Shown here in pieces: positions 1 to 41,622 of a stretch of 41,622 nt of DNA. Origin of the DNA: Pseudomonadota bacterium (lineage in GTDB: Bacteria; Bdellovibrionota; FAC87; UBA2466); contig JAYSWN010000024.1 of assembly GCA_043718025.1 (NCBI GenBank), positions 1-41,622 on the forward strand, read 5' to 3'. The notes below the pieces were generated by a model that was given only the letters and a program-made list of their open reading frames with translations, did not search any database and was not told the DNA's origin. Made by a program: the position numbers and the translations under genes. Numbering within the stretch: the stretch's first letter is position 1; every line of letters starts with the position of its first letter.

Positions 1-764
1 CCCGGCTCCTCCCGAACAATAGAACGGTAACGACCCAATAGCGCATTGAAGAGTGATGACTTTCCTGCGTTTGGAGCCCCCGCGAGTACAATTCGAGGCT
101 CATTTCCGATTGATTTGAGGCTTGAGTACCTATGGATAATCGCTGAGCACTCACTTTTGGCTAGCCTAAGTGGCGCATGAATAGCCGATAAGACATGCGA
201 GTACTCTTCAGAAAAATCGATCGAGGTCTCTAAGATTGCCCGAAGCCGAATTAAATGGCCCCTAATCGAGTCAATATCAGCCGCAATCGTTGAATCACGT
301 CTTCTGTAGATGTGATTTAAGTCATGGGGACGAGAAGCTTGAAAGAGATCACCCAACTCATCGATTTTGTCGGGCGTGATTTTTCCGTTTATCAACGCAC
401 GGTAGGTAAACTCTCCCTTTTCTGCGGGTCGAGCGCCGAGCTCCAGCAAATCTTTTTCTAATGATTCCACGATGGCTCGAGAACCATGGCAGTGGATCTC
501 AATACTGTCCTCACCGGTATGAGAGTGGGGTGAGACAAAACTGAGCAATAGCACCTCGTCCCGAAAGGCTCCTCGATAATCCATTAAGCTTCCAAACCAC
601 ATCTTACGAATGGGAATGAAAGGCTCATGGCCGGCGGGCCGAAACAACTTTTGGGCGATGGTGAAAGAGAGGGGACCTGAAATTTTTTCAACAGCGACCG
701 CGCTAGGTAGTCGACCGCTGGCTAAAGAAAAAATGGTGTCGTTAGTCTGTAAGTTTTTTCTCAC
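1..764 (-). CDS. mnmE: tRNA modification GTPase MnmE/TrmE, 5' part (runs off the left edge)
   Basis: Not in the ORF track. Manual translation from GTG at 764 gives MRKNLQTNDTIFSLASGRLPSAVAV..., PHSHTGEDSIEIHCHGS, GARPAEKGEFTYRALINGK and the P-loop IVLAGAPNAGKSSLFNALL. Canonical position after yidC. Confidence 0.93.
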   Translation of the reverse strand, partial: MRKNLQTNDTIFSLASGRLPSAVAVEKISGPLSFTIAQKLFRPAGHEPFIPIRKMWFGSLMDYRGAFRDEVLLLSFVSPHSHTGEDSIEIHCHGSRAIVESLEKDLLELGARPAEKGEFTYRALINGKITPDKIDELGDLFQASRPHDLNHIYRRRDSTIAADIDSIRGHLIRLRAILETSIDFSEEYSHVLSAIHAPLRLAKSECSAIIHRYSSLKSIGNEPRIVLAGAPNAGKSSLFNALLGRYRSIVREEP

Positions 765-771
765 ACGGCCA

Positions 772-2400
772 TCACGATGATGATGAAGTCACTTTAGTTA
801 GCCCGGGTGTCGTATTCTTTTCCTTGTTCATCCAAACCTGTTGGGTAATTCCCAACACGGTACTTAAAAAGATATAAACCGTAAGACCTGAGGGTAGATT
901 CAACATGATGAAAGTAAACACCACCGGCATGAGGTACATCATCTTTGCCTGCATGGGATCCATACCCGGAGTTGGTGTCATTCTTTGCTGAACTAACATG
1001 GAAAGACCCATTAAAACTGGAAATACAAAATATGGGTCTTTCGCGGAAAGATCATGAATCCATCCAAAAAATGGGGCATGAAAAAGTTCAATAGAATTCC
1101 CAAGTACCGCGTACAGAGCAATGAAGACCGGAAGCTGGACAAGCATGGGCAAACAACCCCCAAGCGGATTCACCTTGTTGGCCTTAAAGAGAGCCATCTG
1201 CTCTTGGTTGAAACGTTGCGAATCGTCTTTATATTTCTCTTTCAGCGCCGCAATCTGGGGCTGGAGCTTTTGCATAGACTTCATCGAGGCATAGCTCTTC
1301 ATTTGCAATGGAGCGAAGAGAAGCCGGACCAGTAAAGTCAGCAAGATAATAGCAACGCCGTAGTTGTGAATCAGCTTGTAAAAGAAACGTAGTATCTCGA
1401 GCATCGGGAAAGCGAAAAACGAAAAGGTTCCGTAATCGATGAGCCGTTTTAAGCCGGTGGTTTTGCCCAGTTCTTCGTATTCCTTCGGACCAGAATAAAG
1501 CTCCGTCTCCAAAACGATCTCTTTTTCACCGTCTTTCAAAACCAACGGATAGCGCAGATAGCCGCCTGCAAAATCTGGGTTCTTCAAAAAAATAATGTCC
1601 GGGTTGATACCCGCTTTATGAATCACCGCGTTAGCAAAGTATCGGTTTCCAAAAGCGACCCACTGGGTGGTTCCCTGATGCACCGTTTCACCGGTGTGAC
1701 CCTCCAGCTTTTCCCGTTTTATGGAGTCGTTGAAGTATCCCGCCACTTCCCAAGCCCTAAGCGGATTCTCTTCGCTATAGGTTAGATTTCTTCCTCCTAC
1801 TGGCAGATATAAAAAACCGCGGTCTTTCTTACGGTCACCATCGGGAAATGAAATCTGGATTCGCTGATTCATCCGGTAGCGTGACTCACCCCAAGTATAA
1901 GTCTTGGTAACTTCGATCTCTTTGCCCCGGTGCTGAAAACGCACAAGATTGGCCTCGCGCGTCACTTGATACTTGGCGTCATTTATGCCGTCGTAAGCAG
2001 CTCCCGTGAACAACGAGGAGAAGAGCAGAGGAAACTGATCGGGATTTAAAAGAGAGATGGGCTTCGCGTCTTTTTTTATCGATTCTTTGTAATAGGACAA
2101 AGTGTTTTCAGCAGGCTTACCACCTAGGGCAGAAAACAGACCTTGCGATGCCGGAGTTTTAAAAATCAGTTCTGGATCTGGGTTAAAGGAATGCACCCAC
2201 AGGCTAGTGCTTTTTGACTCTACGGCGCTGGGCATTAAACTGGTGTTCGCAGCATTTGTTGACGCAGCCGGTGATGACGCCGGCGCATTTTCTTGACTCA
2301 CTGTTTCCGAAGGTGGCACCATCGGTGGCGCGAACCACTTCAAGTACCCAAACCAAATTAAGCACGAAACCGCTACTGCGATCCAAGTCTTGTTAGCCAT
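772..2400 (-). CDS. yidC: Membrane protein insertase YidC
   Basis: N-terminal TM, periplasmic domain, NYGVAIILLTLLVR, NPLGGCLPMLVQLPVF, WIHDLSAKDPY. Start set at ATG 2400 (MANKTW), which overlaps the yidD stop (TAATG); the ORF track extends to 2454. Confidence 0.95.
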   Translation of the reverse strand: MANKTWIAVAVSCLIWFGYLKWFAPPMVPPSETVSQENAPASSPAASTNAANTSLMPSAVESKSTSLWVHSFNPDPELIFKTPASQGLFSALGGKPAENTLSYYKESIKKDAKPISLLNPDQFPLLFSSLFTGAAYDGINDAKYQVTREANLVRFQHRGKEIEVTKTYTWGESRYRMNQRIQISFPDGDRKKDRGFLYLPVGGRNLTYSEENPLRAWEVAGYFNDSIKREKLEGHTGETVHQGTTQWVAFGNRYFANAVIHKAGINPDIIFLKNPDFAGGYLRYPLVLKDGEKEIVLETELYSGPKEYEELGKTTGLKRLIDYGTFSFFAFPMLEILRFFYKLIHNYGVAIILLTLLVRLLFAPLQMKSYASMKSMQKLQPQIAALKEKYKDDSQRFNQEQMALFKANKVNPLGGCLPMLVQLPVFIALYAVLGNSIELFHAPFFGWIHDLSAKDPYFVFPVLMGLSMLVQQRMTPTPGMDPMQAKMMYLMPVVFTFIMLNLPSGLTVYIFLSTVLGITQQVWMNKEKNTTPGLTKVTSSSS

Positions 2401-2657
2401 TAGGACTTTACCTCCGGGACCGGATCCCAACCCGAGTTTCCCCAAGGATGGCATCGACCCAGGCGTTTTAAAGAAAGGACCAAACCTTTTCTCACGCCAA
2501 GTTTCAAAAATACGTCGGCAACATACTGGGAGCAGGTCGGTTGAAACCGACAGGCAGGACCCTGACCCACCAAGAGATGGATGCCACGTGACAGAATAAG
2601 AAAGAAAAAACGGGTGCCGCTACGCAGAAGACTACTTAGACCGTTGGCGAACGACAT
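2400..2657 (-). CDS. yidD: Membrane protein insertion efficiency factor YidD
   Basis: [10 protein letters not shown] and [17 protein letters not shown] motifs; lies between rnpA and yidC. Start uncertain (2657 or 2672). Confidence 0.88.
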
Positions 2658-2997
2658 TCGAAAATTTTCCAAAAAGGGCTTCCATGTCTTTTAGCCCCAT
2701 CGTCGGCCAAACGTCGGCTAGTTTAGACCGGCCGATCACGTTTACATCAAGGCCAGCGAACTGCTCTCTATGTAATCGAAATGTTTCTCTAATTAGACGC
2801 TTAACGCGATTTCGCGCGATGGCATCTTTCAGAACTCGACGGCTCAGAGTTACCCCTAAGCGCCCCGAACCGGTACGCCGATAGGCGAAGACAAAGTTAC
2901 GATCAAAAAAGGCTTCTTCTTTCAGAGACAAAAAGTCCGACCGTTTCAGAATGCGCGAAGCCTTCGGAAACTTATGACTTTCTGCTGCTAAAATCAT
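2632..2997 (-). CDS. rnpA: Ribonuclease P protein component
   Basis: [22 protein letters not shown] and the RNR motif ([11 protein letters not shown]); ATGA overlap with the rpmH stop. Confidence 0.93.
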
Positions 2998-3143
2998 TTG
3001 CCCCCGGTGGTGACCGTTAACCGCTTACGACCCTTTTGACGACGGCGACTCAGAATTAACTGGCCATCCCGACGCTGCATGCGCTTACGAAATCCATGGG
3101 TGCGCTTACGTTTCACGCGGCTTGGCTGATAAGTACGTTTCAC
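2994..3143 (-). CDS. rpmH: 50S ribosomal protein L34
   Basis: Below the ORF-track cutoff. GTG start gives [49 protein letters not shown] (49 aa), with AGGAAGG upstream; divergent from dnaA. Confidence 0.96.
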
Positions 3144-3386
3144 AAAGAACCTTCCTATAATTGTTCGAAAAAACTCCCGGATAGTAAGCCAATGTTGAAG
3201 AGCGAGTCAAACCTTTTGGCTTGGCGCGGCGATCCAAGGGCTCCGCTAACCATAAAGTCCTGCCGCATTAAAACAAGTGGGATATTGGGAAGTTACTGAA
3301 TTGCCAAAAGAGGGGGGCTTTGTTACCCCATTGGACTCATCCCGCCCATTTATACGGCAGCAGGATTTTTTAAGCGGTGACCACAA

Positions 3387-4688
3387 ATGGACGATAGCCT
3401 CTGGGCTCGAATTTGCGACAATTTACAGACTCGGTTGCCGTCCCATGTCTACCATTCGCTTGTCGAAACAGCTGACTTCGAGCTCGACGAAAAAGGTAGT
3501 TTCAATCTTAGGTTTGGGGATCACTTTTCCAAAGAGAGTTTTGAAGAAAAGTGTCTCTCCACCCTAAAAGAAACGCTCGCTGAATTTTCGCTCGGTACCA
3601 AAAATATAAATCTGCTCGTAAAGGAGTCGGGAACGGCCAACCCGCAAATTGAATTTAATGTTCGAAGTATTAACCCCTTCGACAGCAAGTACACTTTTGA
3701 AACTTATGTAACCGGTAGCAACAATCAGTTTGCCCATGCTGCCTGTTTTGCGGTCTCAAATAAACCGGGCCATTGCTACAACCCTCTTTTCATTTTTGGT
3801 GGAGCCGGTCTTGGAAAAACTCATTTGCTCAAGGCAATTGGCCACGAGATTTTTCTACGTCAGAGCCATTTAAAAATTCTTTTTCTAACCAGCGAAAGTT
3901 TTACCAATGAGTTGATCCAAGCACTTCGTGTGGATCGGATGCGGGAATTCCGCGAAAAATACCGAAACCGCTGCGACGTATTATTGTTGGACGATGTGCA
4001 TTTTTTAGCCGGTAAAGAGCGGACTCAAGAAGAGTTTTTCTACACTTTTAATTATCTTCACGAGGCCGGAAAACAGATTGTAGTTACTTCAGATCGCTAC
4101 CCAAAAGACATTCAAGGGTTAGAAAATCGTCTGCAAACCAGGTTTGAATGGGGCCTTGTCGCCGATGTGCAACCGCCCGAAATTGAAACTCGAATTGCCA
4201 TTTTAAAGAACAAGGCCGAGACCGAAAACATTCGGCTTCCCGATGATGTGGCGCATTTTATTGCTTCCCATATTACTACGAATATTCGGGAACTAGAGGG
4301 ATCCCTACACCGGCTCCAAGCCTACGCTTCGCTTACCGGCGTGCCGATTTCCGTCGATTTGTGTCAAATGATTTTGAAAGACATCATTCCGAAAACAAAG
4401 CATTCCCTGAGTGCCGACGGAATTCTAAAAATCGTAGCGCTGAATTTTAGTTTGAAGGTGACCGACCTCAAATCAGAAAAACGCACCCGTAAAATGACCA
4501 TTCCCCGGCAAATTTGCATGTATCTCATGCGAAAGCACCTACTGCTTTCTTATCCTGAAATCGGTAAACTAATGGGCGGAAAAGACCACACCACCGTTAT
4601 GCACGCAGTTTCCAAAATCGCTGAAATCCAGCGCACCGACCCTGAAATTTTTGACAATATAAATAAAATAGAAACTCTGTTCCGCTAG
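3387..4688 (+). CDS. dnaA: Chromosomal replication initiator DnaA
   Basis: YNPLFIFGGAGLGKTHL (Walker A), LLLDDVHF (Walker B), NIRELEG, and the domain IV signature GGKDHTTVMHA. Confidence 0.98.
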   Translation: MDDSLWARICDNLQTRLPSHVYHSLVETADFELDEKGSFNLRFGDHFSKESFEEKCLSTLKETLAEFSLGTKNINLLVKESGTANPQIEFNVRSINPFDSKYTFETYVTGSNNQFAHAACFAVSNKPGHCYNPLFIFGGAGLGKTHLLKAIGHEIFLRQSHLKILFLTSESFTNELIQALRVDRMREFREKYRNRCDVLLLDDVHFLAGKERTQEEFFYTFNYLHEAGKQIVVTSDRYPKDIQGLENRLQTRFEWGLVADVQPPEIETRIAILKNKAETENIRLPDDVAHFIASHITTNIRELEGSLHRLQAYASLTGVPISVDLCQMILKDIIPKTKHSLSADGILKIVALNFSLKVTDLKSEKRTRKMTIPRQICMYLMRKHLLLSYPEIGKLMGGKDHTTVMHAVSKIAEIQRTDPEIFDNINKIETLFR

Positions 4689-4707
4689 ACGGAATGAACC
4701 GCCAGCA

Positions 4708-4716
4708 CTAGGTTGC
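4708..4716 (+). repeat. 9-bp direct repeat CTAGGTTGC, left copy
   Basis: An identical 9-mer occurs at 6373-6381; the pair brackets the glycosyltransferase gene. Confidence 0.5.
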
Positions 4717-4720
4717 TCCG

Positions 4721-6283
4721 ATGTCGTCGAACGGCTTAGCTCAAAAGTCCGCAGCGGTTTCTGCCTATTTTCCCGGTCTCTCACGAAGGACGATCTACTT
4801 TTGCTTTGGCTTAAGCCTGCTTTTACATCTGATCGCCGCTTTTTTCAGCGAGGGTTATCAAAATCACGATGAGCATTTTCGCATTCTCGAGATGATGCAT
4901 CGACGTCTGCTGGCGCCCATGGCCACAGATACGCTTGAACGCTGCCCTGAATGCCTGATGTTCTCATTTTTTCAACCCGCCACCCTTGGCCTGGCGGTAA
5001 AAGGGCTAACTCTTTTCGGCATCACAAACCCCTTCACTCTGGCCACCATTTTTAGATTCTTTTCGGCACTACTCGGTTGGGTGAGCCTCATTGCCGTTGC
5101 TTATTCTTTAGCCTTTTGGGTTCGTGACGTGACGACGCGGCGCCATTCTCTCTACGCACTCTGTTTTGTCTGGTTTTTTCCCTATCTTCACGCTCGCCCC
5201 TCGCCTGAAAGTTGGGCGGGAAGCTTCTTTTTTATCTCGCTAGGGCTAATGCATTTTGTAATCGAGCGCGGAAAAAATTCCGGAGCAAAAAAACCGTTCA
5301 TTCATGAAATTTTAGTCGGCGGACTATGGGCATTTGCCTTCAGCTGCCGCTACCAAATGGGCGTCGTCATCTTGTTCGTAGCGCTTTGGTATCTATTTTT
5401 GGGTAGGGCCGACGGGTCCAAGCGTTGGTGGAGTTTCGCAAGAATGTGTTTCGGGTTCTTACTCGTTGCGTTGGCCGTCGAAGGCATCAACACCTGGGGC
5501 TACGGTTTCTGGTACCCGACGCACTGGAATTATCTCGACCGTCTCGTTTTCAAAGGCGGAGTCCTTCATCAATTTGCTTCCGGACGATGGTTTTATTTCA
5601 GAGAAGTCTTTTTGCAAGGGGGACCGCCCTTTAGCATCCTGCTCATTGCCGGCACAATCTTAGGATGGATTCTATTTCCGCGGCACGTACTCACCTGGGT
5701 TACCGCTTCCTTCTTCGTGGTCCATCAGATCATGGCCCACAAACAGATAAATTATCTATTCCCTGTGGCAAAAGGCGCGGTGGTGCTTTCAGTCATGAGC
5801 CTAAATGAAATTTACTGCTGGCTAAAAAGCCTGCGAGTTAAATCGGCGCTGGTACGCCTTAGACCGTATGCCGTGGGAATGAATTTTGCGCTCCTTTTTC
5901 TTGCCTGCGTTTTCCCATCGTCGACAGTCATCGGCGTTTATAAATACCTTTACGCCCAACAACGCCCTATTTCACTGCTTAGCGTCGATGGAGACTGCTT
6001 CGAAGTGGTTGGTTTTCCGATCACTTTTTACCGGCGTGCCGGAACCGAAGTGAAAAAATTTCCAGACTATTTCCAGCTCGAATCTGCAGTTGGCGCCTCA
6101 ACGGAAATCAGTTGGATTGGAAGAAAAGGGCTGTCTTTGCCGAAAGAGGCAGAAAAGCTGCAACGGTGGTGCAAATTAACTTACGCACCTTTTCCAAATT
6201 GGGTCACCCAATTGAATTTCAATGGCTGGATCGAGCGCAGCCGAATCTGGAGCATCTATCAATGCCAGAAGCCCCAAAGTTAG
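4721..6283 (+). CDS. Polytopic GT-C glycosyltransferase, ALG9/PIG-B (GT22)-like mannosyltransferase
   Basis: Many hydrophobic segments. First-loop motif SEGYQNHDEHFRILE resembles PIG-B PDExxQxLE; HKQINYLFP resembles HKExRFLxP. Confidence 0.7.
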   Translation: MSSNGLAQKSAAVSAYFPGLSRRTIYFCFGLSLLLHLIAAFFSEGYQNHDEHFRILEMMHRRLLAPMATDTLERCPECLMFSFFQPATLGLAVKGLTLFGITNPFTLATIFRFFSALLGWVSLIAVAYSLAFWVRDVTTRRHSLYALCFVWFFPYLHARPSPESWAGSFFFISLGLMHFVIERGKNSGAKKPFIHEILVGGLWAFAFSCRYQMGVVILFVALWYLFLGRADGSKRWWSFARMCFGFLLVALAVEGINTWGYGFWYPTHWNYLDRLVFKGGVLHQFASGRWFYFREVFLQGGPPFSILLIAGTILGWILFPRHVLTWVTASFFVVHQIMAHKQINYLFPVAKGAVVLSVMSLNEIYCWLKSLRVKSALVRLRPYAVGMNFALLFLACVFPSSTVIGVYKYLYAQQRPISLLSVDGDCFEVVGFPITFYRRAGTEVKKFPDYFQLESAVGASTEISWIGRKGLSLPKEAEKLQRWCKLTYAPFPNWVTQLNFNGWIERSRIWSIYQCQKPQS

Positions 6284-6372
6284 AACTTCACTAACGTTCA
6301 GACAATAAATACCAAGAGCCTATGACGCGGCTGAAGATCCGATCTGATCGCGGTTTTCCAGATCACCCTACG

Positions 6373-6381
6373 CTAGGTTGC
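6373..6381 (+). repeat. 9-bp direct repeat CTAGGTTGC, right copy
   Basis: Identical to 4708-4716. Confidence 0.5.
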
Positions 6382-6421
6382 CATACATGCAGTTTGATGT
6401 AGCGTATGGGAAGATCGTGCA

Positions 6422-6486
6422 TGTTAATAACTTGTTGATAACTCTGTTGATACGTTGTTGATAAGGTGTTGATAACTTGTTGATAA
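6422..6486 (-). promoter_or_regulatory. Array of six DnaA-box-like 9-mers at about 11-bp period
   Basis: On the plus strand: TGTTAATAA, TGTTGATAA, TGTTGATAC, TGTTGATAA, TGTTGATAA, TGTTGATAA, with start-to-start spacing 11, 12, 11, 11, 11. Confidence 0.85.
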
Positions 6487-6490
6487 CTAG

Positions 6491-6543
6491 TTATCCCCAG
6501 TTTTGGAAAGTTATCCACAGCGCTGTCCACAGGGTTATCCACA
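6491..6543 (+). promoter_or_regulatory. Four DnaA boxes (two perfect TTATCCACA)
   Basis: TTATCCCCA 6491-6499, TTATCCACA 6511-6519, CTGTCCACA 6523-6531, TTATCCACA 6535-6543. Confidence 0.9.
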
Positions 6544-6578
6544 GGGGTTTCCTTAACAAAAACGAGCGCTTAACTGAG

Positions 6579-6650
6579 TTATCAACTTATCAACAGTGCT
6601 AATTACTACTACTATAAGATCTAGTATTACTCTTTATTAAAAGAATAGAG
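6579..6650 (+). promoter_or_regulatory. Basal unwinding element: tandem DnaA boxes, DnaA-trios and AT-rich DUE
   Basis: TTATCAACTTATCAACA, spacer GTGCTAAT, TAC-TAC-TAC-TAT (6604-6615; complement of 3'-GAT-5' trios), then AAGATCTAGTATTACTCTTTATTAAAAGAATA. Confidence 0.8.
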
Positions 6651-6669
6651 AGAGAACGAAGGACCGAGG

Positions 6670-7821
6670 ATGAAACTAGTCATCTCAAAAACAAACCTGC
6701 AGCTAGGGTTGCAAAGAGTACAAAATGTGGTGGAACGACGGACCACCATGCCCATCCTCTCTAATGCCCTACTTAAGGCAGAGGAAGGCGTGCTTACGGT
6801 TTCAGCTACCGACCTTGAGGTAGGAATTCAAAGTATTCTCAAAGCTCAGGTCTCAGAAACGGGATCTCTCACCGTTCGCGCCAGGAGCCTCCTAGACATC
6901 GTTCGAGAACTTCCTGAGACCGATGCCATAGCTATCCAAACAAAAGAGAACTCACGGCTTGAATTGAAGGCCAATCGGTCGGTTTTCAACATCGTTGGGA
7001 TGCCCGCTGAAGATTTTCCAGAAATACCGGGCTTTGCGTCCGATGAAGGGCAAAGTTTTGTGCGGATGAACGGCACGGCCATCATCTCGATGCTAGAAAA
7101 AACATTATACGCCGCGTCTTCTGACGAAGCGCGTTACCACCTCAACGGCGTTTTTTTTGAGACGCTAGAAGTCAAAGAAGAGGCAGGTACTAAAAAAGTA
7201 TTTCGTATGGTGGCAACCGATGCCCATCGGCTTTCGTTGGTTGACCACAGCCAAGCTATTTTTGATGAAAAGGCGTGGGGGCTTTTTGAAGAAGGCATCA
7301 TCGTGCCTCGCAAAGGGCTAAACGAGCTGCGCCGCCTCTTGGCGGAAGAGAAGGAAGATTTTTTTGTCTCGGTAAAAGGAAAGATGCTTTTGGTGCGCCG
7401 AGAAAACATTTTTATCTCCATGCGTCTCATTGAAGGAAAGTACGCTGATTACCGCCGAATCATTCCTGAAAATTCTCAAAATGCCGTGCACTTAGACCGT
7501 GAATCCTTCCTGGCCTCGCTTAAGCGAATTTCTTTGATGTCGTCTGATAAATCACGTAGTGTGACGTTCAGTTTGAGTCCAGGTCTCTTGCAATTATCGA
7601 GTCAAAGCCCAGAGCTTGGTGACGCTAGCGAAGACATCAGTATCGATTACGAAGGAGAGCCGTTGAAAATCGGATTTAACTCTCGTTATCTAATCGACGC
7701 GGTTTCAACGATAGAGGGAGAAAAAGTCCTTCTTGAGCTTCGCGGGAAACAAAACCCAGGCGTCATTCGTTCTTCTCAAGGGGCGAATCACACCAGTGTC
7801 ATCATGCCGATGAGAATCTGA
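6670..7821 (+). CDS. dnaN: DNA polymerase III beta sliding clamp
   Basis: TTMPILSN, SATDLEV, MVATDAHRL, GFNSRYLID, C-terminal VIMPMRI. Confidence 0.98.
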   Translation: MKLVISKTNLQLGLQRVQNVVERRTTMPILSNALLKAEEGVLTVSATDLEVGIQSILKAQVSETGSLTVRARSLLDIVRELPETDAIAIQTKENSRLELKANRSVFNIVGMPAEDFPEIPGFASDEGQSFVRMNGTAIISMLEKTLYAASSDEARYHLNGVFFETLEVKEEAGTKKVFRMVATDAHRLSLVDHSQAIFDEKAWGLFEEGIIVPRKGLNELRRLLAEEKEDFFVSVKGKMLLVRRENIFISMRLIEGKYADYRRIIPENSQNAVHLDRESFLASLKRISLMSSDKSRSVTFSLSPGLLQLSSQSPELGDASEDISIDYEGEPLKIGFNSRYLIDAVSTIEGEKVLLELRGKQNPGVIRSSQGANHTSVIMPMRI

Positions 7822-7838
7822 TTCCGGAGTGTAGTTAA

Positions 7839-10268
<2,430 letters not shown>

Positions 10269-10271
10269 AAA

Positions 10272-12824
10272 ATGGATGTGATCGAAAATTCACTGATACA
10301 GGTCAGCATCGAAGAGCAAATGAAGGATGCCTACCTTGATTATGCGATGAGCGTAATCATTGGTCGCGCCTTGCCCGATGCCCGCGATGGCTTAAAACCG
10401 GTGCACCGCCGTGCTTTGTACGCGATGTACGACATGTCGAATACCCACGACAAGCCATACAAAAAATCAGCACGTATCGTTGGCGACGTTATCGGTAAAT
10501 ATCATCCGCACGGTGATGTTCCCGTATACGAAACCATGGTTCGCATGGCGCAAGATTTTAGCATGCGTTATCCGCTTATCGATGGACAGGGGAATTTCGG
10601 TTCTGTCGACGGTGATTCACCGGCGGCGATGCGTTATACCGAAGTTCGCCTCGACAAGATTTCTAACGAGCTGCTTTCTGATCTTGAAAAAGAAACCGTA
10701 GATTTCACGCCTAACTACGATAACTCGTTGCGCGAGCCTTCGGTACTTCCGGCAAAATTTCCCAACCTTTTGGTGAACGGTGCTTCAGGGATTGCGGTGG
10801 GAATGGCCACTAATATTCCCCCCCATAATCTAAATGAGATTCTTGATGGGTTGATGTTGCTGATTGAAAATCCGGCAACGACAATTGAATCGATCATTCA
10901 AAAAATTCCAGGACCCGATTTCCCAACCGCCGGGTTTATATACGGCCGTAAGGGCTTAAGAGAAGCCTACTTACAAGGTAAAGGAATTATCCAACTTCGC
11001 GCCAAGGCTGAAATTGAGCCGATGCCCAAGTCGGAAAAAGAACGCATCATTGTGACCGAACTTCCGTATCAGGTGAACAAGGCAAAGCTGATCGAAAGCG
11101 TTGCCGATATGGTGCGGGAAAAGCGCATTGAAGGGATCACCGATCTTCGCGATGAGTCCGATCGCGACGGCATGCGCGTGGTGTTCGAACTTAAAAAAGG
11201 CGAAGACAGCCGCGTAATTCTAAATCAGCTTTTTAAGAACACACAAATGCAGGTGTCATTCGGCATTAGCATGCTGGCGCTGGATCATCAGCAGCCTAAA
11301 GTGATGAACATCAAGGAGCTTTTAGTAGCGTTCTTGAATCATCGCAAAGAAGTGGTAACCAGACGAACGGTATATGATCTGCGTAAAGCCGAAGAGCGAG
11401 CGCACATTTTAGAGGCCTTAAAAACGGCCGTAGAAAATCTTGATGAAACTGTCCAATTAATTCGAAGTTCTTCTAATCCCGATGAAGCTCACAAAAAATT
11501 AGTTATCCGTTTCAAGTTTAGCGATATCCAGGCCAAAGCTATTTTAGAGATGCGTCTGCAGCGCCTTACCGGACTTGAGCGCGACAAAATTGTCGATGAG
11601 CACCGAGCGATTCTTCTGATCATTGCCGACTTAAAATCGATTCTTTCCGATGAAACTCGAGTCTTAAAAATTATTTCTGAAGAGCTTAAAGAGATTCGTG
11701 AAAAATTTGGTGATGAGCGTCGGACCCAGTTTATTGAAGAGACTGACGACCTGAGCGCTGAAGATTACATCACTGAAGAGCAGATGGTGGTGACCTTCAC
11801 TTACTCTGGTTATATCAAACGACTGCCCGTGGACACTTATCGCGCGCAGAAACGCGGTGGCCGAGGTGTTACCGGTGCCGGAACCAAAGCCGAAGATTTT
11901 GTTGCCGATCTGTTCATTGCCTCTACTCACGACCAGATTCTGTGTTTTACCGACCAAGGCAAACTCTATTGGCTCAAGGTTCTTAAAATTCCTGAAGGCA
12001 GCCGAACGGCCAAGGGCAAGCCGATCGTGAATTTGCTTAATTTGAGCACCAATGAGCGAGTTCAGGCGGTGTTGCCGGTTCGTGAGTTTAAGGAAGACGA
12101 ATTTATTGTAATGGTGACAGCAAAAGGCATCATTAAGAAAACTTCATTGATGGCGTTTGCTCGTCCTATGAAAAAAGGGATCATTGCCGTTACCGTTGAT
12201 GAAGGCGATTCGCTGGTTGATGCCCGTATTTGTAAGGCCGCCCAGAATGTAATTTTGGTCACGAAACAAGGACAGAGCATACGATTCGAAGATGACGACG
12301 TTCGCGCCATGGGCCGGGCGGCACGTGGCGTTCAGGGCATGCGCCTCGACGACAACGATGCGGTAGTAGGCATGGAGATTATTTGGCCGAACGTTGCAGG
12401 TGTTCAAATCTTGGTTGTTACCGAAAAGGGTTATGGTAAGCGGACCCCGATTGACGAATACCGTGTTCAGGGGCGCGGCGGTTCAGGAATCATCACGCTA
12501 AGGGTTGCCGAGAAAAATGGCCAAGTGGTTGCGGTTCGGCAGGTGGTGGATTCGGATGAAATTATCATCGCCTCTAACCAAGGAAAAGTGATTCGCACCA
12601 GAGTTTCTGAGATTTCTGAAGTTGGCCGGGTGGCGCAGGGCGTGCGTTTGATTGCACTTGAAGAGGGCGAGCGAGTTGGGGCCGTGGCAAAAATCGTAGA
12701 AAAGGAAGATGACGGAACTACGATCATTGCTGGAAACACCCCTCTCGATGCAGCGTCCGCTCAAAACGACGAAACTCCAGAGGTTGAGTCTACGCCAGAC
12801 GATGGCGGAGATGGTGCTGAATAA
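10272..12824 (+). CDS. gyrA: DNA gyrase subunit A
   Basis: [16 protein letters not shown] (catalytic Tyr), GyrA-box QKRGGRG, acidic tail. Confidence 0.99.
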
Positions 12825-13611
12825 ACGGATCTTAAGGTCCGTTTTAATATTACTAATACTGATGCCGCTGTGTGCGTGCACTGAACGACGGCAAAACAGC
12901 CTGACTCGGGCAGCTGAAGATAAGATCAATCAGGGCGCTTATATCGAAGCGGTGGATCTTTATCATAAGGCGATCGCATTAAACCCCGACAATAAAGTCG
13001 CCATTAAAACACTCTACAAGCTGGGGTTTGCGCAAGAGGTCTATCTAAAAGACTTTGATGGCGCCACGTTTAGTTACCAGGAATTCATTCGGCTAAATCA
13101 GGACCGGGTTTCAATTTATGAAGTCTTAAAGAGAGTGGCGAATATATATTTTGAGCAGAGCCGCGATTCTGAAAAATCTATCGTCGCCTACCGCAAACTG
13201 ATTGAGATGGATTCAGAAAGTCTCGAGCGCGACCTTTTTGAGTTTCGGGTGGCCACCTCTTTCTTTCGTGCCAATAACTTTGAGCAGGCTCGGCTTGAAT
13301 TTCAAAATCTTGTCGAAAAATTTCCCAAAAGCACCTTTATACCCAGGGCGCGTTTCGAAATTGGAAATACCTATTTTATGGATGGAAAATACGACGTGGC
13401 GATTGAGGCACTCAAGCAGGTTCTACGGCATCACCCCCAAAGCGAACAGGCGATGGACGCCCAATTTCTGATTGGGCAATGCTACGAACACGATGGAAAG
13501 TTTACTAACGCGCTGCAGATCTTTGAAGGGCTTAAAGACCGTTATCGGGACCCAGGTCTGGTTGAAATTCGTATCAATGAGCTACGAAAGAGAACGGCGA
13601 AAAGTAAATAA
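12811..13611 (+). CDS. TPR-repeat lipoprotein (CpoB/BamD-like repeats)
   Basis: Basic N-terminus, hydrophobic stretch and lipobox-like LCAC from ATG 12811. TPR repeats such as [17 protein letters not shown] and [10 protein letters not shown]. The ORF-track start at 12709 lies deep inside gyrA. Confidence 0.75.
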
Positions 13612-13620
13612 GGAACGCCC

Positions 13621-13833
13621 ATGCGAATCGATCCTAAATTTATGAGATTTGCCTCTCAGTTGAGCAGCATTGTGATGACGAAAGCGCTGCTCATTTATGG
13701 CGCATATCGACTTGGTACCTACCTTGACACCCGCTTTGGCACGTATCCGCTCTTCTTTTTTACATTAATTACCGCTGCTTCGGGCTTGGGCCTTTTTTGG
13801 ATCATCAAAGTTATCGAGAAAAATCGCATCTAG
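13621..13833 (+). CDS. AtpZ/AtpI-family small membrane protein (ATP synthase gene 1)
   Basis: 70 aa with two hydrophobic segments around GTYLDTRFGTYP (family pattern GxxLDxxxgTxP); upstream of atpB. Confidence 0.75.
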   Translation: MRIDPKFMRFASQLSSIVMTKALLIYGAYRLGTYLDTRFGTYPLFFFTLITAASGLGLFWIIKVIEKNRI

Positions 13834-13870
13834 AATGCTCAAGAGCTAAGCTGGGAAAGGCGCTCTCAAG

Positions 13871-13999
13871 TTATCCACAGGACCCGGACAACATTTTACG
13901 ATCTCGAGAAAACGTTCTCAAAGTTATCCACAGGCCACTTTAAAATGAGGCCGCTATCTAAAAATGGAGCCCCAAAAGTTATCCACAAGGTTATCCCCA
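13871..13999 (+). promoter_or_regulatory. Second DnaA-box cluster (non-origin)
   Basis: TTATCCACA at 13871, 13924 and 13979, and TTATCCCCA at 13991. All co-oriented, in a 421-bp gap with no ORF in the track. Confidence 0.85.
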
Positions 14000-14254
14000 T
14001 GCGTGTGTTCGTGTTTTTCTAGAGGAAGAGATAATCGCCCTTGTTAACAGGTTAATCGTAGGTTGATTGTCTGATTCTCGGAGCAGCCACAAGGTTAACT
14101 GCGGTTGATCGGGGGATGATTTGGTAAATCACAATAGACCGCATGGCGGAGCGTCACTTAACTAAGCCCAATCAATTGGCGGGAGAATCGGCTAACGCGT
14201 TTAAATAGTTGAAACTTAGCGCCAGCGGGGATAAGTAGGGACAGTTTTCAAACT

Positions 14255-14989
14255 ATGAATGCTCACGGACCTACAAGCTGGTTGCTGCAAATCCCTGGTT
14301 TGCCGCACGACTCGAACTTGATTCATATCAATGCCTCGGTTGTTACCGTCGTGGGCATCGGCATTGCTTCGCTCATCGCCAACCGAGCACTCAAGGGGCG
14401 CGAAGAAGAAAACCTCATTCCGAAAAAGAAGCCGGGCTACGCCACCGTAGTGGACACCATTATGGACGGCCTTTACGCGATGATTGAGGACACGTTGGGC
14501 CATGGTGCTGAGAAGTACGTGCCATTCATCTCCGCTTTGTTTCTTTATGTGTTCTTTAACAACCTCTTAGGATTGTTGCCGCACTCAAGTTCGAGCACCT
14601 CGAACGTAAATACGACCTTTGCGTTGGGTATTTCCTCTTTCGCTTACTACAACATTATGGGTATTCGCGAGCACGGGCTAGGCGGGTATCTTAAGCACTT
14701 TTTGATGGGACTTGGCCCGGCCGGTATTTTAATTGCCATTTTGGAGATGGTGTCACACGCCATTCGTCCGGTTTCCTTGGGAATTCGTTTATTTGTGAAT
14801 ATGTTCGTAGACCACGCCGTAGCCTCTAAATTTGGAGAGCTGATGGCTTGGGTATTGCCGGTTCCATTATTGCTTTTTGGAATCTTTGTTTGTACCATCC
14901 AGGCCTTTGTTTTTGCGACTATTTCGGCGGTGTACGTACAAATGGCGACGGAGCACGAACACGGTGCTGATCACGCCCATGGGCATTAG
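14255..14989 (+). CDS. atpB: ATP synthase F0 subunit a
   Basis: NNLLGLLP, RPVSLGIRLFVNM (essential Arg), IQAFVFATIS, His-rich tail. Confidence 0.96.
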   Translation: MNAHGPTSWLLQIPGLPHDSNLIHINASVVTVVGIGIASLIANRALKGREEENLIPKKKPGYATVVDTIMDGLYAMIEDTLGHGAEKYVPFISALFLYVFFNNLLGLLPHSSSSTSNVNTTFALGISSFAYYNIMGIREHGLGGYLKHFLMGLGPAGILIAILEMVSHAIRPVSLGIRLFVNMFVDHAVASKFGELMAWVLPVPLLLFGIFVCTIQAFVFATISAVYVQMATEHEHGADHAHGH

Positions 14990-15037
14990 GAAATTTAGTC
15001 GGAACGTTTAGAAACTTTTTATTCAAGGAGTAAGTTA

Positions 15038-15349
15038 ATGAAGATGTCTCGTTTGGTGCTGTTAGGTAGCTTGTTTCCCTTAGCTTCGTTCGCTGAAGAA
15101 GCGACCCACGGTGCCGTTACATCGGCCGCTCCGTGGATCGCCTTAGCGGTTGGATTCGGAATGGCTCTAGCCGTAATGGCGGCCACTACGGCTCAAGGCC
15201 GCATTGCCAGCGCCTTTATGGACGGTGTTTCCCGTAACCCAGCGGCATCGGACGGAATGAAGACACCGTTGATTCTTGGCCTCGCATTTATCGAGTCCTT
15301 GGTGCTGTTCACCGTTCTTATTGCTTTCATGCTTATTGGAAAGCTGTAA
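15038..15349 (+). CDS. atpE: ATP synthase F0 subunit c
   Basis: RNP loop, FIESLVLF (ion-binding Glu), AAGGAG RBS. Confidence 0.96.
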   Translation: MKMSRLVLLGSLFPLASFAEEATHGAVTSAAPWIALAVGFGMALAVMAATTAQGRIASAFMDGVSRNPAASDGMKTPLILGLAFIESLVLFTVLIAFMLIGKL

Positions 15350-15367
15350 AAGTATTACGCAACCAAT

Positions 15368-18178
15368 TTAGGTTCGTAGTTCATTATTCTTTTTAGATGC
15401 TCCATCCCTTGGCGACGAGGGGTGGAGCATTTCTTTTAGGAATTTACCGGTGTGTGAGCCCTCGATTGCCGCTAGCCCTTCGGGAACTCCTTCGTAAAGA
15501 ACTTCTCCGCCGTGAATTCCCCCTTCGGGCCCCAAATCAATAACGTAGTCTGACTGCTTAATTACATCGAGGTTGTGTTCAATCACGATCACGGTATTTC
15601 CCTGATCTGCCAGCCGATGAAGAATATCTGAGAGTCGCAGTACGTCTTCGAAATGCAAACCGGTGGTGGGCTCATCCAATATATAAAGAGTTCGGCCCGT
15701 TGACCTTTTGAGTAACTCTTTGGCCAGCTTAATTCGTTGGGCTTCACCGCCGGAAAGAGTGAGAGCGCTTTGTCCCAAGTGAACGTAGCCGAGACCAACA
15801 TCATTTAAGGTGCCGAGCTTGTGTTTGATTTGCGGAATTCGTTCAAAAAACTCAGAAGCTTCGGCAATCGTTAGGGCCAGAACCTGTGCAATGTTTTTTG
15901 TGCGGTACAAAATCTCGAGCGTCTCACGGTTGTAGCGTTGGCCACGGCAAAGTTCACACTCAACATACACATCGGGAAGAAAGCTCATGGAGATTCTCAT
16001 GTTGCCGTCGCCATGACAGGCATCGCAGCGGCCGCCTTCGACATTAAACGAGAAGCGCCCTGGGCCATAGCCGCGTACTTTTGCTTCCGGTAAACCTGCG
16101 AACAGAGCACGAATCTCACCGAAAACGCCGGTATAAGTGGCGGGGTTAGAACGAGGGGTTCGGCCGATGGGGCTTTGGTCGACATGAATGACTTTGTCGA
16201 TCGCCGTCAGCCCCTCTACCTTCTCCACATTAAGATGTGCAGGAATCGGCAGACGCTGGAATGAAGCGTGTATTGCCGGGTACAAAGTGTCCAGAACAAG
16301 CGTGCTTTTGCCGGAGCCTGAGACGCCGGTAATGCCGATTATATTTCCCAACGGAAAAGAGACGGTGACGTTTCTCAAATTATTTAAGCTCGCGCCGATG
16401 AGTCGGATCATTCGATTTGGGTCCTGCGGTCGGCGGGGATTTGGGACGGGGATTTTTCGAACGCCATTAAGATATTGAGCCGTAATACTGGTTTGGTCGC
16501 GCAGTAGCTCTTCAGCCGTGCCGGCAAATAAAACCTCGCCGCCCTTTGCGCCCGCGCCTGGCCCCATATCCACTACGAAGTCTGAGCGGCGTATCGTCTC
16601 TTCATCATGTTCGACTACCAATACTGAATTGCCGTCGTCACGTAGCCGCTCAAGAGTTTGAATCAGCTTCTCGTTGTCGCGCGGGTGTAAACCAATGCTA
16701 GGTTCGTCGAGCACGTATAGGACACCAACCAGTGAAGCCCCGATCTGGCTCGCCAACCGAATGCGTTGGGCTTCGCCCCCCGAAAGCGAATCAGCTGACC
16801 GGCCAAGTGAAAGGTACGTCAGACCAACATCGATCAGAAACGTCAGGCGGGCAGTGATCTCTTTAAGAATAGGTGATGCCACCAAATTCTGGGAGGAGGT
16901 AAATTTTATTCCGCTTAGTGTGGTTAAACATTTTTCCAAATCGAGACGGCAAACATCCGCAATCGAATGATCGGCAATGCGAATCGAGAGAACTTCCTTT
17001 TTCAGTCGCGACCCTTTGCATTCGGGGCACGGGCGCGAAGAGTAAAAAGCGTCTTCGGGACCGAAAAGATCGTCATCCTCTTCTTCTTCAGCGGCCATGA
17101 GGGTGGGAATGACTCCACTAAAATCTTCGTCGCCAAAGAGCGCCAAGTTTTTATGTTCGGTGGGAAGTTCTTTCCATGGCGTGTCTAAGCTGACTCCACG
17201 TTTTCTAATGGGCGAAAAGAACGCTTCGAGCCATTTTTTCGTTTTTGAACCCCAAGGCTCAACGCAGCCGCGATTCAAAGATAGATCAATGTCTCCAATG
17301 ACCTTATTTGGATCGATAAAGTCCTGAGTGCCTCTTCCCTCGCATACCGGGCACGCCCCATGCTCGCTATTGAATGAAAAATTTCTCGGCTCAAGCTCAG
17401 GAAAATTAATACTGCATTCGACGCAGGCGCGTTTAGTGGAATAGGTCATCAACTTTTTAGAATCGACCTCTTCAACCTCGACTATTCCGTCGGCTAACCC
17501 CACGGCCATTTCAACGGCTTCGGCTAAACGATAATCAATTCCGGCGCGCAGAAAAATACGGTCTACAAAAACAGAGATGTCGTGCTTAGCGGTTTTTTTT
17601 AGTTTGATCGGCTCCGAAAGCGACAGGTCTTGCCCGTCAATGCGCACGCGGGTAAAGCCGCGCGACTGCATCTGGTAGAGCTCTTTCTGGTACTCACCCT
17701 TTTTACCGCGAACAATCGGGGCTAATACCGAAATACGGCTTCCTTCGGGAAGTCGCAGAACCTGTTCGACGATCTCATTTACCGTCTGGCGTTGTACCTC
17801 TTTTCCGCAAGAAGGGCAGAAAACCGTGCCCAGGCGCGAGAAAAGCAATCGTAGGTAATCGTATATTTCGGTAATGGTGCCTACGGTAGAGCGCGGGCTT
17901 CTACTTACCACCTTTTGGTCGATGGAAATTGTTGGTGAAAGGCCGTCGATAAAGTCTACGTCCGGCTTTCTCATTTGTTCTAAGAACTGCCGAGCGTATG
18001 CGGAAAGCGACTCTAAGTAGCGCCGCTGACCCTCGGCATAAATCGTGTCAAAGGCGAGCGAAGACTTTCCTGATCCACTAAGGCCGGTAATGGTGACCAG
18101 TTTATTTCGAGGAATATCTAGCGAGATGTTTCTGAGGTTATGTTCTCGCGCTCCCTTTACTATGATGTGTGAAGACAC
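15368..18178 (-). CDS. uvrA: Excinuclease ABC subunit UvrA
   Basis: GAREHNL, two Walker A motifs ([16 protein letters not shown]), two LSGGEAQR signatures, CxxC zinc fingers; GTG start. Confidence 0.98.
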
Positions 18179-18180
18179 AA

Positions 18181-19545
18181 CTAACTTCGTTTCTCCAAGA
18201 TTTGCGCCAGAACTGTCTCAATCTCGGTGCGAATTCGATTTAGTTCTGCGGCCGAGTTCGCTTCGAAACGGTACACCAGAACGGGCTGTGTATTCGAAGC
18301 GCGAACCAGGCCCCAACCTTCGGGATATTCGACGCGCGCCCCATCGATGGGGTTTACTTCGAGCCCTTTTGAAATAAAGGCTCGACGAGCCTCATCTACC
18401 ACCTGAAATTTAATTTCATCTGGGCAATCGACCCGAATCTCGGGAGTTGAAAAAGTTTTCGGCAAATCGGCTAATAGTTCGACCGGACTCTTGCCCGACG
18501 CTTCAATAATTTCAATTGCCCGCGCGCCCGCGTAAATGGCGTCATCAAAACCGTAATACCGGTCTTTGAAAAACATATGGCCGCTCATCTCGCCGGCCAG
18601 TAAGGCCCCCTCTTCCTTCATCTTTGCTTTGATGAGGCTATGGCCCGTTTTCCACATGATCGGTTTGCCGCCATGTGCGGCGACGTCGGCAAAAAATTTA
18701 CGCGAAGCTTTGACCTCAGAAATAATTTTGGCACCCGGCGAGACTTTTAGTAGCGCCCGCGCATAGAGAATGAGGATCTCGTCGCCAAATAAAATGCTTC
18801 CGTTGCGATCGACCAGTCCGATGCGATCGGCGTCGCCGTCGAAGGCAATTCCCATTTGCAACTTCTCCGCCTTAACTGTCGCGATGAGTTGTTTTAAATT
18901 TTCGGGTTGCGTCGGGTCAGGGTGGTGATTGGGAAAGTGGCCATCCAGTTCGCCGAATAGCTCAATGACTTCGCAACCGAGCTTTTCGTAAATCCTTTTG
19001 GCTACACCGCCACCCATGGCGTTGCCGCAGTCGATAGCAATTTTTAGCGACAGTTTTCTACCGATCGATTTTACGATGGCATCGCAGTAGGCATCTAAAA
19101 TTTCTGTTTTGGAGTAGGTACCCTTTCCACTCACAAACTCTTTTTTTTCTACAAGCTCGCGCACCATCTGAATTTCATCGCCGAAAAGGGTCGCCTCGCC
19201 GCACACAACTTTAAAGCCGTTGTATTCCGCCGGGTTGTGGCTGCCGGTTATCATTACTCCGCCCCCGACCGTGAGGTGGTGGCAAGCAAAGTAAAGACCG
19301 GGCGTGGGTACGAGACCCACGTCCACTACGTCAATGCCCGATCCTAAAAACGACTCCGACAGAGATTGGAATAGCGATTCGGAACTTAGCCGGCAGTCGC
19401 GGCCCAAAGCAATTTTCTTAACGCCCCTTTGTTGAAAGAACGAGGCTAAGCCTCGGCCGAGCAGCACGGCCTTTTCTCCGACCAATTCGCTGTCGGCCAA
19501 ACCACGGATGTCGTATTCTCGAAAAATTTTTGGACTTAATTTCAC
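18181..19545 (-). CDS. Phosphomannomutase/phosphoglucomutase (AlgC/ManB-like)
   Basis: [14 protein letters not shown] (phosphoserine loop), DGDADR, GEMSGH, RASNT. Start set at GTG 19545 with GAGG upstream. Confidence 0.95.
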
Positions 19546-19555
19546 ATCGCCTCGA

Positions 19556-20524
19556 TTAAGATTTTTTTTGGTCTTTGGCCGAAGAGACGATATGGGCATC
19601 GCCTTTTTTACGCTCGAGCCATAAAAGCATTTTTTTCTCGACCTCGGAGCCGACCATCTGCTGTTTTACGAGCTCTTTTTGTTCTTTCGACAGCCCCGCA
19701 AAGTCGGCGGCATGGGACTCAAGCACCCTAAGAATGTGGTAACCCGCTTTAGTTTTTACCGGGGGCGAAATCTTTCCGGGGGGAAGTTTGGGCACGACGG
19801 CTCGAAACTCTTTAGAAAGTTGAGAGACGGGAAACGCGCCTAGCACACCGCCGGTGGCGGCCGTGGAAGTGTCGTCGGAGGCCTCTTTGCAAAGCGCATC
19901 GTACTTCTCAGGGGCAGTCTTTAGCTCCTCGTAAATGCGGTCGGCGCGCGATTTGGCGTCTTTTCCGGTACGAACGAAAATGTGCGCCAGTTTGTAAGAA
20001 ACGTCGCCCTCTTCTTTTTTGCTGTTTCGCTCATAAAAGTGGCGAAGCTGTTCTTCGGTAACTTCGAGCGAAGGCTTGATCTCTCGCTCGACCAAATTGC
20101 GGCGTTCGATCTGCCGTTTAAGGCCTAGTTTATAGTCTTCAACCGTGGTGCCGAGCTGCTTCAAACGATCTAAGAGCTGTTTGTCGCTAATGCCGTTACG
20201 CTTACTGATCGAGCGAATCTGACCGTCAACCTCTTGGGGCGAGGCACTAAGTTCAAGCTTTTTGACCTGCTGATCGATGATCTTTTCTTCAATCAGTAGA
20301 TCTATGATCTTATTACGGTCTGAAAACGTTTTTTCGTCCAGGCCACCAAAAAGCTCCTGAAAGTTTTTGGATTTTGATTTTGCGACAAACTTCTCAACAT
20401 CAGACTCAAGAATGATGTCTTCATTTACTGAAACGATCACCTTATCTACTGTTTTTGCAGTAGCGGGGATCGCAATAAGGAAATAAAGGAAGAACTTAAC
20501 TGACAGTGGAAAAAAGGCTCTCAT
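19556..20524 (-). CDS. surA: SurA-like chaperone/parvulin peptidyl-prolyl isomerase
   Basis: Signal peptide, VDKVIVSVNEDIILESD (SurA N-domain), one parvulin domain (LAHIFV...GGVLG...GYHILRV). Start uncertain. Confidence 0.75.
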   Translation of the reverse strand: MRAFFPLSVKFFLYFLIAIPATAKTVDKVIVSVNEDIILESDVEKFVAKSKSKNFQELFGGLDEKTFSDRNKIIDLLIEEKIIDQQVKKLELSASPQEVDGQIRSISKRNGISDKQLLDRLKQLGTTVEDYKLGLKRQIERRNLVEREIKPSLEVTEEQLRHFYERNSKKEEGDVSYKLAHIFVRTGKDAKSRADRIYEELKTAPEKYDALCKEASDDTSTAATGGVLGAFPVSQLSKEFRAVVPKLPPGKISPPVKTKAGYHILRVLESHAADFAGLSKEQKELVKQQMVGSEVEKKMLLWLERKKGDAHIVSSAKDQKKS

Positions 20525-21470
20525 TTCTAAAAATCTCTGCATCCTTTAAGAGTTTAGTAACCCATTCTTTATACGCTTTTACTTCTTTTTCTTTTTTGAT
20601 CGATTTTACGATTTCAAGCTTCGCCTCATTAAATCCCAACCGGCGGTAGGGTTGCTTTTCTAACATTTTTAGCAAATGCACACCGTACCGGCTCTGAATG
20701 GGCTTGGAAATGGTACCCACGGGCAAGGGGAATGCCTCATTGAAGGCGGCAATTTTTTCATTTTTAGCGAAAAAACCTAAATCTCCGCCTTTTACTGCAT
20801 CCGGGCTCAGGGAATACTTTCGGGCCGCCGACTCAAAGGTGATGGCATTGGCAATAATTTCTTGGCGAATTTTTTCCGCTTCCTCTCTAGTAGGTACCAC
20901 AATTTGTAAAACGTGGACCCTTTCTGGAGAAAAAAGTTCGCGCTCATGCTGTTTAAAGTATTTTTTTGTTTCATCGTCGGAAACTAAGGTCTCCGAGGAG
21001 AACAGTGACTCAGAAAGTTTTTCGACCAAAAGTTGGTCTTCAATTCGTTTTTTCAAAAATTCTTCGGTGGTATTCTGCTTACGCAGCATCTCTTCGAAGC
21101 CGCCCGGGGGGTAGCCGTCTTTCCAATTCGACAGCCGTCCTTCAACCTCTTCACGAGCAATGCGCACATTTTTTTTGGCGGCCTCTTGCCTTAACAAATT
21201 AAGAATAAGAATCTCATTCAAAGCCCGTTGCTTAAGCTGGTTAATGAGTTTGGTGTTGGTATTGGAGACGTCGTCTTGTTCAGCCTTAAGTTGATTGAAT
21301 ACAAACTGAAATTCTCGCGCCAAAATGGATTCACCGTTAACCCGTGCGATAATTTGCTTAGAAGGGTCAGGCGCAGGCTCGGTACAGCCCGCGACTATGA
21401 GGCAAACACCAATAATGGCGGCAATTCGTACGGGCTTAAGGAGACGGCGTTGGGCAAAAAACACCTGCAA
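20496..21470 (-). CDS. PrsA/SurA-like parvulin PPIase lipoprotein
   Basis: Lipobox-like VAGC, IIARVNGE, FESAARKYS...GGDLGF...YGVHLL. Start codon uncertain. Confidence 0.85.
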   Translation of the reverse strand: MQVFFAQRRLLKPVRIAAIIGVCLIVAGCTEPAPDPSKQIIARVNGESILAREFQFVFNQLKAEQDDVSNTNTKLINQLKQRALNEILILNLLRQEAAKKNVRIAREEVEGRLSNWKDGYPPGGFEEMLRKQNTTEEFLKKRIEDQLLVEKLSESLFSSETLVSDDETKKYFKQHERELFSPERVHVLQIVVPTREEAEKIRQEIIANAITFESAARKYSLSPDAVKGGDLGFFAKNEKIAAFNEAFPLPVGTISKPIQSRYGVHLLKMLEKQPYRRLGFNEAKLEIVKSIKKEKEVKAYKEWVTKLLKDAEIFRNESLFSTVS

Positions 21471-21491
21471 ATACTAATGGTCGGGGGCGCG

Positions 21492-23021
21492 ATGGGCAAG
21501 GTTTACGCGTTAGGCGGCTGGGCCGGCCGCTTTGTTCCGTGGAGCGCTATCCTTACAATCTTCTTAGGGAATTTGGCGCTGGGGGCGACCGTTCCCGAAA
21601 CCACCTTAATCTTTACCGCAGACCGTCAATCAGAGCTGCGTACTTGCGGCTGCTCTTTGGATCAACTGGGTGGGCTGGCCCGGCTACCCGCGGCTTTAGG
21701 GTCGCGGGGGGTGATTTTGAGCGGGAAAAAAGCAGGCGGCTTATGGCTGGACGGCGGTGATCTCTTCTTTTCGTCGCTTGGACTGGCGGAGGAAAGGCTT
21801 GCGGCGGAGATGCAAAATGCCACTTTACTGGCGACTCTCTACAGAAAATGGGGGGTGGTGGCGATGACCCCCGGGCCAAAAGATCTAGCCGGGGGAGTGG
21901 AGACGTTGAAACGCTTAGCCGATTTGGGGCATCTTAAGGTGCTTTCCGTTAACTTGGCCGATAAAAAAGGCGAACTGCTTTTCGACCCTTTTTTCGTGAT
22001 TGAACATCAAGGGGTTAAATTCGGAATCGTTGGGGTGAGTGGAGCGGTGCCGTTTGCTCCGGTGACGGAATTGACGGTATTGCCGGCCCCGCCATTGTTA
22101 CAAACCGCTATCAAAAAAGTACGCGAGCAGGGCGCAACGATTGTCTTGGTGCTTTCGCAGTCTGGAATCGAAGTCGACAAGGCTCTGGCCAAAGACTCCG
22201 GCGCTGATTTCTGGCTAAGCGCGGCCGCCACGGATAATTTGAAAGAGCCTTTGGAGCTTGGAATTACTAAAGTGGCGCAGCTTCTGCCGTGGGGGCAACA
22301 AGTGGGCCTGTTTCATTTGAAGGGCGGAAAAAGCCGTTATGAGGCGGTGGACATAAAACAAAGTTTTAAAGAGGACCCCGCAATACGCCGGGATGTAAAT
22401 GCGTTGAAGAAAAAACGAGCGGCTTTAGAAACGAGTCAGCAACCTAAAGCAAAAGGCTCAACGAGTTTTGTAGCTAACTACGAAACTTGTCGTGGTTGCC
22501 ACGCGAAGCAAGTGGCGTTTTGGGAGTCTACCAAACATGCCTCGGCCTATTTGGTGCTCTACGCCAAGAACCAGCACTTTGATGCGGAGTGCATTACCTG
22601 CCACACTTTGGGGTTTAAGCAGGACAAAGACTTTATGAAAATCGCGCAGCCTCTACTCTTAAAAGGGGAGCCGGTGATACCCGGTAAACCTTTTGTCGAA
22701 AAGATGATGGCAGAAATTTTTATGAAAGCCCATGTGACCGGCGCCATTGACTCGCGGGAGCAGCCAGAAATTTACTCCAAGCTTAAAAAAGAGTACCACG
22801 CGTCTTTGGCGGAACTAAGTACGAGCGGAAAACTCGGTAAAGTGTTTATGGGAGTGCAATGTGAACACTGTCACGGGAACCGAACAGACCATCTGGTTAA
22901 AAATCGCCGCCTTGGAAAAGTAAAAGAAGCTTCGTGCCGCGAATGCCATCGTGCCCCCAATGCGGGCGAGTTTTCATCTGCAATGATTCCCAAGGTGGCG
23001 TGCCCCTCAATGGGTAACTAA
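21492..23021 (+). CDS. Exported UshA/5'-nucleotidase-like (CGC motif) domain fused to a tetraheme c554-like cytochrome
   Basis: ELRTCGCSLDQLGGLAR and LDGGDLF; four CxxCH motifs (CRGCH, CITCH, CEHCH, CRECH); WESTKHASAY. Start set at ATG 21492 to avoid the antisense overlap. Confidence 0.8.
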   Translation: MGKVYALGGWAGRFVPWSAILTIFLGNLALGATVPETTLIFTADRQSELRTCGCSLDQLGGLARLPAALGSRGVILSGKKAGGLWLDGGDLFFSSLGLAEERLAAEMQNATLLATLYRKWGVVAMTPGPKDLAGGVETLKRLADLGHLKVLSVNLADKKGELLFDPFFVIEHQGVKFGIVGVSGAVPFAPVTELTVLPAPPLLQTAIKKVREQGATIVLVLSQSGIEVDKALAKDSGADFWLSAAATDNLKEPLELGITKVAQLLPWGQQVGLFHLKGGKSRYEAVDIKQSFKEDPAIRRDVNALKKKRAALETSQQPKAKGSTSFVANYETCRGCHAKQVAFWESTKHASAYLVLYAKNQHFDAECITCHTLGFKQDKDFMKIAQPLLLKGEPVIPGKPFVEKMMAEIFMKAHVTGAIDSREQPEIYSKLKKEYHASLAELSTSGKLGKVFMGVQCEHCHGNRTDHLVKNRRLGKVKEASCRECHRAPNAGEFSSAMIPKVACPSMGN

Positions 23022-23028
23022 GACGGCC

Positions 23029-24270
23029 TTAAATGGAGATGGATCCGTGAACGTCTTCCTTAATTTTTAAGGAGAGGAGGATGCCCGGCACGGCGATGAC
23101 ACCGCAGAAAACAAAAAAGAAAAACCACCCAAACCATCCCACCAGATATCCGGTTGGGGCACCAGAGAGGTAGCGTGGAACTCCCATTACGCTGGTTAAT
23201 AAAGCGTATTGGGTTGCCGTGAATTTTTTGTTGGTTAAACGCGCGATTAGGGTGCTGAAGGCGGCGGTGCCTAGTCCGGCCGTGAAGTTTTCGAATCCGA
23301 TGATCGACCCCAACGCTACAATGTGATGGGGAATTATCGTAAGCAAGGCAAAGAACGCCGTAGAAATCGCCTGAAAGATCCCGAATATAAAAAGGGCGTT
23401 TCTGATCTTCATTTTGAGCATGAAGATCCCACCGGTGATTGAGCCGGCGGCGATGGCAATCCAGCCCACCCATTTTCCGACTAGGCCGATTTCAGTTTTG
23501 GTATAACTCAAGTCCAAGAAAAACTTAGTGGTAAGTGCGCTGCCCATGTTGTCGCCAAGTTTATAGAGCAGAATAAAAAGGATGAGAAAAAAGGCGCCCT
23601 GACGTTTGAAAAAATCGATAAAAGGTAAAACGATCGAATCGTAAAAACTCTGCGGCGGCTGCTCTTCTACTTTAGGTTCGCGGCTTAATGCGATTGAGAT
23701 CGCCGCCGGCACGATGACTAGGGTCATTAACTGATAAACGCGGCCCCAGGCAATGTGATCGGCCAAAATCAACGCGAGAGAGCCGGCAATTAACCGGAAC
23801 GAAATTAAGAAGGCTAATGTATTGGCGGACAGGCCTAATGCAATTTCAGAATCAGAGAGGTATTCCCGGCGCCAGGCGTCAAGGGCGATGTCTAAAGTAG
23901 CGCCGAAAAACGCAATCACTACGGCTACGACCGCAATGTGTTGCACGCTTTCTCTCGGGTTTAGCAAACTCATGTAAAAAATTGAGCAGATTAGGCAGAG
24001 CTGAGAAAGTAAGATCCAACCTTTGCGGTGACCAAAGGGAAGCGAGTAACGGTCGAGCAACGGGGCCCACAAAAATTTTAGGGTGTAGGGGGTGGCCACC
24101 GCCGTGAGCAGGCCAATGGTTTTGATGTCGACGCCGGCATCGCTGACCCAGGCTTGCAGTAGACTTCCCCCGATGAGGGCCGGCACCAGGCCCGACACCA
24201 GACCTTGTAGCGCTACAGTGAGCATTCGTGCGCTGGTAATGATGCGAACCACTTCGTCTAATTTAACCAT
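23029..24270 (-). CDS. ampG: AmpG-family muropeptide MFS transporter
   Basis: PYTLKFLWAPLLDR, ATLDIALDAWR, LYKLGD, FTATQYALLTS. Confidence 0.9.
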   Translation of the reverse strand: MVKLDEVVRIITSARMLTVALQGLVSGLVPALIGGSLLQAWVSDAGVDIKTIGLLTAVATPYTLKFLWAPLLDRYSLPFGHRKGWILLSQLCLICSIFYMSLLNPRESVQHIAVVAVVIAFFGATLDIALDAWRREYLSDSEIALGLSANTLAFLISFRLIAGSLALILADHIAWGRVYQLMTLVIVPAAISIALSREPKVEEQPPQSFYDSIVLPFIDFFKRQGAFFLILFILLYKLGDNMGSALTTKFFLDLSYTKTEIGLVGKWVGWIAIAAGSITGGIFMLKMKIRNALFIFGIFQAISTAFFALLTIIPHHIVALGSIIGFENFTAGLGTAAFSTLIARLTNKKFTATQYALLTSVMGVPRYLSGAPTGYLVGWFGWFFFFVFCGVIAVPGILLSLKIKEDVHGSISI

Positions 24271-24294
24271 TTCGAAATATTAGCAGAATTAGAG

Positions 24295-24846
24295 TTAAGA
24301 CTTAGGCACTACGAGTTTTTTTTTTGCGGCGTTGAGCAGCTCTTGAATTTTCCATTCATTATCTTTGAGCTGAACCACTTCGTTTAGTTCGGGGTCGAGT
24401 AGGATGTGCTTTGAATTGTGGGCGATCGTACCTTGGGCCGGAAAACCAACCACGTTGAACTCGCCAGCAAACTCCGCCAATACCTTAGGCTCACCCGTGG
24501 CCAAAAAGGCTTCAGGCAGTTCTAAAGAAAAGCGCTTTCCGTAGGCTTTAAGGGCCGCCGGGGAGTCATTTTCGGGGTCTAAAGTGACGGCCAGAGCCTT
24601 AATTTTCTTATTTTTCAGCTCAGAATCGCGGTTCCAGGCTTGCAGCGCTTGACGCGTCAGCTTCAACGAAAGAGGGCACATCTTTGCAAGGGGACAGCGC
24701 GCGTATACGAAGGTGAGGAGAACGTAATTCCCTTTAAGGTCGTGCAGTTGAAACGGTTTACCCGCCTGGTTCACTAGCGGAAAGTTTTTTACCGGCGTTG
24801 AAAAAGCCACCGAAGTGAACAGAAAAAAAGCGAGAATTCGTGTCAT
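24295..24846 (-). CDS. SCO1/SenC-family copper chaperone
   Basis: Signal peptide, FPLVNQAG, FVYARCPLAKMCP, TLDPENDSP, IAHNS. Confidence 0.85.
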   Translation of the reverse strand: MTRILAFFLFTSVAFSTPVKNFPLVNQAGKPFQLHDLKGNYVLLTFVYARCPLAKMCPLSLKLTRQALQAWNRDSELKNKKIKALAVTLDPENDSPAALKAYGKRFSLELPEAFLATGEPKVLAEFAGEFNVVGFPAQGTIAHNSKHILLDPELNEVVQLKDNEWKIQELLNAAKKKLVVPKS

Positions 24847-24945
24847 GCCGACGAGTATTAGTGAAGAATGGGCAAAAAATCCAGTCGGATTTCTCTAGGT
24901 TCGCGATATGATTAGGCTATAGCCCCCACTCACTTAATACCCTAA

Positions 24946-26211
24946 ATGAAAATACTTCTTATCAATCAAACGTTTTATCCGGAGCAACTTGCGACCTCGC
25001 AGCACGTCTCCGATTTTGCTCTATTTCTAGTGGAGAAGGGGCATGAGGTCTCGGTGGTTACCGATAAAACCGACTATGAGACGTGCACCAAGAATTTTGC
25101 CCCCACTGAAAATTATCGAGGCATTCACATTCATCGGATTCGTGGGGCGATGTTTGGAAAGCGCAGTTTTTTTCATCGTGCGGTAGATGGCGCACTTTTC
25201 CACCTCTCTCTATTTCTTAAGTTGTGGGCACTGCCTCGGCCTGACCTTATTGTAAGTTTCACTTCGCCGCCGTTGATTGGGGTTACGGGAACCTTTTTTT
25301 CGTGGTTAACCGGCATTAAGTCGGTGCAATGGTTGATGGATATTAATCCCGATGCGGCAATTGAAGTGGGGTATCTAAACCGCCAAAACCCGATTTCTAA
25401 ACTTTTGCTGAGCTTGTTTAAGGGGTCCCTGAAGTTGAATGAAGGAGTGGTTGTACTCGATCGATGGATGAAAGAAAAAGTGGTGGCCCAAGGCGTGGCG
25501 TCAAATAAAATTCATATCATTCCCCCGTGGCCTGTTCAGTCGGCGCCAACTAAAGGCCTCGGCGATTCCATAGCCGCGAAAAAAGAGTTTGGCTGGCTGG
25601 GGAAAACCGTTTTTTTGTATTCGGGTAATCACAGCATTGTTCATCCCCTCGACACACTATTCGACGGTATTTTAAGCCTACGCAACGAGCTCGATTTGGC
25701 TTTTGTTTTTGCCGGCGGTGGGCTGCGCGCTCGCGAGGTTGCGGCTTTCAAAGAAACCCACGGGCTCGATTCCATGTCGCAGATTCCTCGTCAGCCCCGA
25801 GAGAAATTGGGGACTTTGCTACAGGCCGCCGATGTTCACTTAGTGGTACTGGGCCCCAAAATGTCTGGCCTGGTCCATTCTTCAAAAATTTATGGCGTTT
25901 TGTTGGCGGGTAAACCTTTTATATTCATCGGCCCTAAGCGTAGTCATGTGGTGGATCTTTTTAGTGAAGTCCGCCTTGGCTTTCACGTCGAGCACGGCGA
26001 TACCGCGGGATTTTTAGAGGTCGTTAAAAAAATCAGGGCGTTGCGCAAAGAAGACTTGATTGCCGGAGCGGTTATCAATCGAGCCGTGGTGGAGCGCGAG
26101 TATACGCGTGATCAGGTTTGCCAACGGTTTTTAGATGGACTGAAGATTGAGGCGCGAGCTAGTTCCCCTCGCGTACCAGATTTCGATTCCAAGTCGGAAT
26201 CTCTACGATGA
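24946..26211 (+). CDS. Glycosyltransferase family 4 (WcaI-like)
   Basis: MKILLINQTFYPE, TSPP, YSGN, SKIYGVLLAGKP. Confidence 0.88.
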   Translation: MKILLINQTFYPEQLATSQHVSDFALFLVEKGHEVSVVTDKTDYETCTKNFAPTENYRGIHIHRIRGAMFGKRSFFHRAVDGALFHLSLFLKLWALPRPDLIVSFTSPPLIGVTGTFFSWLTGIKSVQWLMDINPDAAIEVGYLNRQNPISKLLLSLFKGSLKLNEGVVVLDRWMKEKVVAQGVASNKIHIIPPWPVQSAPTKGLGDSIAAKKEFGWLGKTVFLYSGNHSIVHPLDTLFDGILSLRNELDLAFVFAGGGLRAREVAAFKETHGLDSMSQIPRQPREKLGTLLQAADVHLVVLGPKMSGLVHSSKIYGVLLAGKPFIFIGPKRSHVVDLFSEVRLGFHVEHGDTAGFLEVVKKIRALRKEDLIAGAVINRAVVEREYTRDQVCQRFLDGLKIEARASSPRVPDFDSKSESLR

Positions 26212-26569
26212 GGTCTTTCTCACCATTTGGAACACTCTGACAACTTAGTCGTGAGTTGGGCCGCACATCGGGCGCCAAATCAAGCATGTCGTGTTCGGAG
26301 TCCATCGCTGCCGAACAAGTTTCGCCGCCGCTGACGATGTAAACATGACAAGTTGAGCAGGCAACCACCCCGCCACAGGCGTGATCGATATCCACCCCGT
26401 TGTGCAGCGCAATGTCGAGAATGCTACCGGCCAGGCCTGTCTCTCCAAAGGGAATTTTCTCCGGATCAACTTGGACCACAACCGATTTGTCAGCGCGAAA
26501 CGTTACCGTAAAAGGCCGTTTTGCTTTGGTGATCTTGGGAGCTTCTACGTAGGGATTTGTTCCGCCCAT
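26159..26569 (-). CDS. fdx: Adrenodoxin/ISC-type 2Fe-2S ferredoxin
   Basis: HACGGVVACSTCHV...SRLSCQ; 53-bp convergent overlap with the GT4 gene. Confidence 0.85.
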   Translation of the reverse strand: MGGTNPYVEAPKITKAKRPFTVTFRADKSVVVQVDPEKIPFGETGLAGSILDIALHNGVDIDHACGGVVACSTCHVYIVSGGETCSAAMDSEHDMLDLAPDVRPNSRLSCQSVPNGEKDLIVEIPTWNRNLVREGN

Positions 26570-26625
26570 AAATTAGGCCATAATTCGAAGTTAAAGTTGG
26601 CTTCCGTATAGCAAATGGAGGAATA

Positions 26626-27186
26626 ATGCGCCACGCAATCTTTTTTACACTGATGCTTACCGGAACAGCCGTCGCCGTGGCTCCCGGCGACATTGCCCCG
26701 GGTTTTAAACTCTTAGCTACCGATGGCAACACTTACGATCTCAAAACTTCACTACAAACCCATGCCGCCGCCGTCGTGGTCTTTATGGCGCTCAAATGTC
26801 CGTACTCCAACATGTACAATGAGCGCTACAATCGCCTGGTGATGGAGCTGAAAAAACTGGTGAAACCAACTGCATTTTTCGCCGTAAACTCAAACAGTGA
26901 TGAGCACCTGACCGAAATCAAAAAGCATGCGGAGGAGCACAAGTTTCTTTTTCCGGTGCTAAAGGACGAAAAACACACCGTGGCCGATCTATTTGCCGCG
27001 GAGAAAACGCCCGAGGTTTTTGTTATCAGCGGGGAGGGGCGAGTGATTTACCGCGGGAGTATCGACGACGATACCGAGGGAAAAAAAATTACGCGGCGGA
27101 ACGTCATTTCGGCTCTCGATGAGTTTTATAGGGGACGAAAGGTATTGCATCCCTGGACCAAGTCGTTAGGTTGCTCGATTAAGTGA
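26626..27186 (+). CDS. Exported AhpC/TSA-type redoxin
   Basis: Signal peptide, PGDIAPGFKL, KCPYS, TPEVFV, YRGSIDD, terminal GCSIK; GGAGG RBS. Confidence 0.85.
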   Translation: MRHAIFFTLMLTGTAVAVAPGDIAPGFKLLATDGNTYDLKTSLQTHAAAVVVFMALKCPYSNMYNERYNRLVMELKKLVKPTAFFAVNSNSDEHLTEIKKHAEEHKFLFPVLKDEKHTVADLFAAEKTPEVFVISGEGRVIYRGSIDDDTEGKKITRRNVISALDEFYRGRKVLHPWTKSLGCSIK

Positions 27187-27707
27187 TGACCATGAATTCA
27201 ACTCAACGTTGTATTGCTAGTACCGCCTTTTTGATCTTTTTCTTTTTTCGTTGTCCAATTGGCGAAGCAAAGAAGCTTAAGGCCCCCGTCGTCGTCACTA
27301 ATGAGTACTTACAGCCTAAAGCGATCGAAAAACTGAAAAAGCAAAACTGCACCTTCTTTCATGTTTGGGCCACCTGGTGTTCGATCTGTATGGAAGAGAT
27401 GCCGGATTTGGTGAAGTTGCTGAAAACCGAAAAGGGGATCAAGCCAGTGTTGATCGACGTGAGCTCCCTACAGGTTCAAGAGAGTTTTTCAAAAAAATGG
27501 CTGCAAAGTTTAAGGCCCGGCTTTACCACGTACTTGAAACCCAACGTAAAAGACCAAGAGTATTTGAGCGCCATCGATAAAAATTGGTCGGGAGCTCTAC
27601 CTTTTTCTGCGCTGTATCACCGAGGTAAGTTATTGAAAACGTGGACTGGAACTACTGAATTGAAGACCCTTGGCGCGCAGTTCCAAAACCTCTGCGTCGA
27701 GCGATAA
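27183..27707 (+). CDS. TlpA-like thiol:disulfide oxidoreductase
   Basis: WATWCSICMEEMP and WSGALP; start overlaps the upstream stop. Confidence 0.85.
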   Translation: MMTMNSTQRCIASTAFLIFFFFRCPIGEAKKLKAPVVVTNEYLQPKAIEKLKKQNCTFFHVWATWCSICMEEMPDLVKLLKTEKGIKPVLIDVSSLQVQESFSKKWLQSLRPGFTTYLKPNVKDQEYLSAIDKNWSGALPFSALYHRGKLLKTWTGTTELKTLGAQFQNLCVER

Positions 27708-27824
27708 CTGAAAAGCGGCATACCGCACATTGAGCCAAATCCAAAAGCGAAGTAAAATGAAGGTGTAGTCTGAGCGTGTCTTCCTGCCCAACCGGGCCAA
27801 TCCTTATCTAACCAAAAATAGCCT

Positions 27825-29279
27825 ATGACCATTCGGGCGAGAATTTTAGCCTCATTCTTTGCCGTACTGTGCTTATTCACAATCGTGAGTCTGTATAGCT
27901 ACTACAAGGCCAGAGAGGCCAATGAGCGGCTGGGGTTGATTACCGACCTGTACTTGCCGGCCTCGCGCCATTTAGCGCAGTTGCAAACCCACGCTCAAGG
28001 ATTGGCCGATGACATTCGTCGCTTTTACTTTCGTGCGGAGATGGGACCTGAGAACAGCACTCAGTCTAGGGTAGTGCGAGATCTCTCCCCCTATCTAATC
28101 AAGAAAAAATTAAATGCGCTGGATGATCTGTTTCAAAAAACCGAACGCTCTGAAGTGATGGCGGTTTTGCCCGAATTACAAGAAGGGGTAAACCGAATCC
28201 GCTCTTTGTTTGACCGCATTGCAACCAACTCGGTCCGGGCCGAGTTTGAATCTCAATACAAAGAGCTTCGCGCCCAGATTCAAACCGTTTCGGCCAAAGT
28301 GGAAGAAGAGTCGCAACGGGTGACACAGGCGGCGCAGTTGGAAGGCCGCGAAACCTTAATTGGAAACTTGGTACTTTCTTTTTTCGTGATTGGCTTCGGA
28401 CTATTGTCCGTCTTGGCCTCGCATCGCCACTTGCTGCCATTGCCCTCGCTCATCGAAAGTGTGAGAAAAATTGCGGATGGCGACTTCAATCGGCGCTTGA
28501 AAGTAAAAACGACCGCTCAGGACGAAATCAGCACGCTGGCACGTGAGTACAATCGCATGTTGGGCGCATTAGAAGATCGTGATCGAAAAATCGCTCTCCA
28601 GCAGAATGAACTGCTCCAAAGTGAACGCTTGGCGGCTATCGGTCAGCTTTCCGCTGAAGTGGTGCACGAAATCAGAAATCCCCTAAACAGCATCAGCCTC
28701 AATATCGATTGGTTACAAGAAGAGCTTGGTTTTAAGAACGAAGAAATTTCAAAAACCCTGAACAGCGTGGCCCGAGAAATATTACGTCTGAATCAAATCA
28801 CCGAAAGTTATCTTGCGCGTTCGCGTGCGCCAATTACTAGCGAAATGAAAACAGAGGTAAATGATCTTATTTCTGAGATTCTCGACTTTTCTCGGGAAGA
28901 AGACCGGGTTCGCAATATTAGAGTGGAAAAAGAGCTCGCCAGCCAAGGGGTTTTCATAAAGACCGATCGGAGTCGTTTGCGCCAGGCATTGCTCAATGTT
29001 TTGAAGAACGCCCGGGAGGCTATGCCATTGGGAGGCAGGCTGAGTGTGGCTACCGAGGTAAGACATAACGTTTACCGAATTGTGATCTCGGATACTGGAT
29101 ACGGAATGAATGATTCGGTAAAGCATCGTAGTTTTTCGCCTTTCTTTTCGACCAAACCCAACGGCACCGGCATCGGCCTGGCGATCACCAAGGAAATTGT
29201 TGAAGAAGCTCAAGGTACGCTCGAGTGTTCAAGTTCTCTGGGTAAAGGAACGACCTTTACCTTTCAGTTCCCCGTTTAA
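27825..29279 (+). CDS. Membrane sensor histidine kinase (HAMP-HisKA-HATPase)
   Basis: Two TMs, HAMP (DEISTLAREYNRM), HEIRNPL, NVLKNA, DTGYG, FFSTK, GTGIGL. Confidence 0.95.
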   Translation: MTIRARILASFFAVLCLFTIVSLYSYYKAREANERLGLITDLYLPASRHLAQLQTHAQGLADDIRRFYFRAEMGPENSTQSRVVRDLSPYLIKKKLNALDDLFQKTERSEVMAVLPELQEGVNRIRSLFDRIATNSVRAEFESQYKELRAQIQTVSAKVEEESQRVTQAAQLEGRETLIGNLVLSFFVIGFGLLSVLASHRHLLPLPSLIESVRKIADGDFNRRLKVKTTAQDEISTLAREYNRMLGALEDRDRKIALQQNELLQSERLAAIGQLSAEVVHEIRNPLNSISLNIDWLQEELGFKNEEISKTLNSVAREILRLNQITESYLARSRAPITSEMKTEVNDLISEILDFSREEDRVRNIRVEKELASQGVFIKTDRSRLRQALLNVLKNAREAMPLGGRLSVATEVRHNVYRIVISDTGYGMNDSVKHRSFSPFFSTKPNGTGIGLAITKEIVEEAQGTLECSSSLGKGTTFTFQFPV

Positions 29280-29310
29280 TCTTTTTAAAAGCTAAAAGGT
29301 AGGCCCTCAC

Positions 29311-30744
29311 GTGAAATATAGAATTGCGATAGTGGACGATGAGGTTGCCAACCTTGAGTCTCTTGAGCGTATTTTTAAAAGCGACGGCGCCGAGGTGTTT
29401 TCTTTTACCGATCCCCGGCAGCTTTTAGCCTCTCTACCGAACAACCCAGTTGATCTTGTGCTCACCGATCTACGCATGGGAACGTTGTCAGGAATTGACC
29501 TTCTACAGGCGATTAAGCACTTGGACGCCTCACTGGAAGTGATTCTCGTCACGGCCTACGGCACCGTGGAAATTGCCGTCGAGGCGATGAAGAAAGGCGC
29601 TTACGACTTCATTCCCAAGCCTTTGCAGCGGGTGCAGGTTTTAAAAACGGTGCATCTGGCGCTCGAGCGACGCCGCCTTTTGAGTGAGAACTTGTCGCTC
29701 AAAGAAGAAATGAACGCGCGCGATCGAGAGGCCGAAAACGGCATGGTGGGTCGGTCACGCACTTACCGCGACATGCTCGCGGTGGCGGAACAGGCTGCGG
29801 CCAGCGAAGCCAACGTCTTGATTGAGGGGGAGAGCGGAACGGGCAAAGGCGTGTTGGCTGATTACCTTCATCGTAATAGCACGCGACGCAACGGTGTTCT
29901 GGTAAAGATCAATTGCACGGCAATTCCCGAACACTTGCTCGAAGCTGAACTTTTCGGATTTGAGGCCGGAGCCTTTACTGGGGCCACCAAACGGAAGATA
30001 GGGCGTGTTGAACTCGCCCACGGAGGCACGCTCTTTTTGGATGAAGTAGGCATTGCGCCGCTCACTTTTCAAACCAAATTGCTGCGCTTTCTTCAAGAAG
30101 GTGAGTTCGAACGATTGGGCGGAACTAGCACCATTTCGGTAAACGCCCGAGTGATTGCGGCGACCAACGCAAACCTTAAGGAAGAGATTCGAAACGGCCG
30201 CTTTCGTGAGGACTTGTACTACCGCCTAAATGTAATTGAATTCGTAGTGCCGCCGCTTCGCGAGCGAAAAGAAGACATTTTAATTCTGGTGAAAAAATTT
30301 ATTACCCAAAGCGCCAAAAAGAACAACCGCCCGGTTCCGCACGTTCATCCCGATACCTTTGAGTGCCTAATGACTTACCATTGGCCGGGAAACATTCGCG
30401 AATTACAAAACATGATTGAGCGTTGCGTGGTACTGAACCGGTCTGGAATGCTAGAAGTGAGCGACCTTCCCGCCGAGATTGCTGGAAGCAAAAAGGCAAG
30501 CTCGTTCACCGTGCCCATTGGCGTGCCTTTGCGCGAAATCGAACGACTGGTGATGGATGAAATGCTTAAAAACACGCGTGGAGACAAGCGGCTCGCCGCG
30601 CAGATTCTTGGTATCCATCCGCGCACAATCACACGTTATTTAGAGACTCAAACTCCAAAGGCGGAAGAGCCGGCCATTGGATTGCCCGAAGTGGATAGCG
30701 CAAAAATTGACTTGAAAGAGGAAACCGGGGAAGTAGAGGTTTAA
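29311..30744 (+). CDS. Sigma54-dependent (NtrC-family) response regulator
   Basis: Receiver (VDDE, TDLRM), GESGTGK, GAFTGA, FREDLYYRL, WPGNIREL, C-terminal HTH. Confidence 0.96.
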   Translation: MKYRIAIVDDEVANLESLERIFKSDGAEVFSFTDPRQLLASLPNNPVDLVLTDLRMGTLSGIDLLQAIKHLDASLEVILVTAYGTVEIAVEAMKKGAYDFIPKPLQRVQVLKTVHLALERRRLLSENLSLKEEMNARDREAENGMVGRSRTYRDMLAVAEQAAASEANVLIEGESGTGKGVLADYLHRNSTRRNGVLVKINCTAIPEHLLEAELFGFEAGAFTGATKRKIGRVELAHGGTLFLDEVGIAPLTFQTKLLRFLQEGEFERLGGTSTISVNARVIAATNANLKEEIRNGRFREDLYYRLNVIEFVVPPLRERKEDILILVKKFITQSAKKNNRPVPHVHPDTFECLMTYHWPGNIRELQNMIERCVVLNRSGMLEVSDLPAEIAGSKKASSFTVPIGVPLREIERLVMDEMLKNTRGDKRLAAQILGIHPRTITRYLETQTPKAEEPAIGLPEVDSAKIDLKEETGEVEV

Positions 30745-30770
30745 ATCTCTCTTTCTAGCCTTGGGACCCA

Positions 30771-31853
30771 ATGGATTTAAGCGCGCATTTAGTTGAAATT
30801 TACTTTGCGGCCGGAGCTCTATTCACCGCTCTGGTCAGCCTCTCCTTTTTTTTCCGCTCGAAGTCAAAGAAAAAGGCGCTTCCTTCTGCGCCGGTTTCAA
30901 CTGGCGAAATCAAGGCGGAAACGCTTGTGGTGGCGCCCTCTGGGCTCGAACTGGGATTAGGCAGAACGCGAAAAAGTTTTTGGGATCGCCTCGGTAAATA
31001 TTTGCATCTGGCACCGGGCCAAACCTTATCCAGCGTCGAGTGGAATGAGATTGAGGACGCCTTGCTGGCCGCCGATGTAGGCGTAACCACCTCGGCCTTA
31101 TTGACCGGTAAAGTGCGCGAGCGGTTTAAAGTTGAAAGCGCTCTAGGACTGCGCAGCCTCTTTACTCAGGAGGGAGAGTTTCTTTTCACCGGCTTGACCC
31201 ACGGCAAACCGGAAATGAAGGCCGAAACCAAGCCCTTTGTGATTAGCGTCGTGGGCGTAAACGGCGCCGGGAAAACGACCACTATCGGTAAGTTATCGAA
31301 GTTATTTGCTGATGATGGGAAGAAAGTTTTGATTGCCGCTGGTGATACTTTTCGCGCCGCCGCCATTTCGCAGCTGAAAACTTGGGCAGAGCGTACTGAC
31401 TCAGATTTTGTAACCGGCCGTGAAGGAGGCGATCCTGGTGCGGTTTCTTTCGATGCTTTAACCGCCGCCAAAGCGCGCGGAGCCGATGTGGTTCTATTTG
31501 ATACCGCGGGACGTCTGCATACCAAGACCAATCTGATGGATGAGCTGGTGCGTGTTCACAAAGTGATGAAAAAGGTTATTCCCGAGGCGCCGCATGAAAC
31601 ATGGCTTGTGATCGACGGTACCCTAGGTCAGAATTCAGTGCAGCAGGCGCGCGAGTTTTCTAAGGCCCTTAATATTACCGGCGTCGTCATTACCAAACTG
31701 GACGGTACCGCCAAAGGCGGCGCCGTGTTTTCAATTGTAAATGAGTTAAAGCTTCCAATTCGATTCATTGGGTTGGGAGAAAAAGCTGAGGACTTGGTTT
31801 CCTTTGAACCCAAGCCCTTTGTAGATGCTATTTTAAATCCCAAAGCGGTTTGA
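30771..31853 (+). CDS. ftsY: SRP receptor FtsY
   Basis: GVNGAGKTT, DTFRAAA, DTAGR, TKLDGTAKGG. Confidence 0.97.
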   Translation: MDLSAHLVEIYFAAGALFTALVSLSFFFRSKSKKKALPSAPVSTGEIKAETLVVAPSGLELGLGRTRKSFWDRLGKYLHLAPGQTLSSVEWNEIEDALLAADVGVTTSALLTGKVRERFKVESALGLRSLFTQEGEFLFTGLTHGKPEMKAETKPFVISVVGVNGAGKTTTIGKLSKLFADDGKKVLIAAGDTFRAAAISQLKTWAERTDSDFVTGREGGDPGAVSFDALTAAKARGADVVLFDTAGRLHTKTNLMDELVRVHKVMKKVIPEAPHETWLVIDGTLGQNSVQQAREFSKALNITGVVITKLDGTAKGGAVFSIVNELKLPIRFIGLGEKAEDLVSFEPKPFVDAILNPKAV

Positions 31854-31894
31854 CCGCATAAAACCAGCGCGTAGTCAGTTCCACTCACAACTTT

Positions 31895-33520
31895 ATGAAC
31901 TCTGAAGCGCTCTCCATTTTAGGTGGCTCCGCGCTGCTCGTTTTCGGCATGCAGGAGCTTTCAAAGAGCATCCAGTATGTAGCGGGCGGCCGATTTCGCA
32001 CCTGGGTCAATGAGTTCGGCCGGCGGCCGATTTTTGGCTTGTTTTTGGGCATCATACTTTCCGTTCTGCTGAGTGGCAGTGGCGCGGTTACCGCGATGCT
32101 TATTGGCTTGGCCAATGCTCGACTGCTTACCTTAGAACAGGTTTTTGCGGTTACCTTGGGCTCGGCAGTTGGCACCACTTTTATTGTTCATCTTCTGGCC
32201 CTAAAAATTGCTGATTATGGACTGCTCATTCTCTTTATAGGAATGGTGTCGAGTGGAATTATCCGCGATGACAGGCTTTCTAAGCTGGCGCGCGGTCTAT
32301 TTTTTTTGGGGCTCGTCTTTTTTGCCATTTCGATGCTGGTCGGTGCCGGCAAGGCGCTAGAGGCTTCGCCCTGGTTCAGGAATCTGCTCGATTATTTTCG
32401 AGGCCGTCCCATCGTGGCTTTTATATTTTCGGCAGTACTCACGGCAATTATTCCGAGCAGCTCGGCGACGATAGTTTTCATCATGTCGATCTTTTCGCAA
32501 AGCACTTCCCCGCTTGTGGTGGCCATGCCTTGGATCTTGGGGGCCAATGTGGGAACCACTGCTAACGGTTTCTACGCCAGTTACGGCACCGGCCAGATTG
32601 GTAAGCAGGCCGCATTAGGCCACTTTCTCTTTAAAGTCATCGCCGTGGTACTGCTGCTACCCTTTGTTGATCTGTTTGTTGGGCTTGTGCAGTCTTTTAC
32701 CACCGACTTAAGTCAGCAGATTGCGATCGCGCATACTCTATTCAACGTAATCTTTGCGACGCTCTTATATCCATTTATTCCGCTTGGGGTTCAACTTGTA
32801 CGACGAGCGATTCCAGATGAGCTTAAGCAAAGTCCGTTTCACTACCAGTTTTTAGATGTGCGTAGCCTGCCTACTCCTGAAGTGGCGATAGCTCAGGCGC
32901 AAAAAGAGTTGATGCGCATGGCCGATTTGGTCGAAGACATGGTGACTAAGAGCATACCCATGTTTCGTCGCAAGGCTTTGAATGAGATCGAAGAGCTGAA
33001 GGAGGTTGATTCACTGGTTGATTACCTCAATCGTGGCATTAAATTATTTTTGACCAAACTCTCGCAAAGCGAAATGACTCCAGAGCAAGTACAGAAGGAG
33101 TTCGAACTGGTGGTAAGAACTCATGATCTGGAAAACATTGGCGACATCGTTGATAAGAATATTTTAGAACTGGTACGCAAGACCGTACGCAAGGGGTACG
33201 TTTTCTCTGAAGAAGGCTGGCAGGAGATTCTTTCGCTTCACGAAAGGGTCATCGATCTGCTTAAAGTTTCTTCGGCCTATTTCAACACCAGAGAACGATC
33301 GTTGTTCGTGCGAATCATGATTCTGAATCGGGAAATAGAAGAGTTAGTCATTGACCTTAGTGAGCGTCACATTCAACGGCTACACCAAGGCAATAAATAC
33401 TCTCTCGACACCACCTCGGTACATCTTGATATGTTGAGCAGCCTTCAGCGAATTGCTCATATTTCGGTGAATTTCACGCGCGTCGGCGGAAATAGGCAAT
33501 CTGATCTAGCGACGGTGTGA
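31895..33520 (+). CDS. Na+/Pi cotransporter family protein with C-terminal PhoU-like domains
   Basis: SGSGAVT/SSSAT repeats, GSAVGTT/GANVGTT, IAIAHTLFN, DLENIGD. Confidence 0.9.
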   Translation: MNSEALSILGGSALLVFGMQELSKSIQYVAGGRFRTWVNEFGRRPIFGLFLGIILSVLLSGSGAVTAMLIGLANARLLTLEQVFAVTLGSAVGTTFIVHLLALKIADYGLLILFIGMVSSGIIRDDRLSKLARGLFFLGLVFFAISMLVGAGKALEASPWFRNLLDYFRGRPIVAFIFSAVLTAIIPSSSATIVFIMSIFSQSTSPLVVAMPWILGANVGTTANGFYASYGTGQIGKQAALGHFLFKVIAVVLLLPFVDLFVGLVQSFTTDLSQQIAIAHTLFNVIFATLLYPFIPLGVQLVRRAIPDELKQSPFHYQFLDVRSLPTPEVAIAQAQKELMRMADLVEDMVTKSIPMFRRKALNEIEELKEVDSLVDYLNRGIKLFLTKLSQSEMTPEQVQKEFELVVRTHDLENIGDIVDKNILELVRKTVRKGYVFSEEGWQEILSLHERVIDLLKVSSAYFNTRERSLFVRIMILNREIEELVIDLSERHIQRLHQGNKYSLDTTSVHLDMLSSLQRIAHISVNFTRVGGNRQSDLATV

Positions 33521-33554
33521 TCATCACGCTCGTTAGCTAGAACAAAGGGTCGTC

Positions 33555-36521
33555 ATGGCAAACTTCAAATTAAGAAACGCCAAAGGTAAAAGCGATGGTC
33601 CTTTTTCAGAAAAAGAGGTCATTGCTCGCATTAAGCGTGGCAAGGTTCAGGTGGATGATGAGGTAAGCACTGACCCCTTTGTGGAATGGGAAAAGATCTC
33701 TGTCCGCACTGAATTTTACGATGCTTTTTTACGCCGTCTATTTTCTTTACCCCAAGGCGATGACCAAAATGACGATAGCTCGGCGTCGAAGAAGAACCAG
33801 TCCGTGCCAGCATCCCAGGCGCGATTTACGCAACGCCACCCAGATGGGGGAAAAACTCGGGCGGTAGATGAGGTTGCGGATGCCCAAGGGGGAACCCGTA
33901 ATAATCTGAATTTGATGCCCGAAGGAGGCACGGTTCATCAATCTGAAATCGATGAGCTCTTTTCGGAAGCGGGCGGAGCGTCCGAAGCCGACGGAAGTAG
34001 GCACAGCCCAAAAAACGAAACGGTTCTTGAAGCTGAGCTAGGCGGCACGGGCACCGAGCTAATGGCTCGCGAGCCCAAAGCCAACACTCAGCTAACCATT
34101 CCGTTCGAGACCCAAGCCTTCTTAAACCGCGATTTGCCGCCCGAGCAAGACTCTTTGGTGGCTGAAGCCGAGATCGATAAAGGCGTTCTGGCGAAGAAGG
34201 TACGGTTTCGCGTCTTTGCTGCGCTTGGCGCGGTGCTTGTGCTGGGCATGTTACTTTTTGATGGTGGGGCTAAGCGGGTCATTCCCTCGGTGGAAGTAAA
34301 GAAAACGAGCAGTGAGTTGGCGCCACTGTTTGGTGTCGATGCTGCAGCTAAAACGGCCGCGCTCATTAAAGAAGCCGATTTGCTGAAGCAGTACGATTCG
34401 CCTCTATTCTACAGAGGTGCGGTGGAAGCTTTGAAAGATGCCATTACATTAAAGGACCAAAACACCGCGATCTTCGGACGTCTCGCCGAGAGTCTGGCCT
34501 ATCTCTACTTTGATTCACCAGCGGATGAAGCAGGACCGCTAAAAGATGAAGTGCAAAAATATATAGCGCGAGGACGGCAATTTGATCCTCACGCGAGCGC
34601 GATTTACCGCGCTGAAGCCATTTTGTTAGTGAAGGAGCAAAATTGGGTTGAGGCACGCCTCAAAGCGGTCGCCGGAATTGAATCTGACCCGCATAATCCC
34701 GAAGGGGCGGTGCTGCTCGGAGAAATTGCCAGCAAGCTAGACGATGGTCCTCGTTCAAAGCTTGCTTTTGAAGAGGCTTTAAAAATTAATCCGGGTCTGC
34801 TGCGCGCGCGATTGGGGCTTGCCAACATCGCCTTGGCTGCCGGTGATATTACTTCGGCAAAAGGACAAGCAAACGAAGCCTTGAAAATAAGTCCTTTCTA
34901 TTCGGCGGCCTTTTTAGTTTTATCTCGGGCCGCGCGCGTGGGAAAAGACAGCGCCACGGCTCAAGGTATGGCTGAAATGGCCGCCCGCTATAGCCGCCTG
35001 GCCTTTAACGACGTCAAAGCGCAGATCATTGCCGAAATTGCGGGCCTTACCGGCCAGCCTACAGAAGGGGCCTCTTTAGATTCGTTGGCGTATGGACCGG
35101 AACAGTTTTTAGAAGTTGGCAATGACCTCGAAGGTAAGGGACGAACGTCAGAGGCCACTCGGTTCTTTTTGGCCTCAAGTCTACTCTCTACGACGGATGC
35201 CACGGCCTTGATTCGATTGGGGGAAGCGGCTGAGAAGGTTGCTCTAAGCTACGAAGATTACCGCTACGTAATGAATATTTATGAACGGGCAATTCAACGC
35301 GATACGACGCAGCCAAAGGCTTACATACGATTGGGAATTTTAGAAACCGAACAGTACAACTGGGACCGTGCGTACCGACTTCTCTCCCAGGCCTCCGCTC
35401 TGTCTCCGAATAAACCTGAGACTTACGTCGCCCTTGGCCGTTATTACTATAAAAAGCAAGATTATCTAGAAGCATTGAAGCAGCTCACGCAAGCGTATGA
35501 GCTAAGTCCCGACGATTCCGAGGTGCAGTACTACGCCGGACTCATTCGCTTAGTTGTGAAGAAGGACGCGGTGAAAGACGCGATGCCTTTTTTCTACCAA
35601 TCTTATACTTCTAACCCCCAAAACTACCCTGCGCTGGTTGAGTGGCTGAAACTTAAAGTTCTTAATTATGAAAAAAACTTTGCCGTTAAATTCGTGCGGG
35701 CGAGCTTAGAAAAAGAGCCTAATAATTCTAAACTCTATTGGGCATTGGGCGAAGTATATGCTGCGAACAATGAGCACCATCGGGCGATCGAGGCCTATCA
35801 CAAGGCGCTCGACTTCGATAACCGCGATAGCAGAGTACGCATGTCACTCGGCGTTTCGTTGCAGGCCGTGGGCGATTTGAAAAATGCGATTGAAGAGTAC
35901 CGCTTGGCCTCAGTGTTAGATCGAAAAAATAGCGAAGGGCTTTATAAAGCCGCCGATCTTTTGTTCCAGGCCCGAAGTTACAATCAGTCCGAAGAATTGC
36001 TGCGCCACTTGGTATCTTTGACTCCTAACTATCCGGGCGCGCACCGTTACTTAGCCAAAGTGCATGCAGTGAAGCGACAGAAAGAGCTGGCCATTGAAGA
36101 GATGCAAAAGGAGGTGGCCAATAATCCCGAAAACTACCGCTTCGTGATTGAACTAGCCGAGCTTTTTATGGAGTACGAGATGTTCGACAAGGCGATTACC
36201 GAACTTTCTCGAGTTTCTAATCTGCCATCGTTAACCAAATCACCACAGTATTTTCAAGACAAGGTGCGAGCTTTCCTTTTACTTTCGCGTTGCTTTAGAG
36301 CTCAAAGTCGAAACGAAAGCGCCGAATCATCAATCAAATTGGCATTGGATCTCGATGCTAATGATCCAGAGTTGCATCGTGAGCTGGGCTACGTTTACTA
36401 TGCGCTCCAACGCGATAAAGAAGGGGTTAAGGCCTTTAATTTTTACTTGAGCCGTAACCCCGCGGCCACGGATGGCGAGGTCATTCGTGGGCTGATTCAG
36501 AAAATGATGATTGAGGAATAG
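33555..36521 (+). CDS. Large membrane-anchored TPR protein with an N-terminal GYF_2-like domain
   Basis: GPFSEKEVIARIKRGKV...W at the N-terminus, low-complexity linker, one TM (VFAALGAVLVLGMLLF), many TPR repeats. Confidence 0.8.
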   Translation: MANFKLRNAKGKSDGPFSEKEVIARIKRGKVQVDDEVSTDPFVEWEKISVRTEFYDAFLRRLFSLPQGDDQNDDSSASKKNQSVPASQARFTQRHPDGGKTRAVDEVADAQGGTRNNLNLMPEGGTVHQSEIDELFSEAGGASEADGSRHSPKNETVLEAELGGTGTELMAREPKANTQLTIPFETQAFLNRDLPPEQDSLVAEAEIDKGVLAKKVRFRVFAALGAVLVLGMLLFDGGAKRVIPSVEVKKTSSELAPLFGVDAAAKTAALIKEADLLKQYDSPLFYRGAVEALKDAITLKDQNTAIFGRLAESLAYLYFDSPADEAGPLKDEVQKYIARGRQFDPHASAIYRAEAILLVKEQNWVEARLKAVAGIESDPHNPEGAVLLGEIASKLDDGPRSKLAFEEALKINPGLLRARLGLANIALAAGDITSAKGQANEALKISPFYSAAFLVLSRAARVGKDSATAQGMAEMAARYSRLAFNDVKAQIIAEIAGLTGQPTEGASLDSLAYGPEQFLEVGNDLEGKGRTSEATRFFLASSLLSTTDATALIRLGEAAEKVALSYEDYRYVMNIYERAIQRDTTQPKAYIRLGILETEQYNWDRAYRLLSQASALSPNKPETYVALGRYYYKKQDYLEALKQLTQAYELSPDDSEVQYYAGLIRLVVKKDAVKDAMPFFYQSYTSNPQNYPALVEWLKLKVLNYEKNFAVKFVRASLEKEPNNSKLYWALGEVYAANNEHHRAIEAYHKALDFDNRDSRVRMSLGVSLQAVGDLKNAIEEYRLASVLDRKNSEGLYKAADLLFQARSYNQSEELLRHLVSLTPNYPGAHRYLAKVHAVKRQKELAIEEMQKEVANNPENYRFVIELAELFMEYEMFDKAITELSRVSNLPSLTKSPQYFQDKVRAFLLLSRCFRAQSRNESAESSIKLALDLDANDPELHRELGYVYYALQRDKEGVKAFNFYLSRNPAATDGEVIRGLIQKMMIEE

Positions 36522-36522
36522 A

Positions 36523-37782
36523 ATGCTCGACCTACGGTTTTTAGTCCAAAATAGTTCGCAGGTGGAAGAGGCGCTAAAAAAGCGGGGCGGCGGGGCGGCG
36601 TGGATACCCCTGGTCTCTCAACTGATCACTTTGGATAAACAACGTCGAGAAGGGTTGCAGGCGGTCGAAGCGCTGAAGAGTCAGCGTAATAATGCGTCTC
36701 AGGAGATTGCCAAAATCAAAAAGGCGAAGGGCGACGCCAGCTCGATCATGGATGAAATGAAGCTTGTTTCCACGAGAATCAAAGACGGGGATGAAGCAAT
36801 TTCCCGGGTGGATGCCGAAATTAGCCGATTGCTCTACGAAATTCCTAATATGCCCGACGCCTCGGTTCCCGCCGGGCGTGACGCGTCTGAAAATAAAATC
36901 ATTCGCAACTGGGGAGAGCCCCGTAAATTCTCTTTCAGCGTAAAAACCCATGATGAGATTGGCGAAAAGCTTGGGCTGATGGATTTTAAAAAGGCGGGTG
37001 AAGTTACGGGCGCGCGCTTTGTATATATGAAGGGCAAAGCGGCGAAGCTCGAACGGGCGTTAATTAATTTTATGCTCGATACCCATTCCGAGCATGGGTA
37101 CGAGGAGATCATTCCTCCTCTGCTGGTAAATCGCGCTGCTTTAGTCGGAACTGGTCAGTTGCCAAAATTTGAGGAAGATGTTTTCCAAATCGAAAAGTTT
37201 GGATACTTCTTAATTCCCACCGCCGAAGTTCCGGTGACCAATTACCACCGTGATGAAATTCTGGACGAAAAAGAACTCACCAAGAAATATTGCGCGTTTA
37301 CCCCATGCTTTCGTTCGGAGGCGGGTAGCTACGGTAAAGACACCAAAGGGTTGAAGCGGCAGCACCAGTTCAATAAAATTGAGCTCGTGAAGTTCAGCTC
37401 CCCGCATCATTCAAGTGAAGAACACGAAACCCTGTTGTTGGATTCTTGCCGAATTCTAGAGTTGCTCGAATTGCCGTACCGAGTAGCGCTACTTTGCGGT
37501 GGTGACACCGGTTTCAGCTCCGCTAAAACCTACGATATTGAAGTCTGGTGCCCGGGTGCCAACTCATACATGGAGATCTCCAGCTGTAGCAATTTTTTGG
37601 ACTATCAAGCCCGCCGCGCCTCTATTCGCTATCGTGACGCCAAAGAAGGGAAAGTGCATTTCGTACATACGTTAAACTCTTCGGGCACGGCAGTTGGTCG
37701 CGCATTGCTGGCCATTCTTGAGAATTACCAGACCGCCGAAGGTGACTTCGAAATTCCGAAAGCGCTCAAGCCTTACCTGTAA
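36523..37782 (+). CDS. serS: Serine--tRNA ligase
   Basis: MLDLRF, LIPTAEVP, FRSEAG, RQHQFNKIE, EISSCS. ATG 36523 has GAGGA upstream. Confidence 0.98.
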   Translation: MLDLRFLVQNSSQVEEALKKRGGGAAWIPLVSQLITLDKQRREGLQAVEALKSQRNNASQEIAKIKKAKGDASSIMDEMKLVSTRIKDGDEAISRVDAEISRLLYEIPNMPDASVPAGRDASENKIIRNWGEPRKFSFSVKTHDEIGEKLGLMDFKKAGEVTGARFVYMKGKAAKLERALINFMLDTHSEHGYEEIIPPLLVNRAALVGTGQLPKFEEDVFQIEKFGYFLIPTAEVPVTNYHRDEILDEKELTKKYCAFTPCFRSEAGSYGKDTKGLKRQHQFNKIELVKFSSPHHSSEEHETLLLDSCRILELLELPYRVALLCGGDTGFSSAKTYDIEVWCPGANSYMEISSCSNFLDYQARRASIRYRDAKEGKVHFVHTLNSSGTAVGRALLAILENYQTAEGDFEIPKALKPYL

Positions 37783-37821
37783 AGTTTGTCGGCACCGTCT
37801 AATTGGCGTCCGCTAACCAAG

Positions 37822-39057
37822 CTAGTTAGTTACGTTTTTAGCTGGTTCGCTGGAATCTTGTGCCTGATTCTTCAGCGGTGCGTCTTCAATTGCCGCAGGT
37901 TTTTTGTCGGAAGCCGTTTTCTTGCGCTGCTTAAGCTCGTTTTGTGCGAGCTGGCAGGCGGTTTTTAGCGACTGCGAGTTGTTTTCTTTAAGGCATTTCT
38001 CAAGCAATTCGGTTGATTGCTCAGATACCACTACCGCCTGTCGTCCTAGCACCAGAACCGAAGCAATTTTCACCGAGTCTTCTGTTTCCTTGTCATCGAT
38101 TATTTTCAATAACGTAGAAACCACGCTTTCGCTGTGATCTCCGGACACTCCGAGGGCTAACGCCGTCTTTTCTTGAATGTCTGGATCATCAGTACCCTTT
38201 AGAATTTCAATCAAACGTGAGGAGATTGTAGAGCTGGCGTTCTCGGGCAACGCATTAATTAAGTCCAGCGTTGCCAGCATCATGTCGGGATCGCTCGATT
38301 GGATTGCCTTTTCGACGGCACTCCAAACTCTTCCATCTTTTTTCCCTTGTAACCGAAGGCCGTCCAAGCAAATAAGGGCTAGGGGAGTGTCTTTTGCTTC
38401 GGCACATTGGGCAAAAAGGCCAACTACGCTATCTTGACCCTGCGCGCGGGCCGCCAGCACTTTGGCAATAGCGCGACGCAAACGAATGTTTTCATCTTTT
38501 TGAAATTGCTCGACCAACCGGTCCATCAATCCACTGCTACCTACGCCATATTGCTCGAAGTAGGTCATCAAGATTAAACGGTGGTCCATGGAGGGCGATT
38601 TTTTTAGCTCATCGGCGAAGGTGTCTTGAACCGTGGGCGATGCGTCTTTGCGTACGATAAAAGCGCGCACGACGGTGTCTTTAAGGGCCGGATCTTTTTT
38701 ATAGCGATCGAGCAGCACTTTTCGGATGGCCTCTTGATTGGCATTGGAACCGGAGTGGGCCAACGCTTTCGTGCAAAGAATTTTAATCTCAACATCCGGA
38801 TCTTCGCTGCACTTCACCACCGCATCCACTACGAGAGTGCTTACGATATTTACGGAATATTGGCTGAGTTTGTAAGCAGCAACGCGGCGCTGCTCGCGAT
38901 CGGTGCTTTCATTTAACGTGCGGGCCCAAAGCATCATGGGATGCGGAGGAGGGGGCCCCCGGTGCTGGCGAGCCTTTTTGGCCCTCTTAGCCTCAGCGGA
39001 CGCTGGGGCTAAGAGGCACATAACAATAAGAAAAAAAGTGGTGATAATTTTATTCAT
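37822..39057 (-). CDS. Exported HEAT-repeat protein
   Basis: Signal peptide MNKIITTFFLIVMCLLAPASAEA; repeats like DPDVEIKILCTKALA, DPDIQEKTALALG and EDSVKIASVLVLG. Start overlaps the S8 stop (ATGAATAA). Confidence 0.75.
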   Translation of the reverse strand: MNKIITTFFLIVMCLLAPASAEAKRAKKARQHRGPPPPHPMMLWARTLNESTDREQRRVAAYKLSQYSVNIVSTLVVDAVVKCSEDPDVEIKILCTKALAHSGSNANQEAIRKVLLDRYKKDPALKDTVVRAFIVRKDASPTVQDTFADELKKSPSMDHRLILMTYFEQYGVGSSGLMDRLVEQFQKDENIRLRRAIAKVLAARAQGQDSVVGLFAQCAEAKDTPLALICLDGLRLQGKKDGRVWSAVEKAIQSSDPDMMLATLDLINALPENASSTISSRLIEILKGTDDPDIQEKTALALGVSGDHSESVVSTLLKIIDDKETEDSVKIASVLVLGRQAVVVSEQSTELLEKCLKENNSQSLKTACQLAQNELKQRKKTASDKKPAAIEDAPLKNQAQDSSEPAKNVTN

Positions 39058-40468
39058 TGATTCGGCGTAGGTCCACTCGACCGCCGGTAACCACCTTGTC
39101 ACTTACAGAAGCGACAGCGGCAACCTGCGACAGAAGTTTTTGTTTTACTTCATCAGCAGAAAGACTGCGATTCTGAGACCATATCACGGCCAAAGCGCCC
39201 GAGACAAACGGTGCCGCCATACTGGTGCCATCCCAGGTTGCTTTCAACGGCCCTAGATCAATGATGGTGTCTTGGTATTTATCGCCGGGAATCGTCGACA
39301 TCACTTTAACTCCGGGGGCCGCAAGGCCAACCGATTTTTTACCCCAGTTAGAAAACGCGCCCAACTTATCTTCTGAATCCATAGCGGCAACTGACACCAC
39401 GTTGGAAATAGAATAGCTGGCCGGAATCATCGGTTTGCTATCTGAATCGTTATCAAATCCTTTGCCCATGCGGCCATTGCCCGCTGCGGCAACAAAGATT
39501 ACGCCTTTGTCACGGGCGCGTTCGATGGCTTCACGAAGTGGTTTGTCTTCGCCCTTGCCATCATCTTCACCGCCCCAGCTGGCGTTGATGATGTTCGCGC
39601 CATTCTGCACGGCGTAGTCAATCATCTTCACCGCATCGGCATCTTTGCCTTTGCCATCCTCAGTAATGAAACGCAGCGCCATGATTTTTACCTTAGGCGC
39701 GGTGCCGGCAAGGCCTTCCGAATTATTGAGTTTGGCACCGATGCAGCCCGATACGTGCGTGCCGTGGCCCGGATTTCCGCCTTTTAAGATGATATCGAAC
39801 AGCCCTTTGGTGATGTCGTAAGGCTTATTATCGTTGACGGCAAAGTCCCATCCCACCACATCATCGATGTAGCCATTGTTATCGTCATCAATGCCGTTAC
39901 CTGGAATCTCTTTTGGGTTCCTCCACATGTTGTTGATGAGATCTTTGTGGTTGTAGTCGACACCGGTGTCAGTCACCGCAACAACAATGCCCTCCCCCTG
40001 GGGCGCTTTGTCGAACGCAAAATCAGCACCAATTTTGAAAATGCCCCACGCTTTTTCTAGCAGAGGATCTAAACCGGCGGTGTGAACACCCGCCTCTTTG
40101 AAGTCGGGCTTGTCGGCCCGAAAATCATTACTAATTGAATCAGGATGCTGCCGAACGGCTTCGAGCAAAGCTTCACGTTGAGATTCAACCGAGGGTAGAG
40201 AGAGCAGTTTGAGTTCACGGTTTGGCACCACGTACGCCACCGATGCGTCAGCGCGTTGAATGGCGGCAAGGTTCTTGGACGTGGTAGTCGACCACTCAAA
40301 AAGGTTCCCCTCTTTGCTTACGGCGCTCAAGCTTCCTCCGTGGCCGTCTAAAAAGGTTTGGATAGTTTCAGGGTTTTTATCTGCAAATTTAACTAAATAG
40401 GAATCGGCAAAGGCGCTAATGCTCGCGAGCACTAACGACACGGTCGCTAATTTAATGGCGTGTTTCAC
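39050..40468 (-). CDS. Secreted S8 subtilase
   Basis: Signal peptide, propeptide, triad VAVTDTG / HGTHVSG / GTSMAAP, AAAGN, GIDDDNNGYIDD loop. Confidence 0.95.
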   Translation of the reverse strand: MKHAIKLATVSLVLASISAFADSYLVKFADKNPETIQTFLDGHGGSLSAVSKEGNLFEWSTTTSKNLAAIQRADASVAYVVPNRELKLLSLPSVESQREALLEAVRQHPDSISNDFRADKPDFKEAGVHTAGLDPLLEKAWGIFKIGADFAFDKAPQGEGIVVAVTDTGVDYNHKDLINNMWRNPKEIPGNGIDDDNNGYIDDVVGWDFAVNDNKPYDITKGLFDIILKGGNPGHGTHVSGCIGAKLNNSEGLAGTAPKVKIMALRFITEDGKGKDADAVKMIDYAVQNGANIINASWGGEDDGKGEDKPLREAIERARDKGVIFVAAAGNGRMGKGFDNDSDSKPMIPASYSISNVVSVAAMDSEDKLGAFSNWGKKSVGLAAPGVKVMSTIPGDKYQDTIIDLGPLKATWDGTSMAAPFVSGALAVIWSQNRSLSADEVKQKLLSQVAAVASVSDKVVTGGRVDLRRINE

Positions 40469-40653
40469 TTGGGGGGCTCCTTATGTTTAGGGTGAAAACA
40501 GAGGGGAGGGGGAACGTATAACGTGCGAGAGATTGGAAGATGCAGGATGATCTCATTAGGATTTGGATAAGACGTCAAGGGGCATCGGCAAATTAGGTGG
40601 CACTTTGGCGTTGACGCACATGCCTCCGCGAATCGTTAATAGTAAAACCATTT

Positions 40654-41520
40654 ATGCCAAACATGCGCCGTGAGCCCAAAGGGGCTGAAAAAAAGACAGT
40701 TCTCCTCTTCTCCCGTTCAAAGTCCAAAGAGGCGGACAAGACTAAGGCCGAGCTACTAAAGCTTTTGAAAAAGGCAGGTTACGCAGTACGCGATGCGTCT
40801 CAAGGTGACGGCCCCATCATCACCAAACCCAGCGAATCAATAGCGTTGGGGGTAGTCATAGGTGGCGATGGAACCTTTTTAAGGTTGGTGCGGCGGCTAG
40901 AACAGAAAGATGAATTTCCCATCTTGGGAATCAATTTAGGTTCTCTGGGTTTTATTACTCAGATCAGTCCTGAAGACATGAAAGAGACGGTTCTGGACGC
41001 GTTAGCCGGCAAATTGGCCGAAGAGCGCCGCTTTTTACTTAAGATTGAAGTGATTCGCGATAAAAAAATCGTGGAGACGAACATGGTGTTTAATGACGCC
41101 GCGATTTCCAAGGATGCGAAAACTTCAATGATGAAGTTCGATGTGATGATGGGAAGTGAGCTACTTTCCAATGTACGTGCCGATGGCTACATTGTTGCCA
41201 CACCAACCGGTTCCACGGCTTACAATTTATCATCGGGTGGCCCACTGCTTCATCCGGATTTACCGGGCATGGCGTTGCTTCCCATTTGCGCGCACTCTCT
41301 CTCTTCGCGTCCAATCGTGATACCCTCTCATGTAAGGTTGGAGATTCGGCTTCGAGAATTTAGTGGCAAGAGTTACTTGGTTTACGATGGTCAGGTAACT
41401 ACTGAAGTGGAGCCCGGAGATACCATCGCGATTAGGGTAGCTGAACCGTGCCTCAGAATGGTGCGGCCAGCAAAAAAGACCTGGGTTGAAGCTATTCGTA
41501 CGAAACTATCGATGATGTAA
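40654..41520 (+). CDS. nadK: NAD(+) kinase
   Basis: GGDGT, GINLGSLGF, ND motif, TPTGSTAY. Confidence 0.95.
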   Translation: MPNMRREPKGAEKKTVLLFSRSKSKEADKTKAELLKLLKKAGYAVRDASQGDGPIITKPSESIALGVVIGGDGTFLRLVRRLEQKDEFPILGINLGSLGFITQISPEDMKETVLDALAGKLAEERRFLLKIEVIRDKKIVETNMVFNDAAISKDAKTSMMKFDVMMGSELLSNVRADGYIVATPTGSTAYNLSSGGPLLHPDLPGMALLPICAHSLSSRPIVIPSHVRLEIRLREFSGKSYLVYDGQVTTEVEPGDTIAIRVAEPCLRMVRPAKKTWVEAIRTKLSMM

Positions 41521-41553
41521 GTGTGAGGCCAGCCCTCACTGGGGGCATTTCAA

Positions 41554-41622
41554 TTGATCCTGTCCGAGATAGTGGAAGAAATTCGCCGGCAGCCAAAATT
41601 GATTTTGGCCGATGACTATGAG
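41554..41622 (+). CDS. Possible 5' fragment of a CDS (receiver-domain-like start), truncated by the window
   Basis: Open frame from TTG: LILSEIVEEIRRQPKLILADDYE. ILADD resembles the first strand and acidic pocket of a receiver domain. Only 23 codons are visible. Confidence 0.3.
   Translation, partial: MILSEIVEEIRRQPKLILADDYE

Follow-up and report, generated by a model that had tools for sequence, protein, structure and literature searches.

A cluster of four DnaA boxes, kept by selection in one Bdellovibrionota genus, lies between atpZ and atpB and is likely an origin-proximal DnaA sink that restrains re-initiation, like the DnaA-box clusters (DBCs) of Bacillus subtilis; we give this reading a rough probability of 0.55. 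The cluster occurs in a 41,622-nucleotide stretch of DNA (the window) from a 4.14-Mb Bdellovibrionota assembly (G000) that is 92% complete and represents an uncultured relative of the predatory Bdellovibrio. As judged from sequence comparison, it is a real, selected, genus-restricted, non-origin DnaA-box locus. The comparisons also show it to be independent of its neighboring genes and without an unwinding element.

Four DnaA boxes behind atpZ

Gene order in this part of the window is yidC-rnpA (leftward), dnaA, an inserted gene, oriC, dnaN, gyrB, gyrA, a TPR gene, atpZ, the gap, atpB, and atpE, with uvrA after atpE on the opposite strand. The atpZ-like gene is the last of the dnaN-gyrB-gyrA-TPR-atpZ run. 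The gap behind it measures 421 bp in the window; across loci it is prone to insertions, and its length varies between about 40 bp and 15 kb. The cluster and oriC are 7.3 kb apart, with five genes between them, a distance that agrees with the original prediction. The same prediction placed the cluster directly upstream of atpB. Both do share the gap, but the cluster abuts atpZ (the first box begins 37 bp past its stop codon in the window and 2 bp past it in G001) and lies 255 bp before the atpB start. Features of the region are listed below, where G001 is a second genome of the same genus and L039 is a metagenome locus.

13621..13833, + strand: atpZ-like gene (PF09527, below the curated cut-off), the left boundary of the cluster
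13850..13858, − strand: tentative remnant of a reverse box, matching at 5 of 9 bases, 21 bp before box 1
13871..13879, + strand: DnaA box 1, perfect, with 5′ AG flank; counterpart of the leading forward box in G001 and L039
13924..13932, + strand: DnaA box 2, perfect
13979..13987, + strand: DnaA box 3, perfect
13991..13999, + strand: DnaA box 4, one mismatch, 12 bp past box 3; the same variant is the last box in L039
14044..14057, + strand: TTAAC-NN-GTTAA palindrome overlapping an IHF-site-like motif (putative protein-binding site)
14209..14237, + strand: predicted atpB promoter (TTGAAA, 17 bp, TAAGTA), not part of the cluster
14255..14989, + strand: atpB, F0 subunit a
15038-15349: atpE, downstream of atpB

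The perfect box TTATCCACA is read on the + strand at 13871, 13924, and 13979, and a one-mismatch box, TTATCCCCA, on the same strand at 13991, giving spacings of 53, 55, and 12 bp. Three perfect boxes and one near-perfect box in a single orientation had been predicted at 13871-13999, each perfect box directly preceded by AAG, and both observations were verified in the sequence. The arrangement is far above chance. All four boxes fall within 129 bp of non-coding DNA, the chance expectation for three perfect boxes within 108 bp is 6e-6 (1.5e-6 if co-oriented), and random placement produced such a triple in 4 of 200,000 trials. A genome-wide count, proposed along with the original prediction, gave 31 perfect boxes in the assembly against 19 expected under a fifth-order Markov model. 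Clusters of at least three boxes (≤1 mismatch) number only two, oriC and the cluster in the atpZ-atpB gap. An AG flank 5′ of the box is found at 3/3 cluster boxes, at 3/4 boxes located at oriC or at two conserved sites, and at 0/24 scattered boxes.

An assembly artefact, raised as a concern with the original prediction, has left no sign. Positions 13000-15300 are unbroken, with zero differences, in contigs of two runs (possibly the source of the assembly), and 13820-14117 is unchanged in low-depth contigs of two further runs from the same study. In two runs, 298-bp contigs spanning the cluster alone were considered as special and set aside as ordinary low-depth scatter. The interval from box 1 to box 2 holds one sigma-70-like promoter in antisense orientation, which was rejected as a signal because 2.4 were expected. 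No perfect parS match was identified in the whole assembly, and none on the window contig.

Conservation and remodeling within the genus

The cluster is present in three copies from two lineages, one being G000 and the other G001 together with L039. AtpB identity is 80% between G000 and G001 and 96% between L039 and G001. In G001, the same gap contains five boxes, two reverse and then three forward, and L039, the single further copy recovered by a metagenome scan, has these five boxes in gap-free register. Between G001 and L039, the boxes are identical at 40/45 positions, the spacers at 42/71, and four-fold atpB sites at 66/119, which argues that selection acts on the boxes and leaves most of the spacer free. 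The G000 copy is more distant from both (41/91 and 39/90 four-fold atpB sites identical), and blastn of its gap against G001 yields a match confined to atpZ. Despite a gap that blastn cannot align, G000 keeps four boxes and the TTAAC-NN-GTTAA palindrome.

Box order is ++++ in G000 and --+++ in G001 and L039, where the reverse and forward boxes stand back-to-back, 12 bp apart, and an intact reverse box occupies the place of window positions 13850..13858. An alignment across relatives had been suggested as a check on boxes and spacing; the boxes are kept in G001 and L039, but the spacing is not. The claimed phasing at about five helical turns fared similarly, in that the 53- and 55-bp spacings are present in the window but the relatives have spacings of 44 and 21 bp. 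None of the five distinct spacings departs by more than 0.25 turn from a whole number of helical turns (chance about 3 in 100), a slight hint that the boxes may be phased on one helical face.

Among other genera, 25/25 genomes with the whole gap in hand are without two boxes within 150 bp. No second cluster of at least three boxes was found in 17 of these genomes (20 oriC-flanking stretches, covering the oriC-atpB neighborhood). With these genera managing without it at this spot, the cluster is dispensable family-wide, which counts against the sink reading. The contigs of two more genomes of the same genus (G002 and G003) begin inside atpB, and neither atpZ nor the gap region is present in either assembly. 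A pair-pattern search of 34 family genomes returned just oriC, one coding repeat in G004, and scattered pairs, and boxes followed by TTAAC-NN-GTTAA occur in 2/38 genomes of the order, G000 and G001. The coding repeat (L065:2998-3063, on G004:C52) consists of five box matches at 12-15-bp spacing in a small ORF and is a false positive. Between two forward boxes, G001 (L003:1271-1285) and L039 (266-280, approximate) have the same 15-bp block, although their neutral identity is 55%; G000 lacks it. The block was rejected as a wider motif, with one-mismatch matches in four other genomes being at the control level.

Comparison with oriC

The origin of the window is unambiguous. It lies between the inserted gene and dnaN, at the GC-skew minimum (5-6 kb), and aligns across eight family members.

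6422..6615, no strand assigned: oriC, with a reverse 11-bp box array, forward boxes, a last box at 6587, and DnaA trios at 6604-6615

The 40-mer that holds the trios is the least stable in the window. The claim that the cluster is richer in perfect boxes than oriC is correct for perfect boxes (three against two), but oriC (6422-6595) has eight at ≤1 mismatch. All three copies of the cluster were free of a DnaA trio run and of any oriC-like melting-prone stretch, in agreement with the predicted absence of trios and an AT-rich tract; the least stable 40-mer is about −48 kcal/mol at the cluster and −39 kcal/mol at oriC. The trios, AT-rich unwinding element, and skew minimum that would define a second oriC are thus absent from the cluster. 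A duplication of oriC was considered and rejected, there being no similarity past the boxes and their flanks. Nor does the arrangement resemble a bipartite oriC. In the known examples described in PMC4285127, the clusters lie on either side of a single gene and cover about 2 kb in total; here they are 7.3 kb and five genes apart, and the window contains no box cluster upstream of dnaA. The oriC of Bdellovibrio bacteriovorus, as described in PMC5124646, belongs to the same phylum, has the standard box consensus, and is located upstream of dnaN, but it is an origin with an unwinding element, and the cluster has none. The DnaA of B. bacteriovorus is reported there to bind standard boxes.

Several other features near oriC were observed. 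Its left arm (6422-6488) is made up of 11-bp repeats, each unit a one-mismatch reverse DnaA box; this array is conserved in the family and matches the exact IHF consensus in three places. It may be a site of DnaA/IHF competition or a target of the second DnaA (DnaA2) described below. In G016, two extra reverse boxes (L067:3308-3328) precede the oriC array by about 140 bp, beside an inserted gene. The insert between dnaA and oriC in the window is a 520-aa membrane-like ORF (4721-6283) with no Pfam or NCBIfam match and with paralogues on contigs C57, C169, and C41. Unrelated genes occupy the same slot in G001 and G016, which identifies the dnaA-oriC gap as an insertion hot spot, like atpZ-atpB. 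Elsewhere in the window, the best NCBIfam match of the ORF at 21228-23021 is a UshA-like (seleno)protein model (NF041198), below the cut-off.

An IHF-like motif and comparison with datA and DARS

The IHF-like motif downstream of the boxes matches the consensus given in PMC10950094 exactly in G001, while the window and L039 copies each deviate from it at two positions. Its distance from the last box is 45 bp in the window, 37 bp in G001, and 26 bp in L039. Past it, only two-mismatch, non-conserved boxes were found, with no strong far-side box in any of the three copies. The palindrome was rejected as a regulon motif; the genome has four TTAAC-NN-GTTAA sites, about three are expected from base-composition arithmetic, and at least two of the other three sites are inside long ORFs. 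Among the G000 proteins, IHF alpha is above its cut-off, the best IHF beta match is just below, and HU is present. No match to the Hda family reached the cut-off in this 92%-complete genome, the two best matches being the DnaAs.

The datA, DARS1, and DARS2 loci of Escherichia coli K-12 were scanned in the same way as the cluster. The datA locus has forward boxes. Its exact IHF site follows box 2 by 56 bp, and a further 84 bp separate that site from box 3. The cluster shares with datA a position near the origin and immediately after a transcription unit, boxes in one orientation, and a downstream IHF-consensus-like site of the same orientation, in a host with IHF alpha and a probable IHF beta. 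It differs in that the IHF site of datA is between boxes 2 and 3, whereas the motif of the cluster is past all boxes, imperfect in 2/3 copies, and at a variable distance of 26-45 bp. The hallmark of datA, two essential boxes of one orientation with an IHF site at a fixed spacing between them, is therefore lacking; the cluster resembles the upstream half of datA and, with no strong box past the motif, is not a member of this class. DARS1 and DARS2 each consist of a forward box, 5 bp, a reverse box, 3 bp, and another reverse box, and their head-to-head pair is functionally essential according to PMC10380432. The cluster is likewise a non-origin group of DnaA boxes, but none of its three copies contains the head-to-head I/II pair with a 5-bp gap or the box III arrangement.

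A second DnaA and head-to-head box pairs

A second full-length DnaA (DnaA2, with domains I, III, and IV) is encoded in G000 and is about 30% identical to the origin-linked DnaA.

G000:C66, about 16670-18130 (L073:3169-4632): dnaA2; also at L063, L097-L109, and L111-L117
G000:C1:41709-41729 (L072:3210-3230), and L078-L096: mutS head-to-head box pair (gap of 3 bp), with mutS on one side and a SpoU methylase-grpE-dnaJ run on the other

At least two domain-IV matches were found in 28/33 family genomes, 3/4 genomes of the sister family, and 6/23 others in the phylum. The Walker A, Walker B, and arginine motifs of DnaA2 look intact. A box is located 180-250 bp upstream of dnaA2 at 19/20 loci that include the region, 13 of them with a head-to-head pair. 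The rpmH-dnaA gap (window 2998-3386) has no DnaA box at ≤1 mismatch, which leaves the origin-linked dnaA (window 3387-4688), unlike dnaA2, without obvious autoregulation. The tails of 16 of 22 DnaA2 C-termini end in a short acidic-hydrophobic motif (a loose pattern, chosen post hoc), which we take to resemble beta-clamp-binding motifs. Given that no Hda match passed the cut-off in G000, DnaA2 could be a clamp-linked regulator; a predicted complex of DnaN with the DnaA2 tail scored 0.14 against a mark of 0.32, which speaks neither for nor against this idea.

Head-to-head box pairs occur somewhere in 25/33 family genomes. Loci were fetched for one pair per genome, and 18/19 were at mutS and/or the SpoU-grpE-dnaJ genes, an assignment made by eye from ORFs compared with Pfam-annotated G000 genes. 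The mutS pair resembles datA boxes 3/4 or the DARS core, although the gap in the DARS core is 5 bp. It is followed by a weak third reverse box in G000 and G011, and its distance to oriC in G007 is about 0.47 Mb. The dnaA2 and mutS box sites are older than the cluster and separate from it.

A predicted atpB promoter

A promoter-like motif, TTGARW-17 bp-TA, precedes atpB at 31/31 loci with enough upstream sequence (2/33 were too short and were excluded; L009 and L010 are near-identical). The last box is 210 bp from the predicted promoter in the window, about 125 bp in G001, and 1.5 kb in L039. In L039, a 468-aa minus-strand gene (1.4 kb) stands between the cluster and the atpB promoter, another predicted minus-strand ORF begins at the other edge of the cluster, and no atpZ is present within 200 bp of contig upstream. 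A two-mismatch reverse box overlies the −10 region of atpB in G000 and G001. Such a box is found at 8/31 promoters, six of them without the cluster, which makes it a probable by-product of promoter sequence. A scan of the gap found no + strand intrinsic terminator.

Alternative explanations

The original prediction offered DnaA control of atpB and atpE, which would tie initiation to ATP synthesis, as one function of the cluster. We consider this very unlikely. The cluster is 210 bp from the predicted −35 element in the window and about 125 bp in G001, the IHF-like motif between them could loop the DNA, and the two-mismatch box covers the −10 region in both genomes. These points are outweighed by the family-wide occurrence of the promoter, set against a cluster missing from all 25 other-genus gaps, by the recurrence of the −10 box at clusterless promoters, and by L039, in which a gene intervenes. 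Boxes that are both near a promoter and co-conserved with it, as at DnaA-regulated promoters, are not what is found here (promoter at 31/31 loci, cluster in three). A literature search also turned up no paper whose title or abstract links DnaA boxes with the atp operon. The claim of control and the coupling to ATP synthesis are unsupported on the same evidence. DnaA bound behind atpZ might instead act as a transcription roadblock that halts or attenuates dnaN-gyrB-gyrA-TPR-atpZ read-through into atpBE, or might regulate whichever gene has been inserted in the gap. The short distance from the atpZ stop to the first box, the missing terminator, and the minus-strand ORF that begins at the cluster edge in L039 are in its favor, and PMC10950094 describes DnaA stopping RNA polymerase at asnC and datA box 2 as a partial roadblock. 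L039, however, keeps the cluster although its 200 bp of upstream contig contain no atpZ, and the box orientation beside atpZ is unlike between G000 and G001. With its own promoter motif at all loci, atpB would be altered little by such a roadblock. We regard this explanation as unlikely.

A positive role at the origin, as the far half of a bipartite origin looping to oriC or as a DnaA-loading site, is suggested by the proximity to oriC, the possible helical phasing, and the reverse-then-forward order of G001 and L039, which is also the order of the family oriC. It is quite unlikely given the separation from oriC, which exceeds the span described for known bipartite origins, the lack of homology to oriC except in boxes and flanks, and the other genera, which have a near-identical oriC architecture and no cluster. 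Similarly doubtful is an independently arisen datA-like brake within one Bdellovibrionota genus, in which IHF would bend the DNA, DnaA-ATP would be hydrolyzed, read-through from dnaN and gyrase genes would act as a switch, and the site would stand in for the missing Hda in a lineage with two full-length DnaA paralogues. If true, the phylum would gain its first known initiation regulator, and a datA-type element would have been born recently and convergently. Recharging of ADP-DnaA to ATP-DnaA at a DARS-like site, also part of the original prediction, is highly improbable. The cluster does combine non-origin boxes with an IHF-like motif, as in DARS2, but the head-to-head pair is missing from all three copies and such pairs are found in the family elsewhere, at mutS and upstream of dnaA2. 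Scarcely credible, finally, is a cluster without function, whether arisen by chance or decaying as a relic. In its favor, there are two independent lineages only, and both reverse boxes have apparently been lost in G000. Against this, the chance expectation is about 1e-6 to 1e-5, box conservation is well above that of neutral sites, and the AG flank agrees with that of the conserved sites.

A probable DnaA sink near the origin

Titration or inactivation of DnaA is the best reading of the cluster, and this half of the predicted titration/recharging role stands. We propose that DnaA, in the form of either of the two paralogues, would bind the boxes on one helical face. As the site is copied moments after initiation, its binding capacity would double just when free ATP-DnaA must fall. 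In the weakest step, the motif 26-45 bp downstream may recruit IHF, which could curve the DNA and contribute DnaA-ATP hydrolysis of the datA type. Such a brake would be useful in a genome that has IHF alpha, a probable IHF beta, and no Hda match over the cut-off, and the variation in box number and orientation suits a loose sink more than the exact geometry of a catalytic site. Points against the reading are the few copies, three from two lineages, the small size of a sink with four boxes, and an IHF-like motif that is imperfect in two copies.

The closest counterparts are the six DBCs of B. subtilis, which restrain initiation (Okumura et al., PMC3245932). According to that report, deletion of five of the six individually had no clear effect, and across Bacillus, DBCs are upstream of differing genes yet near oriC. 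The Streptomyces coelicolor clusters named in PMC10950094 are a further counterpart. Like these DBCs, the cluster is intergenic, outside yet close to oriC, lineage-specific, and untied to one neighbor. It has several boxes (four in the window, five in G001 and L039), and its neighbors differ in L039. Unlike the B. subtilis set, it is a single cluster of four to five boxes in a Gram-negative host, its distance from oriC is only 7.3 kb, and it is followed by a conserved IHF-like motif that is a putative binding site. The original prediction had considered it the best candidate for an undescribed system; this does not hold, as origin-proximal DnaA-box clusters are a known kind of element.

The kind of element is well known, and comparison did not bear out the coupling to ATP synthesis. 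The literature covered, main texts with few subscription journals, yielded no extra-origin cluster or second DnaA in Bdellovibrionota. According to a 2023 review (PMC11318664), no initiation regulator has been identified in B. bacteriovorus, which makes a selected extra-origin DnaA cluster a concrete candidate for the phylum. The family-wide second DnaA and the mutS pair may outweigh the cluster itself in value. The cluster shows such a site emerging and being remodeled within one genus.
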